From an uncultured Holophagales bacterium (GTDB taxonomy: Bacteria > Acidobacteriota > Thermoanaerobaculia > Multivoradales > UBA5704), in contig CAWJGT010000009.1 of NCBI GenBank assembly GCA_963842525.1, forward strand, positions 704,001-768,000: DNA of 64,000 nt, written 5' to 3'. Positions 1 through 64,000 of the stretch are shown here, one piece after another. Position 1 is the stretch's first letter. Every line of letters starts with the position of its first letter. The position numbers and the translations under genes were made by a program. The notes under the pieces were generated by a model, which was not told the origin of the DNA, ran no database searches, and worked only from the letters and a program-made list of their open reading frames with translations.

Positions 1-691
1 GCTTGAGCGTCACGAGCAGGTCCCGCTTCCTCGCCGGCAGCACGCCCCCGCCCAGGCGCACGGTCTTGAGGGCCACTTCCCGCTGCAGCTTGGGGTCCCA
101 GCCGCGGCAGACCGTCCCCATGGCGCCCGTGCCCAGGACCTCCAGGACCTGGTAGCGGCCGAGGAAGACGTTGTCCAGCGCCCGCCGCTCGGCCACGCAC
201 GCTTCCAGCGCGTCCAGGCTCTTGCGCACGGCCTCCTCGCTGTCGGACGGCTCCCCCGCCGTCGCCCTGTCGCTCTCGTGGACCCGCCGGTACAGCCGTT
301 CCACCCGGGCGACGAGCTCCCGCGACCGGAACGGCTTGCGGATGTAGTCGTCGGCGAACTCCTCGATGGCCCGGGCCACGATCTCTTCCTCGTCGATCGA
401 GGTCAGCAGGATCACGGGGATCTGGTGCTCCTGCCGGAGCCGGCGCCCGAGCGTGAGACCGTCGAGGCCGGGCAGCACGATATCCACCACGGCCAGATGG
501 GGATGGCCGCGCCGTAGCACGGCCTCGAACGCCGCCTCTGCCGAGACTGCCGGCCAGACCTCGAAGCCCGCGGCCTCCAGCTCTCGTTGGAGCAGGGAAA
601 GGACATCGGGGTCGTCGTCGACCAGAAGCAGGCGACGGGGCTCCGCCTCGACGGGCTGGACAAGGGCCGGGGACTGCAGGCGATCCTCCAA
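1..691 (-). CDS. Response-regulator receiver domain fused to Hanks-type Ser/Thr protein kinase (runs off window edge)
   Basis: Hand translation of minus strand: RLLLVDDDPDVL...VVDIVLPGLDG...DDYIRKPF (REC) then GRYQVLEVLGTGAMGTVCRGWDPKLQREVALK (kinase subdomains I-II). TTG start at 691 inferred. Confidence 0.88.
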   Translation of the reverse strand, partial: MEDRLQSPALVQPVEAEPRRLLLVDDDPDVLSLLQRELEAAGFEVWPAVSAEAAFEAVLRRGHPHLAVVDIVLPGLDGLTLGRRLRQEHQIPVILLTSIDEEEIVARAIEEFADDYIRKPFRSRELVARVERLYRRVHESDRATAGEPSDSEEAVRKSLDALEACVAERRALDNVFLGRYQVLEVLGTGAMGTVCRGWDPKLQREVALKTVRLGGGVLPARKRDLLVTLK

Positions 692-808
692 GGGTGCCTA
701 TCTTATAACCTGGGTCGGGTCCGCGGGCGCTCCGGCCTCAACCGTCCGGCCGAGACAAAGTGCCCGGCTTCTTGACTCTGGTATCCTTCTCCCGGAGGTT
801 CCGCGCAG

Positions 809-2080
809 ATGTATATCGAGCGCTTGCGGCTCCGGAACATACGACTCCTCGCAGGACAGGAATTTTCCTTCCTCAGGGAGGACGGGACTCCCCGACCCTG
901 GACCGTGATCCTCGGGGAGAACGGGGTCTGCAAATCCACTCTGCTCCAATCGATCGCCCTGGCGGCCATGGGGCCGAAGCAGGGCACTCCCCTCGTCGAG
1001 GATTCTCAGCGCCTCCGCAATCTGAATAACACCAAGCCGGCCTCGATCGATGCGATGTTGCGTTCTCCGGATGGAGAACGCTTGCATTCGTCATTGCTGA
1101 TCGAGCCCGACCGCTACGACCTCGTGGAAGGAGACGATCCGTCCGGAGCGCGGTATCTCGACACGGTGCGCGGCCATCGTCGGCGCCAGTGGTTCATCGT
1201 GGGCTACGGTGTGGGCCGGTTCCTGCCGGAGCCGGGCGAAGGTAAGCTCCCGCGGGATCCCACCATCCACCGGGTCCAGGGCCTCTTCAACGCCCAGCAC
1301 AAGATGCTGGGAATCGAGTTCTACACTGCATTGCGCGATCCGCGGCTCGCCTCCCATTTCACAGGCTGTCTGCGCCGCGTCCTCGGAGCCCAGGATTTCT
1401 CTGGCGAGCATCTCCTCCCAGGCTTCCTCGACATCCACCTCGATGTCCAGCCAACCCCACCGATCATTCAATCGAACGCGGTCGAGCTGTGGGTCGGCGA
1501 ACACCCCCTCCGGCTGCCGGCAAGCTGGATGTCGGACGGCTACCAGGCGACTCTCTCCTGGATCGCCGATCTCCTTGGCCATGCCGTGCTGGAGTTGGAC
1601 GAGGAGGCCGACCCCGAGGAGTTGGAAGGTATCGTCCTGCTGGACGAGATCGATCTGCACCTGCACCCAACATGGCAAAGGCGGATCGTCCCTCTTTTGA
1701 GACAGGTCTTTCCCAAGCTTCAATTCATCGTGACCACCCACTCTCCTCTGGTCCTCGCCAGCTTCGATCGCGAGGAGATCATCGCTCTCAAGCTCCAGGG
1801 TGGAGAGGTCGTGCAGGACGCGGCAGGCATCGAGCCCGGAGTCCTCACGGCATCCGAAATCCTGACCAACTTCTTTGAAGTCAACCGGGCGGGCCGGCCG
1901 GAGCTTGTCGAGAAGGAGCGCCGGTATCTGGCGCTGCGGGGCCTCAAGGCTCCCGACAGCCGGCAACAGCAAGAGATCCGGGAGCTCCAGCTCGATCTCA
2001 AGCCGTATTGGACCTCGGCAGGCCCTTCAGAGGACGAGGAGCTCCTCTCCCCCGAGGAGATCCTGAAGCGCGGAGCATGA
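809..2080 (+). CDS. ABC/AAA-type ATPase, Septu PtuA-like
   Basis: Walker A GENGVCKST, signature MSDGYQ, Walker B LLDEIDLHLHP, H-loop VTTHSP; ATGA-coupled to an HNH gene. Confidence 0.85.
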   Translation: MYIERLRLRNIRLLAGQEFSFLREDGTPRPWTVILGENGVCKSTLLQSIALAAMGPKQGTPLVEDSQRLRNLNNTKPASIDAMLRSPDGERLHSSLLIEPDRYDLVEGDDPSGARYLDTVRGHRRRQWFIVGYGVGRFLPEPGEGKLPRDPTIHRVQGLFNAQHKMLGIEFYTALRDPRLASHFTGCLRRVLGAQDFSGEHLLPGFLDIHLDVQPTPPIIQSNAVELWVGEHPLRLPASWMSDGYQATLSWIADLLGHAVLELDEEADPEELEGIVLLDEIDLHLHPTWQRRIVPLLRQVFPKLQFIVTTHSPLVLASFDREEIIALKLQGGEVVQDAAGIEPGVLTASEILTNFFEVNRAGRPELVEKERRYLALRGLKAPDSRQQQEIRELQLDLKPYWTSAGPSEDEELLSPEEILKRGA

Positions 2081-2856
2081 TCCGGATCGATCGCACCGGC
2101 ACACCCTGCCCCGACAAGCTCCGCACCGACGGCGAAAACGACCTGCTGCGGTTGCGGGGGTTTCATCCCAAGGTTTTCAAGAGCGCCGACTTCGACGGGA
2201 AGATCTATGGTACGGACGAAGTCAAGGCCTGTCTCTGGACCATGCAGCACGGCAAGTGCTGCTATTGCGAGCACCCATACGAGCGGAGGTACTCGGACGT
2301 CGAGCACTTCCGGCCGAAGGCAGAGGCCGTCCGGGACCGTCACCGGAAGGAGGGCGGCTACTGGTGGCTCGCGTATCGATTCGACAATCTCTACTTCAGT
2401 TGCAACGCCTGCAACCGCTCCAATAAGAAATCGAAATTCCCCTTACGAGCTGATGCGCGCGCTTTGGTTGCGGAAGAAGACCCGCAGAAGGTCAAAGAAA
2501 ACGCACTTCTGATCGATCCCGGCTTCGACAATCCCGAAGAGGATCTGACGTTCGTCTGGATAGAAGACGAACACCCGGGGAAGCGCGGCTACCAGATTGC
2601 TCCGCTCAACCTGTCGGAGCGAGGGGACAAGACCATCAGGGTGCTCGGCCTCGACCGTGACGATCTCACCCGCAATCGCCAAAACTACTACCGGCTGCAC
2701 CTGCAGCCGCTTCTCAAGCGGTTTGCTCAGGCACAGGCGAATGGGGATCCGGAGGCTGAGGAGATTCGCCAGGAAGCGAGGGCTCTGACCGCCCCAAACG
2801 CGCCCTACGTCCTGCTCGCCCGTGTGGCTCTGCGCACCATCCTGGAAGTAGCGTGA
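2077..2856 (+). CDS. HNH endonuclease, Septu PtuB-like
   Basis: KCCYCE...DVEHFRPK...[23 protein letters not shown]...FP; ATG at 2077 overlaps the ATPase TGA. Confidence 0.85.
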
Positions 2857-2860
2857 GGCC

Positions 2861-3976
2861 ATGAGCGGGCCCAACACCGCGGCCTCTCTGGACTCGTCCC
2901 GGCCGGTGCGTCCCGGCGAGGAGCTGGACGCCGCGCCGCTGGAGGCCTGGCTGCGCGAGCACGTGCCCGGGCTGCCGGACGGCCCCCTCGGCCATCTCGC
3001 GATCGAGCAGTTCCCGGGCGGGCACTCGAACCTGACCTACCTGCTGCGGCTCGGTGGCACCGCGGACCCCGCAAATTACCGGGAGCTGGTGCTCCGCCGT
3101 CCGCCCTTCGGGTCCAAGGTCAAGACCGCGCACGACATGGGGCGCGAATACCGGGTGCTCTCGCGCCTCTGGACTGTCTATTCCAAGGCGCCTCGGGCCC
3201 TCGCCGGCTGCGACGACCCGTCGGTGCTCGGCGCCCCGTTCTACGTGATGGAGCGGGTGCGCGGCGTGGTCCTCCGCCACCACAAGGCCCCCGCGGGGGT
3301 CGACCTGACGCCCGAGACGATGCGGCGCATCAGCCTCTCGGCGGTCGACGGCCTCGCCGAGCTGCACGCCGTGGACTACCAGGCCGCGGGACTGGGCGAT
3401 CTCGGCCGTCCGGCCGGGTATGTCGAGCGCCAGGTCACTGGCTGGGCCGAACGGTGGCGGGGCTCGCGGACCGACGAGGTCCCGGACGTCGACCGCGCCT
3501 TCGCCTGGCTCGCCGGGCATCTGCCGCCGGAATCCGGAGCGGCGTTGATCCACAACGACTACAAGTACGACAACCTGGTCCTCGCGCCCGATCTGTCCAG
3601 CATCATTGCTGTCCTCGACTGGGAGATGACGACAATCGGCGACCCGCTGATGGACCTCGGCACGAGCCTGGGCTACTGGATGAACGCGGACGACGATCCG
3701 GCGCTGCGGTCGCTGCCGGCCGGACCGACCACGCTCCCCGGCAACCTCACCCGGGCCGAGGTGGCCGCGCGTTACGCCGAGTTGAGCGGCCGGGACGTGT
3801 CGAAGATCCTTTTCTATTACGTCTATGGGCTCCTCAAGATCTCGGTGATCGCGCAGCAGATCTACTACCGTTACAAGCAGGGGCTGACGCACGACGAGCG
3901 CTTCGCCGCGATGATCGGCTCTGTCCGCCTCCTCGGCCGCCAGGCGGTCCGGGTGATCGACACGGGGGAGATCTAG
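2861..3976 (+). CDS. Aminoglycoside/choline-kinase-fold phosphotransferase (APH family, ACAD10/11-like)
   Basis: [34 protein letters not shown] motifs. Confidence 0.9.
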
Positions 3977-3982
3977 ACGTCC

Positions 3983-5242
3983 ATGCCTGCCCCCGGTCCC
4001 GCCGCGGAGCTCTATGCCGTCCTCCGCTTCCATCTCCATGTCGGAGCACGGCTGGCCCTGCGGGCGCTGGCGCCGGTCGTGGCGGCGGCGGTGGGCGGGT
4101 TCATGCTCCTGGGCAACGATTTTGTGAATTCCTTCTCGCGAGTGCTTTTCGGCCCGGGATCGGAGGGCGGCTCGGGCATCCTGGTCGCCTTGGCCTGCCT
4201 GGGCTTCGCCTCCAGCGCCACGCCGCGGGTCTGCCGCGGGCTGGACGGCTGGCTGCGCCATCTGCCGATCGCCGGCCGGGCACACCGCCGCGCCGCCGCG
4301 CTGGCCATTGCAGTGACCCAGATGCCGTTGCTGATCGGGCTCGCGGCTCTCTCCTGGGTCGCCTCGCGAGGGGGCAGCGCGTTCCTGGCGGACCTGCTCG
4401 GCCTGACCGTCTGCGCCCCGGCGATGGCGCTGCTCGCCATGCCCACCGAGCGCCGGCTCCTGACCCGCCTGTTGGCCTTGGCTGCCGCGATCCTCGCGGT
4501 CTCCGGCGGCTGGATGCTTCTCGGGTGCGGAGCTCTCGTGCTCATTGCAGCCGACCTCTGCGCCGGCGCTCTGAGCCCCCTCCCCCTGGCCCCCTCCCCC
4601 GCTAGAGCGGGAGAGGGGGAACGTTTCCTGGAAGTGCGGATTGCGTGGCGGGCGCTGCGATGGCGGCTGGTGAGCGCTTATCTGCTCGGCCTCCTGCCTC
4701 TCGGCGGCGCTGGGCTCTTCGTGGCGAACAATCAGCTTCGGCCGGAGCACGTGCGGCTTGCCGCCCTGCTCGGCGGTGGCTGCGCCGTCGTCTTCCTGTT
4801 TGCCGACCTGGGCGAGGTGTTGGGGGCGCGCCGCCCCGCCTGGCCGTGGGCTCGGTCACTCCCCTGGTCCGCCGGCCGGAGGGTGCTCTTCGACGCCGGC
4901 TTCCTGGCCGCCCATGCCCTGCCTCTGCTCGTCCTGACCGCGCGGATCGACCTCCTGAGCGCCCTGGCGGTCGTGGCGACCGTTCCGTTCCTGTCGGCCC
5001 GGGCCGCAGGGGCCATCCGCCGGGCGCCGGAGCGGCGGACCGGCGCCTCGGGGGAGATCCTGATCGAGGGATCGCTGCTCGCCGCCGCGGTCGCCCTGCT
5101 CCCCTGGATCTGCCTCCTCGCCCTGCTCGCCACCCCCTGGGCTGTGCGGGCCGCAGCGGAGCGGGAGCGCCGCCAGAAGGTCAGCCGGTGGCTGGAGCTG
5201 CACCACCTCGCGGTCGGCGACCCGCAGTCCTGGAGCTCCTGA
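3983..5242 (+). CDS. Polytopic membrane protein, probable ABC exporter permease
   Basis: Many hydrophobic segments in two similar halves; directly upstream of an ABC ATPase. Confidence 0.7.
   Translation: MPAPGPAAELYAVLRFHLHVGARLALRALAPVVAAAVGGFMLLGNDFVNSFSRVLFGPGSEGGSGILVALACLGFASSATPRVCRGLDGWLRHLPIAGRAHRRAAALAIAVTQMPLLIGLAALSWVASRGGSAFLADLLGLTVCAPAMALLAMPTERRLLTRLLALAAAILAVSGGWMLLGCGALVLIAADLCAGALSPLPLAPSPARAGEGERFLEVRIAWRALRWRLVSAYLLGLLPLGGAGLFVANNQLRPEHVRLAALLGGGCAVVFLFADLGEVLGARRPAWPWARSLPWSAGRRVLFDAGFLAAHALPLLVLTARIDLLSALAVVATVPFLSARAAGAIRRAPERRTGASGEILIEGSLLAAAVALLPWICLLALLATPWAVRAAAERERRQKVSRWLELHHLAVGDPQSWSS
4576..4620 (+). repeat. BoxC/REP-like palindromic element inside the permease ORF
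   Basis: ccccctccccctggccccctcccccgctagagcgggagaggggga; same family as the copies at 7333-8026, 14509-14674 and 62766-62820. Confidence 0.6.
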
Positions 5243-5254
5243 GAGGCCCCGTCG

Positions 5255-5974
5255 ATGATCCGCTTTCACGGAGCCGCATTCGCCTATCGCGAGGGAGAGC
5301 CGGTCCTCGGCGGCGTGGACCTGGAGGTCTCGCCTGGGCTTACCCTCCTCCTCGGTCCCAACGGCTGCGGCAAGAGCACCCTCCTCAAGCTGGCGGCGGG
5401 GATCGAGAGGCCGGACGCGGGCCGGGTCGAGGTCGACGGCCGGGACCTCTGGATCGACGAGGTGGAAGCCCGCCGGGGCCTTGCCTATGTGCCCGAGCAG
5501 CCGGACCTGACCCCGTACGCAACGGTCCGCGAGACCCTCCTCCTGGTCTGCCGCCTCCGCGGCGAGCCCCGTTCGCAGGTCAACGAGGCCCTCGGCTTCG
5601 TCGGTCTGGGGGACCTCGCCCACCGCTCCGTCCGTGAGCTCTCGATGGGTCAGCGCCGCCGCGCCGTCCTGGCCGCCGCCCTGATCGGCACCCCGCGGCA
5701 CATCCTCCTGGACGAGCCTCTGGAAGCCATGGACCGCGGCGCCCGCGAGGACATCCTCGCCTGGATCGATCGCCTCCTCGCCGGCGGCGCCACGGTCCTC
5801 ACCGTCTCCCACGAGATCGAGCCCTTCGTCCCCCGCGCCCAGCGGGCCATCACCGTACGCGGCGGGCAGTGCCTGGCCGTGGACCGGCTGCCGGACGACC
5901 CGGCGGACCGGATGGCCCTGCTGGAGCGGATGGCGCGGGGTGAGGTTCCGCTTCGCCGCCATCGCACAATCTGA
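5255..5974 (+). CDS. ABC transporter ATP-binding protein
   Basis: GPNGCGKST, LSMGQ, LLDEP, VSH motifs. Confidence 0.92.
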   Translation: MIRFHGAAFAYREGEPVLGGVDLEVSPGLTLLLGPNGCGKSTLLKLAAGIERPDAGRVEVDGRDLWIDEVEARRGLAYVPEQPDLTPYATVRETLLLVCRLRGEPRSQVNEALGFVGLGDLAHRSVRELSMGQRRRAVLAAALIGTPRHILLDEPLEAMDRGAREDILAWIDRLLAGGATVLTVSHEIEPFVPRAQRAITVRGGQCLAVDRLPDDPADRMALLERMARGEVPLRRHRTI

Positions 5975-6049
5975 CCGAGCGAAACGAAAGCCGGGTAGAC
6001 GCAACTCAGGTAACGGTGTATCGTTACCGGTGTTCCGTCTTCCCGCGCG

Positions 6050-9000
6050 ATGTCCTTCTACGCCGATCTCCACGTCCACTCGAAATACTCCCGGGCCACG
6101 AGCCGCGACGCGGACCTCGAGCACCTGGCCCTGTGGGCGCGGCGGAAGGGGATCACCGTCGTGGGGACCGGGGACTTCACCCACCCGGCGTGGCTCGAAG
6201 AGATCCGCACCAAGCTCGTCCCGGCCGAGCCGGGGCTGTTCCGGCTGCGGCCCGAGATCGAGCGGGAGGTTGAGCAGCGGCTGCCCGCCTCCTGCCAGGG
6301 ACCGGTCCGGTTCCTGCTGGAGGTGGAGATCTCGACAATCTACAAGAAGGGGGACCGCACGCGGAAGGTCCACCATCTCATCTATGCCGCGAGCCTCGAC
6401 ACCGCGGCCCGTCTGCGGGAACGGCTCGCCGCGATCGGCAACCTCAACGCGGACGGACGGCCGATCCTGGGGCTCGACTCGCGGCACCTCCTGGAGATCA
6501 CGCTGGAGAGCGGGCCGGACGCCTATCTGGTGCCGGCCCACGTCTGGACCCCCTGGTTCGCGGTGCTGGGCTCGAAGTCGGGATTCGACTCGGTCGAGGA
6601 GTGCTACGGCGACCTCGCACATCACATCTTCGCGGTGGAGACCGGCCTCTCCTCCGATCCGCCGATGAACTGGCGGGTCTCCCGCCTCGACCGCTTCACC
6701 CTGGTGAGCAACTCGGACGCCCACTCGCCCCCGATGCTAGGCCGCGAGGCCTGCGCTTTCGACACGGACCTCGACTATTTCGCGATCCGCCGGGCTCTGG
6801 AGACGGGCGAGGGCTACCGGGGGACGGTCGAATTCTTTCCCGAGGAGGGCAAGTACCATCTGGACGGCCATCGCACCTGCGGCGTGCGCCTGGAGCCGCC
6901 GGAGACCCGGCGCCTGGAGGGCCTCTGTCCGGCCTGCGGCAAGCCGCTGACCATTGGCGTGATGCACCGAGTGGAGGAGCTCGCCGACCGTCCCGAGGAC
7001 GCGCCGCCGGTACGGCCGGTGCCGTTCCGCAGCCTCGTGCCACTGCCGGAGGTGCTGGCGGAGATCCACGGCGTCGGCCCCAAGTCGCGCACGGTGGAGC
7101 AGGCCTTTTCGCAGCTCGTCGGCCGGCTGGGTCCGGAGATCGACATCCTCGAACGGCTCCCGCTGGAGGAGCTGGCCCGGGTGGGGGATGGGCTCCTCGG
7201 CGAAGCGATCTCGCGGCTGCGGGCCGGCCGGGTGCGCCGGGAGGCGGGCTACGACGGCGAATATGGGGTGATCCGCCTCTTCGAGCCGGACGAGATCCGC
7301 GGGCGGTCGGTGGTGGCGCCGCTGTTCGCGGACCCTCACCCCCCGGCCCCCTCTCCCATCCGCCCTCCCGGCCCCCGGGAGAGGGGGAGCAAGATCCTCA
7401 CCCCCGGCCCCTCTCCCATCTCCCTTCCACCCCCCGCCGGGAGAGGGGGGAAATCGGACGAATCATCAATGCCTCCTCTCGGAGAGACTCTTTTTGAATT
7501 TCTCCCCTCTCCCGGGGAAGGGCGGGTGGGAGATGGGAGAGGGGCCGGGGGTGAGGCCCTCGATCCCGAGCAACACGCCGCCGTCGGCATCGTCGACGGC
7601 CCCCTGCTCATCGTCGCTGGACCGGGCACGGGGAAGACCCGGACGCTGACCCACCGTCTGGCCCATCTGATCACCGGTCGTGGCGTATCTCCCGAGCAGT
7701 GCCTGGCCGTGACCTTCAGCCGCCGGGCCGCGGCCGAGCTCGAAGAGCGCCTTGCCGCTCTCCTACCCAACGCCGCGGGCCGTATGCTCGTCACGACCTT
7801 CCATGGCCTCGGACTCACGCTGCTGCGCGAGCAGGCCGGCGAGATCAGCCTGGACAGGGGTTTCCGCGTCGCGACGCCGGAGGAGCGGGTCGAGATCGTC
7901 CGCGAGGTCTGCGGGGTGTCCCAAAGCCGGGCCGAACGGCTGCTCGAAGAGATCTCCCAGGCCCGCCGATTCCCCCCTCTCCCGGCGGGGGACGGAAGGG
8001 AGATGGGAGAGGGGCCGGAGGTGAGGTCCTATGTGGAGGCCCTGGAGAGCCGCAACCTCGTCGATTTCGACGACCTCCTCCTGCGGCCTCTCCAACTCCT
8101 CCAGGAACGGCCCGATCTGGCGGCCGCCTACCGGGAGCGCTTCCGGTGGATCTCGATCGACGAGTACCAGGACATCGATCCCCTCCAGTACGCCCTGATC
8201 CGCCTCCTCGCGCCGCCCGGGGCCAATCTCTCTGCCATTGGCGATCCGGACCAGTCGATCTACGGCTTCCGGGGAGCGGATGTCGGCTTCTTTCTGCGCT
8301 TCCGGGAGGACTATCCCGGCGCCCGCGTCGTCCACCTGACCCGCAACTATCGCTCGACCCGCACCCTGGTCGAGGCGGCGTGCCAGGCGATCCGCCCCGC
8401 GAGCCTCGTTCCGGACCGGCGCCTCGTTGCCGTCCGCGATTCGGGAACGGCCGTCGCCGAGCGCGTCGTGATCCAACCGGCGGCGAGCGAGCGGGCCGAG
8501 GCCGAGCTGGTGGTCCATACCCTCGAGAGGCTCCTCGGCGGCACGACCTCCTTCTCGTTCGACAGCGGCCGGGTTGGCCACGGCGACGCGCCTGAGCTTT
8601 CGTTCGCCGACGTGGCCCTCCTCTACCGCACCGACTCCCAGGCCGCGCCGCTGATCGAGGCGCTCGGCCGCTCCGGCATCCCCTTCCAGAAGAGGTCCGC
8701 ACCGCCCCCTGGCCGAGGACCCGGGCGTCCGCGCCCTCCTCCCGATCCTCCAGAAGGGTCCGGAGGGCCGCGGCGTCGAGGCCCGCCTGGAGAAGGCGAT
8801 CCTGGAGCTGGTCCTCGGTACGGCCGCGGACCCGGCGGTCGTCCTGGCGGGGGCCGAGCTCCTGCGGCCGCTTGCCGTGCGGTTCGGAGACGACCTCGAC
8901 GGATTCCTGGCCGAGGTGGCCCTGGGCGGCGAGGTCGACACCTGGGACCCGCGCGCCGAGCGGATCTCGCTGCTCACCCTCCACGCCTCCAAAGGCCTTG

Positions 9001-9284
9001 AATTCCCGGTGGTCTTCCTGGTCGGCTGCGAGGACGGCTTGCTCCCCCTGCGCTGGCCGGGCGCCGAGCCGGACCTCGCCGAAGAACGGCGCCTCTTCTT
9101 CGTCGGGATCACCCGCGCCCGCTCGCGGCTCTTCCTCTTCCACAGCCGCAAGAGGACTATCCGCGGCGAGGCACGCGAAGCCCAACCTTCCCCATTCCTG
9201 GCAGATCTTGCAGAAGGTCTCCTGGAACGGCGCGATGCGCCGGATCTCGGTCCGCGGCGCCCTGAGCAGCTATCCCTGCTCTAA
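6050..9284 (+). CDS. PHP-domain endonuclease Q-like / UvrD-Rep helicase fusion (one frameshift near 8697)
   Basis: PHP motifs DLHVHS and SNSDAHS, Zn ribbon CPACGK; SF1 motifs AGPGTGKT, IDEYQD, GDPDQSIYGFRG, NYRS; TLHASKGLEF and EERRLFFVGITRA lie in the 8877-9284 frame. Removing one C near 8697 restores QKRSHRPLAEDPG. Confidence 0.88.
7333..7556. repeat. Three BoxC/REP-like elements (CCTCACCCCCGGCCCCTCTCCC..GGGAGAGGGG) in the PHP-UvrD linker
   Basis: Two direct copies (~7333-7389, ~7396-7450) and one inverted copy (~7503-7556); reading frame stays open. Confidence 0.8.
7972..8026 (-). repeat. BoxC/REP-like element inside the UvrD domain
   Basis: ccccctctcccggcgggggacggaagggagatgggagaggggccggaggtgagg, translated as PPLPAGDGREMGEGPEVR. 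Confidence 0.8.
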
Positions 9285-9349
9285 GCTCCGAGCCTCGACC
9301 GTCCGGGTGAAGGGAGCGGCGAAACGTACCCGCGGAGCGTTGGGCGGAC

Positions 9350-9379
9350 TTGACAGAAGACCGCCGAAGGCGATATTTT
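9350..9379 (+). promoter_or_regulatory. Sigma70-type promoter of the TA operon (probably leaderless)
   Basis: TTGACA (9350-9355), 18 bp, TATTTT (9374-9379), 6 bp, ATG 9386; no Shine-Dalgarno. Confidence 0.65.
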
Positions 9380-9385
9380 CTTAGC

Positions 9386-9673
9386 ATGCGTGCCGTGGCC
9401 CTGAAAGAGCTCAAGGAGCGAGTCGGCGAATACGTCCACCTTGCCGAGTGCGGCGAGACGGTTCTGGTGACCGAGCGGGATCGCGTCGTGGCCGAGCTCG
9501 TTCCTCCACGCCAAAAGGCTGTTCTTGTGGCACCTCAGGCTCCGTTGGCAGACGCTGTTCAGAACGGGTGGATCCAACCGGCCGCCTCTGAGGCAGGCAT
9601 TCCCCCACGGCTGCCGGTCACCTCCTTTAACGATCTGCTGCAGGGGTTGCAGCAGGATCGTAGCGACCGTTGA
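9386..9673 (+). CDS. Phd/YefM-family antitoxin
   Basis: MRAVALKELKERVGEYVHLAECGETVLVTERDRVVAELVP is a typical Phd N-terminus; overlaps the PIN gene. Confidence 0.85.
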   Translation: MRAVALKELKERVGEYVHLAECGETVLVTERDRVVAELVPPRQKAVLVAPQAPLADAVQNGWIQPAASEAGIPPRLPVTSFNDLLQGLQQDRSDR

Positions 9674-9909
9674 TCTATCTCGACACGTCAGTCGCTCTCG
9701 CGCACCTGCTCGCGGAGGATCGCTGTCCTCCTCCTGATCTGTGGGAAGAGCAGCTCATCTCCAGCCGGCTTTTAGAGTACGAGATCTGGGTTCGAATTCA
9801 CGCCTACGGATTGACCGAGTCACATTCCGAGGCCGTGACAGCCCTTCTTGATCGCGACGGGCTTGTGCAAGCTGCGAGAGCGTTGGGTTTTTCGCTTGCG
9901 GAAGTTTAA
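9670..9909 (+). pseudogene. PIN-domain (VapC) toxin with internal deletion
   Basis: MIYLDTSV N-terminus and AARALG C-terminus present, but only 79 aa; the central LDAxH-type segment is absent. Confidence 0.65.
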
Positions 9910-11321
9910 GGATCCAAAACAGCTATCCCTGCTCTGACCGGAGGTGGGACCCCGGCCCCAACGCCGCCCGCAGCACCGTATTGAGCGTGATCCCCAGACG
10001 TAATCGCGATGACCACGCCGTTGCTCAGGAAGAGCTGGGCCGCCGGAGGGAGGCTGGTAAGCCACTCCTTCTGGGCTCCGGCGGCGAGCGGCAGGGTGAG
10101 AGCGGCGATCAGCGAGACGGCGGTGGTCACCAGGTAGACCTCGTCCTTGGGACCGCAGGTGAGCAGGCGCAGGCCGGCCGTGGCGATCATGCCGCAGATC
10201 ACCAGGAAGACCGCTCCCACGATAGGCCGCGGGATGAGCACCAGGAGCGTGCCGGTCTTCGGCGAGAGGCCGTAGAGAAGCAGGATCAGCGCGGCCACCT
10301 GGACGACCCGGCGGCTGGCGACCCGGGTGGTGGCGATGACGCCGGTGTTCTGGCTGTAGGTGGTCAGCGGCAGCGCGCCGAAGAGCGGCCCCACCATCGA
10401 GGCGATCCCCTCGACCGTGATGCCGCGGTGGATGTGGCGCATCCGGTAGGGGACGCCGGAGACGGCGCAGGTGCCCGCATAGTCGCCGATCGATTCGCTG
10501 ATCGAGCCGACGTAGCCGATCATGACCCCGAAGATCGCTCCGGCGGCCAGCGTCCACCCCAGGCCGGGGCCTCCGAAGATGAACAGCCGGGGCAGGCCGA
10601 GCCAGGGCGCGCGGGACAGGGCCGAGAAGTCCGCCATTCCGGCGAGGCCGGCCACTCCGACACCGCAGATCAGGAGGCTGAACAGAATTGCGCCGCGGGC
10701 GAGCATGCCCACCCGGAAGCGGTGGCCGATCACGGTCAGCAGCAGGATCAAGACGACCGTGAGTGCCGCGAGGCCGAGCATCTCCGGCCGCAGGTCGGCG
10801 AAGAGCCAGCCCCCCGCCACCCGCGCCAGCGAGATGCCGATGGTCACCACCACGATGCCGCAGACGTACGGCGGCAGGAACCGGCGCAGCGGCCCGAGGA
10901 CGCCGCTCGCCCCCACGATGGTCTCGAACAGGCCACCGAGGAAGCCGGCCATCCACATGGCCGGAGCGCCGAAGATCGATCCCGCCGTGGCCATCGCGCC
11001 GGTATCCGTGGCGGACGGCCCGAGGACCGACGGCAGCCGGTTTCCCCAGGTCGCATTGACGAAGGTCGCGGCTCCCATGAGGACCAGGCAGGCCGAGATC
11101 ATGTACGCGGTCTGCGCGGCCGAGTACCCCACGGCGCCGGCCACGATCAGGGGGAGGACGTAGGGCGAGACGTCGACCAGGGTGTGCTGCCAGGCATAGA
11201 GCAGCGTCTCGGCGGGCGGCGGTACGTCCTCGATCCCGTAGTGCGGCGGCAGGACCTCCAGGTCCTCCTCCCAGACCCGCTCCTCCCCGCGCCCGCCGGC
11301 CCCGTCGACCCCGTCAGTCAT
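9906..11321 (-). CDS. Uracil/xanthine permease (NCS2 family)
   Basis: QH in TM1, ESIGD, TTYSQNTGVIATTRVASR NAT signature. Probable extra base near 9998; the corrected stop would fall at ~9923. Confidence 0.9.
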   Translation of the reverse strand: MTDGVDGAGGRGEERVWEEDLEVLPPHYGIEDVPPPAETLLYAWQHTLVDVSPYVLPLIVAGAVGYSAAQTAYMISACLVLMGAATFVNATWGNRLPSVLGPSATDTGAMATAGSIFGAPAMWMAGFLGGLFETIVGASGVLGPLRRFLPPYVCGIVVVTIGISLARVAGGWLFADLRPEMLGLAALTVVLILLLTVIGHRFRVGMLARGAILFSLLICGVGVAGLAGMADFSALSRAPWLGLPRLFIFGGPGLGWTLAAGAIFGVMIGYVGSISESIGDYAGTCAVSGVPYRMRHIHRGITVEGIASMVGPLFGALPLTTYSQNTGVIATTRVASRRVVQVAALILLLYGLSPKTGTLLVLIPRPIVGAVFLVICGMIATAGLRLLTCGPKDEVYLVTTAVSLIAALTLPLAAGAQKEWLTSLPPAAQLFLSNGVVIAITSGDHAQYGAAGGVGAGVPPPVRAGIAVLDP

Positions 11322-12319
11322 TCGCTCTTCTTCTTGGGCTTCGACTTCTTGTACACCGGAGCCATGAAGGTCGCCTCGAGGTCGGGTCCGGCGACCGGGA
11401 CCTTGAGGACGACCTGCCAATAGACGGGGTCGTTCGCATGGAAATCCGTGCCGTGGACATCCGTTGGCAGCTCGAAGGCGAAGTCGAGGAAGTCGAGGGG
11501 CTCGCCACCTTCCAGATGGACGTTGACGGTCTGGGTGTACACGAAGAAGTACCTCCGCTTCTCGCCGGCACTATCTTTGCGCACATCTTCGTTCACGCAG
11601 CGCAGCACCAGTTGCACCGGGCTGTCCGGCTTCACGGGGCGTGCGAAGGAGATCCTCCCTTCAAGGCTCTCTCCGAGGAAGGCAGGGAGGCTCACCCAGG
11701 TCACGACGGGGTGGCGGAAGCGGAGCCACTGCAACAGCTTGCGGACCGAGTCGTAGAGGAGCAGCAGGGCCAGGATGTCCGCGCCGATGACGATGCTGTG
11801 GGTGGCACAACCTCTTTCCCATTGGATCAGGTTGAGGACGGCGACCAGGGCGAAGACTGCCAGGCGGCCGAGGATCAGCCCGCTCCAGGGCCGCTGGTCG
11901 GGCGCCATCCACTCGGGCTGCCAGGGGTAGTCCCAGGTCCACGGCAGGTCGTTGAGGCGTGCCCGCCGCTCCGTCTCGGCCCGGGTCAGGGCGTTGCGGA
12001 AGAGCCAGAGGGAGCCCAGGGAGAAGAAGGAGCCCCACGCCAGGGCGGCTATCGCGCTCCTCCTTCCTTCGGGAAGGTCGTCGATGCCGAGCAGGCCCGC
12101 AAAAGCGATGAGGAGCAGCCAGAGGCCGAGCCCCAGGAAGACGGTAAGGACCCAGGCGAGCGTCTGTTTCTCGCGCAGCCGGGCCAGGAAACCAGGGCCG
12201 AACACCCGTCCGGGGGCCTTGCCCGAGCGTGGCCGCTTGTAGACCTCTTCCCGGGTCCGCACGACGACCGGCTGCTCTTCCGGACCGTTCACGCCCAGGG
12301 TGATCGGGGGCTTTGTCAT
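11318..12319 (-). CDS. Uncharacterised 4-TM membrane protein, paralog C
   Basis: 2 TM, PWTWDYPW, 2 TM, then a beta-rich C-terminus ending PVAGPDLEATFMAPVY; ATGA overlaps on both sides. Confidence 0.8.
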   Translation of the reverse strand: MTKPPITLGVNGPEEQPVVVRTREEVYKRPRSGKAPGRVFGPGFLARLREKQTLAWVLTVFLGLGLWLLLIAFAGLLGIDDLPEGRRSAIAALAWGSFFSLGSLWLFRNALTRAETERRARLNDLPWTWDYPWQPEWMAPDQRPWSGLILGRLAVFALVAVLNLIQWERGCATHSIVIGADILALLLLYDSVRKLLQWLRFRHPVVTWVSLPAFLGESLEGRISFARPVKPDSPVQLVLRCVNEDVRKDSAGEKRRYFFVYTQTVNVHLEGGEPLDFLDFAFELPTDVHGTDFHANDPVYWQVVLKVPVAGPDLEATFMAPVYKKSKPKKKSE

Positions 12320-13359
12320 GACACCCTTCTCCAGGTCGCTGGCAACCGGTACACCGGAGCGAGGAAGTCGGCCTCCAGGTCCGGTCCGGCGACCGGGACG
12401 GTGACATGGATCTGCCAGTAGGCCGGCAAGTCCGCACGGAGGTCTGTCCCGCGGGGGCCGTTCGGGATGTCGAAGTCGAAGTCGACGTAGTCGAGCGGCT
12501 CGGCCTTTTCGGCGAGAGGGAACTCCCATTTGTCTTTGTACACGATGTAGGGCTGCCGCACACGCTCCTCGCGGTCTTTGGTCTTCCGGACCGTCCACAC
12601 CTCCTGGACACAGCGGAGGGTCACCTGAAGGGGCCCCTTCGGGAGCAGGGGACGGGCAAAGCTGATCCGGCCCGCGAGCCGGTCGCCGAGGAAAGCCGGA
12701 GACGTCATCCAGGTCACCACGGGATGGCGGAAGCGCAGCCACAGCCCCAGCCTCTTGAGGGAGTCGTAGAGGAGGATCAGGCCGGTCACGTCCAGCAGGA
12801 GGAGGACCCATATCACGCCCAGGTTCCTGCGTTGGTCCGGATCGCCCAAGAGGGCGACATTGAGGACCACCACGAACGCCAGGTACGTCACCCGCCACAG
12901 CGGCGTGCCGCTCTCCCCCCCGGTATAGTCCGGCGCCATCCACTCCTTCCGCCAGGGGTAGTCCCAGGTCCACGGCTCATCCCTCTCCTGCCTGCCATAC
13001 AGGAGCTTTTTCTCGGCATCCTTGAGCACTGCCTCGAGGACCTGCAGGAAGACCAGGAAGAGGCCGGCCCCGATGACGAAAGCGACGCCGGAGTGCTCGC
13101 CCAGCTTCCCCTTGTAGGGACCGAATGTGCCCGCGGCGCCGAAAAGGCAGAGCGCGAGCGCCCCAGCCACCATGCAGAGCGTGAACCACGCCTCCCGACG
13201 AGACTGCCGGAGGCGGCTCCAGAATCCGCGGCCGAACACCGACCGCAGGCCCGGCACGAGCACCGTCGACCGCGGCGGCCTTGCAAGCTCCTCACTGATC
13301 TCCTCGAAGGCAGGTACAGCGCTCCCGGGGCTGCTCTCTCCTGAGGGGGGTGTCGTCAT
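12316..13359 (-). CDS. Uncharacterised 4-TM membrane protein, paralog B
   Basis: MTTPP start; EPWTWDYPW...LLYDS..LRFRHPVVTW...PVAGPDLEADFLAPVY. Confidence 0.8.
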   Translation of the reverse strand: MTTPPSGESSPGSAVPAFEEISEELARPPRSTVLVPGLRSVFGRGFWSRLRQSRREAWFTLCMVAGALALCLFGAAGTFGPYKGKLGEHSGVAFVIGAGLFLVFLQVLEAVLKDAEKKLLYGRQERDEPWTWDYPWRKEWMAPDYTGGESGTPLWRVTYLAFVVVLNVALLGDPDQRRNLGVIWVLLLLDVTGLILLYDSLKRLGLWLRFRHPVVTWMTSPAFLGDRLAGRISFARPLLPKGPLQVTLRCVQEVWTVRKTKDREERVRQPYIVYKDKWEFPLAEKAEPLDYVDFDFDIPNGPRGTDLRADLPAYWQIHVTVPVAGPDLEADFLAPVYRLPATWRRVS

Positions 13360-13387
13360 GGGTATGGAGGACCTGGACGTGGAAAGT

Positions 13388-14413
13388 CTATCCTGGATTC
13401 CGGCTGTACACCGGGGCGAGGAACACGGCCTCCAGGTCCGGTCCGGCGACCGGGACGGTGACCTGGATCTGCCAGTAGGTCGGCTCGTCCGCACCGAGGT
13501 CCGTCCCGCGGAGGCCGCGCGGGAGCTCGAGCTCGAAATCGACGTAGTCGAGAGGCTCGGCCTTTTCGGCGAGAGGGAGCTCCCATCCGTCTTTGTACAC
13601 GATGTAAGGCTGCTGCACACGGACCTCGCGGTCTCCGGACTTCCGCGCCTCCCACTCCTCGTGAACACAGCGGAACGTCACCCGCAGGGTCCCTGTCGGG
13701 GTCACGGTACGGGCAAAGCTGATCCGGCCCGCGAGCTGGTCGCCGAGGAAGGCCGGAAACGTCGCCCAGGTCACGACCGGCTGGCGGAACCGCAGCCACT
13801 GCGTCAGCTTGTGGACCGAGTCGTAGAGGACGAGCAGCGCGAACAGGTCCAGGACCAGGACGATCCCCTTGAGGACCCAGCTCGGCGCGCCCAAGGCGAT
13901 GTTGAACAGGCCGATGAAGGCGAGGAACGCCACCCGCCCCAGCACTGTGCCGCTCCCGCCGCCGCTGTAGTCCGGCGCCATCCACTCCCGCCGCCAGGGA
14001 TGGTCCCAGGTCCAGGGCTCGTTCCTGGGCATCCTGTCGTGCCGCCTCTTGTGCGACGCGCCCGTGAGAGCAACCTGGAGGATGCGGAGGGAAAACAGGA
14101 AGAAGACGGTCCCGAACCCCATCATGGCCAGGAAGAACCGAGGATCGCCGTTCTCGCGCAGACCGTCCTTGTAGGGTCCGACCGTGCCGGCGAGGCCGAA
14201 GAGGAAGATCCCCAGACCGATCGTCAGGAAGACGAGGAGGAGCCACGCCCCGCTGTCCCGCAGCCGGCGGGAAAACCCACGCCCGAAGACCGATCCGGAG
14301 CCTGGCACAGGTACCGCCGACCGCGGCGGCAGGAACAGTTTCTCCTTCGTCCGCGAGACGCCTAAAGCGGTTGCAGCGCCGCTCTCGTCCGGAAGGGGCG
14401 GGGTGATGGGCAT
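13388..14413 (-). CDS. Uncharacterised 4-TM membrane protein, paralog A
   Basis: MPITPP start; EPWTWDHPW...VLYDS..LRFRQPVVTW...PVAGPDLEAVFLAPVY. Confidence 0.8.
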   Translation of the reverse strand: MPITPPLPDESGAATALGVSRTKEKLFLPPRSAVPVPGSGSVFGRGFSRRLRDSGAWLLLVFLTIGLGIFLFGLAGTVGPYKDGLRENGDPRFFLAMMGFGTVFFLFSLRILQVALTGASHKRRHDRMPRNEPWTWDHPWRREWMAPDYSGGGSGTVLGRVAFLAFIGLFNIALGAPSWVLKGIVLVLDLFALLVLYDSVHKLTQWLRFRQPVVTWATFPAFLGDQLAGRISFARTVTPTGTLRVTFRCVHEEWEARKSGDREVRVQQPYIVYKDGWELPLAEKAEPLDYVDFELELPRGLRGTDLGADEPTYWQIQVTVPVAGPDLEAVFLAPVYSRNPG

Positions 14414-14508
14414 GGACAGAGAACCTGGCGCGGGGGAGTCTATCACCGGAGGGTGTCCGGCACTCCCGGAGCGGGGATGGGACTCGCGTCCGTGGCGGCC
14501 GGGAAAGA

Positions 14509-14674
14509 CCTCTCCCCCTGGCCCCCTCTCCCGTGCGTCCCCCGTCCCTCCACCCCGAACGGGAGAGGGGGAATGCTGTGTGGCGGCCGGACGAGGAGAG
14601 AATCGGCTGGGTGGAGGCGCCCCTCTCCCGCTCGGGGGGGTGGTGGTCGCGCGGGAGAGGGGACGGGGGAGAGG
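14509..14674. repeat. Inverted pair of BoxC/REP-like elements (intergenic)
   Basis: cctctccccctggccccctctccc...gggagagggg (14509-14571) and an inverted copy (14620-14674). Confidence 0.7.
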
Positions 14675-14684
14675 GCTCCGGCGG

Positions 14685-16424
14685 CTAGGGCTGGACGGTT
14701 GCCTGCTCGCGCGGGGTCTCTTCTCGCCGGCGCGGCCGGGCCGCGGGCTCGGCGGCCGGCGGCGAGATCATCTTGTTCTCGGGACCCGCGCTGCGGAACA
14801 GGTCGCGCAGGCGGTCGGCCATCGCTTCGTTGTCGAGCAGCTCGGCCACGGCGACGGCCTGGTGGAACATCGAGGAGATCTGCCAGGGCTGCGGGTCTCT
14901 CGCCAGAGCCTCCCGGTAGCCTTCCAGGGACTCCTCGTCCTGGCCCAGGTACAGATAGGCCTCGCCTTCCGTGGCCAGACACCAGACGTCCCGGAAGGCG
15001 CGCGCGCAGTGGCCGAGGGCGCGCTTCGCGTTCTGCCGCGCCTGGTCCAGGTTCCTGTCGAAGGCGAGGTCCATGAAGGCTACGTTGATGGCGAGATAGA
15101 ACGACTGTGCGGCGTCCTGGTTGGCTTCAGCCGTCGCCAGCGCCTGCCGGTACAGCTCTTGCGCCCGCTGTCCGTCCTCCAGACGGCCCTGCTGGCGCCA
15201 GCGCCGCTTGAAACGCCCGGCAAGGGTGCCCATGGCGTCCGTCGTCTGCTGGCGGGACTCCACGAGCACCTGGATCGAGTCCTCCCGCCGGCCCACGGAA
15301 TCCAGCGCCAGGGACAGGAGGATGAGCGTCGCATCGTCAAGCTCGGCCCGGATCGGCCACAGCTCGTCGATCGCCCGCTGGAAATCGCGCTGCTCCACGG
15401 CGACGCGCGCGCTGTTCCACGGACCGGCCGGAGCGGCCTCTCCCAGGAGCACCTTGAGGACCAGTTGGACGTTCAGGTCCGTCGCCCGCTTCGGCTGGAC
15501 GATGGTGACGTGGTTGCCCGGGATGACGGCCTGGAAGACCTTCGGGAACGCCTCCAGGCTCGAGGTCGAAGGCACCAGCTCGTCTTCGTCGCCGGCGACG
15601 ATCTGGAGCTTGAACGTCGGATGATCGCCGATCCGCTCCCGCCAGGTCTGGCGGAGCTGCGTGACAAAGGGGCTGTCCGACGCCATGTCCCGGACCTGTC
15701 GCTTCCACCAGCGCAGAAAGCCGGCTTTGAGCAACCCATTGCTGGGGGTGCCGAAGCAGATCACGTGGCCGACCCGGGAGAGGAATTCAGGGCCTTCGAC
15801 CAGCGCCTGCTGGACGACCAGGCCGCCCATGCTGTGCGCCACGATCGCCAGGCTCTTGTAGCCGTCGAACGGCGGCAGGCCGGTCAGGGTCCGCAGGTAG
15901 ATCGAGAGCCGCGAGATGGGCGGCGAGGCGGCCCACAGGCCCGCGAGGTCGAGCCACAGGCTGGTCGAATAGCCGACGCTGTAGATGTCCCAGGCGTCCA
16001 GCCTCTTGTCGTCGGCAATGAAGCGGGGGAAATCGAACCACGTCAGCCGCGAGTTGAAGCCGAAGCCGTGAATGAAGAGGACCGCCGTCTCGGTCTTGTT
16101 CTGGCGGTGGACCTGCACGAAGGGCGGCGGCACCTCGGTCGTCTGCGGCCGGGGAGCCGTCCCGCCGGTGCCTTCGATTTCGTCCGTGACGTCGCTGATC
16201 GCCTGGGCCACGGCGCGGGGAAACACGGCGGCGGCCCGCGCCGCGTTGCGGACGGAGTCCACCAGCGAATTTTCGGGGAGGTATTTCAGTGCCAGGGCAG
16301 GGAGCGCCGAAGCCTTGAAGAGAAAACGCATGACGGAACCGAGCAATTCGGCCGTGCTCTCGAGCACGGCCGAGCCGCCCGGCCCTGGGGATCTCGTGTC
16401 CTGCGCGTCCTGCCGATCGCTCAT
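14685..16424 (-). CDS. Alpha/beta hydrolase fused to a TPR-S / MAP3K TRAF-binding-like helical domain
   Basis: VLFIHGFG oxyanion motif, AHSMGG nucleophile, GTP, D..V, NH; C-terminus DAMGTLAGRFKRRW..YLAINVAF..WCLATEGEAYL. Confidence 0.75.
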   Translation of the reverse strand: MSDRQDAQDTRSPGPGGSAVLESTAELLGSVMRFLFKASALPALALKYLPENSLVDSVRNAARAAAVFPRAVAQAISDVTDEIEGTGGTAPRPQTTEVPPPFVQVHRQNKTETAVLFIHGFGFNSRLTWFDFPRFIADDKRLDAWDIYSVGYSTSLWLDLAGLWAASPPISRLSIYLRTLTGLPPFDGYKSLAIVAHSMGGLVVQQALVEGPEFLSRVGHVICFGTPSNGLLKAGFLRWWKRQVRDMASDSPFVTQLRQTWRERIGDHPTFKLQIVAGDEDELVPSTSSLEAFPKVFQAVIPGNHVTIVQPKRATDLNVQLVLKVLLGEAAPAGPWNSARVAVEQRDFQRAIDELWPIRAELDDATLILLSLALDSVGRREDSIQVLVESRQQTTDAMGTLAGRFKRRWRQQGRLEDGQRAQELYRQALATAEANQDAAQSFYLAINVAFMDLAFDRNLDQARQNAKRALGHCARAFRDVWCLATEGEAYLYLGQDEESLEGYREALARDPQPWQISSMFHQAVAVAELLDNEAMADRLRDLFRSAGPENKMISPPAAEPAARPRRREETPREQATVQP

Positions 16425-16529
16425 GGAGCCAGTCCGGCACCCTATGCTGCCTTTCCGAGCTTACTGATTCTCGCACACCACGCAAGGGACCGGAGGGACC
16501 AGAAAGGGACTCCTCCGCATCCGGCGGGC

Positions 16530-17699
16530 TCACGACGGATTGATCCCATCCCCTCGCTCGCCCGGGCTTTCCTCGTCGCCCGCCCGCTCGATCAGGAGGA
16601 GGGTGATGTCGTCGCTCACCGGCCGGCCGGCGCAGTGGTCGTGGACGACGGCCAGCAGGGTGTCGAGCGTCTCGGTGGAGGGCAGGTCGCGGCAGCTCGC
16701 GAAGGCTTCCTGCAGACGGTCGAGCCCGAGCTCCTGGTCGGCGGGGTCGAGGGCCTCGTAGGCGCCGTCGGTGTAGACCAGGAGGCGGTCGCCCGGCCGC
16801 AGGAGCACCTCGCGGGCCGGGAGCGGCCGGGTGCGGAAGGCCGGGTGCAACAGGATCCCGGTGGCGCCGAGCTGCTCGGTCCCCGAGGCGGTCTGCCAGA
16901 AGGCCGGCGGATGGCCGGCGCTCGCATAACGGAGCCGGCCGTCCGGCAGCAGGAGGCCGAAGACCAGCGTGGCGCTCCAGATGGAGCCCGGGAAGTCGAG
17001 GCTGGCGAGCAGCTCGCGGGCCATCCGTTCGGGCTCGGGGCTCCGCCGGCGGGCCGCGTCCAGGGTCGAGCGCAACATGCCGGCGAACATCGCCGCCCGC
17101 ACGCCGTGGCCGACCACGTCGCTGACCGAAAAGGCGACGCCTCCGCCGTCCAGCGGCTGCGCCAGATAGAGGTCGCCGCCCAGAGCGTCGCAGGAGACGA
17201 GCCGGCCTTCGAGCCTCCAGCTCTCGGCGGCCACGCAGCCGCGCGGAAGCAGGCTGTGCTGAAAGAGCCGCGCCTTTTCGAGGTCGTCGGCGAGCATCTG
17301 GGCGTACTGCTCCTTGGCCTGGCGCTCGCGCTGCAACCGCAGGCAACGCTCCACGAGGGCCAGCAGGACCCGCCGGTCGAACGGCTTGAAGAGGAAGTAG
17401 AACGCCCCCTCTTCCAGCGAGCGGAAGAGCTTCTCGTCGGGCTCGGAGATGGAGCCTGTGATCAGGATGACGTCGGTATCCGGCCGCTGCTGGCGGATGG
17501 CCTGGCAGAGCGAATAGCCGTCGCCGTCGCGCAGCCGCACGTCGACCAGGGCGAGGTCGAAGGCGGTCGTTTCCAGGCACTTCAGGGCCTCGGTGGCGCC
17601 GGTGACCGCCTCGACGTGGTAGTCCGGGGCCAGGATGCGTTCCAGCGCGCGCCGCGGCCCGGCGTCGTCATCGACGATCAGGATGCGGTCAGACGGCAT
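16530..17699 (-). CDS. Response regulator with PP2C/SpoIIE phosphatase output
   Basis: RILIVDDD..LVDVR..KPF; GGDLY, DVVGHG, SAGHP, YTDG, DDITL. Confidence 0.92.
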   Translation of the reverse strand: MPSDRILIVDDDAGPRRALERILAPDYHVEAVTGATEALKCLETTAFDLALVDVRLRDGDGYSLCQAIRQQRPDTDVILITGSISEPDEKLFRSLEEGAFYFLFKPFDRRVLLALVERCLRLQRERQAKEQYAQMLADDLEKARLFQHSLLPRGCVAAESWRLEGRLVSCDALGGDLYLAQPLDGGGVAFSVSDVVGHGVRAAMFAGMLRSTLDAARRRSPEPERMARELLASLDFPGSIWSATLVFGLLLPDGRLRYASAGHPPAFWQTASGTEQLGATGILLHPAFRTRPLPAREVLLRPGDRLLVYTDGAYEALDPADQELGLDRLQEAFASCRDLPSTETLDTLLAVVHDHCAGRPVSDDITLLLIERAGDEESPGERGDGINPS

Positions 17700-19383
17700 G
17701 CTCGAGCGCCCTTTCCTCCGCCCCCGCGCCGAGCCGCAGACCGATCGTCACGCGCGTGCCCTCTCCCGGCGCGCTGGCGAAATCGAACGAGCCGCCGTTC
17801 TGCCAGGCCATCGAGCGCACGATCGCGAGCCCCAGCCCGGTGCTGCCGGTCTTGGTCGAGAAGAACGGCTCCTGGACCTTCTCCAGCAGCTCGGGGTCGA
17901 TGCCCGGGCCGTCGTCGGTCACGGCGAGCAGGGCCTGGCCGTCGCCGTCCCGGCGGGTCGACACCACGATCCTCCCGCCGCAGCTCGACTTGGCCTCCAG
18001 CGCGTTGAGGACCAGATTGAAGACCACGTGCTGGAGGTCGTTGCGCGAGAAGCACACGGCCGGCAGGTCGGCTGCGAGGTCGACGACCACCTCGACCCCC
18101 TGCCGGCCGGCCTGCCCCTGGAGGAACGGCAGCGTCTCGCGCACGATCTGGTTGACGTCCACCGGCCCGTCGTCCCCCACGCGTCCCGAGCGCGCCACCC
18201 GCAGCATGTTCGAGAAGATCCGCCGGCAGAGGCGCGCCTTCTCCTCGATGACCGCCAGATCCTCGGCGAGCCTCTCCGGATCGACGTCGCCGCGGCGCAG
18301 CTCGGCGCGCATCTGCTGCGCGAGCGGCAGGATCGAGCCCACGGCGTTGTTGACGTCATGTGCCACGGCGCTCGCCAACGTCACCAGAGTGGCCTTGCGC
18401 TCGGCCTGGATCGCCTGCCGTTCGAGCGACATGTTGACTCGGGCGTTGCGGATCGACACCGCCGCCGCGGGCAGGAAGCGCTCGACCACGGCGAGGTCGT
18501 GCCGGTCGAAACGCCGGCGTGTCCCGGCCGCGATCTTGAGAAGGCCGAGGAATTCGCCGCCGAAGAACAGGGGCGCGCAGAGGACGCTCGCGACCGCGGG
18601 AGCCCGGTCCTCCCGGTGATAGTCCAGGAGACCCCAGACCCCACTCCCTGCGCCCTCGTTCCCATCGTCCCCATCGTCCCCATCGTCCCTGCCACTGCGG
18701 CAGAGGATCTCCGGAACCCGGCTGAGGGCCGCGGCCTGCTCCGGCGTCACCGGGATCTCGCGGCCGACGAACGCGCTCTTGCTCTTCCGCCAGACGATCT
18801 TCTCGGCCTCGATGCGGAAGGCGCCGCCGGCCGGCTCGTAGGTCAGGAAGGCGGACGAGTGGTCGTAGTCGACGAGCTGGTGCAGGCCGTCGAGGATCTG
18901 GTAGGCGAGGTCGCGAGGCCGCAGCTCCGAGACGATCTTGCCCCGGATGCGGTCGAGCACGCGCGCCAGCCGCGCCTCCTCGCGCCGGGCGAGCTCCGTG
19001 GCCAGCACCCCGCACAGGCGGTCGAGGGCGCGCCGCGAGGTCTGCCCGAAATCGCGCCCGTGCCGGGCCGCGCCGACCAGCGCCACCTGCCGGCCGTGCA
19101 CCCGCAGGCGCGCCACCACCATGGTCCGCGGGATCGCCGGCCGCTCCTCGCGCAGGAACGCATGCATGACTGCCTCGTCGCACAACGCGGCCTCGCCGCG
19201 CAACAGGCGGGACTCGACGGCGTCGCCGCGGAGCGTGAAGAGCCACGCGGCGTTGGCATCGAGCCGCAGCCGCACCGCCTCCAGGAAGTGGAGGTAGAGC
19301 TTGCGCACCGGCCCCACGTCCTGGAGGTTGCTCTCCAGGACGTGTGCGAACAGCTCGGGCGGGACTTTCCTCAGGTCGATCAT
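17689..19383 (-). CDS. GAF-domain sensor histidine kinase
   Basis: H-box VAHDVNN, N-box NLVLNA, DDGPGI, FFSTK, GTGLGL; start MIDLRK at 19383 inferred. Confidence 0.88.
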   Translation of the reverse strand: MIDLRKVPPELFAHVLESNLQDVGPVRKLYLHFLEAVRLRLDANAAWLFTLRGDAVESRLLRGEAALCDEAVMHAFLREERPAIPRTMVVARLRVHGRQVALVGAARHGRDFGQTSRRALDRLCGVLATELARREEARLARVLDRIRGKIVSELRPRDLAYQILDGLHQLVDYDHSSAFLTYEPAGGAFRIEAEKIVWRKSKSAFVGREIPVTPEQAAALSRVPEILCRSGRDDGDDGDDGNEGAGSGVWGLLDYHREDRAPAVASVLCAPLFFGGEFLGLLKIAAGTRRRFDRHDLAVVERFLPAAAVSIRNARVNMSLERQAIQAERKATLVTLASAVAHDVNNAVGSILPLAQQMRAELRRGDVDPERLAEDLAVIEEKARLCRRIFSNMLRVARSGRVGDDGPVDVNQIVRETLPFLQGQAGRQGVEVVVDLAADLPAVCFSRNDLQHVVFNLVLNALEAKSSCGGRIVVSTRRDGDGQALLAVTDDGPGIDPELLEKVQEPFFSTKTGSTGLGLAIVRSMAWQNGGSFDFASAPGEGTRVTIGLRLGAGAEERALEHAV

Positions 19384-19467
19384 AGGGGTACGGGGGAACC
19401 GCGAGGCAGAGCAGATCAGAGAATACCACGCGCGGAGACGTGACCTGGGGTCGCATAGACTACGCAC

Positions 19468-20218
19468 GTGCCGACCTCCCCTACCGAACCGGCGCTCGAA
19501 ACCGATCGGGTCACGAAGACCTACGGTGACGGCACGGTCGCGCTGGAGGAGGTCTCCCTGGCTGTGGCGCCCGGCGAGACGGTCGCCCTGGTGGGCGAGA
19601 GCGGCAGCGGCAAGACGACCCTGCTGCGGATGTTCAACCGCATGGTCGAGCCCACGGCCGGGAAGGTCCGGGTCGAGGGCCGGCCCACCGCCGAGATCGA
19701 TCCCTTCGCGTTGCGCCGGGGGATCGGCTACGTGCAGCAGGACGGCGGCCTGCTCCCCCATTGGCGGGTGGAGCGCAACGTCGAGCTCGTGCCGCGGCTC
19801 CTGGGCTGGGAGCCGGCGCGCCGGCAGGACCGGACGCGGGAGGTGCTGGAGCTGGTGGGGCTCGCCCCAGACGTCCACGGCCGGCGCTACCCGGCCGAGC
19901 TCTCCGGAGGGCAGCGCCAGCGCGTCGCCTTCGCCCGCGCCCTGGCCGCCGATCCGCCGATCCTCCTCCTCGACGAGCCCTTCGGCGCTCTCGACGCTCT
20001 GACCCGCCTGGAAGCTCCAGCGGCAGTTCCTGGACCTGCAAAGCCGGCTGCGCAAGACCATGGTCCTGGTGACCCACGACCTCGCCGAGGCCTTCCGCCT
20101 CGCCAGCCGGGTAGGCGTCATGCGCAGCGGTCGTCTCCTTCAACTCGGTCCCGCCGAAGACCTCCGCGAGCGTCCGGCAGACCCCTATGTGCAAGCCCTC
20201 CTGGAGGTGGTCCGGTGA
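19468..20218 (+). CDS. Osmoprotectant ABC importer ATP-binding subunit (frameshift near 20012)
   Basis: GESGSGKTT, LSGGQRQR, LLDEPFGALD; the shifted frame continues LQRQFLDLQSRLRKTMVLVTHD. Confidence 0.85.
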
Positions 20219-21789
20219 AAGGGCTTTGGGTCCTTGTCGTCCTTGCTGTCCTTGTCGTCCTTTTCTCCGCCTCCCCCGCCCAAGCCGCCCCCGACCGCAT
20301 CGTCATCGGCTCCAAGAACTTCGAGGAAAGCCGGCTGCTCGCCGAGATGTTCGCGCAGCTCCTGGAAGCCCGCACCGACCTCCGGGTCGAGCGCCGGCTC
20401 GGGCTCGCCGGCACCCAAGTCTGCTTCGAGGCCCTGCGCAACGGCGCGATCGATATCTATCCCGAATACACGGGCACCGGCCTGGTGACCCTCCTCGGCG
20501 AGACGGCGTCCGGCGGGGCCGCAGAAAAAACACTGAACCGGGTGCGGGCCGAATTCCTCCGCCGCTGGGACCTCTGGTGGGTCGCCCCGCTCGGCTTCGA
20601 GAACTCGTGGGAAATCGCCGTGCCGAAGGAGCTGGCCGAGCGGGAGCGCCTGCGCACAATCTCCGACCTGGCGCGGATCTCGGACCGGCTGCGCGGCGGC
20701 TTCGGCCACGAGTTCGTCGGCCGCGAGGACGGCCTGCCGGGTCTCGAGAAGGTCTACGGCCTCCGCTTCGCCTCGGTCGAGCACCTCCAGCAGGCGCTCC
20801 AGTACCAGGCGGCCGGAGCGCGCCGGATCGATGCCATGGACGCCTACACCACGGACGCCGGCCTGCTGCGCTACGGCCTCGTGGTGCTGGACGACGACAA
20901 GGGGTTTTTTCCACCCTACGAGGCCGCGGCCCTGGTGCGCGGCGCGACCCTCGCCAAGCACCCCGAGGTGGGGACCGTCCTCGGCCTCCTGGCCGGGGCC
21001 TTCGACGAGGAGTCGATGCGCCGGCTCAACTTCCGGCTCCAGGAGGGGCACGAGAAAGAGACTGTCGTGGCCCGCGACGCTCTGCGCGAGCTCGGGCTGG
21101 TCGGCCAACAGGTCGGCGGTCCCGAGGCGGAGCGGCAAGACGATCAGAGCTTGATCGGGTACTTCCGGGCCGAGCGGGGCGACTTGGCTCGGCGCACTGT
21201 CGAGCATCTCGGGCTGTCGGCCGCCGCCCTGCTGCTCGGCGTCCTGGTCGCGGTCCCACTCGGCCTCTGGCTGGAGCGGCAGCGGCGCGGCGCCGAGTCG
21301 GTCATCCGGCTCCTCGGCCTCACCCAGACCGTCCCTTCGCTGGCCTTGCTGGCCTTCATGGTCCCCTTCCTGGGCGTGGGCGTGGTCCCCGCGCTCGTCG
21401 CGCTCTGGATCTATGCGCTCTTTCCGATCGTGAGAAACACCTACACCGGTGTGCGGGACGCGGATCCGCGGGCCGTCGAGGCGGCCACGGCTCTGGGGAT
21501 GACGCCTGGACAGGTGCTGCGGCAGGTGCGGCTGCCCCTCGCCGCGCCGATCATCCTCGCCGGGGTCCGGACGGCCGGCGTGATCACCGTCGGCACGGCC
21601 ACGCTGGCCGCCTTCATCGGAGCGGGCGGCCTGGGCGAGCCGATCGTCACCGGCCTCCAGCTCGCCGACGCGCGCATGATCCTCTCCGGAGCCATCCCCG
21701 CCGCCCTCCTCGCCCTGCTCGTGGACGGCGTCCTGGGTCTCGTCGAGCGGATCGTGCGGCCGGCCCTCAGCTCGGCCGGACCGTCTTGA
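20215..21789 (+). CDS. Glycine betaine/osmoprotectant ABC substrate-binding + permease fusion
   Basis: IGSKNFEE, DIYPEYTGT, FFPPY (OpuAC/OsmF-type); TVPSLAL, EAATALGM, FIGAGGLG (permease). Confidence 0.88.
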   Translation: MKGLWVLVVLAVLVVLFSASPAQAAPDRIVIGSKNFEESRLLAEMFAQLLEARTDLRVERRLGLAGTQVCFEALRNGAIDIYPEYTGTGLVTLLGETASGGAAEKTLNRVRAEFLRRWDLWWVAPLGFENSWEIAVPKELAERERLRTISDLARISDRLRGGFGHEFVGREDGLPGLEKVYGLRFASVEHLQQALQYQAAGARRIDAMDAYTTDAGLLRYGLVVLDDDKGFFPPYEAAALVRGATLAKHPEVGTVLGLLAGAFDEESMRRLNFRLQEGHEKETVVARDALRELGLVGQQVGGPEAERQDDQSLIGYFRAERGDLARRTVEHLGLSAAALLLGVLVAVPLGLWLERQRRGAESVIRLLGLTQTVPSLALLAFMVPFLGVGVVPALVALWIYALFPIVRNTYTGVRDADPRAVEAATALGMTPGQVLRQVRLPLAAPIILAGVRTAGVITVGTATLAAFIGAGGLGEPIVTGLQLADARMILSGAIPAALLALLVDGVLGLVERIVRPALSSAGPS

Positions 21790-22018
21790 CCTGTTCGGCC
21801 CCGTCCGCCGTCAGGAAGTACCAGGTCCCGGCGGCGTTCGGCTTGAGCCAGCCCTTCTCCACCATCCCCTTCAATGCCTGGTCGAGGTCGACGCCGGGGG
21901 GCTGCACGTAGCGGATCGCCTGGGCACGCATCCCATATCCAGGCTGGACGCCCCCTGCACGGTGGCACCTCTCGTGGAACCGGGCGAGGATCGCCTGCTC
22001 AGCCTTCGAAAGCTCCAT
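21767..22018 (-). CDS. Small hypothetical protein (winged-helix-like)
   Basis: AGGAGG RBS before ATG; ALKGMVEKGWL...YFLTADG pattern. Confidence 0.6.
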   Translation of the reverse strand: MELSKAEQAILARFHERCHRAGGVQPGYGMRAQAIRYVQPPGVDLDQALKGMVEKGWLKPNAAGTWYFLTADGAEQVKTVRPS

Positions 22019-22894
22019 AGCGCCCCTCCTTGAAAAAGCGTGCGGATTGTACCTTAGTGTGCCACTGCGGCCCGATCAACGTCCCCCCAGACCCGGGCGC
22101 TGCGTGTAAGTTGTTTGTTTTCAGCGGCTGCACTTTTCACTAGCGCTCCCGGGTCACTTGGGGGTACCAAAGTGTCAACAAAGACAGCTTGCCCGGGGGC
22201 ACCGCGCCGGCCGTTGAGCCCTTGGGGTCACGGCCTCTTGAAGGAGAAAACCCGAGACCCTCTCCCGAGTATGCCATCGCCGGCTTGGGTCGGCTCGCCT
22301 CGGCCCTGCACTCCCGTGAGCAAGGCGTCTGCGCCATCGCCGGCCGGCGCGGTTTCCCTCGCCTCTCACCCGTTGCTCGCGATCTTGATTTTGCTCCAGC
22401 AGCCAGATCAACGCCAAGCCGTCTGACAGCTCCTCTGAGCCTGGGGCCGCTTGGGCTGTCCCGTACCCCTGCCGCCGGCCGGGAAAACGCCATAGAGGGC
22501 CTTGCAGAGGCCCTGGAGCCGCCTGGATCGCCAGCAACTCAGCCGCGGCCAGCGAGTGGCCCAGCCGCTTGGCTCGCCAGTCGGTCCGCGCGCCTGGCCC
22601 GCCAGCAGCCTACATCGGCAGCCTACCATCTAGGGTCCCGCTCGCCACGGTACCTTGAGCCCCGGTTCTGGGTGAAGTGGGCGGCGGGGTGGCTGGCAGC
22701 GGTGCGCTGTTTCATCCCTGGATCGCCGGAAGGCAGGCCGACAAGTCCCCGCTTTGAGATCTAGTGAGAAAATTTTAGATCGTCACTCCGAGATTTCTGA
22801 GGTTTCGTTCCGTTCCTCTGAAATTTCCATCCGCGAGAGAGCTGAACCGAAGGGGGCGGAGGGGGGTGGGGGCCGCAGGATTTGCCGCGCAAAG

Positions 22895-23040
22895 CCGCAC
22901 GCAAGTCCGCACGCGGCTCTGGGGAGCTGCGCGCAGGTCTGCACGCAAGTCCGCACGCGGCTACGCAGGCCTACACGCAGGCCTGGGCGGGCTTGGGGCG
23001 GCTCTGCAACTCACTTGATATAGTCAAATGTCTATATAAA
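22895..23040 (+). repeat. Short iteron-like direct repeats followed by an AT-rich tract
   Basis: ccgcacgcaagt/ccgcacgcggct/ctgcacgcaagt/ccgcacgcggct/ctacacgcaggc then cttgatatagtcaaatgtctatataaa. Confidence 0.55.
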
Positions 23041-24111
23041 TCCCCTATGGCTCCCCATCGCCCCGTCTGCGCTGGACGCAAACGGCCCGTCGCGAAGCTC
23101 AGGCTACCGCGGGGATGCCCCTCCCGCCCACGGCTCTCTGGTTAGCTTCCATGACGACGGCAAACCTTCCGCGCCACCACCCGCGTCCCGGAGCTCATTG
23201 AAGGCGGGCTCTTACGGTCTGTTGACATAAGAGATATGCCCCGCGCCAGGCACCCTGGCTGGGATGACCACGCCACCCGACCACCTCTCGCCGCCCAGCT
23301 CCAGGCCGGCGATGCAGCTCCCGGTTTCGCTTCCCGAAAGGTTGCCCGACTCCCGCAGCCTGAGAGGGGAGGGCGCCACCCGCTCACCTGCGCGAGCGTC
23401 CCATCCCGCCGCGGTGGTGGCAACCTTGCCGCCATCCACCCGCGTCCTCGGAACTCCCTCGAAGGCGCGCACCTCGCTCTCCCTCGCCCCCATCCACCGC
23501 CGCGCTTCGCGCGGGATGATGCTGCCGACCCATGGTCCAAATTTCTACGGATTCAGGTGATCGGCAACTCACACCATCACTCCGCGCGCCAGGGCGATAG
23601 CAGCGCCACCACCTCGCCCTCTCGTCGGCCAACTCCCGTGGTGATGGCAGGCGCAGCAGGTTTCATAGTTATTCGACCGCGGTCGCCGCGGAGATGGCAG
23701 CGTCCATCCCCGTGCGCCAAGCAGGCGCCGTAGGGACGACTACCCCCCCGCCACCCCTTCGCCGGCCAGCTCCCGCGCCGATGGGCAGCGCCCCACCCCC
23801 ATCCCGCAGCTCAGGTGCGCCTCTTGTATGTTGACGAAAAGACATTGCCACCCGCGCTCCGGAGCTGCTCGCGAAGTCCCACCAGCCCGCTGACGCACAC
23901 GCCCCCCGCGCGCCAGGCAGCAGCCGCCGCGGCGATGACCACGCCCCCCGTCCGCCTCTCACCGGCCAGCTCCCGCGTCGTTTCCGGAAACGATATCCGG
24001 CTCCCGCAGCCCCAGGCGGGGACGGCGGCGCCCCGCCGACCACCCGGGCGAGGTCGATCCGCCGCGGCGACGGCAACGTCCCCGCCACCCACCCGCGTCC
24101 TCGGAGCTCCC

Positions 24112-26925
24112 GGGGGCGCTCCGCCGAACTGCTCCCACCCTCTATACGCTCAGCCTCTTCGCAGCCGGAGCCTCCATCCTGCAAGGCCGGGTGGCCGCCC
24201 CGGAGCCTACGGTCGTGAACGCCGGCCTCCGGTCCTCCGGCGCGCCCGCCCAATTCCCCTGCCCCCGCCCATTTGATGGGGAGGGCCTGCGAGCATTCGT
24301 GCCCCGCCAGAGTAGCTCCGGCTCGGCCCACCTATCCGACCGCCCGCTCCGCCGACCGGAGCTACTCTGGCGGTAGAGCCATCGTGGCTCCCGCAGCTTT
24401 CCGCCCCGCAGATCGGCTCCGCGCGGGGCGCTCCGCCGAACTGCTCCCGCCCTCTCTGCGCTCGACCTCTTCGCAGTCGGAGCCTCCATCCTGCAAGGCC
24501 GGGTGGGCGCGCCGAAGCCTGCGGTCGTGAACAGCCGTCCTCCGGTCCTTCGGCGCGCCCACCCAATCCCCGGCCGCCCACCCATTTGATGGGGAGGGCC
24601 CGCGAGCTGTCGTGTCTCGCCAGAGAAGCTCCGGCTCGGCCCACCACCCGCCCACCCGCTCCGCCGACCGGAGCTACTCTGGCGGTAGAGCCATCGTGGG
24701 TCCCGCAGCTTTCCGCCCCGCAGCTTGACTCCGCTGGCGCTCCGCAACCTGCTCCCACCCGCGCGAGGTCCGCCCGCCGGCGGTGACGGCGGCCGTCTTT
24801 TGAAAAGGTCGGGTGGCCGCGCCAGAGCCTGCGGCCGTGAAAGGCCGTTCTCCGGTCCTCCGGCGCGCCCACCCAATCTCCCGGCCGTCCGCCCATTTTG
24901 ATTTCCCCCGCGCGCGGGATCGGCACAGTGCGCGTGACCACCGGCCGGCCGCCCACTCACGAGCACAGTGCGCGACCCGCTCCACCCACCAGACAAGGTC
25001 CGGCAGCTTGGCTCCGCAAGCTCCACCAACCTGCCGAATCCATTTCGATCTCCACCGACGCAGCTTGACTCCGCTGACGCTCCGCAACCTGTCCCACCCG
25101 CGCGAACCTCATCGGCGGGCGGTGACGGCGGCCGTCTTCTGAAAAGGCCGGGTGGCCGCCCCGGAGCCTACGGCCGCGAACAGCCGTCCTCCGGTCCTCC
25201 GGCGCGCCCACCCAATTCCCCGGCCGCCCGCCCATTTGATGGGGAAGGCCTGCGAGCGTTCGTGCCCTGCCAGAGAAGCTCCGGCTCGGCCCACCTATCC
25301 GCCCACCCGCTCCGCCGACCGGAGCTACTCTGGCGGTGAGCCATCGTGGTCCCCGCAGCTTTCCGCCCCGCAGATCAGCTCCGCGCGGGGCGCTCCGCCG
25401 AACTGCTCCCACCCTCTCTGCGCTCAGCCTCTTCGCATTCGGAGCCTCCATCCTGCAAGGCCGGGCGGCCGCCCCGAAGCCTACGGCCGTGAGCAGCCGT
25501 CCTCCGGTCCTCCGGCGCGCCCACCCAATTCCCCGGCCGCCCACCCATTTGATGGGGAGGCCCGCGAGCTGCCGTGCCCCGCCCAGAGAAGCTCCGGCTC
25601 GGCCCACCACCCGCCCACCCGCTCCGCCGACCGGAGCTACTCTGGCGGTAGCCATCGTGGGTCCCGCAAGCTTTCCGCCCCGCAGCTTGACTCCGCTGGC
25701 GCTCCGCAACCTGCTCCCACCCGCGCGAGGTCCACCCGCCGGCGGTGACGGCGGCCGTCTTTTGAAAAGGCCGGGTGGGCGCGCCAGAGCCTGCGGCCGT
25801 GAACAGCCTGCCTCCGGTCCTCCGGCGCGCCCACCCAATCTCCCGGCCGCCCGCCCATTTGATTTCCCCCGCGCGCGGAATCGGCACAGTGCACGTGACC
25901 ACCACCCAGGCCGCCCACTCACGAGCACAGTGCGCGACCCGCTCCACCCACCAGACAAGGTCCGGCAGATTGGCTCCGCAAGCTCCGCCAACCTGCCGAA
26001 TTCATTTCGATCTCCGCCGACGCAGCTTGACTCCGCTGACGCTCTGCAACCTGCTCCCGCCCGCTCAAGCTCCATCCGAAGGTGGGGGAGGGCAACGTAT
26101 CCAGCGGAGCTCCCGAGAAGGCGCGCCCCCACAAAGACGCTGGCGCAAAACCCACCACCCCGCGCGCCGGGCAGCCGCCGCGGGGATGGCAGCGTCCCGC
26201 CACCCGCGCAAGGCCCAGCCAGCCGTGGGGATGGCAACGTCCCTCCACCCACCCGCGTCCTCGGATCTTTCCTCGCAGGCGCGCCCCCACAAGACGCTGC
26301 GCAAAGCCCGCCGCCCCGCGCGCCGGGCACCGCCGTGGGAGGGCAGCACCCCGCCACCCGACCCTCTCAAGGTCCATTCCGCCGTGGGGATGGCAGCCGT
26401 GTTTCAATAAGGCCGGGTGGCCGCCCCGGAGACTGTGGTCGTGGAAAGCCTGCCGTCGATCCGCCGGTGCGCCCACCCAATCCCCGGCCTCCCACCCCAT
26501 TTTGATGTCCCCCACCCTCCGGCCCGGGAGCTGCCCGCCCCTGGCTCCGGCGGGGGCGGCTCCCCCTCCCACCGGGCGAGGGTCCGATAAATGAACGACT
26601 TTATCCGACCCTCGCCCTGCGCCACTCCCCGCCTACGGGCTTCGCCTTAACATAATGAACTGCACTATGTTAACCAGGGGGGGCACCTACCCGGGCCTCC
26701 CCCCGCAGCAAGGTCCGGCAGATTGGCTCCGCAGGCCGCTGGGAGCCATGTCTTCGAAGCGCTCCGCCAACCTGCCGGGTTTATTCGACCACCCCGCCCC
26801 GCCCATCCCCCTCCGGCCCCTTCCAGGGGCCTCGGCCGAAGGCCGGGTGGCCCCGCTAAGCCTGCGGCCGTGAGAAGTCGGCCTCCGGTCCTCCAGCGGG
26901 CCCACCCAATCCCGAGCCGATTTCA
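24112..26925. repeat. Non-coding array of ~310-bp units with a ~960-bp higher-order period
   Basis: Conserved ~95-bp core AAGGCCGGGTGG...CCTCCGGTCCTCCGGCGCGCCCACCCAAT...CCCATTTGAT starts at 24183, 24495, 24805, 25144, 25457, 25767, 26409, 26839. Confidence 0.92.
26574..26673. other. Two adjacent inverted repeats, candidate recombinase binding sites
   Basis: GGGCGAGGGTCCGATAAA-tgaacgac-TTTATCCGACCCTCGCCC and TTAACATAATG-aactg-CACTATGTTAA. Confidence 0.6.
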
Positions 26926-27027
26926 TCCCCGCCCGCCACCCCCAACCGCCGCCCGGCGGGGCCGTCCACCACCCTTCCTGCGAGTGTTCAGCTACAGCGG
27001 CTTAAATAAGACGGTTTCGCCCCCTCA

Positions 27028-27470
27028 AAAATCGCGGAAAACCCAATCCCGGCGGCCCTTTTCCCTGTGGAAAAAACGGAACTGGGTTTCGTTTTTGGAG
27101 CTGTGCAGGGAGGCGGGGGGGTCTGCGCGACGGATGAGCGCGGCCAAAACCAAGCTGGACGGGCGTTTCCGCGACGCCGCCCGGCCGGAAAAAGCACTCA
27201 GCAGAAGCGGACTTTTGTTGAATCCTCCCGCCGCTCCCTCTACGGCCTGAGCGGGCTCGACCGCAGCATCATTCGCTGCACCCGCGCCAGCCGCCGCGCC
27301 CCCCTCCCGAACCTCTCCCGCCCCATGGTTTTAACTACCTTCCTGCGGTTGCCTTTCTGCGCCGGTTAGAACCGGCTTTTTGATCTCCCCAAATCGCGGG
27401 AAACTCAATCCCGGCGGCCTTTTCCCCTGTGGAAAAAACGAAACCAGTTCCGTTTTCCGTAGTGGAGGCG
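27028..27470. repeat. ~80-bp direct repeat pair containing a hairpin
   Basis: aaatcgcggaaaacccaatcccggcggcccttttccctgtggaaaaaacg (~27029) vs aaatcgcgggaaactcaatcccggcggccttttcccctgtggaaaaaacg (27391). Confidence 0.8.
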
Positions 27471-27636
27471 GCCGAGAGAAGGTCTGGACGACGGTTCACC
27501 ACAGCCAAACCCTTGCCAGACAAGCACTTCCGAGATGCCACCCAGCCGGAAACCGCGGTGATCAGAATAACGTTTTTGGTCACTCCGCACCAGCGGACGC
27601 ACCTGTCTCTGCGACCCTGCCCAGGACGGCGATCGG

Positions 27637-28686
27637 CTACGGCCGGATGGCCACCTTGAGCACGCCGTCCCGTCGCTCCCCGAAGACGTCATAGGCCTCG
27701 CGATCTGGTCGAGCGGGAAGGTGTGGGTGAGGAGAGGCGTCAGGTCCACCGTCCGTGACGGACGATCTCCATCAGCCGCCGCATCCGCTCCTTGCCGCCC
27801 GGGCACAGGGTCGTCACGATGCGGTGGTCGCCCAGCCCGGCGGCGAAGGCGTCGTATGGGATCTGGAGCTTGCCCGAGTAGACGCCCAGGCTGGAAAGCG
27901 TCCCGCCGGGCCGCAGGCAGCGCAGGCGTTCTCGAACGTCCCCTGCGTACCGAGCGCCTCGATCGCCACGTCCACGCCGCCGCCGGTCAGCCTCTTGACC
28001 TCGGCGACCACGTCCACCTTGCGGTAATCGAGGACCACGTCCGCGCCCATGCGCTTCGCCATCGCGAGGCGGGTCTCGTCGCCGTCGACGCCGATGACCA
28101 GCGACGCGCCCATGAGCTTCGCGCCCGCCGTCGCGCAGAGGCCGATCGGCCCCTGGGCGAACACGACGACCGCGTCGCCGATCTTGACCCCGCCCGATTC
28201 GGCGCCGCTAAAGCCGGTGGACGCGATGTCGGCCAGGAGGACGACCTGTTCGTCGGTCAGACCGTCGGGGATCTTGGCGAGGTTGGCCTGGGCATAGGGA
28301 ACCAGCAGGTATTCGGCCTGCGCGCCGTTGATGGTGTTGCCGAAGCGCCAGCCGCCGATCGCCTCGTAGCCTGTGCCGTGCCCGCACTGCGACGGGTGGC
28401 CGCGAAGCAGCCATGGCACTGGCCGCAGGGCGTGATGGCCCCGACCAGCACCCGGTCGCCGACCTCGTACCCGGTGACGCCCGCGCCGAGCTCCGCGATC
28501 ACGCCGACCGGCTCGTGGCCGATGAGAGACCCGGGCGGACCGGATATTCGCCGCGCACGATGTGCAGGTCGGTGCCGCAGATCGTGGTCAGCGTGACACG
28601 GATGACCGCCTCGCCGGGGCCGGCCTCCGGCCGCGGGACCTCGTCGACTCGAATGTCGCCCGTCCGTGAAAGACGGTCGCCTTCAT
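27637..28686 (-). CDS. Zn-dependent alcohol dehydrogenase (several frameshifts)
   Basis: TTICGTDLH, GHEPVG, TPCGQCHGC, LLADIASTG, QGPIGL fragments in successive frames. Confidence 0.85.
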
Positions 28687-28899
28687 GGCCTTCCTCTTTA
28701 GGGTCCTGGGAACTCAGGGCGATCTCTTCGACGGGCGGCAGGAACGGCCGGGCCGGCGCGTCTGTCATGGGGGAGAATCCTCCCTTCCTACGTTCCCTAA
28801 TCTGACAGGCGGGTCTTGCGATGAGTGACACCCTGAAGAAGAGCGGAGCACATAGTACACGGGAGGGCGGGGAGACCCCCGCCCTGTGGGGTGGGGGCC

Positions 28900-31533
<2,634 letters not shown>

Positions 31534-31667
31534 CGAGCCTCCTCACCGTACGCTTCTCGCGGCGATCCTATCCGGCCGTTTCCCGCCAGAAGGCCACCCT
31601 AGGGGGTAGGGACAGCCCTGCCCCACGACAGGTTGCGCCTCGCCGGAAGTCACGGGATGATCCCCCA

Positions 31668-32411
31668 ATGACGCACGCAGAGCCCTTGAAGACCGACGAT
31701 GTCAGGACCGACCAGGACCGCGACTGGCTGCAGACGCCCGAGCAATGGACGCGCTTCCTCTCCGCGCTCATGCATGAGCTGCGGACGCCCATCGCAAGCC
31801 TCCGGATGCTGGCCGATCTGCTGGCCGAATCGTCCCAGGGACACCTCGGCGGCCAGGAAAGACGCTACACCGAAAACATCCAGGAAGTCGTCCAGGACAT
31901 CCAGTCCCTCGCCGGCGACGTGTCTGACCTGGCACGGCTGCTGGCCGGAAGAGCCCAGGTCCGGTCTGAGGAAGTCACCCTGGAGCAGCTCGTCGGTCAG
32001 GTCGAAGAGGCGGTGCGCCCGCAGGCGTGGGAACGCGGGATCGCTCTCATGGACTCTTTGGATCCCGCTCTTCCCCGGCGCGTCCGTACAGACCCGGATC
32101 ACCTGCGGAGAGCGCTGACCCTCGTCCTTGGCGCGGCCGTGAGCCACGCCGAGTCCGAGGTTTTCTTCCGGCTCGACCTGGGCGACGGAGATCTCCGCAT
32201 CGCCATCTCCTCCGACGGAGCGCCCTTCCCTGACACGGAGCCACAGGCCGTCTTCGAGCCCTTTCACGACAGCGTGCGGACAGCCCGCCGGCGCGGCGGA
32301 CGCAGCTTGGCGCTGCCGCTGGCCAACGAGCTGGCGCGAGCACTCGGGGGCACGCTGCGGGCGGGCAACCGTGGCGGCAGGCCCACCTTCGACCTGTCGA
32401 TCAAGATTTGA
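31668..32411 (+). CDS. Short histidine-kinase-like protein (HisKA + degenerate HATPase)
   Basis: [13 protein letters not shown]-box; weak N/G boxes (SSDG, FEPF, LALPLA). Confidence 0.75.
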
Positions 32412-34000
32412 CGCTCAAAAGCTCGCGAATCACGCGCAACAGCTCCTGGGTGGCGAAGGGCTTTTCCAGGAACGCATCGGCGGTGGTCCGGTCGGCCTCC
32501 CGGCTCGCCAGGGCATCGTCGGTATAACCGGACATGAGGACGACCTTCATTTCGGGATGAGAGCCGGCGAGCCTGCTGGCCAGATCGACGCCGGTCCCGC
32601 CGGGCATGATCATGTCGCTCAGCAGGAGCTGGATGGCTCCGCCGCGCGCCGTTACGAGGTCCATGGCCGCCGCCGGATTCTCGGCCACGAGCACCCGGTA
32701 GCCCTGGCCTTCCAGCACCTGCCGCAACAGACCCCGGAACATTTCATCGTCTTCGACCAGGAGGATCGTCTCGTGATCTCTGCTGGTGGCTTCGGTGATC
32801 GCGGCCTCGTCCGGTGCAACGGTGGGCTCGGCCTCCTCCTCCTCGCGCACAGGCGCTCCGGCGCAGGGCAGGTAGACCCGGAAGGTGGTGCCCTGTCCGG
32901 GCTGGCTCTCCACCGCGACGCCTCCCTGGCACCGCCGGACGATCGCATGTACCGTGGACAGCCCCAACCCCGTGCCCTTGCCGGGCCCTTTGGTGGTGAA
33001 GAACGGCTCGAAGATGCCGCCCGTGGATCTCCTTGTCCATGCCCACGCCGGTGTCCGTTACCTGGAGCAGTACGTACGGTCCCGCGGGAAGCCGGCCGCC
33101 CTGCGACCGCGATCTCCTCATCCGCCTCGAAGCTGCGCAGTCGCCAGGGTCAGCAAGCCGCCCGAGGGCATGGCATCGCAGGCATTGACGATCAGGTTGA
33201 GGATGACCTGGTGGAGCTGCGCCGGGATCGCCCCAGACGCGGCCGAGCCCCGGCTCGATCTGCCGGGTCAGATGGATGTCCTCACCGAGGAGGCGGTCGA
33301 GCATGACCTCAACGTCCGCGAGCAGCTTCGCTCAAGTCGACCGCCTGGGCCTTGATCTCCTGGCGCCGGCTGAACGCGAGGAGCTGCCGCGTCAAGTCTG
33401 CACGCCCGCAGGGCGGCCCGGTGGATCTGCTCGACGTGGCGGCGGTGAGTCTCTTCGGGCGGCAGCGAGCCGAGCAGCATTTCACTGTAGCCGCGGATCG
33501 TGCCGAGCAGGGTGTTGAAGTCGTGCGCCACGCCGCCGGCCAGACGCCCGATGGCCTCCATCTTCTGGGCCTGGCGGATTTCGGCCTCCAGGCGCACGCG
33601 CTCGCTGATGTCGCGCAGCGTTCCCAGGTAGAAGACCTCGCCTCCATGGCGAACTTCACTCACCGCGAGATCCACCGGGAAGGTCGAGCCGTCGCGGCGC
33701 TGGCCTGCGACTTCCCGGCCGATGCCGATGATCCGTGCCTCGCCGGTCGCCCGATAACGAGCGAGATAGCCGTCGTGCTCCTCCCGCCAGGGCGCTGAGC
33801 ATCAGGATCTTGACATTGCGCCCCACCAGCTCCTCGGGCGTGTAGCCGAACATCTTCTGGATGGACGGGTTGACCGACTGGATGATCCCCGACGTATGGA
33901 TCAGCACGATCCCATCCACGGCGGCGTTCAAGACCGCCTCGAGGAGCGCCTCCTTGGCCCCTCCGTGCTCGGCCTGATGGCCGCCGGCGGATTCGTTCAT
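32401..34000 (-). CDS. PAS-domain hybrid histidine kinase with C-terminal receiver (frameshifted)
   Basis: [14 protein letters not shown]; [20 protein letters not shown]; DTGVGM; GLSTVHAIV; [22 protein letters not shown]. Confidence 0.85.
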
Positions 34001-34649
34001 CCCTGCCCCGCAGACCCGGGGCCGCGACGATGCCGTGGCGCAGGGCGAAGCCCACGACCTGTGCGCGGTTGTGGAGGTGCAGCTTGTCGAGGATGTTGCG
34101 GACGTGGAACTTGACCGTGTTCTCGCTGACCCCCAACTGCGCCAGCTTGCGGTTCGAGGTGACCCCCTGGACCAGCAGCTCGAGCACCTCGCGCTCCCGC
34201 TCGGTCAGGGCGTCGGGTTCGTGGGACTCGGCGGCGGGCCGGGGCGGGCGGGCGAACTCCTGGAGGAGCTTGCGGGCCAGCCCCGGAGTCAGAGCAGGCT
34301 CGCCGCGGCCGACCCTTCCAGGACGGGAAAAACTCCCCGCGATTCGAGGTTCTTGAGCAGATAGCCCTGAGCGCCCGACTTGATCGCCTCGAACAGCTTG
34401 TCGTCCTCGTCCGAGGCGGTGAGGACCACGACCTTGACCTGCGGCATCTCGGCGCTGATCAGGCGCGTGGCCGTCAGGCCGTCGAGCCCCGGCATCGAGG
34501 TCCATCAGGACGATCGGGCTGGAGACGGCGCGTGAGCTCGACCGCCTCGCGCCCGTCGCCGCCTGGCCGGCGACCTCGAGGCCACGGGAGGGAGCAGGCG
34601 CCCAGGCTCTCCCGAAAAGGGCGTGATCGTCGGCAATCAGGATCCTCAT
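33997..34649 (-). CDS. NarL/LuxR-family response regulator (frameshifted)
   Basis: MRILIADDHALF, MPGLDGL, GAQGYLLKN, LTEREREVL..SENTVKFHVRNILDKLHL. Confidence 0.88.
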
Positions 34650-34981
34650 GTCATCCCTACTCGTGGCGGGGATTGGCGCCTTCCGGCTAGCCGCTGATTC
34701 CGCTAAAACATAGCATAGCCGATCCACGGGAGCAGGGACCCACACCATTCCGGACGGTTTTCCCCCTCTCCAAACCACCCGCGCGGTAGTCGCGGCCCAC
34801 CCCGATGGGCGTGGCATCGAGCACAGAGGCCCGTTAGGGTCTTTCGCCCAAGAGGAGTGCCAAGGAGGGTGTGCCGATGATCCCGCCGGCCGCAAGCCTA
34901 AGCCGGTCGCTCGCCGACGCCGTGGTCGAGCACCCCGGCCCTGGTGACCCTGCCCTGAAAAAAAGAGAGAAGGAGACAGCC

Positions 34982-35400
34982 ATGAACATGAAGATCACGT
35001 TTCCCGGCGGGCTTGGCGTGAACGCCGCCTTCAAAGGCTTCACCGTGGCAACCGACCAGGCAGCGGAGCACGGCGGCGGGGGGACGGCTCCCCGAGCCGT
35101 TCAACCTGTTTCTGGCCTCGCTCGGCACCTGCGCCGGCTTCTACGCTCTGCGCTTCTGCCAGCAGCGGGGAATCGCCACCCAGGGCCTCGGCCTCACGGG
35201 GGCGACCAAGGGAACTGCGCGAGGGCAAGCGCCTGGCACTGGTGCGCCTCGCGATGGAGGCCTCCCGGCCGGGTTCCCAGAGAAATACCGCGACGCCGTG
35301 ATCCGCGCCGTCGACCAGGCATGGTGGAACGCCAGATCCGGAGCCACCCAGCTTCGAGGTGGTGACGGTCGCCGGCAGGACGCAGCCCGGATGGTGCAGG
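34982..35400 (+). CDS. OsmC/Ohr-family protein (frameshifted; 3' end uncertain)
   Basis: MNMKITFPGG..TDQ..GG, then shifted frame PFNLFLASLGTCAGFYALRFC; GAGAAGGAG RBS. Confidence 0.7.
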
Positions 35401-35678
35401 TCCGAAGCCGGTATTCCCGATCGTCGAGGCCCGGTATCTCGCCGAGATCAAGCTCCTCCGGACTGCGCTCCGCGCGGGTTGTCGCCGCGTCGGCCGGCCG
35501 GACGCCCCCCGGGAGCGGCCGCACCGCCCATCAGGGTGGGTCAGAACTGCCCGCCTGCGTTTCCTCTAGCTACCCGCGTGGAGATGGATCTAGGCGAACC
35601 ATCGCTTAAGGTTGATTTCAAGAGTCAGGGGCATGCGGAGGTCACTTATCCACCGCTGGCGCTCCAGAAAGGTTCGCA

Positions 35679-36641
35679 ATGAGCACCTCGAAGCACCTGC
35701 CCGATGATCAGATCGAACCGTATTTCAAGCACCTTGCGGCAGAATACCACGCTCTGCCTGGCGCCTTGCACGCGCCTTATAAGGAAGAGATCGAGAAGAT
35801 TCTGGCACTCGGCGGAGAAAAGGTCGGCGCCGAGGTTCCGAAGAGGCCAGGTAAGCATCTGACGTGGGATGACCTTTTCCAGCTCGAGCTTCTGCTCCTG
35901 CGCGTGTTGCCCGAGGACAAGCTCCTCCGCAAAGCATGGCTGATCCGGAACCGTTACGGCAATGCGATTGGCGCAGCCGGATATGCTCTCTACGTGGAAA
36001 CACAGCCACCGGCAATGGACCCGAACACCAAAACCCCAGACCTCGATTGCCTACGAGCCGACCTCGAAGTCGTTCTGCAAGATCTTTTCTGGCGCTACAA
36101 GCTGTCGAAAACTTGGGAGGAGAAGAGAAAAGATCTGCTGGGCAAATTTACGCTCGGGTACATCCTCCTCGTCGCCTGCGGTATCGCGGCGGTCGGATTC
36201 TGGGGTCAAATCAAAGACTATCATTCTGTCCTGATCCTGCTCGCAGTGGCTGTCGCGGGTGCGACGGGAGGGATCGTCAGCATGCTTCAGCGCCTCCAAA
36301 CCGTACCCCAGGAGCAGAAGCGCACCGACAGCGTCATCCAATTGCAGTACGGCAGCACAGGCCTGCTGCTCCAGTCGGTGTTGACCGGCGGTATCTTCGC
36401 CACTCTGCTGCTCCTCTTCTTCGCGGGTGGGATCCTTACCGGAGAGCTATTTCCCCAGGTGGAAGGCGCTCGGAATCTCTTCGAGTGGCTGAAGCTCATC
36501 CCTGACCAGGGTCGGCATCTTGCCAAGCTGCTCCTCTGGGCCTTTGTCGCAGGTTTCGCCGAACGGCTCGTCCCAGACTTCCTCGACCGCCTCGCAGTGC
36601 GCGGCCAGAAAAGGAGCGAGGCCGCTCCGACGACGACCTGA
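35679..36641 (+). CDS. Multi-TM membrane protein (GGIVS...GFAERLVPD family), candidate effector
   Basis: Soluble helical N-half, then about four TM helices, AGATGGIVSMLQRL and WAFVAGFAERLVPDFL; visibly more AT-rich than its neighbours. Confidence 0.8.
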   Translation: MSTSKHLPDDQIEPYFKHLAAEYHALPGALHAPYKEEIEKILALGGEKVGAEVPKRPGKHLTWDDLFQLELLLLRVLPEDKLLRKAWLIRNRYGNAIGAAGYALYVETQPPAMDPNTKTPDLDCLRADLEVVLQDLFWRYKLSKTWEEKRKDLLGKFTLGYILLVACGIAAVGFWGQIKDYHSVLILLAVAVAGATGGIVSMLQRLQTVPQEQKRTDSVIQLQYGSTGLLLQSVLTGGIFATLLLLFFAGGILTGELFPQVEGARNLFEWLKLIPDQGRHLAKLLLWAFVAGFAERLVPDFLDRLAVRGQKRSEAAPTTT

Positions 36642-36654
36642 GAATGAGGCACCA

Positions 36655-37270
36655 ATGCCTTTCTACAACCAGCACGGAGAGCTGGCAGCGAGCCCGCACG
36701 CCAGAACCTACGGCGAGGAGCTGCCGACCATGCTTTCAGCCTTCGACTGCATCCTGAACGGCGCGAAAGCGCTCTACGCAAGCAGCGAGCTGACCACGGG
36801 CAAACGCCTTTACGATCTGATGCTCGCGGCGGGGGTGCGCACGGAGGAGGAGCTGCAAGCAAAACTCGGAAAGCAGGGATATCGGCGTCGGCTCTGGGAA
36901 CCCAACTTCGCCGAGGCCCTCGATTTCGCGCGCCAAATCCGCGAGCGCTATCAAAGCGAGCTGGTCATCACCCCGGCTCCTTTCGTCGCCCTGGGCTGGA
37001 GCCAATCGGAATATCTCGCCCTCTGGGAGACTCTGATCCGCACCCGTGTCAAGGAGCTGTTCTTCGGTCCCGGTTGGGAATACAGCAACGGCTGCGCCTT
37101 CGAGTTCTCCGTCGCCTGGGACGCGGGTATCCCCACCCGCGATGCCGACGGCGTTTTGATCGGTCTGGAGTCGGGGATTGAACGGATCTCGGTGGCGGCC
37201 GCGGAGCTGGAGGGCCACGGGTTCGATGTTTCGGAGCTGCGCCTCAAGCCTCTCCCGCCTCTCAAGCCGG
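36655..37270 (+). CDS. DUF4406 / nucleoside-deoxyribosyltransferase-like protein (3' end uncertain; ORF reads on to 37584)
   Basis: ALYASSELTTG, VITPA, LFFGPGWEYSNGCAFEFSVAWDAGIP match the Y.S..P / GW..S.G...E pattern; GAGG RBS; 13 bp after the TM gene. Confidence 0.65.
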
Positions 37271-38864
37271 CCGGTCCCTCGCCCCGCAGCAGCCGGGCGA
37301 GCTCGGCATCCCTCTGGTACACGTCCCGACCTAGCTGGAGCGTACCGCTGCTGTCGATCCAGGCGGTCCAGTACGCGACATGGACCGGGACCGTCCGGGC
37401 GAGCGGCACTGTGCGCTCCCGCCCCGCGTCGATGCCGGCGCGAATCGCCTCCGGCATCCAGCGCGGGTCGCTGCGCAACGCCCAGACCGCCAGATCGAAA
37501 GGTTTTTCGATCCGGATGCAGCCGGGGCCGAAGGTGCGGACGGTGCTGCCGAAAAGCGCCGGGGCGGATGTGTCGTGCAGGTAGACGCCGAACCGGTTGG
37601 GGAAGACGAATTTGATCCGTCCCAGGGCGTTCCGTGGTCCCGGCTTCTGGCGCAGCCGCGATCCGGAGAGCGTTTCGAAGCCCTCGCGCTGCAGATAGGA
37701 CGGGTCCCTCCGCGCTCTGGCGAGGACTTCCGGGACGATGCTCCGTGGCACATTCCAGGACGGGTTGAGGACCACGGAGTTCATGGCGCTGCTGAACATC
37801 GGCGTGCGGGTGTAGGGCTTGCCGACGATGACCCGCATGTCGAGGACGCTCCGGCCGTCCTCGAAGGCGTCCAGGCGGAAGCCTGCAATGTTGACCAGCA
37901 CATACCGAGGCCCTAGGTCGCGCGGCAGCCAGCGCCAGCGCTCCAGGTTCACCTCGATCTGCCGGACGTGGTCCTCCGCCCGCTGGTTGAGCTCGGCGAG
38001 GGTGGCCGGGCCGACGACGCCATCCACCTCCAGGCCGTGGCGCCGCTGGAACTGACGCACCCCTTCCTCCAAGGGAGCGTCGAACAGGTCGGCGCTCTCC
38101 GCGGCCGGAAGGGGCGCTGCCGCATCGGATGCGGCGGCCTCGGCCAGGCGCGCCCGCAGGGCCGCAACGCGTTCCTCCTGATCCCAGGCCCTCAGCGTGG
38201 GCCCGGGCGGGACCAGCTCGGGGCCGCCTCGCGCGGCGATCCGGCGGTAGCGGCCCAGCGCCTCTCGCAGCGACGCGTATCGCCGATGAGGAGGGACCAA
38301 GCCGGCGAGCGTGGCACGCACCCGGTCCGCAGCCAGCGCCTCTTCGAGGACCGCCGCGAGGTCGGCGGTGTCGCGGCCCAACGCGCAGTCCCGGTAGATT
38401 GCCTGGGGGTTGACTTTGCCGTTCTGCAGGTGTGCGGCGAAGGTGAGGAATGCGTCGCTGAGCAGGAGGTCCAGGTCGGCCAGGCCGCCCGCCTCCGGAC
38501 GGCTCCGCACCGTCGCAGCGAGGCGTGCAAGGGCGGCCGGCCGATAGTCTTCGGCGCGGAGGCCATCGTCCCCGGCGACTGCGAGAGCTGCCAGCAGCGC
38601 TTCGACCCCCGGCCGGAGCGCTCCGCCCTCGCTCCAGGCCGGTGCGTAGCTCCGGCGCTCATAGAAGCACGGGAGATCCGGAGAGGCCCGGAAGCTCTTG
38701 CCCTCGACCGCGAGCCGGGGTGCGGCACCCGAGGCGGGGAAACGGGCTCGCACGATCACCCGGACCTGGTCCGTGCCTGGCGGCTCCTGAGCCTGGACAC
38801 CGCCGAGGGCGAGCATCGCGAAGGCCAGGAGGCAAAGGAGAGATTTCCTGATCCATCTGTTCAC
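37262..38864 (-). CDS. L,D-transpeptidase (YcbB/LdtD-like) with peptidoglycan-binding domain (3' end uncertain)
   Basis: FQRRHGLEVDGVVG, NLERWRW, VNIAGF, NPSWNVP, NALGRIKF, VYLHDT..GCIRI, DVYQRD. Confidence 0.88.
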
Positions 38865-38888
38865 GCTGATCAACTCCTTGCTCCTGGC

Positions 38889-40850
38889 TCAGGGTGCCTC
38901 GGGAATCGTGATCCCGAAGACCCCCCAGCGGTCTGCTGCGTACAGGATCCGCGGATCGCTGGGGTGCAGTGTCAGGGAATAGGCATAGACCTGCTGGCCC
39001 AACGGCTTCCAGGTCGCGCCGCGATCGGCGCTGCGCGAGACGATCGGTCCGGCGACGTAGAAGACGTCCGGGGCCTCCGGATCGATCACCAGGTCGTGGA
39101 CGAGGTGGGGCGTTCGAGCCACCGTCTTCCAGGTCTTTCCCCGATCGTCGCTCGCCAGGACGTCGCGGTTGCGCACGCCATAGAGACGGGAGCGGCTGCG
39201 GTCGAAGGCGAAAGCCCGCAGGTTCAGGGCGATCTTCCGCCAGGTCCGGCCACCGTTCTCACTCTTCCACAGGATCGACGGCAGACCGGCCAGGGGCTCG
39301 TGAGGAGGCTCGAGGACGTCGGTAAGGAAGGTCAGGGCATAGACCTTCGACGGATCGGCTGGATCGACCTCCAGCTTCTGGGCCCACCGCCCGTCTTCGG
39401 ACCATGGGGTCCAGCCGGACAATATAGTCTGCCAGGATTGCCCGTTGTCGGTGCTGCGATAGATGCCGGCGCCCGCGGCAAACAGCGTCTGCTCGTCCGC
39501 GCGGACCAGCGACTCGATGTACCACAGATCGTCGGAGGTCTGTTGCCACGAACGGCCGCCGTCCTGGGTCAGATAGCCGTTGGAGCTGCTCACGGCGACC
39601 ATCCGGGACGGATCCTCCGGATCGATTTCGATGTCCCGGACGTCCCCAAGGCCGCTCGTCAATCCCCAGCTCCAGCCGCCGTTCTTGCTGGTGTAGAGGG
39701 TGAAACCGACGGCAAGGGCCATGCGGGACGGATCGTCCGTCTGGAAGGCGATCTGGGCGCAGGAGCTCTCGGTATTCGGCGTCCGGAAGGCGATCTTCCA
39801 GGTCAAGCCGCCGTCGAGGCTTCGGGCCAGTTCCTTGAAGTCCGTGCCATAGAGGGCTCCGGCCGCGGAGTCGACCACGATGGCACCGGGAAAGATCGGC
39901 GGACGGCCCAGCTTCTGCCAGGTTTGCCCCGCGTTGCGGCTGACCCAGAGAGCGTGCTCGGAGTTTTCTGCCTCCGTCGCGGGCCCGTAGACATAGAGGG
40001 TCTGCGGCGATCGCGGATCGAGGGTCCAGGAGCGCACGGCGAACGGAGCGCCGGGCTTCCCGGTCACGACCTCGCGCCACGTCCGGCCGCCGTCCGTGCT
40101 GCGGAAGAGCCCGCCCTCGGCGCCGCTGTCTGAGACGTAGACCGCGGTCGCGGTGACGGCGAGCCGGTCGATCCGGGCCTCGGGGAAGGGCTGCGGCAGG
40201 GGCGCCCAGGCGTGCCCGGAATCCACGCTCCGAAGGAGGTCCGGGTGCTCCGGGCCGTAGATGACGAGATAGAGACGCTTCGGGGCCGCCGGATGGGTGG
40301 CGAACGCCTGGATCCAGCCGGCCTCGCCCAGGTCGTAGAGGATCTCCCAGGACTGCCCGTTGTCGCGGCTCGCGAGCAGCCGCCGGGAGCTCACGACGTA
40401 GAGGGTCCCTGGAACGGTCACCATGGCGGTCGGCCCGGAACCCCCCAGCGCGGCGATGTAGCTGTCGCCGGTGAGCCGCACCCAGCGGTTGCCGCCGTCC
40501 TCGGTGCGGAAGACCGAGAGGCTCGTAGCGGCCCAGAGGGCGCCGGGACGGGAGGGATCGGCCGCCACGGCGCCCACGTCCGCGCTGGCGAAGGGCTGGC
40601 CCACCCACCTCCAGGTCACCCCGCGGTCCCTGCTCCGGTACAGACCACCTTGCGGCAAGCTGGTCCAGAGGGTGCCGGGAGCACCCGGATGGACGGCAAC
40701 GACTCCGATGCTGTTGCTGTAGCTCACCATGGGGCCGAGGGGGGTCCAGTGGTCGACGCCGGCCTGCGCGGGGAGCCCTACGCCAGCGCAGAGAGCCATC
40801 GCGAGCACGAAAAGGATCGGCGAAGGAAAGGGGTGGATTTTCTTCGACAT
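38889..40850 (-). CDS. Secreted BNR/Asp-box beta-propeller protein
   Basis: Signal peptide; many S.D.G.TW Asp-boxes. Confidence 0.85.
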   Translation of the reverse strand: MSKKIHPFPSPILFVLAMALCAGVGLPAQAGVDHWTPLGPMVSYSNSIGVVAVHPGAPGTLWTSLPQGGLYRSRDRGVTWRWVGQPFASADVGAVAADPSRPGALWAATSLSVFRTEDGGNRWVRLTGDSYIAALGGSGPTAMVTVPGTLYVVSSRRLLASRDNGQSWEILYDLGEAGWIQAFATHPAAPKRLYLVIYGPEHPDLLRSVDSGHAWAPLPQPFPEARIDRLAVTATAVYVSDSGAEGGLFRSTDGGRTWREVVTGKPGAPFAVRSWTLDPRSPQTLYVYGPATEAENSEHALWVSRNAGQTWQKLGRPPIFPGAIVVDSAAGALYGTDFKELARSLDGGLTWKIAFRTPNTESSCAQIAFQTDDPSRMALAVGFTLYTSKNGGWSWGLTSGLGDVRDIEIDPEDPSRMVAVSSSNGYLTQDGGRSWQQTSDDLWYIESLVRADEQTLFAAGAGIYRSTDNGQSWQTILSGWTPWSEDGRWAQKLEVDPADPSKVYALTFLTDVLEPPHEPLAGLPSILWKSENGGRTWRKIALNLRAFAFDRSRSRLYGVRNRDVLASDDRGKTWKTVARTPHLVHDLVIDPEAPDVFYVAGPIVSRSADRGATWKPLGQQVYAYSLTLHPSDPRILYAADRWGVFGITIPEAP

Positions 40851-40979
40851 TTGAACACCTCGATCAAGTTGCGGCGCGTCATCGCGACGGAAGCCTGCTT
40901 TACCTTGAGCCATACGAGGAAAGGTTGCACCGACCGTTCAGGCGGGCCAGGGGGCGCCAACGGGTGGGCATCCCCGGCC

Positions 40980-41075
40980 CTACCCGCCGGGGTGGCCACG
41001 GCGCCATCCCATGGCGTGCCACTCCATACCTCGGAGGGTGTCCCGCGCCGGACGCCGCTGTGGAAAAAAGTGCCT
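40980..41075 (+). promoter_or_regulatory. ~95-bp regulatory repeat, copy 1 (upstream of the nrfHA operon)
   Basis: Aligns with 43675-43772; holds two YACCY-N4-GGGTR palindromes. Confidence 0.7.
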
Positions 41076-41109
41076 GGGAGACAGGCAGTGAATTCATGGA
41101 GGAACGACG

Positions 41110-41711
41110 ATGGCCCCTGCACTCGATCGACTCATCCCAAGGCCGCGCAGAGTGGAGGTCGACCGGATCGACCTCGCCGCGCCGCCGGCTCGCGTCTGGG
41201 GCTCGTGCGTCACGGCGACCTGGCGCAATCCCCGCTCGTTCGTGCGCTCTTCGCCGTCCGCACGCTGCCGAGCCGCCTCGCCGGCAAGCGCGCGGCGGGG
41301 GCCTCCCTCCGCATCGCCGATTTTGCGTCGTCGCCCGAGCATCCTGGATTCCAGGTCCTCATCGATGCGCCGCCGCACGAGGTGGCGGTCGGCGCGATCG
41401 GGAAGGTGTGGCGCCTTGAGATCCCGTTCGTGCACTTGACGAGCGCGGAGGCTTTCGCGGCCTTCGCGGACGCGGGCTTCGTCAAGGTCGCGTGGGCCAT
41501 CCGGCTTTCGTCTCTCGGCGAGGGCGCCACGCGCCTCGCGTTCGAGCTTCGCGTCGACGCGACTGACGACGAGTCGTGGCGGAAGTTCCGCCGATACTTC
41601 CATGTCATCGGTCCCGGCTCGCGCTTCATCCGGCGCTCGCTCCTCCGCAACCTCGCCTCGCGCGTGGAGGCATCCGATTTCCCGGGTAGAATCCTGCCGA
41701 CGCCCGGCTGA
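41110..41711 (+). CDS. Hypothetical protein, DUF2867-like (frameshift near 41200)
   Basis: MAPALDRLIP..DLAAPPARVW joins LVRHGDLAQSPLVRALFAVR..GAIGKVW..KVAW..FRRYF..IGPGSRFIRR. Confidence 0.6.
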
Positions 41712-41752
41712 CTGAGCAGATCTCCTGCGAGGCGTGGCCGGCGGCAGAGGAC

Positions 41753-42202
41753 ATGCGAGGCTCTACCTTCGCCGTCATCATCCTGGGGCCGCTGATCGGC
41801 TTGGCGGCCGGCATCGGCGGCTATACCTTCCTCTATGCGAAGGGCGCGTCGTACCTCTCCAACGACCCCGCGGCCTGCGCCAACTGCCATGTCATGCAGT
41901 CGCAGTACGACCAGTGGCTGTCGTCGAGCCACCGCTCGGTGGCGGTGTGCAACGATTGCCACACACCCAAGGGGTTTATTGCCAAGTACGCCACCAAGGC
42001 CCTGAACGGCTTCAACCACTCCTATGCGTTCACCACGGGCCGGTTCCACGAGCCGATCCAGATCGGGGAGCGCAACCGGCGGGTCACCGAGCAGGCCTGC
42101 CGCAAGTGTCACGAAGCCATCGTGCAGGCCATCGAAGGGCCCCGCCAACCTGGGCAGGAGCTGTCCTGCATCCGCTGCCATTCGACCGTGGGGCACTTCT
42201 GA
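41753..42202 (+). CDS. nrfH: Cytochrome c nitrite reductase small subunit (tetraheme)
   Basis: N-terminal TM, YLSNDPAACANCH, CNDCH, CRKCH, CIRCH..VGH; directly before nrfA. Confidence 0.92.
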   Translation: MRGSTFAVIILGPLIGLAAGIGGYTFLYAKGASYLSNDPAACANCHVMQSQYDQWLSSSHRSVAVCNDCHTPKGFIAKYATKALNGFNHSYAFTTGRFHEPIQIGERNRRVTEQACRKCHEAIVQAIEGPRQPGQELSCIRCHSTVGHF

Positions 42203-42226
42203 TCCGTTGCGAGGAGAGCTGACGAG

Positions 42227-43690
42227 ATGGACAACGACATGAGGAACAGTGGGCTGCGGAGCCGGCGGGGGTGGGGTCTGATCCTGGGCGTGGCTCTGAT
42301 CTCAGCGGTTGCGGCGGCCGGCGCGACGGCTCTCCTGGTCAACATCTTCGAGCACAAGCAGGAGGCCCGGAACCCCTTCTACCGGGTGGTGGAGATCGAC
42401 GACCAGACTGAAGACCCGGCGGTCTGGGGCAAGAACTTCCCCATGCAGTACGACCTCTACAAGAAGACGGTGGACCAGGTACGCACGCGTTACGGCGGCA
42501 GCGAGGCCATGCCACGCACGCCCGACGAGGTGGATCCCCGTTCAATCGTCGCCCAGTCCCGTCTCGAGGAGGACCCGCGCCTGAAGACGATGTGGGCGGG
42601 CTATGCCTTCGCCGTCGACTTCCGCGAGGAGCGCGGCCACGCCTTCATGCTGGAGGACCAGACCTTCACGCAACGCCAGGTGGTCAAGCAGCAGCCCGGC
42701 ACCTGCATGCACTGCCACGCCTCGGTCTATCTGCCCTACAAGAAGCTGGGCAACGGCGACCTCATCGCCGGCTTCGAGAAGATGAACCGGATGCCCTACC
42801 AGGAAGCCCGCAAGCTCGTCGATCACCCGGTGGCCTGCATCGACTGCCACGATCCCGAGACCATGCAGCTCCGCGTCGCCCGGCCGGGCTTCATCGAGGG
42901 GATCCGCACCCTCAAGGCTTCTCAGGGGATGCAGGGCTTCGACGTCAACACCATGGCCACCCGCCAGGAGATGCGGGCCTATGTCTGCGGCCAGTGTCAT
43001 GTCGAGTATTACTTCAAGGGTCCGGAGAAGCGGTTGACCTACCCCTGGCACAACGGCCTCCGGGTGGACGACATCCTGGCGCATTACGACACGGAACAGT
43101 TCAAGGACTGGGAGCACGCCGAGACCGGCGCGCCGGTGCTCAAGGCGCAGCATCCCGAGTTCGAGATGTGGAGCCAGGGCATCCATGCACGCTCGGGAGT
43201 GGCCTGCGCCGATTGCCATATGCCCTACACACGGGTGGGGGCGTTGAAGATCAGCGACCACCACGTGCGCAGCCCTGTGCTCAATATCAACAACGCCTGC
43301 CAGACCTGCCACAAATGGCCCGAGGAGGAGCTCAAGGCGCGGATCCAGACCATCCAGGACCGCACCTTTGCTATGCGCAACCGGGCCATGGACGCCCTCG
43401 TGGCGCTGATCAACGACATCAAGATCGCCCGGCAGGCCGAGGCGTCCCCGGACCAGCTCGCCCGCGCCCGGGACTTCCAGCGCAAGGCCCAGTTCTATCT
43501 CGACTTCATCGAGGCGGAGAACTCCATGGGCTTCCACGCCGACCAGGAGGCGGTGCGGATCCTCGCCCAGTCGATCGACTACGCCCGCCAGGGGCAGATG
43601 GCGGTACGCGGAGTGCCGGGCCTGCCGACGGTGCAGGCCAACCCGGCGCCGCCCCAGACCGCCGCAGGCGGCCCCCACCCGCCGGGGTAG
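42227..43690 (+). CDS. nrfA: Ammonia-forming cytochrome c nitrite reductase (pentaheme, CXXCH heme-1 variant)
   Basis: WAGYAF..RGH, CMHCH, CIDCH, CGQCHVEYYF, KAQHPEFE, CADCHMP, CQTCH, ENSMGFH. Confidence 0.95.
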   Translation: MDNDMRNSGLRSRRGWGLILGVALISAVAAAGATALLVNIFEHKQEARNPFYRVVEIDDQTEDPAVWGKNFPMQYDLYKKTVDQVRTRYGGSEAMPRTPDEVDPRSIVAQSRLEEDPRLKTMWAGYAFAVDFREERGHAFMLEDQTFTQRQVVKQQPGTCMHCHASVYLPYKKLGNGDLIAGFEKMNRMPYQEARKLVDHPVACIDCHDPETMQLRVARPGFIEGIRTLKASQGMQGFDVNTMATRQEMRAYVCGQCHVEYYFKGPEKRLTYPWHNGLRVDDILAHYDTEQFKDWEHAETGAPVLKAQHPEFEMWSQGIHARSGVACADCHMPYTRVGALKISDHHVRSPVLNINNACQTCHKWPEEELKARIQTIQDRTFAMRNRAMDALVALINDIKIARQAEASPDQLARARDFQRKAQFYLDFIEAENSMGFHADQEAVRILAQSIDYARQGQMAVRGVPGLPTVQANPAPPQTAAGGPHPPG

Positions 43691-43772
43691 CCGGCAGCGC
43701 CATCCCATTGCGTGCCGCGCCTTACCTCAAGGGGTATCCCGCGCCGGACGCCGCTGTGGGAAAAAGGGTCTG
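43675..43772 (+). promoter_or_regulatory. ~95-bp regulatory repeat, copy 2 (upstream of the USP operon)
   Basis: ccacccgccggggtag..gcgccatccca.tgcgtgcc..tacctcaaggggtatcccgcgccggacgccgctgtgg; matches 40980-41075. Confidence 0.7.
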
Positions 43773-43791
43773 ACAAAAGGAGGCAACGATC

Positions 43792-44802
43792 ATGACCAAA
43801 TCCTTGAAGACCCTCGTCATCGGCACTTCCCTCGGCGACAACAGCGACGGCATCGTGCGGACCGGCGTCGCACTCGCTCGCGCCACCGGCGCTTCCCCAT
43901 GGCTCATCCACGTCTATACCCCGCTCCTCGGCATGACCGGCGCAGGCGTGGACGCCCTCTGGATGCAGGAGCAAGTGAAGAGCCTCAGAGATCTGATCAA
44001 TGAGCAGGCCCAGAGGACCGGGCTGTCCGAGCTCGCCGGCTTCTCCCCCGACCAGGTCCTTCTGATGCTCGGCACGCCGCACCGGGAGATCGTGAATCTC
44101 GCTCGGCGCGTTAAAGCCGACCTCATCGTCGTGGGCGCCGTGGAGTCCACCCATGTGCTCCTGGGCTCGACCGCCGACCGGGTGATCCGGAAGGCACCCT
44201 GTCCGGTGCTCGCCGTCCGTTCCGAGGCCACGTTTCCACCCTACCGTGTGGAGATCCCGGTCGACCTCTCGCCGATCTCGGCACACGCGCTCCGCAAGGG
44301 CGTGGACCTCCTGGGCCAGATCGGGGTTCCGCTCACCGAGGCGGAGGCCCTCTTCGTCCTCAATCCGTTCGAGGTTGCGGGCTCGCTCACCTTCAAACCC
44401 GAGCAGATCGAGCGCTTCGCCGGCGAGGAGCTGCACCGCTTCGTGGCGGAGAACACCGACAAACGGAGCCGCCCGCGGCTGACGCAGGTACGCACCGGTT
44501 ATCCGCGGCAGGAGATCCTCGCCACGTTCGCAGAGCGGAACACGGACCTCGCCGTGCTCGGCACCCACGGGCGCAGCGGCTTCGAACGCCTCATGCTCGG
44601 CAGCGTCACCTCCGGAGTGCTGCAGAGCGCGAGCTGCAACCTGCTCGTCATCCCACCGGAGACAAGCCGGCAGGATGGCGCTGCAACGGAGGATCGAGAA
44701 ACCCGGACGAGCGCCGACTGGAGCTATGTCTCTGACGAGGCTCCCGCCGTTACGGCGAAGGCCTCTTCATCACCCGTGGTGGGTGAATACTGGTTTGGGT
44801 AG
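43792..44802 (+). CDS. Tandem-domain universal stress protein
   Basis: ADLIVVG..LLGSTADRVIRKAPCPVL; DLAVLGTHGRSGFERLMLGSV. Confidence 0.92.
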   Translation: MTKSLKTLVIGTSLGDNSDGIVRTGVALARATGASPWLIHVYTPLLGMTGAGVDALWMQEQVKSLRDLINEQAQRTGLSELAGFSPDQVLLMLGTPHREIVNLARRVKADLIVVGAVESTHVLLGSTADRVIRKAPCPVLAVRSEATFPPYRVEIPVDLSPISAHALRKGVDLLGQIGVPLTEAEALFVLNPFEVAGSLTFKPEQIERFAGEELHRFVAENTDKRSRPRLTQVRTGYPRQEILATFAERNTDLAVLGTHGRSGFERLMLGSVTSGVLQSASCNLLVIPPETSRQDGAATEDRETRTSADWSYVSDEAPAVTAKASSSPVVGEYWFG

Positions 44803-44815
44803 AACGGAGGAAGCC

Positions 44816-45868
44816 ATGAGCATTCAGAACAGCCTTTCCCCTTTGGTCCGCTCGCACCGCCCGCTGCGCACCGTGCTGATCGGCACCTCGCTCGGAGACG
44901 AGAGCGACCAGGTTGTGCGCGCAGGGCTCGCCGTCGCTCGTGCGGCGGGCGCCCGGGTCTTCATCGCGCACGCGGCCCAGCACGAGTCCCCGGTCCTTGG
45001 TTATGAGGTCGGGGCAGGAGCCGACCTCGATCGCGAGCAGATCACCCGCTGCAACGCGGAGCTGCGCCAGCAGATCGCAAGGCTCGGCATCGACGAGCTC
45101 GCGCTTGCCGGGTCCGAGGTTCGGGCGGGAGCCCCCTACCGGATCCTTACCGAGACAGCGCAGCGCATCGGCGCCGACCTGATCGTGGTCGGCGCCACCG
45201 GGTCCGGGCCGCTCGCCGCCGAGCTGCTGGGATCGACCGCGGAGCGGGTCCTGCGCAAGGCTCCCTGCCCTGTCCTGGTCGTGCGTGACGAGCTGCGGGT
45301 GCCGCCGCGCCGCGTCCTGGCTCCGGTCGACCTTTCGACGCTCTCGGGTGACGCCTTCCGCTGCGGCCTGCACCTCCTCTCGCAGCTCGCGGGCAGCGAG
45401 GAGATCCAGGTACAGGCGGTCTACGCCCTCAGCTTCCTCGACGCCGTCGCGGCCCGGCAGCGGACCGGGGGAATACCCCTCGAGCAGATCGAGCCTTCCG
45501 CCGCCAGGGAGCTGCGGCGCTTCGTCCTGGAGAACCGGCCAGAGGCGCCCTTCCACGTCGAGACCGCGATCCTACCTGGCGAAGCCCGCTTCGAGATCCT
45601 CCGCGAGCTCGACGAGCACCCGGCCGACCTCGTGATCGTGGGCACCCACGGGCGCGGCGGGCTGGACCGGCTGGTGCTGGGCAGCGTGGCCTCGACGGTC
45701 GCCCGTAAGGCCCCCTGCAGCGTGCTCATGATCTCGCCGGAAGCCGCTCTCGAAGAGGGCATCGCCGACGCGGTCATCACCCAGACGGAGCCCGCCTGGC
45801 ATCACGAACTGGCAGCCGCTCCGACGCGCGTCATGGATGTGAGAGAACAGCTACAGTTGGCGAGATGA
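44816..45868 (+). CDS. Tandem-domain universal stress protein
   Basis: ADLIVVGATG..LLGSTAERVLRKAPCPVL; GTHGRGGLDRLVLGSV. Confidence 0.92.
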   Translation: MSIQNSLSPLVRSHRPLRTVLIGTSLGDESDQVVRAGLAVARAAGARVFIAHAAQHESPVLGYEVGAGADLDREQITRCNAELRQQIARLGIDELALAGSEVRAGAPYRILTETAQRIGADLIVVGATGSGPLAAELLGSTAERVLRKAPCPVLVVRDELRVPPRRVLAPVDLSTLSGDAFRCGLHLLSQLAGSEEIQVQAVYALSFLDAVAARQRTGGIPLEQIEPSAARELRRFVLENRPEAPFHVETAILPGEARFEILRELDEHPADLVIVGTHGRGGLDRLVLGSVASTVARKAPCSVLMISPEAALEEGIADAVITQTEPAWHHELAAAPTRVMDVREQLQLAR

Positions 45869-48210
45869 GCACGCCTTTCTCATCCCCGAAGCCAGGCCGG
45901 CTTCTCGCGGTGATCGCGCTGTCCGGCATCCTCGCAGGAGGCCTGGCCTGGCTCGCCGGGGCCACCAGTGCCGCCGCGGTCCTTTGGGCCCTCACGACCG
46001 CCGTGGTCCTCGCTCCGCTGGCGCTCACCGTCATCGCCGACCTGCGGCGCGGCGAGCTCGGGGTGGACCTCATCGCCCTGCTGGCGATGGTGGGCTCGCT
46101 CGCGCTCGGGGAGCACCTGGCTGGTGCCGTGATCGCTCTGATGCTCTCCGGCGGTCAGGCGCTCGAGGCATTTGCCGGTGCCCGCGCCCGTCGCGAGCTT
46201 GCCGCCCTGGCGGCACGCGCGCCGCGGGAAGTGCACCGCTACGAGGACGGGCGCCTCACGTCTCCGCCGCTCGACGAGGTCCGCCCCGGCGACCTGCTGC
46301 TGGTCAAGCCGGGGGAAGTCGTGCCAGTCGACGGCCTGGTCGAGGACGAGGCCGCCGTGCTCGACGAATCGGCGCTGACCGGCGAGTCCAAGCCGGTCGA
46401 GCGTGCCCCCGGCGACCTGGCGCGTAGCGGCACGGTCAACGGCGGCGGCCCCTTCAAGATGCGCGCGGTGGCCACCGCGGCCGAGAGCACCTACGCCGGC
46501 ATCGTCCGCCTGGTGCAGGAGGCGGAGGCTTCCAAGGCCCCGTTCGTCCGCCTGGCCGACCGCTATGCCCTGTTCTTCCTGCCGCTGACCCTGGCGATGG
46601 CAGGGATCGCCTGGGCGCTCTCGGGAGACCCGGTGCGCGCCCTGGCCGTGCTGGTGGTCGCGACCCCCTGCCCGCTGATCCTGGCCGCGCCGGTCGCCCT
46701 CCTCGCCGGCGTGTCGCGCTCCGCCAAGCGCGGTGTGATCGTCAAGGGAGGCGCGGCCCTTGAGGCCCTGGCCCAGGCGCGCGTCCTGCTGCTCGACAAG
46801 ACCGGTACGATCACGACCGGGATGCCGGCGCTCTCCGGCCTCGAGACCTTCGGTGCGGAGACCGCCGAGGAGGTCCTGCGGCTGGCCGCCTCCCTGGACC
46901 AGGTCTCGCAGCACGTCCTGGCCGCCGCCGTGGTGCGGGCAGCGCGCGACCGCGGCCTCTCCCTCTCCTTGCCCACGGGAGTGACGGAGCGGCCGGGCTG
47001 GGGCATCCAAGGAGAGGTCAACGGCCGCCGGGTGGCCCTGGGCAAGCTCGCCTGGATCGATCCGGGCGGGCCCCTTCCCGCAGGCGTGCGGCGGGTGCGA
47101 AGGCGGACCGCTCTCGATGGCTCCTCGAGCATCTTCCTGGGAATCGACGGAGCAGTCGCCGGCGCCCTGATCCTGCACGATCCGGTGCGGCCCGACAGCC
47201 CGCAGGCCCTGCGCTCCCTGCGCCGGGCTGGGATCGGACGGGTGGTGCTGGTCACCGGCGACCACCCGGAAGTGGCCGAGATGGTGGGGGCCGGGATCGG
47301 CGCCGACCTGGTCCTGGCGGAGCGCTCGCCGGAGGAGAAGGTCGCGGCCGTGCTCGCCGAGCGTTCCCGGGGACCCACCATGATGGTGGGCGACGGGGTC
47401 AACGATGCGCCGGCCCTGGCGGCGGCCGACGTGGGGGTCGCCATGGGAGCGCGCGGCGCCACGGCATCGGCAGAGGCCGCCGACGTGGTGGTCACCGTCG
47501 ACCGCTTGGACCGCCTCGGCGAGGCGCTCGCCGTCGCCCGCCGCTCGCGTGCCATCGCCGTGCAGAGCGTCGTCGCCGGCATGGGGCTGTCGCTCGTGGC
47601 CATGGTGGCCGCCGCCGCCGGCTATTTGCCGCCGGTTGCCGGCGCCCTGCTCCAGGAGGTGATCGACGTCGCGGTCATCCTCAACGCCCTGCGCGCCCTG
47701 AGCGGCGGACGCCGGCACCCGCAGCCCGAAGGAGAGGGGCTCAGCCGGCAATACCGGGCCGAGCACAGGATGCTGCTCCCCGACGTGGATCGCCTCCGTG
47801 CGGTCGCCGACCGCCTGGACGAGCTGCCGGCCCGCGGGGCGAAGCACGAGTTGGCAGACCTCCGGCGCTTCCTGGAAGAGCGGCTGCTGCCGCACGAGCA
47901 GACCGAGGACGCCACCGTCTATCCGCTCGTCGCCCGCGCCATCGGCGGCGAGGACCCGACCGCCGCAATGAGCCGCGCCCACCTGGAGATCGCCCACCTC
48001 GTCCGCCTCTTCGGGCGCCTGCTCGACGAGCTTCCGGTGGACGATTTCACCTCGCTCGTGCCCGACGATCTGCGCGACCTGCGGCGGATCCTCTATGGCC
48101 TGCACGCCATCCTGCGGCTCCACTTCGCCCAGGAAGAGGAGCAATACCTGCCGCTTCTCGAAGACGGCGCCGCCCAGGACAGACCGCTCCACAGGACCAC
48201 GCACGCATGA
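45865..48210 (+). CDS. P1B-5 heavy-metal P-type ATPase with C-terminal hemerythrin domain
   Basis: LTGES, ATPCPL, DKTGT, GDGVND, QEVID; C-terminal EH..PHEQTED..AHLEI..HFAQEEE. Confidence 0.92.
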   Translation: MSTPFSSPKPGRLLAVIALSGILAGGLAWLAGATSAAAVLWALTTAVVLAPLALTVIADLRRGELGVDLIALLAMVGSLALGEHLAGAVIALMLSGGQALEAFAGARARRELAALAARAPREVHRYEDGRLTSPPLDEVRPGDLLLVKPGEVVPVDGLVEDEAAVLDESALTGESKPVERAPGDLARSGTVNGGGPFKMRAVATAAESTYAGIVRLVQEAEASKAPFVRLADRYALFFLPLTLAMAGIAWALSGDPVRALAVLVVATPCPLILAAPVALLAGVSRSAKRGVIVKGGAALEALAQARVLLLDKTGTITTGMPALSGLETFGAETAEEVLRLAASLDQVSQHVLAAAVVRAARDRGLSLSLPTGVTERPGWGIQGEVNGRRVALGKLAWIDPGGPLPAGVRRVRRRTALDGSSSIFLGIDGAVAGALILHDPVRPDSPQALRSLRRAGIGRVVLVTGDHPEVAEMVGAGIGADLVLAERSPEEKVAAVLAERSRGPTMMVGDGVNDAPALAAADVGVAMGARGATASAEAADVVVTVDRLDRLGEALAVARRSRAIAVQSVVAGMGLSLVAMVAAAAGYLPPVAGALLQEVIDVAVILNALRALSGGRRHPQPEGEGLSRQYRAEHRMLLPDVDRLRAVADRLDELPARGAKHELADLRRFLEERLLPHEQTEDATVYPLVARAIGGEDPTAAMSRAHLEIAHLVRLFGRLLDELPVDDFTSLVPDDLRDLRRILYGLHAILRLHFAQEEEQYLPLLEDGAAQDRPLHRTTHA

Positions 48211-49529
48211 GCCTCGATCCACAGCAGGCCTGGCAGGTCCGCTATGCCGCCAAGATCGCCAGCGCCGAGCAGGCGGTGCGGCTGATCCCGCCCCGGAAGC
48301 GCATCCTCATCGGCTCAGGGGCCGCGGAGCCGGGCGGGCTCGTCGAGGCCATGGTCACCCACGGCACGCACCTCGCGGGCAACGAGGTGGTCCACCTGAT
48401 GACCCTGGGCTCGGCCCCCTACATCCAGCCCGGGCTCGAAAGCCGGTTCCGCCACACCGCATTCTTCATCGGCGCCAACGTCCGGCCGGCGGTGCAGGAA
48501 GGGCGGGCCGACTTCATGCCGGTCTTCCTCTCGGAGATCCCGCAGCTCATCACCTCGGGCCGCGTGCACATCGGCGTCGCCCTGATCCAGGTCAGCCCGC
48601 CTGACCGGCTCGGCTTTGTCAGCCTGGGCGTGTCGGTCGACATCGTGCGCGCCGCCGTGGACACGGCCGACCTGATTCTTGCCGAGGTCAACCCGAACAT
48701 GCCGCGCACCCTCGGCGACTCCTTCCTCCACGTCGACCGCATCGCGCAGCTCGTACCCGTGGACGTGCCGCTGCCGGAGCTCACCCCGCAGCCGCTCGAC
48801 GAGGTGTTCCGCGAGATTGGCCGTAACGTCGCTTCGCTCATCCAGGACGGCGCCATGCTCCAAATGGGGATCGGCAAGATCCCCGACGCCACCCTCGCTG
48901 CCCTGACCGACCGGAGCGACCTGGGGGTCCACACCGAGATGCTCTCCGACGGGGTCATGCACCTCGCCGAAGCGGGCATCCTCACCGGCCGGCGAAAAAC
49001 CTTTCTGCCCGGCAAGATCGTGACCTCTTTCGTCATGGGGACGCGCCGCCTCTACGAGTGGGTGCACGACAACCCGCAGATCGAGATGCGGCCGAGCGGC
49101 TTCACCAATGACCCGTTCCAGATTGCAAGGAACGACCAGATGGTGGCGATCAACTCGGCGCTCGCGGTCGACCTCACGGGCCAGGTGGCCGCGGACACGG
49201 TGCGGGGCCGCTTCTTCTCCGGCATCGGCGGCCAAGTCGACTTCATCCGCGGCGCCGCGCGCAGCCGCGGCGGCCGGCCGGTCATCGCGCTGCCGGCCAC
49301 GGCCAAGGGGGGGACCGTCAGCCGCATCCAGGCCACCTTCGAAGAAGGCACGGGCGTGGTGACGAGCCGGGGCGACATCCACTACGTCGTCACCGAGTAC
49401 GGCATCGCCGACCTCTGGGGCAAGAACATCCGCCAGCGCACCGAAGCGCTGATCGGCATCGCCCACCCCACATTCCGCGCCGAGCTGCTCGCCGCAGCCC
49501 GGGGGCGGTGCTATCTGTTTCCGGGGTGA
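48207..49529 (+). CDS. Acetyl-CoA hydrolase/transferase (4-hydroxybutyrate CoA-transferase-like)
   Basis: QMGIGKIP, GVHTEM, INSALAVDLTGQ, SGIGGQVDF, VVTEYG, IAHP. Confidence 0.92.
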   Translation: MSLDPQQAWQVRYAAKIASAEQAVRLIPPRKRILIGSGAAEPGGLVEAMVTHGTHLAGNEVVHLMTLGSAPYIQPGLESRFRHTAFFIGANVRPAVQEGRADFMPVFLSEIPQLITSGRVHIGVALIQVSPPDRLGFVSLGVSVDIVRAAVDTADLILAEVNPNMPRTLGDSFLHVDRIAQLVPVDVPLPELTPQPLDEVFREIGRNVASLIQDGAMLQMGIGKIPDATLAALTDRSDLGVHTEMLSDGVMHLAEAGILTGRRKTFLPGKIVTSFVMGTRRLYEWVHDNPQIEMRPSGFTNDPFQIARNDQMVAINSALAVDLTGQVAADTVRGRFFSGIGGQVDFIRGAARSRGGRPVIALPATAKGGTVSRIQATFEEGTGVVTSRGDIHYVVTEYGIADLWGKNIRQRTEALIGIAHPTFRAELLAAARGRCYLFPG

Positions 49530-49713
49530 GCGTCTCGGAGGCCACCACCCAGCCGGGTAGTGTCGCCGCCGCCCCGCGCCCACCCTCCCGCGCGCACCTT
49601 CCAACCCCCGGAGATGTCGTCCCCGGCGGCTGCCCGCGGGCAAGATGGACCTGGTCGCGGGACACCCCTTCACGGCTGCTCCCGGCGCCCAACTTCATGA
49701 GGAGGTGACATCC

Positions 49714-50106
49714 ATGAACGAGCTTCGAGTCCGTGACCTCATGACCCCGAACGTCGTCACCGTCCGGCCCGACGACAGTGTTGCCATGGCCTACGAGCTC
49801 ATGCTTGACCATCGGTTCCGTCACCTGGTCGTCCTCGATCACGACGGCGACCTGGTCGGCCTGCTCACCCACCGGGACCTCCTGCGCCACTCGCTGATCG
49901 AGCGCGCAGGGCTGGTGCTGAGCTACCAGAACGATGTTATGCACCGGATCCGGGTCGAGGAGGTGATGACCTCGGAGGTGGAGACCGCCGAGCCCACGCA
50001 GTGGCTCCAGGACGCGGCGCTGGTCATGTTCGTCAGCGGCCGGCCCCGGCGGTCAGGGCGGCGGCCGGCCTCGGAGCCGTGTCATGAATGGGTTATCCTC
50101 GGATAG
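49714..50106 (+). CDS. CBS-domain protein, second CBS repeat apparently truncated near 50032
   Basis: VRDLMT..V.PDD..FRHLVV..LVGLLTHRD; VEEVMT, then similarity stops after ALVMF. Confidence 0.75.
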   Translation: MNELRVRDLMTPNVVTVRPDDSVAMAYELMLDHRFRHLVVLDHDGDLVGLLTHRDLLRHSLIERAGLVLSYQNDVMHRIRVEEVMTSEVETAEPTQWLQDAALVMFVSGRPRRSGRRPASEPCHEWVILG

Positions 50107-50284
50107 TGGGTCGTCCTGCTGACCGCCGATCGTCTTCGACCGTTCGTGCGCAAGTACGACTAGGCGGGTCTGACAAGCCTTGAGCCATCAGTTCGATCGC
50201 TTCTCGGCCTGCTCCCGGAAACCGGGTGAGCGCAGGCCCCCGCGCATGTCCCGAGTGCCAGCCACGATTTCACCGATCCGCTGG

Positions 50285-50392
50285 ACTCCTGGAGTAGCAA
50301 CTCGCCGGGCGTCACAGGCTCGAGCTTTTCCAAGATCTCTCCCGCTCCTTCAGTGACAGTTCGCGATCTCGACGTCTTCGGCACCCCGGATC
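50285..50392 (-). pseudogene. HigBA toxin-antitoxin remnant
   Basis: GAEDVEIANCH-stop (HigB-like C-terminus), AAGGAG, then LEKLEPVTPGELLLQE (HigA-like N-terminus); both truncated. Confidence 0.6.
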
Positions 50393-50413
50393 AACGATAA
50401 AAGAGCCCGGCTC

Positions 50414-51280
50414 ATGACCACATTGCTCGTCGGCTTCGATTCCGCGTGGACCCGCACCCACAGCGGGGCGCTCGTCGGAGCGCTGCAACTGGAAGACGGG
50501 ACCTTGCGCGAGTTGGGACCACCCCAAACCGGCGATTTCAACCAGGCGGAGCGTGTGATCCTGGAGTGGCAGGCGGAGCACCTGCCAACAGCGACCATCG
50601 TCCTGCTCGACGAGCCGACCATCGTAAAGAATGCCGAACGCCAACGGCCGGTTGACAACCTGGTCTGTTCATCCGTCAGCCTCCGCTATGGTGGGATGCA
50701 GCCGGCCAATCTTGGCAGGGAGGAGATGTTTGGCAAGGAGGCACCGGTGTGGTCGTTCCTGGATCAGTTCGGCGGCGCCGCGGATCCCCTCAATCCAGTG
50801 GGGAGTACGTGGGTCCTTGAGACCTATCCGGTGTTGATGTTGATCGCGCTGGGCTGGCTGCTGCCGGATACCCGCCCCTCGGGTCGGCTGCCCAACTACA
50901 ACCCGCAGCGAAGGAAGACCTTCCTGCCCCAGGACTGGCAGTACCTCTGCTCGCAGGCATCCGCAGCGTTTCGCGAGCGCGACCTCCCCGAGACTGCGGG
51001 GTGGATCGACGGCTCAGGCAGGAACACTTCGCCCCGCAAGAGCGATCAGGACTGCCTGGATGCCTGCTTCTGTCTGCTGGTTGCGTTGGATCTGGCCCAG
51101 GGAAAGGACTGCCTGATGGTCGGTGAGACGAACACCGGCTACATCGTGGTGCCGTATGGCGCCGGGCTTCGTAGGGAACTCGAGACCCGCTGCAAACAGA
51201 CGGGCCGATTGCCAGCGGATTGGGTGCGGGCGTTCCGCTTAAGATTGAGCCTGCCGTACATCGACTCGATCGATCCGTAG
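50414..51280 (+). CDS. DUF429-family protein (predicted RNase H-fold nuclease)
   Basis: VGFDSAW, LLDEP, LETYP, DCLDACFC, GYIVVP. Confidence 0.75.
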   Translation: MTTLLVGFDSAWTRTHSGALVGALQLEDGTLRELGPPQTGDFNQAERVILEWQAEHLPTATIVLLDEPTIVKNAERQRPVDNLVCSSVSLRYGGMQPANLGREEMFGKEAPVWSFLDQFGGAADPLNPVGSTWVLETYPVLMLIALGWLLPDTRPSGRLPNYNPQRRKTFLPQDWQYLCSQASAAFRERDLPETAGWIDGSGRNTSPRKSDQDCLDACFCLLVALDLAQGKDCLMVGETNTGYIVVPYGAGLRRELETRCKQTGRLPADWVRAFRLRLSLPYIDSIDP

Positions 51281-51322
51281 ATCCGTAGCCGTGTCATCAA
51301 CCTGACTTGAGCGTGTGGCCAC

Positions 51323-51709
51323 CTATCGCTGCCGCAATCGGTAGAAGACCCAGGGCGCGATCAGAACCCAGAGGGGCACAAGGACCCACAGGCGCCCGGC
51401 GAGTAGGTTGTAATCCTGCAGGAGCCTGCTCCAGGAAAGGCCGGACACGTAGTGCCCGAAGAGAAACTCGAACGCGAGCGTGAGCCCGAGCCACATCAGG
51501 CCTACGGCGAAGGCGGCGCCCGGCGAGGAGGGAGGCCAGATGCGGACGACGATCCAGATATAGACGGCGAACAGCAGGATCAGCAGGACCGTGGAGATCT
51601 GATGCGCCCGCAACTCGCCGGCGTGCTTGCGAATCCAGCGTTCCCGCAACGCGCCATTGGCGAAAGCGATCCCCACCATCGGAAACCACAGCAGAAGGTA
51701 TTTCCACAT
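51323..51709 (-). CDS. Small conserved membrane protein
   Basis: ANGALRE..AHQIS..WLGLTLAFEFLFGHY..W..LLQDY; GGAG RBS. Confidence 0.75.
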   Translation of the reverse strand: MWKYLLLWFPMVGIAFANGALRERWIRKHAGELRAHQISTVLLILLFAVYIWIVVRIWPPSSPGAAFAVGLMWLGLTLAFEFLFGHYVSGLSWSRLLQDYNLLAGRLWVLVPLWVLIAPWVFYRLRQR

Positions 51710-51711
51710 CG

Positions 51712-51924
51712 TCAGCTCCCTCGCGGGACGGCCGGATAGGTCACGATCGAAAACAGATAAAGCACCACGCCCGCTGCCACCAGCACGCCTCCCAGGAGCA
51801 GGAAGGCGAGGAATGCCGTGGGATGCGACCAGAACAGGGTGGCCGCCTCGATCAGCAGGCCGAGCCCCACCAGCAGGCCGGCGAGCTTCAGGCGGCGCGC
51901 GAGGCGCGGATCGGTGCCGGTCAT
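51712..51924 (-). CDS. Small 2-TM membrane protein
   Basis: MTGTDPRL..GLLIEAATLFWSHPTAFLAF; ATGA-coupled to the NapC-like gene. Confidence 0.65.
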   Translation of the reverse strand: MTGTDPRLARRLKLAGLLVGLGLLIEAATLFWSHPTAFLAFLLLGGVLVAAGVVLYLFSIVTYPAVPRGS

Positions 51925-52535
51925 GGCCTGGGCTCCTTCCACAGGGGTTTCCCCTTCAGATCGTGGACCTCGTGGACCGCGTCGTGACATTCCAGGCAGG
52001 AGGTCTTGTTCGTTCCCAGATCGGCGCGCATCTCCTTGTGCAAATCGCTCTCCTCGAACGCCCGCGATCCGGCGTGGCAGTGCAGGCACTCGCGGTTGTT
52101 ATAGGGCTCGTAGAGCTTGATCTTTTCCGGGATGGTGCCGAGATAGTTGACGTAGACGTGCCGCAGCCCGCGCAGCTTCGCCTTGTAATCGCCGAACATT
52201 GTGTAGTCGGTATGGCAGGTGAAGCAGGCGTGGTCGCGGGGGACGCGGTTGTTCTGGTAGTGCTGGGCCGGCAGCCAGGACGAGTCGTCCACGAGGAGAC
52301 TCTGGCCGTAAGGCTCCATCACGTGGCAGGAGAGGCAGAACTCGGTCGACTTCGAGTGCTCCATGTGGGCGGACAACCCCATCGCCGTGGCCAGGAGTGG
52401 CAGCACCAGAAAAGCGAGAAAGGCCAGGATCCGGCCGCCACGGACCGTGGTGAGCGAGGGGCGGAGCACCAGCAGGGCGATCAGCGCGATCGCGACCAGC
52501 ACAACCGCGGCCACGGCTTCGTTGAGATAGGACAT
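51921..52535 (-). CDS. NapC/NirT/CymA-family membrane tetraheme cytochrome c
   Basis: TM anchor; TEFCLSCHVM, CFTCH, CLHCH, CLECH. Confidence 0.88.
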   Translation of the reverse strand: MSYLNEAVAAVVLVAIALIALLVLRPSLTTVRGGRILAFLAFLVLPLLATAMGLSAHMEHSKSTEFCLSCHVMEPYGQSLLVDDSSWLPAQHYQNNRVPRDHACFTCHTDYTMFGDYKAKLRGLRHVYVNYLGTIPEKIKLYEPYNNRECLHCHAGSRAFEESDLHKEMRADLGTNKTSCLECHDAVHEVHDLKGKPLWKEPRP

Positions 52536-52554
52536 GGCGCCTCCCGGGACGGGA

Positions 52555-52929
52555 CTACTTCTTCTCCTGCTTCTGCAGCCAGGCGATCAGGGCGCCGATC
52601 TCTTCGTCGCTGCCGGTGAACTCCTTGCCGTGCTTCTTGCCGTTAATTTCGGCTTTCTTGCGCAGGAAGTCGTTGAGCACCCGGGCGTCCATCTTGGGGG
52701 CCACTCCGGTGAGATCGGGTCCCTTCATCTTCTCGGACTTGACCGTCGCCTGGATACCCGCCGACGAGACGGCGTGGCAGAGGTTGCACTTCTGGGCGAG
52801 AAAGATCTGCTTGCCGTCCAGCACCTTGGGCGCCTGCGCCGCGGCGGGTCCGGTGGCGCCGCAGTAGAAGAGGGCGAGCAGGGGTCCGGCCAGGGTGGCG
52901 GACAGGGCGAAACCGAACAGCTTCTTCAT
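52555..52929 (-). CDS. Periplasmic monoheme cytochrome c
   Basis: Signal peptide, GKQIF..CNLCH, GPDL, LIAWL. Confidence 0.85.
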   Translation of the reverse strand: MKKLFGFALSATLAGPLLALFYCGATGPAAAQAPKVLDGKQIFLAQKCNLCHAVSSAGIQATVKSEKMKGPDLTGVAPKMDARVLNDFLRKKAEINGKKHGKEFTGSDEEIGALIAWLQKQEKK

Positions 52930-53164
52930 GACGGTCTCCTTCTTGGGACTGGCGCTTTCTGCTCTGAAGCCTAGAGGCGGTGCGGATCGCCCGCCACGTC
53001 CTGAAGGGTAGCGCCACGGCCTCGCTCTTCCCCACCCCAACGGGGTGGGACGCGCGCCCCCCCGTTGGGAGACCTTGAAGCCCTCCTTCGGGCGGTGGTG
53101 GCCGGTGTCTCCTTCACGCTCCAATAGAGGCCAGCAGATTTTCCAGGAGCCCGGAGGAGGGCCT

Positions 53165-54119
53165 ATGAGAATGCAGCGCATCCTGTTTCCCCTCGGTGCC
53201 GCGGTGCTCTTCGCCGTGGCGGGGTGGGGAGGCGCCGCGCAACGGCAGCCCGGACCGGCCCAGCAACCACCCGCCCCCCCGGCGGCCAGCGCCTCGGCGG
53301 CCTACGTAGGCAGCGACGTCTGTACGGCCTGCCACGGCGAGGTCGCCGACCACCTGGCGAAGACCCCGCACGGCAAGGGCGGCTTCGCCCGCCTTTCCAA
53401 CCTGGGCTGCGAGACCTGCCACGGCCCGGGAGCGCGCACGCGGAAGACCCGGACAACCCGGCTCTCCATCCCCGAGTGGACAAGCTGAGCGTCGAGCGGC
53501 AGTCCGCGGTCTGCCAGAGCTGCCACGGCGGCGCCAGCCAGTTCCTCTGGCACGGCAGCGCGCACGAGCGGCGCAACCTCTCCTGCGTGAGCTGCCACAG
53601 CATCCATTCCTTCAAGTCGGAGAACGCGCAGCTCAAGACGGCGAGCACCCCGAGTCGTGCCTGTCCTGCCACAAGGACGTGCGCGCGGAAATGTGGAAGA
53701 ACTCGCATCACCCTATCCGCGAGGGCAAGATGGCGTGCGCCGACTGCCACAACCCGCACGGCACCCAGACCCCGAAGCTGATCAAGGCCGCGTCGGTCAA
53801 CGACCAGTGCTACACCTGCCACGCCGAGAAGCGCGGCCCGTTCCTGTGGGAGCACCCGCCGGTGCGGGAAAACTGCATGAACTGCCACACGCCGCACGGG
53901 TCGAACCACATCAAGCTGCAGAAGACCTCGGTGCCCTACATCTGCCAGCAGTGCCACGCCAACACCCGCCACCCGGGCACGCTCTACGACGCCTTCCGCG
54001 CGCCGACGCTCGAAAATCCGGCGACCGGCAGCAACCGGCTGTTCAACCGCGCCTGCCTGGATTGCCACGCGGCGGTCCACGGCTCCAACCACCCGTCGAG
54101 CCCGTACCTCGCGCACTAG
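53165..54119 (+). CDS. DmsE/MtrA-family decaheme cytochrome c (two frameshifts)
   Basis: Ten CXXCH across frames (CTACH, CETCH, CQSCH, CVSCH, CLSCH, CADCH, CYTCH, CMNCH, CQQCH, CLDCH); EKRGPFLWEH.PV, HGSNHPS. Confidence 0.9.
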
Positions 54120-54128
54120 GAGGATGCC

Positions 54129-56496
54129 ATGAGCACGATTCCGCAGAGCTCTGGCTCGTCGCGTCGTCGCCGCCGTGCTCCTCCTCGCGGGCCTGCCGCT
54201 CGCGGCGCAGGAGACGGAGGCGGAAACCGAGCCACGCTGCCGGGACGGAAACGCAGGCCGAAGCCGCGACGGAGGCCGAATCCGCGACCGAACTGAAGAG
54301 GCGACCGAGCCAAGGCTTCACCTTCCGGGTCGACCCGCTGGTCCTCCAGGTCCTGGAGACCGACGTCGACACCGAGTCGTCCAAGTTCGAGGAGTACCGT
54401 GATCTCGACAGCGGCTTCCGCCCCTCGCTCCATCTGTTCGGCGAGGGCGGCGACCGCACGCTCGATATCCGCGCCGACGCGATCGGCCGCGACGACGCCC
54501 GCTATACCCTCGACTACGGCGTATCCGGCCGGTACGGGCTCCTCTTCGATTTCAACAAGATCCCGCACCGCTTCGGCAACAACGGCCACATGCTGTGGAC
54601 GCGGACCGGCGCCGGCCGGCTCGAGATCGCCGACCCCGTCCAGGCCGCCATCGAAGGGGCCGTGGCACAGCAGTTCGCCACCAACCGGACCGGGGTGAAT
54701 TTCGCCTTCCTCAACGGCCTGCTCGCCCCATACCTGGCCACCGCCACCGAGGTCGACCTCGGCCTGATCCGCGACCGGACGCTCGTCCGGCTCGACCTGG
54801 GCCGCATGGCGCGGCTGGGCTGGAGCCTCGAATACAGCCACGAGAACCGCAAGGGCGACCGACCCTTCGGCGGCAGCTTCGGGTTCAACAACGTCACCGA
54901 GATCCCCGAGCCGATCGATTACAAGACCGACGCGGCCGAGCTGGCCGGCGAATGGAACACCCGGCAGGCCGGGCTGCGCTTCGGCTACCGCTACTCGACC
55001 TTCAAGAACGACATCAGCACACTGATCTGGGACAATCCGTTCCGGATCAATCCCTCGACCGATGCGAACGCCTATCAGTCACCCAGCTCGTCGTCCATCA
55101 ACGGCTCGAGCCTCGGCTTCGCCGACCTGGCGCCCGACAACGAGTCGAGCCTGCTCTTCCTGACCGGCCGCGCCCGGTTCGGGGGCGACTGGTTCGCCAA
55201 TGGCAGCGTGTCCTACAACGTCATGACGCAGGACGAGCCGCTGCTGCCCTACACGTTCAATCCGGCGATCGTCGGCATCGCCGAGACCGGCGCTGCGTTC
55301 GACCCGACCGAATCGCCAACCTTCCGGCCCGCAACGCCGACAACAAGGTCGACGTCTTCAACATCAGCGCGCAGACAGGCACCCGGTTCGGCGAGAGCCT
55401 GGGACTGACCTTCCGCTACCGCCTCTACGATTACGACAACAAGTCGCAGCGGATCGAGGTCCCCGGCTATGTGCGCTTCCATGCGGTCTGGGAAGAGATC
55501 CCGCGCATCACGGTCCCCTACGCCTACACGGTGCAGGACCTGGGAGCCGAGTTGGGCTGGGACTTCGTGCGCAACAGCCGCCTCGCCCTCTCCTACACCC
55601 TTCAGACCTGGGACCGCGAATTCCGCGAGGTGGAAAGCTCGGACGAGGACATCCTCAAGCTGAGCTTCGACAGCCGGCCGTTCGCCTGGCTCAACCTGCG
55701 AGCGAGCTACGAGATGGGCGACCGGTCGATCGACGGCTACGACCCGGAGGCCCAGGAGGCCAGCTTCGTCGATCCCGCAGGGGTCAGCAACCTGCCGGCG
55801 CTGCGCAAGTACGAGCAGGCCGCCCGCAAGTACGATCAGCTCAACGTCCAGGCCCAACTCGCGGGACAGGCCTGGAACCTCACCTTCGGAGTCACCGGGC
55901 GCGACGAGGACTACGACGAGAGCGCCTTCGGCCTGATCTCCGACGAGGTCCTGCAATACAACTTCGAGGTCGGCTACACGCCCGGAGACAACCTCAACTT
56001 CTACGTCTTCGGCCATCGCGCCGACCGCGACGTCTTCCAGCGCGCCCGCCAGTCCGGCGCGACCCCTTCGAACAACCCGCTGGACGACTGGACGGCGGAT
56101 TTCGACGAAAAGACCGACACCTGGGGCCTGGGCTTCACGTCCCGCTTCGCCGAGAAGTGGACGACCGACATTTCCGGCCGCTGGTCGAAATCGGACGGCT
56201 TCGCGGACTTCACCGCCTTCCCCGGCGGCCTGCCGCTGTCCGGCCGCCCTGTCCAGCAGGCCCTCGACTTCGACAACTACGAGGACATCGAGCTCCTCAG
56301 CCTGCTCGGCCGGCTGGACTACCGGATCACCGACCAGGCCTCGGCGGGGGTCTTCTACCGCTACGAGGACTACACCATCGACAGCTTCATCCTGCAGGGC
56401 CTGACCAACTACCTGCCAGGCGCGCTGCTGCTCAACCCCGAGCAGGGGGACTACCAGGCCAACATCTTCGGCCTGGAGCTGAAGCTGGCCTTCTGA
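54129..56496 (+). CDS. MtrB/PioB-family outer-membrane beta-barrel (frameshifted)
   Basis: SKFEEYRD, EIPEPIDY, LIWDNPF, LAPDN, aromatic beta-strands, terminal LKLAF; follows the decaheme gene. Confidence 0.88.
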
Positions 56497-56849
56497 AGAT
56501 TCGGGCCTACCGTCTGTACTCTCCCCCACCTGCTGACGGAAAGCCGGCTCTGGGCCGTGCCTGAGCCGGTCTTTTCGGGCCAGCGAGGCCCGCTCACTCC
56601 AGCCGGCACCTCCGCCGTCCTCTCTTGCTGTCCTTGAGGTCCTGTTCGTCCGTGCCGTCCGTGTTCGTCCCTTCTCCCTCCCTCGTGGACTGGCGCCTCC
56701 CTCGCGCGCGAAAGGCTTTATCTTTCTCTCTGAGACTGCCTATTCAGTATCAGATTGAGAATGAGTAGACGCGCGCACGCGCGCGTGGACCGTGTCCGCG
56801 ACCGTCCAGCAACCGCTCCCCGAACCCTTCCCGCAACCGCCAAGGGTGC

Positions 56850-57011
56850 GAAATGAAGAAATCATTTCTTCGTTTCCCTTCATGCACTGATCCCGGATCT
56901 CCTGCAAATTGAGCGGTTTACGCCCAAATCGCACTCGCGCTCACTTTGAGGTCTTGCGCCCCTCGATACAACCTGCTCTCCGACCAAGGAGGGAGCACGC
57001 ATGCCGACCCC
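56850..57011 (+). repeat. Palindrome + conserved leader cassette, copy 0 (upstream of rep)
   Basis: GAAATGAAGAAAT-c-ATTTCTTCGTTTC, then ggtttacg..tttgaggtcttgcgcccctcga..caacctgctctccgac..ggagggagc..ATGCCGACC. Confidence 0.8.
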
Positions 57012-58054
57012 AGCAAGCTTCTACCGCCAAGTGGACGTTCACCTCCACGGTGACACCAAATTCCTTGCCCTCACTCCGGAAACTCCGTCTGGACGTGGAC
57101 TCTTCAAGCACCTCCTCATCTGCCCGGAGCTGGGGCCGCTTCCAGGAGTGATCCGCTCCGGCGCCGCCGCCATGGCGGAAGTCCTGGAGTGGCCCCCGGA
57201 TTCGTTCCTGGAGCGGTTCGAGGAACTGATCCGGGAACACCTGGTCGAGGTCGACTGGAAAGCCCGGCTGATCTTCCTCACCAACGGCATCCGCTACAAC
57301 GCGCCGGACAATCCCAACCAGGTCATCGGCTGGGCACGCCACTGGAATGCCCTGCCCGACTCCTCCCTCAAGAGCGTTATCTGGGCGAGCTACCTCGCTC
57401 ACTTCAAGAGCGACGCCGAGAGACGGCGCAAAGAGATCCAGGCTGGGACGAGAGACCAACGGCAAGACCCGGAGGCCCTCCTCAAAGCCTTCCTCGAAAA
57501 CATCGCCAAGCCGGGAGCTGCCCTGCCGGAAGGTGAGATGGAATCGATACCGGCTCCCGCGCCGGTGCCTGCACCCGCAGCCGGCCCGCGGCCGGTGGCG
57601 CCCCCGCCGAAGACTCGCTGGGACGCCGCGCCGCTCCCGGGGGAGTCTCTGCTCGACACCCTGGCGCAGGAGCTTCAAGCCGCCCACCCGCCCGGGCTTG
57701 CCGGGGGAACAGACCTCCAGCACGCGCTCCTCCAAGCGCTGAAGACCGGCGAGCCTCCGCGCCGACGGCACCGCCGCACGACCAGGAATCCAAAGCCTCA
57801 CCCTGTCCGAGCTTCGCGAGCGCCATACCGCTTGGTGCGCTGCCTGGGAGGCTGGAGCCAGCCTCCCCATGAACCTCGCCAACTGGATCAACAAGCGACG
57901 GTGCTGGCGCGAGCAGCCGCCGGAGCCCCGCCCCGATCGCACCGGGGCCCGAGCCCCGAACGACCCACCCAGCGGAGCGGCTGAAAAGCTCCAGCAAATC
58001 GTCGATCTCGAGGAAGAGAGCCTGAGGACCATCAAGTGGAGGAGTCACTCATGA
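57001..58054 (+). CDS. Phage-type replication initiator / replisome organiser (frameshifted 3' half)
   Basis: wHTH-like N-terminus, LIFLTNGIRYNAPDNPNQVIGW, PAPAPVPAPA linker; last frame ends in an ATGA overlap with the DnaC-like gene. Confidence 0.65.
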
Positions 58055-58845
58055 ACAGCCTCGCGACCGTCTGGACCGATCTCCAGCGGAAACTGGCTGC
58101 CAACCCCGCAGACTGGCCCGTCTACGTCTGCCCTGGCGGGCACGAGATCGCCCTCCCTCCCTTCTCACGGCTCTGGGACAAAGAGACCGGCCGCCTGACC
58201 GCCCGTCCCGAGTGCCTGGACTGCGAGAAGACGAGGATGGCTTTCCAGCGGTCTCAGCGCCGTCTCCTCGCCGACCGCGAGTCCGCCCTGCTCTCTCACG
58301 GCGTCCCCGCCCGCCTCGCCGGCCAGCCGTTCGTAGGAGGCATGCCCCACGTCCTCGGCCATGACCTGGCCGCCTGGACCGGTGGCCCGGCCACCTGGGC
58401 CGTCGTCCTCCACGGCGTGGAAGACGCCGGCAAGAGCATGCTCGCCGCGCAGCTCCTGTGGCTGCGGCTGCCCCATATCCGAACTGCTGCATGGTGGCGG
58501 GCCGCCCACCTCCTCGATGCGCTCCTTGGCTCCTTCGGCGAAGAGACCCGGGTCCGCGCCCACCAGGAGAGCACCGCGGACCTCCTCGTCATCGACGACC
58601 TCGGCCATGTCCTGGGCGACCGCGGGCTCGACGTTCTGTACAACCTCGTCACAGCACGCCAGGAGCAAGTCCGCGCCACCATCCTCACCCTCGACGAGTC
58701 CCTCGTTGCGTTCTGCAAGCGGCACTGGAGCCTCGGATCGAAACTGACACGCGACACCCTCCCGGTGCCCTTCGCCCAAACCTACGCAGAAAGGACGAGG
58801 CAGGAAGGCTCAAGAGCCGGCAAGCCGGCAAAGGCCGGGCAGTGA
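58051..58845 (+). CDS. DnaC/IstB-like AAA+ ATPase (helicase loader)
   Basis: Zn pairs CPGGH..CLDC, GVPAR, Walker A GVEDAGKS, Walker B LLVIDDLG. Confidence 0.8.
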   Translation: MNSLATVWTDLQRKLAANPADWPVYVCPGGHEIALPPFSRLWDKETGRLTARPECLDCEKTRMAFQRSQRRLLADRESALLSHGVPARLAGQPFVGGMPHVLGHDLAAWTGGPATWAVVLHGVEDAGKSMLAAQLLWLRLPHIRTAAWWRAAHLLDALLGSFGEETRVRAHQESTADLLVIDDLGHVLGDRGLDVLYNLVTARQEQVRATILTLDESLVAFCKRHWSLGSKLTRDTLPVPFAQTYAERTRQEGSRAGKPAKAGQ

Positions 58846-59762
58846 AGCTGCTGATCTCTGAGCCGGTGGAAAGCATCCCGCTGCCGAAATTGTCGAGATT
58901 ATTCTCGACAATCTGGCGGTCCGTTGAGTCGTCGATCTCCTTTAAAACTGCAGGTTTACGTCGTATCTCGCCTTCCTCGCGATTTGGAGGTCTTGCGCTC
59001 CTCGAAGGAATCTGCTCTCCGACAGAGGGAGGAGCCGAGATGCCGAACCCATCGACCTGGAACCCATGGGGCTGCGCCACATCGCCGCCTTTCGGGCCTC
59101 CGGAGGACCAAAGTGTAAGGTTCAACCTTACACTTTTTTCTGCCCCCGAACCGTTCATCTCCTTTGGGTTGTGTGGCTTACGCCGGATCTTGCCCCACTC
59201 CCGATTTGGAGGTCTTGCGCTCCTCGAAGCAACCTGCTTTCCGACAGAGGGAGGAGCCAAGATGACGAACCGATCACCCTGGAACCCACAAGCACCGGTG
59301 GCCCGTTCAACCTTCCCACACCCAGCCCGGCGGGGTAAGAGGGAAGAGGGGAGCGGCTCCCGCCCTACACCCGTTTCGGCCGGGGCAGCTAGCGCCGCAC
59401 ACACGCCTTGTTCGGGCGGCCATGCGACCCGCAGAGGCACAGGCACCGTCCGATGCGCCGGAACCTCTCGTGCCTTCCCTGAGGGATCTCAGGGCCACCA
59501 CGCCGCGCGGCAAGCCTGGCCTGAGGCCCTGAAGTGGAGCCTGCGGCCGACAAAGGACCAGATTATCTGGTCCTTGCCTCTTATACCGCGAGCGAGCCTA
59601 TCTCCCGTGGATTGTGCGACTTACCTCCTCCCACGGCACTCCTGCCGATTTGGTGCTCTTGAGCTCCTGGAGACAACCTCCTTTCCGAACAAAGGAGGAG
59701 CCAAGATGCCCAACCCGTCACCACAGAAGCGACTGGCCAAGGCCGGAAAGGAGCGGTCCTGA
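58842..59762 (+). CDS. Possible ORF reading in frame through all three cassettes
   Basis: GTGA overlap with the DnaC stop, TGATG overlap with the next gene, no stops; composition is not convincingly protein-like. Confidence 0.3.
   Translation: MKLLISEPVESIPLPKLSRLFSTIWRSVESSISFKTAGLRRISPSSRFGGLALLEGICSPTEGGAEMPNPSTWNPWGCATSPPFGPPEDQSVRFNLTLFSAPEPFISFGLCGLRRILPHSRFGGLALLEATCFPTEGGAKMTNRSPWNPQAPVARSTFPHPARRGKREEGSGSRPTPVSAGAASAAHTPCSGGHATRRGTGTVRCAGTSRAFPEGSQGHHAARQAWPEALKWSLRPTKDQIIWSLPLIPRASLSPVDCATYLLPRHSCRFGALELLETTSFPNKGGAKMPNPSPQKRLAKAGKERS
58889..59730 (+). repeat. Palindrome + conserved leader cassettes, copies 1-3
   Basis: Leader CGATTTGGAGGTCTTGCGCTCCTCGAAG..CTGCT.TCCGACAGAGGGAGGAGCC.AGATG with ATGs at 59040, 59262, 59706; palindromes at 58889-58912, 59110-59136, 59553-59575. 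Confidence 0.88.
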
Positions 59763-60161
59763 TGCGTCTCGATCCCAAGCACGCCCACGAGCCTTCCCCG
59801 TGTCGATCCCGGCCGCGTCCGCTCTGGCAGGGCCGTGGGGCTGCGCGACGGTGCCCTCCTCGCCCTCGTCGCGGCGGGCCTGAGCGCCACCGAGATCGCA
59901 GCCCTCCAGGCCTCAGCCATCACCATGGCCGACAGCAAGCTCGTCCTCGCAGTCCATCGCCACGGCATCACCTGGTCCGCCCCTCTGCCCACTGACCTCG
60001 GAGCCCGGCTGCTCGTTTGGCTAACAGAAAACCGGCTCTGGGCCGTCCCTGAGCCTGTGTTCCGAGGCCAGCGAGGCCCCCTCACCCCGGTGGGCATCTG
60101 CGCCGTTCTCAAGCGCTACCACAACCACCAGCCAGCGCCGGCGCGCAGGAAACGCAAGTGA
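59762..60161 (+). pseudogene. Truncated tyrosine-recombinase-like protein
   Basis: GLRDGALLAL..GLSATEIAAL box I-like, P.F.G.RG.LT; no HxxR or catalytic Tyr; frameshift near 59815. Confidence 0.55.
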
Positions 60162-61064
60162 GAGTCGCGACCTACGCCCGCACCTCGGCCGCCGACCTCG
60201 GCCGAGTCACCGTCGAGCGGACCCTCGCCGGCTTGGCTGACCACGCGGCCCGGAGCGGCTGGGAAGTCGTCCTGGAGTGCGCCGATCAGGGACCCTGGCT
60301 CGAAGGCCGGAGAGAAGGCCTCCAGCGTCTGATCGCCGCCGTGCGAGTGAACGCCGTGCAAGGCATTCTGGTCCACTCCCTCGGCCAGCTCGCGCGCTCC
60401 CTGCGCCACCTGACCGAGCTGGGCCAGCTCCTCGATCGCCAGGGCGTCGCCCTGATAGCCATCGAAGACCACATCGACACCACCGACCCGGGCGGCCTGA
60501 TCCGCTGGCTGGCTCGATCCCTCCGTCCGCCTGGACCGCCACATCCGCTCCGAAGGAGCCAGGCTCGCCCGCCTGCGGGCTTCTGGCGAGCCCTGGGGCC
60601 ACCCCATGGCGGCCGTGAGCCCGAAAGAGCTGCTGGCCTGCTGGGAAGGCCGGAGAGGCCGCCGTCCCCTGTCCCTACGCGCTATCGCCGCCAGATTCGG
60701 CGTCTCAGAAGCCACCATCCGCAAGCGCCTCCGCGAGCTCCGCACCGCCGGTAAAGTCAACGACGAAGCCCGGTCTCGCGCCCTCGCCTCCTGGGGCGGT
60801 CTCCGCAAGGGCGGCCGGCCGCCAGATCCCCTCGACGACGACGCCCTCACCGCTGAGTGGGCAGTACAGCACCAAGCCGCCCGCCTGCGAGGCCACGAGC
60901 CGAGCCTCGCCGCCATCGCCCGCCACCTCCACGTCGAGCCGCAGCCGCGTCCGCGCAAGGCTCCAAGAGCTCGGCCTGCTCCCACAGAGCCCTGGGTACA
61001 CATCCCCGAGGACCAGAGCGGCCAGGGCCACCAGCCAAAACAAGCTCATAGGGAAAACCGATGA
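60158..61064 (+). CDS. Serine recombinase (resolvase domain + HTH), frameshift near 60510
   Basis: MRVATYARTS, REGLQRL, SLGQLARSLRHL, IDTT.P.G; second frame SLRAIAARFGVSEATIRKRL. Confidence 0.75.
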
Positions 61065-61312
61065 AAAACGACAGCAGACCGCAGCAGTCACCACCGAGTC
61101 GGCACACGTTGTCCAACGTTGGTGAGGTGCTCCCCCGGTTCATGACCTGGCCCGAGGTGATCAGTTGGTCAAGCCTGTCCCGGTCCACGTTGCGACGGGA
61201 AATCGCGGCCGGCCGGTTCCCCGCCCCGGAGACTCTCAGCCCTGGAAGGGAAGCCTTTCGCGTGGACAAGCTCCGCGAATGGCAAGAAGGCCGGCGCGAC
61301 TGGGCCGCCTAG
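61061..61312 (+). CDS. AlpA-family regulator / excisionase
   Basis: RFMTWPEV..SLSRSTLRREIAAGRFPAP..LS....AF....LREW. Confidence 0.85.
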   Translation: MKNDSRPQQSPPSRHTLSNVGEVLPRFMTWPEVISWSSLSRSTLRREIAAGRFPAPETLSPGREAFRVDKLREWQEGRRDWAA

Positions 61313-62609
61313 GCCTGAGAAGGCACCACGCCGGCCGGCTCGCCGAAGAAGATGCTCCGTAGATGGGCGTCCCAACGCAGCCCGGCCGTCCATTTCTCGG
61401 CGTCGTAGTCATAAAGGTTGTAGTGAATCGTTTCGATGGTCCCATCAGTGTGGTTGACCAGACGTCGCCGGACCTCCTGCAGCACGCCAAGCCGAGCCAA
61501 GGAAGTCAGGAACGTCGTCCGCAGGTTGCGAGCCACGAAGGGGAAGCCCACCTTGGCCGACACCTGGGAACAGAACGCCGTGATGCTCTCGGCGTGGAGG
61601 TGATGGTCCTGCAGCCGATCGCTGGGGAAGACATACGGCAGCCCGGCACTCAACCTCTCGACGCGCGGCAGCACATACTCGCTCCACAGCGGCAGCAGCG
61701 GCACCCGGTGATCCCGTCCCGTCTTCGTGTACCGCCGCCGCCCAATGTAGCCCGGCAGGTTCCACCACTGAGCCTCCAGATCCTGGCGGCGCATGCCGAC
61801 GGTTTCGGTGGTGCGCTGGCCCAGCAGGAGGCGCGTCAGCACCACCAAAGCGAACAGATCCCGGGTCGTAGTGAACTGGCCGTTGTGCAGCTCCGCCTGT
61901 TTGTCGGGCACCGGCTGGTCGGCGATCTCCAGGAGGGCAAACCACAGCGCCCGGAGCTGGTCATCGGAGAGGCTCCTGCGTTCCGGAGGCGCGGCCGGCT
62001 TGGGGTAGGGGAAGCGCCGGACCGGGTTGTACTCGACGAGCTCGCGCCCTTCGGCCCAGGTGAAGATGGCCGAGATCACAAACAGCAGGCCGCGAGCGCT
62101 GACGGCGTGCCCGCCGGTGACGAGCCGGTCGATGACCAGATGGAGATGGCGCTTGCGCACCTCGCCAGCGGGCATCTGGCCGATGACGGGAATCACATCC
62201 TTGCGGACCCGCCGCTGGACGTCGTACCAGGTCGCGAGATGATCGCGAGCGTGGCGCTCCATGTAGAGCTCGAAGAGCCCGCGAAGGTCATCGGGTGTTC
62301 CTCGGGAGCCTCGGGAGGAGCCATCCGAAGCTTCTTCGGGTCCCGCCCCGAGCTGGCGGCGTTAAGATCCTGTCGAGTCTCCTCGCGGGCCTGAGCGAGG
62401 GAGACGCGGGGGAAGGGTCCGATGGTCCGGCGATCCTGCTTGTCCTGGCCCTTGACCCTGTAGACGACGGAGAAGGAGCCATGCCCCTTGTCGCTCTTGC
62501 GGAAGCGAAGCCCCGGGACCACCGTGTCACTCCATTCCTGCCTTTCCTTGCCATCGGGAACGCGGAGACCGCGCAGGGTGCGATCCTCAAATTTGATGTT
62601 GTAGCTCAT
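61309..62609 (-). CDS. Tyrosine integrase with arm-DNA-binding domain (frameshift near 62280)
   Basis: SDTVVPGLRFR..IGPFPRVSLAQARE (arm domain); GQRTTE, TKTGRDHRVPL, RNLRTT, VNH, HYN. Confidence 0.9.
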
Positions 62610-62762
62610 GGGCGTAAGTATAGCATAACTGGGTCACGCCCGGGTCACACAGCTCCGCGCTTACTGGCGAAAAGTGGTCACGATTGGCACCGCCTGGAGC
62701 GTCTTCCCCTCGGGGAAGGCCCGGATGAGATCACATGAACACCGATGACCTAATTAACCGGG

Positions 62763-63443
62763 TCATCCCCCCTCTCCCGGTCGGGGGGAGGGCGATGGGA
62801 GAGGGGGACAGGGGGTGAGGAACGTCTCCCGCCACCCGCGCGTCGCCGCCAGCAGCTCCAGGGCGCGGTCGAGTCGCGTCTGGTTCTCCGGCTTGACCAG
62901 CCAGGTGCTGCGGCCCGAGGGGTGCGGCAGGGAGATGACTTCGAATTCGATCTCCTCCCGGGCGACCCGGAAGACCTGGCCGACCCGCTCGTGGAGCGGC
63001 GCGGGCTCGGGGAGGAACTTGGCGATGGCGAGTAGGCCCACGGCGATCACGGTGAGCGGCCGGATCAGGCGGATCTCCTCCTCCAGCCAGGGAGCACAGT
63101 TGGCGATCTCCAGCGGAGCGGGCGGACGGTCGCCTCCCTGGGGAGCCCGGCCGGGGAAGCAGCGGATCACCGCCGCCATCCAGACCCGGCGCCGGAACTC
63201 CTCCTCCGAAGCACCCAGCCGCGCGAACCAGGAGAAGAGGCGCGTCCCGGCCGTGAAGGCGAAGGGTATCCCCAGGTCACGCTCCCGCGGCCCGGGGGCC
63301 TGCCCGACCAGCATCATCCGCGGCCAAACTTCGGGCCGGACGATCACCGGCGGCGGCTCGACGGTCGGGCAGATCCGGCACCCCCGCACCTGGGCGATGT
63401 AGCGGTCCAGGGCAGGCCAGTCGAAATGTCCGGATTGCGTCAC
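62763..63443 (-). CDS. Uracil-DNA glycosylase superfamily protein
   Basis: CRICP, MLVGQAPG, F...AG.RL, RCFPG, LPHPSG. Confidence 0.9.
   Translation of the reverse strand: MTQSGHFDWPALDRYIAQVRGCRICPTVEPPPVIVRPEVWPRMMLVGQAPGPRERDLGIPFAFTAGTRLFSWFARLGASEEEFRRRVWMAAVIRCFPGRAPQGGDRPPAPLEIANCAPWLEEEIRLIRPLTVIAVGLLAIAKFLPEPAPLHERVGQVFRVAREEIEFEVISLPHPSGRSTWLVKPENQTRLDRALELLAATRGWRETFLTPCPPLPSPSPRPGEGG
62766..62820 (-). repeat. BoxC/REP-like element forming the 3' end of the UDG ORF
   Basis: Reverse strand cctcaccccctgtccccctctcccatc..gggagagggggg; encodes TPCPPLPSPSPRPGEGG-stop. Confidence 0.75.
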
Positions 63444-63479
63444 GCGGCGGATTGTACCTGCGCACCCGCGCCAGGGGAT

Positions 63480-64000
63480 TCAACCCCAGGCAGCCGGACG
63501 CTTGAACACGCCTGACTTCTTGTGCCAGGGACGCTCGGCCAGGAGGAGCAGGAAGGTGTCGACCACCAAGGGATCGAACTGGTGGCCCCGCTCCTTGCGC
63601 AGGACCCCGGTCGCCTGCTCCACGGACAGAGCCCGGCGATAGGAGCGGTCGGTGGTCATGGCGTCAAAGGCGTCGACCACGGAGACGATCCGCGCTCCGA
63701 GGGGGATGCTCTCGCCGCTCAGCCCGCCGGGATAGCCGGGATAGGTCCCGTCCAGCTTGCCGTCGTACCGCTCCTGGTGGTGGCGGACGATCGGGGCGGC
63801 ATCGCGCAGGAGCTCGAGCCGCTCCAGGATCCGCGCGCCGATCTCGGGGTGCCGCTGCATGATCTCGGCCTGCACCGGATCGAGCGGCCCCTTCTTGCGC
63901 AGGATCTCCTCGGGGACGCCGATCTTCCCGATGTCATGGAGCAGGCTCGCATAGTGGAGCATCTCGAGGTCGCGGCCGCGCAACCCCAATCGCGTGCCCA
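63480..64000 (-). CDS. HD-GYP phosphodiesterase domain protein (5' part outside window)
   Basis: LLHDIGKIG, HHQERYDG..GYP, DAFDAMT, QFDP. Confidence 0.92.
   Translation of the reverse strand, partial: GTRLGLRGRDLEMLHYASLLHDIGKIGVPEEILRKKGPLDPVQAEIMQRHPEIGARILERLELLRDAAPIVRHHQERYDGKLDGTYPGYPGGLSGESIPLGARIVSVVDAFDAMTTDRSYRRALSVEQATGVLRKERGHQFDPLVVDTFLLLLAERPWHKKSGVFKRPAAWG

Follow-up and report, generated by a model that had tools for sequence, protein, structure and literature searches.

Fixed-position, sequence-variable palindromes upstream of a conserved gene-start leader in mobile elements of an uncultured Holophagales bacterium

We analysed a 64,000-nucleotide stretch of an uncultured Holophagales genome (here called the window) and found four copies of a leader that form one repeat family, each with a palindrome at a fixed distance upstream. 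Our main explanation, to which we give slightly less than an even chance, is that the copies are self-contained modules of about 140 bp with which a lineage of mobile elements heads many of its operons, each consisting of a promoter and a type-specific operator that is read in trans. A sequence-only reading had reported the four leader copies, and all of them are present, with ATGs at 57001, 59040, 59262 and 59706 (spacing 2039, 222 and 444 by repeat search). The palindromes that it had placed 138-142 bp upstream of each ATG are there too. The features of this part of the window are as follows.

56532..56622, plus strand: 91-nt repeat of the 3' part of the small recombinase-like gene, 5' of unit 1 (repeat search); 80% identical to 60020-60110; residues 88-118 of the intact C25 protein match there (tblastn)
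56850..56876, no strand: palindrome 1, GAAATGAAGAAAT-C-ATTTCTTCGTTTC, centre 138 bp before ATG 57001; single T.G mismatch, perfect core 8+1+8
56897..57003, plus strand: conserved unit 1 (sequence, alignments, motif count); ATCTCC 56897-56902, TTTACG 56917-56922, -35-like TTGAGG 56946-56951, CTTGCGCCC 56953-56961, -10-like CAACCT 56969-56974, Shine-Dalgarno sequence (SD) 56988-56995, ATG 57001
57001..57984, plus strand: replication protein with a weak DnaD-like match (phrog_25711; PHROGs E=3.5e-8 and 2e-4); no Pfam match
58051..58845, plus strand: DnaC-like helicase-loader-like protein, weak match (PHROGs phrog_3277 and phrog_50, E ~2e-5)
58889..58912, no strand: palindrome 2, ATTGTCGAGA-TTAT-TCTCGACAAT; type also in the C25 element of this genome
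58935..59042, plus strand: conserved unit 2; ATCTCC 58935-58940, TTTACG 58955-58960, TTGGAG 58984-58989, CTTGCGCTC 58992-59000, GAATCT 59008-59013, ATG 59040; only a stub ORF follows, running into unit 3
59110..59136, no strand: palindrome 3, AAAGTGTAAGGTT-C-AACCTTACACTTT; single occurrence in this genome, six T directly after; 30/30 identical in an integrase-adjacent unit on an independent metagenome contig from another sample
59157..59264, plus strand: conserved unit 3; ATCTCC 59157-59162, CTTACG 59177-59182, TTGGAG 59206-59211, CTTGCGCTC 59214-59222, CAACCT 59230-59235, ATG 59262; its ORF (MTNRSPWNPQ...) is kept in the C25 and C4 loci
59553..59575, no strand: palindrome 4, AAGGACCAGAT-T-ATCTGGTCCTT; core identical in the C4 element and 5' of terminase genes in two phage-head islands of this genome (C9:30928, C20:133702)
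59600..59708, plus strand: conserved unit 4; ATCTCC 59600-59605, CTTACC 59620-59625, TTGGTG 59650-59655, CTTGAGCTC 59658-59666, CAACCT 59674-59679, ATG 59706
59706..59762, plus strand: 18-codon uORF, MPNPSPQKRLAKAGKERS, stop overlapping the next ATG; a uORF with this overlap occurs in 9 family copies
59762..60161, plus strand: small recombinase-like gene, intact in C25 and C4 (133 aa, MRLDP...), frameshifted in the window (ATG-59762 frame versus 59835-60161 frame); no Pfam match; atlas lead to short tyrosine-recombinase-like proteins
60158..61064, plus strand: serine recombinase (resolvase), split into a catalytic N-terminal ORF (60158-60754) and an HTH ORF (60606-61064); Pfam PF00239 E=1.5e-15, plus HTH families
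61061..61312, plus strand: AlpA-like excisionase/regulator (PHROGs phrog_66 E=1.1e-8; Pfam PF05930 below cut-off)
61309..62609, minus strand: P4-type tyrosine integrase (Pfam PF13356, PF22022, PF00589), split into an arm-binding domain (62193-62609) and core and catalytic domains (61309-62262); intact in C25 (431 aa)

The family has 96 members: this genome contributes 17, and the other 79 come from 53 loci in ten further MAGs of Acidobacteriota and metagenomes of soil or rhizosphere. A perfect palindrome with arms of at least 7 was centred 134-146 bp before the ATG in 72 of the 96 copies, against 335 of 20,000 random positions (1.7%) with arms of at least 7 in the same genome under the same scoring. 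Thus, the observation that symmetry and position are kept while sequence varies extends to the family, and homologous leaders outside the window do have a palindrome at the same offset. No good palindrome was found in 24 copies, and a non-palindromic version is kept across four loci (L035, L041, L044 and L060). An independent 8254-nt metagenome contig is collinear with positions 56657-60151 of the window; it supports the copies, and the layout is therefore no assembly artefact of this genome. A joint of 60022 to 56543 in this comparison may reflect a circular form. The module pattern gave no matches in viral contigs and none in 400 sampled genomes of the phylum, although it is a strict pattern and absence is not implied. 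Small recombinase-like paralogues behind DnaB-like genes have no module upstream. In the literature searched, mostly at the level of titles, we found no description of this module.

The gene that follows the module differs between copies. A small-terminase gene follows in 33 of the 96, the uORF and small recombinase-like gene in 9 and a replication gene in 3. Tandem arrays of modules recur 5' of the small recombinase-like gene; most array units have no gene of their own, and each palindrome in an array lies about 35-45 nt after the preceding stub ORF. The proposal that the array is a collection of rep-control modules therefore does not fit, since replication genes rarely follow and the arrays precede a recombinase operon. 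Roles as operator decoys or in incompatibility or immunity memory, suggested alongside it, are conceivable.

The palindromes are perfect, span 17-29 bp, lie about 140 bp upstream of the conserved SD-ATG leader and share the frame AAAnTGT-N13-ACAnTTT, a 27-bp dyad-symmetric site with an A-rich left and a T-rich right flank. Among 51 distinct odd-centred palindromes, G occupied position -8 in 46, C position +8 in 47 and T position -7 in 34; the centre base on the sense strand was C in 34 and G in 2. The arms, which had been called unrelated, are thus variants on one frame. Their placement is strict: the distance from centre to TTAC was 55-57 bp in all 70 measured copies and that from centre to CTTGC 89-94 bp in 72 of 72, with about 92 bp to the invariant CTTGCGCTC. 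The inner half-site positions sort 80 copies into about 37 discrete types, and constant arms can enclose differing central 5 bp (TGGATCG-ATCAT or -TCCGG-; TGTCCAA-N5-; GTGCCA-N5-).

Arm complementarity lay between 0.91 and 1.00 for d=3-10; closer to the centre it was 0.68 (d=1) and 0.74 (d=2), above the respective chance values of 0.46 and 0.38. Mismatches between the arms at d=3-12 comprised 9 G.T, 9 A.C and 21 others, with no G.T enrichment. Because the dyad reaches the centre, where a hairpin could not pair, and because G.T is not enriched, the symmetry holds at the DNA level. This bears on the explanation that the palindromes are RNA hairpins, acting as bidirectional intrinsic terminators or insulators, with an AlpA-type antiterminator that loads at the conserved block perhaps allowing read-through. 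The flank composition, the six T after palindrome 3 and the short distance from array palindromes back to the previous stub ORF would all suit such hairpins, as would the invariant element in the promoter spacer, which we take to be reminiscent of a Q-binding element. However, none of the four window palindromes was among the 3 terminator-like sites found in 56700-59900, the mismatches have no G.U excess, and symmetry is seen at positions ±1 and ±2. Furthermore, 33 copies have their palindrome between divergent genes, with nothing to terminate, and many palindromes lack a T-run (C8, C9:1237848), palindrome 3 being the only one in the window that has it. We therefore consider RNA hairpins very improbable; by the terminator scan and the mismatch spectrum, these are not ordinary terminators.

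A second question is whether sequence or shape is read. Eight palindrome types each occur in at least two unrelated gene contexts with dissimilar flanks. Because types recur in unrelated gene contexts, the most likely reader would be a sequence-specific dimeric protein and not something that acts on a hairpin or terminator. The alternative is a structure-recognised element, a cruciform or single-stranded hairpin read by shape for nicking, packaging or priming, whose sequence drifts, the match between the arms being maintained by template-switch correction. The perfection of the arms and the A/T-rich centre and flanks agree with this, and so do the less symmetric, loop-like central 5 bp, the strand bias of the centre base, a mismatch spectrum that resembles unselected new mutations and a turnover that is very fast relative to neighbouring genes. 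However, drift would not give the identical 19-24-bp cores that we found in unrelated flanks and different genomes. TGT and ACA at fixed positions are sequence specific, one-base asymmetric variants persist in four loci, and arms of 8-14 bp are short for cruciform extrusion in vivo. We regard a structural reader as distinctly unlikely; the sequence-only suggestion of cruciform or nick sites is likewise weakened by the symmetry in unpairable positions and by identical half-sites with different centres.

Turnover of the palindrome is very fast compared with that of the flanking genes. In a close relative, exactly the palindrome segments are swapped out, and the flanking integrase, small terminase and replication protein can be 92-98% identical while the palindrome differs completely. 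Therefore, the reader would act in trans. Consistent with this, we found no co-variation of the palindrome with the integrase, small terminase, large terminase or replication protein; across 25 loci, arm identity correlated at 0.28 with integrase identity and at 0.12 with terminase identity. We accordingly rejected a reader encoded next door. The variable stretch of the large terminase is an acidic low-complexity linker.

The integrase comparison also bears on the possibility that the palindromes are recombination core sites (arms of about 11 bp, 5-7-bp spacer, dif/lox-like) at which the neighbouring Xer-like integrase or the serine recombinase of the element would act, the modules being exchanged cassettes. 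At terminase-type and O-like-type loci, the Xer-like integrase gene appears to begin no more than about 20 bp from the palindrome. One palindrome can be found in different contexts, and it is exactly the palindrome segments that were exchanged in the close relative. The geometry resembles that of simple tyrosine-recombinase sites, and the TGTCC half-sites seem to us reminiscent of the resolvase half-site TGTCYNNTA. Nevertheless, integrases that are 92-95% identical, with scattered conservative differences, lie beside unrelated palindromes, and neither at island borders nor elsewhere in the genome did we find a second copy of any palindrome. Crossover would not require a strict spacing of 56 bp to the promoter blocks, and one enzyme would be unable to read an array with three or four different sites. 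We give crossover sites only a slight chance.

In support of the operator reading, the palindrome of the 33 terminase-type copies lies between divergent genes, which is a typical operator position. Downstream of the prophage O-like winged-helix genes in this genome lie dyad iterons whose geometry is similar (CCAGTTTT-N7-AAAACTGG); therefore, proteins that read such sites exist in this genome. The same genes raise the possibility that the palindromes are single iterons for O-like or DnaD-like initiators, the module being an origin-like entry site and the array letting the initiators of several elements replicate a small element. In addition to the O-like genes that precede arrays of dyad iterons, the half-sites belong to the TGTCC[TG]G family in all 5 modules that precede an O-like winged-helix gene, and the window element encodes DnaD-like and DnaC-like proteins. 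However, each module has a single palindrome and no run of identical iterons, and 33 modules head terminase genes in islands without replication genes. Moreover, the window, L083 and L081 encode closely related replication proteins, as judged by inspection of their N-terminal sequences, and have unrelated palindromes. We think initiator binding quite improbable.

The conserved block of about 110 bp ends in a Shine-Dalgarno sequence and ATG-CCG. In 86 of the 96 copies it contains TTGnnn, 17 or 18 bp and nAAnnT (A2 and T6 kept), ending 22-28 nt before the ATG; the -10-like hexamer was CAACCT in 53, CAATCT in 21 and CAAGCT in 9. We infer from this pattern a weak sigma-70-type promoter, with TTGGAG as the -35 element, a 17-18-bp spacer containing CTTGCGCTC and CAACCT as the -10 element. 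A simple sigma-70 consensus scan of 56700-59900 found no sites, and the module hexamers are too far from consensus for such a scan. Rfam gave only a sub-threshold sul1 match elsewhere in window positions 54000-64000 and only a sub-threshold miRNA-hairpin match on the palindrome in L029 6000-7600, and RNAalifold predicted no consensus pairs from 51 sequences. A hairpin that sequesters the Shine-Dalgarno sequence is visible by eye in the non-terminase copies, with a stability not above shuffles (mean z of -0.7 for 27 non-terminase and +0.3 for 24 terminase-type copies). The reverse strand of terminase-type copies has an open frame (MSARPQI...) that begins at an ATG 38 nt ahead of the leader ATG and continues into the integrase. 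We rejected antisense coding on that strand: codon-position entropy was flat (15.4, 16.4, 16.9) and 9 of 27 sequences had stops or frameshifts.

In the operator-promoter explanation, transcription would start about 20 nt before the ATG, and the palindrome, about 120 bp upstream of that start, would be bound by a homodimeric protein that recognises one site type and is supplied in trans. This protein would switch the module promoter; at loci with an integrase gene directly beside the palindrome, it would switch that divergent gene too. Candidate readers are the four prophage O-like winged-helix proteins of this genome (C18:7386, C3:379334, C1:558039, C27:1131), a 224-aa HTH protein from the C25 and C4 elements, AlpA, the resolvase HTH, the small recombinase-like protein and the Xer-like integrase. 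The conserved blocks would be read by conserved factors, namely, RNA polymerase and possibly an AlpA-like protein. In the window, one module would drive the replication genes; three modules with three site types are stacked 5' of the small-recombinase/resolvase/AlpA operon, so that several different trans-factors could each control it.

Some observations count against an operator. A classical activator would normally bind closer to the start than about 120 bp, a symmetric dimer leaves the strand bias of the centre base unexplained, and a quarter of the copies, the four-locus non-palindromic version included, have no good palindrome. Of the 12 palindrome types in this genome, 9 occur once, and there are no second copies outside modules (up to 3 mismatches for full palindromes, up to 2 for 19-nt cores). 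Thus, a resident cognate factor for each type is unlikely. The genome, which is 96% complete, has no match to the Ogr/Delta zinc-finger family (PF04606, E<=0.01) and none to the Mor/C activator family (PF08765); its portal and major head proteins are Mu-like.

At least two site types of the window array also occur 5' of terminase genes in phage-head islands. It is possible, though unlikely, that the arrays are banks of hetero-specific sensors. A satellite-like integrative element would then have operators copied from several different phage-head islands or helper phages, so that any one of several unlinked trans-factors could fire its recombination and excision operon as in an OR gate. Palindrome turnover would then reflect an arms race or the avoidance of cross-talk between co-resident elements.

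Known systems share parts of this design. In P2/P4, helper and satellite share a site type and one activator fires both. The late promoters of P2 carry a TGT-N12-ACA dyad and depend on Ogr (PMC3931495). The modules likewise place a partly conserved TGT...ACA dyad 5' of several operon promoters. However, they have N13 (G at -8, C at +8), about 37 discrete inner types in place of one, and different types stacked in tandem; their site lies about 120 bp from the inferred start, compared with about 55 bp in P2/P4, and the genome lacks an Ogr/Delta zinc-finger protein.

Lambdoid operators and O iterons are dyads of about 17-19 bp; as in the modules, related phages differ in the sequence of these sites but share their position and architecture. 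The readers are dimeric helix-turn-helix or winged-helix proteins. In lambdoid phages, however, the reader gene is linked and co-varies and sites of one type form runs, whereas the modules show no co-variation with linked genes, have a single site each and form arrays of mixed type. Integron arrays similarly have a sequence-variable, structurally constrained palindrome once per unit, and a tyrosine recombinase gene adjoins in many of our loci. An attC site is a long, imperfect palindrome that has extrahelical bases and conserved core sites and lies at the 3' end of a cassette without a promoter. In contrast, the palindromes here are short and perfect and keep a constant distance to the conserved promoter-like leader that follows them, most array units are geneless, and the integrases are Xer-like (Phage_integrase) or P4-type by family match. 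In staphylococcal phages with RinA-type activators, a tightly regulated promoter just 5' of terS controls the whole packaging and morphogenesis operon (PMC3152322). Terminase-type modules also lie directly 5' of the small-terminase gene; unlike the RinA-type promoters, modules are found in front of replication and recombination genes in small elements as well, and they have a hypervariable operator. We infer that the modules are a variant of operator-controlled mobile-element promoters.

If this explanation is true, the modules would form a compact control system for mobile elements in a little-studied soil phylum, in which one conserved promoter cassette is combined with an exchangeable 27-bp specificity tag. 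The roughly 37 orthogonal operator variants on one scaffold would be a natural set, and the sensing of different helpers by satellites would become directly testable. Common half-site types would tie small replicative or integrative elements to phage-head islands, and the modules would help to trace which elements talk to which. Even with a structural reader, a hypervariable perfect palindrome that keeps its position and outpaces the genes beside it is an unusual evolutionary object.

The four conserved leaders that the sequence-only reading had picked out are present (repeat search, family D1). Each ends in an SD and an ATG, the ATGs lying at 57001, 59040, 59262 and 59706, and 138-142 bp upstream of each ATG lies the centre of a palindrome:

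56850-56876, palindrome 1, with one T.G mismatch
58889-58912, palindrome 2
59110-59136, palindrome 3
59553-59575, palindrome 4

We refer to a palindrome and its leader together as a module. A profile built from the four leaders returned 17 copies from the source genome (9.95 Mb, 34 contigs; the window is C9:704001-768000) at E<=0.013, and in 15 of the 17 a perfect palindrome with arms of at least 7 has its centre 138-142 bp ahead of the ATG or the position equivalent to it. A strict leader pattern matched 17 loci across ten MAGs that carry the labels Thermoanaerobaculia, Holophagales, Acidobacteriota or Acidobacteriaceae, and a further 36 metagenome contigs; it had no matches in viral contigs or in 400 sampled genomes of the phylum. 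The 17-copy profile then gave 79 leaders within those 53 loci. Perfect arms of at least 7, centred 134-146 bp upstream, occur in 72 of all 96 copies, compared with 1.7% of 20,000 random positions in the source genome. Thus, homologous leaders elsewhere do have a palindrome at this offset, and the first test that the earlier reading had set against itself fails to refute it. The module family is real, statistically strong and reproducible. The genes downstream of the copies in the source genome differ from copy to copy:

a DnaD-like replication protein (window)
a 224-aa protein with a weak C-terminal HTH (contigs C25 and C4)
a conserved ORF starting MTNRSPWNPQ
an 18-codon upstream ORF (uORF) overlapping the start of a 133-aa recombinase-like gene
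a 218-230-aa protein (four loci)

The last of these is presumably a small terminase, because a large terminase, a Mu-like portal, a protease and a Mu gpT-like head protein come next.

The arm sequences had been described as unrelated, which was wrong. When 51 distinct odd-centred palindromes were aligned on their centres, they shared the frame AAAnTGT-N13-ACAnTTT. The left arm is A-rich from -13 to -10, followed by T at -9, G at -8 (46/51), T at -7 (34), A or C at -6 and C at -5, and the right arm is its mirror image; the centre base on the sense strand is C in 34 and G in 2. We measured symmetry in 57 odd-centred dyads picked for at least 8 of 10 complementary pairs at distances (d) of 3-12 from the centre. 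Complementarity was 0.91-1.00 at d=3-10, positions conditioned by this selection, 0.58 at d=13 (chance, 0.36), 0.68 at d=1 (chance, 0.46) and 0.74 at d=2 (chance, 0.38). The mismatches at d=3-12 comprised 9 G.T, 9 A.C and 21 others, with no enrichment of wobble. Because symmetry extends to positions that do not pair in a hairpin and wobble is not enriched, the constraint points to duplex DNA and not to an RNA stem. These two features also speak against RNA terminators or antitermination targets, which we consider highly improbable. Identical arms also occur with different central 5 bp (TGGATCG with ATCAT or TCCGG), as do the recurring arms TGTCCAA-N5 and GTGCCA-N5, and asymmetric palindromes off by one base are kept in several loci. 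This is the behaviour of half-sites for a dimeric protein. Dyads of the same geometry, TGTCCTT-N5-AAGGACA, lie outside modules at C21:54646 and C3:831527 of the source genome, upstream of AAA-type ATPase genes (GMRRSGKTYF motif). A non-palindromic upstream segment with AGATTTCAG[AG]AT, which may be a different binding site, is kept in four terminase-type loci of different genomes (L035, L041, L044 and L060), is also found at the second module of L036/L063, and resembles the segment preceding some uORF-type modules.

We defined the type of a palindrome by the 7 nt at d=3-9 and found 37 types among 80 copies, 8 of them in at least two unrelated gene contexts. The core of palindrome 4 (19-24 bp) recurs unchanged, within dissimilar flanks, ahead of terminase genes in two source-genome islands (C9:30928 and C20:133702). 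Palindrome 3 has a single occurrence in the source genome and has a 30/30 identical counterpart on a separate contig from an independent metagenome, where it sits within the flanks of an integrase-adjacent module. A search of the whole source genome found no palindrome or core outside a module. That cores of about 20 bp are identical amid dissimilar flanks argues for sequence-specific recognition rather than free drift. A cruciform or hairpin recognised by its structure would explain the symmetry but leave the identical cores aside, and is unlikely.

Along about 19 kb, two head islands of the source genome align collinearly at 81-90% identity, with breaks in the 100 bp around the palindrome and in three further short segments, one of which is an acidic, low-complexity linker of the large terminase (residues ~400-460), with variable insertions (repeats such as GEGPGVR) between proteins otherwise about 90% identical. 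Across 25 loci, unrelated palindromes adjoin integrases 92-95% identical, whose differences are few, scattered and conservative, and small terminases up to 98% identical; the palindromes do not co-vary with neighbouring genes. An 8254-nt metagenome contig matches window 56657-60151 at about 92% identity, with 206 other bases replacing 59065-59201 (the palindrome 3 segment) and 99 replacing 59497-59640 (the palindrome 4 segment). Amid conserved neighbours, the palindrome segment thus forms a hypervariable island, and its reader, the protein presumed to bind it, would not be encoded by those neighbours. At terminase-type and O-like-winged-helix-type loci, the start of a divergent Xer-like integrase gene lies no more than about 20 bp from the palindrome. 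Recombinase core sites would fit this position but not the closely similar integrases beside unrelated palindromes, and are very unlikely.

The islands (about 19 kb each; in the source genome C9:13400-31900, at L029 and beyond, and C1:567000-592000) consist of a Xer-like integrase and around 15 co-oriented genes for head and probably tail proteins; no genes for replication, lysis or regulation were recognised in them. One genome holds at least four or five paralogous copies, and the layout resembles a gene-transfer agent or a capsid-forming satellite. Several integrase copies have no canonical start near a conserved W. At terminase-type loci, most copies have an open reverse-strand frame that runs from a conserved ATG (MSARPQI), located 38 nt ahead of the leader ATG, across the palindrome into the integrase; we rejected this frame as coding, since codon periodicity is absent and many copies are interrupted. 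Just past the integrase end of one island, C9:32559-34376 (L029 8559-10376, reverse strand) encodes a 605-aa protein whose N terminus carries a TIR-like motif (YDVFLSHASQDK).

The leader consensus, drawn from 77 non-redundant copies, reads 5' to 3' A.CTCC, T.G.ATTG, TTAC, about 20 variable bases, TTTGGAGG, CTTGCGCTC, CAACCTGC, SD and ATG-CCG. TTAC lies 55-57 bp from the palindrome centre in 70/70 copies (56 bp in 52), and CTTGC 89-94 bp from it in 72/72. The pattern TTGnnn, 17 or 18 bp, nAAnnT fits 86/96 copies; its second hexamer is CAACCT (53), CAATCT (21) or CAAGCT (9) and ends 22-28 nt before the ATG. The bases that count most in a -10 element are A at position 2 and T at position 6. Because both are kept, the block may be a weak sigma-70-type promoter starting about 20 nt before the ATG, and the invariant CTTGCGCTC would lie within its spacer. 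A standard consensus promoter scan of window 56700-59900 detected no promoter.

At least two tandem modules within 1 kb of one another occur at fourteen loci, and five loci have runs of four or five, spaced 156-299 bp and separated by nothing more than stubs of about 10 codons. Related arrays align collinearly, and their differences consist of whole units. The window element (~56500 to 62700) runs from a 91-nt small recombinase-like remnant through module 1 with DnaD-like and DnaC-like genes, modules 2-4, the uORF and small recombinase-like gene, and a resolvase to AlpA and a P4-type integrase. L083 has the same layout: module, replication gene, loader-like gene, three modules and small recombinase-like gene. 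In the window, the small recombinase-like gene (59762-60161), resolvase (60158-61064) and P4-type integrase (61309-62609) are split by frameshifts. All three are intact in C25 or C4 (the C25 locus encodes an integrase of 431 aa and a small protein of 133 aa), so the element in the window seems to be decaying. The replication-plus-array segment is bounded by the two copies of the 91-nt repeat (56532-56622 and 60020-60110, 80% identity), which correspond to the 3' part of the small recombinase-like gene. A joint from 60022 to 56543 occurs in one metagenome contig of 218 nt and low depth; it is ambiguous, and might represent a 3.5-kb circle, a tandem form or merely a relative's gene. Elsewhere in the window, ARAGORN called a tRNA-like gene at 24012-24095 (reverse strand) with a two-base anticodon loop (tRNA-???).

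Our preferred reading, held tentatively, is a promoter cassette in which a dimeric protein acting in trans would bind the palindrome as a type-specific upstream operator; in arrays, operators of several types would control a single downstream recombination operon. The family, its fixed spacing, the shared frame, symmetry at the level of DNA, discrete types that recur across contexts and the absence of co-variation with neighbouring genes are observed; what we infer is the promoter, which way it is regulated, and that a reader exists and where it comes from. Runs of CCAGTTTT-N7-AAAACTGG dyad iterons, probably prophage replication origins, directly follow prophage O-like winged-helix genes at C18:7651-7810 and C3:378916-379070. 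Because of this arrangement, proteins that read dyads of this geometry appear to exist in the source genome. TGTCC[TG]G half-sites occur in 5/5 modules preceding an O-like gene. Initiator-binding sites would suit these cases but not the modules before terminase genes, and are quite unlikely. Against the operator reading, we found no reader protein, 9/12 types in the source genome are single-copy, the inferred start lies a long way off, at about 120 bp, 24/96 copies have no good palindrome, and the strand bias of the centre base is not accounted for.

No Rfam family matched, and a limited literature survey turned up no description of the module. Lambdoid type-specific operators and O-protein iterons combine variable dyads and fixed architecture with a reader linked to its sites; the module shares both the variable dyads and the fixed architecture, whereas the linked reader is a lambdoid feature. 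Integron attC arrays carry a variable palindrome once per unit, and only this is common to both. In P2 helper and P4 satellite, cross-activation works through a shared dyad. Their late promoters offer the closest working analogy, with a TGT-N12-ACA dyad bound by Ogr/Delta (PMC3931495). However, the spacing here is N13, the module does not belong to that class, and Ogr is absent from the source genome. The modules are thus best filed among operator-controlled mobile-element promoters. They are unusual in that the dyad is hypervariable yet type-structured at a fixed position, and in that tandem arrays mix types, some of them common to phage-head islands. On the boldest reading, the arrays would act as multi-helper sensors.
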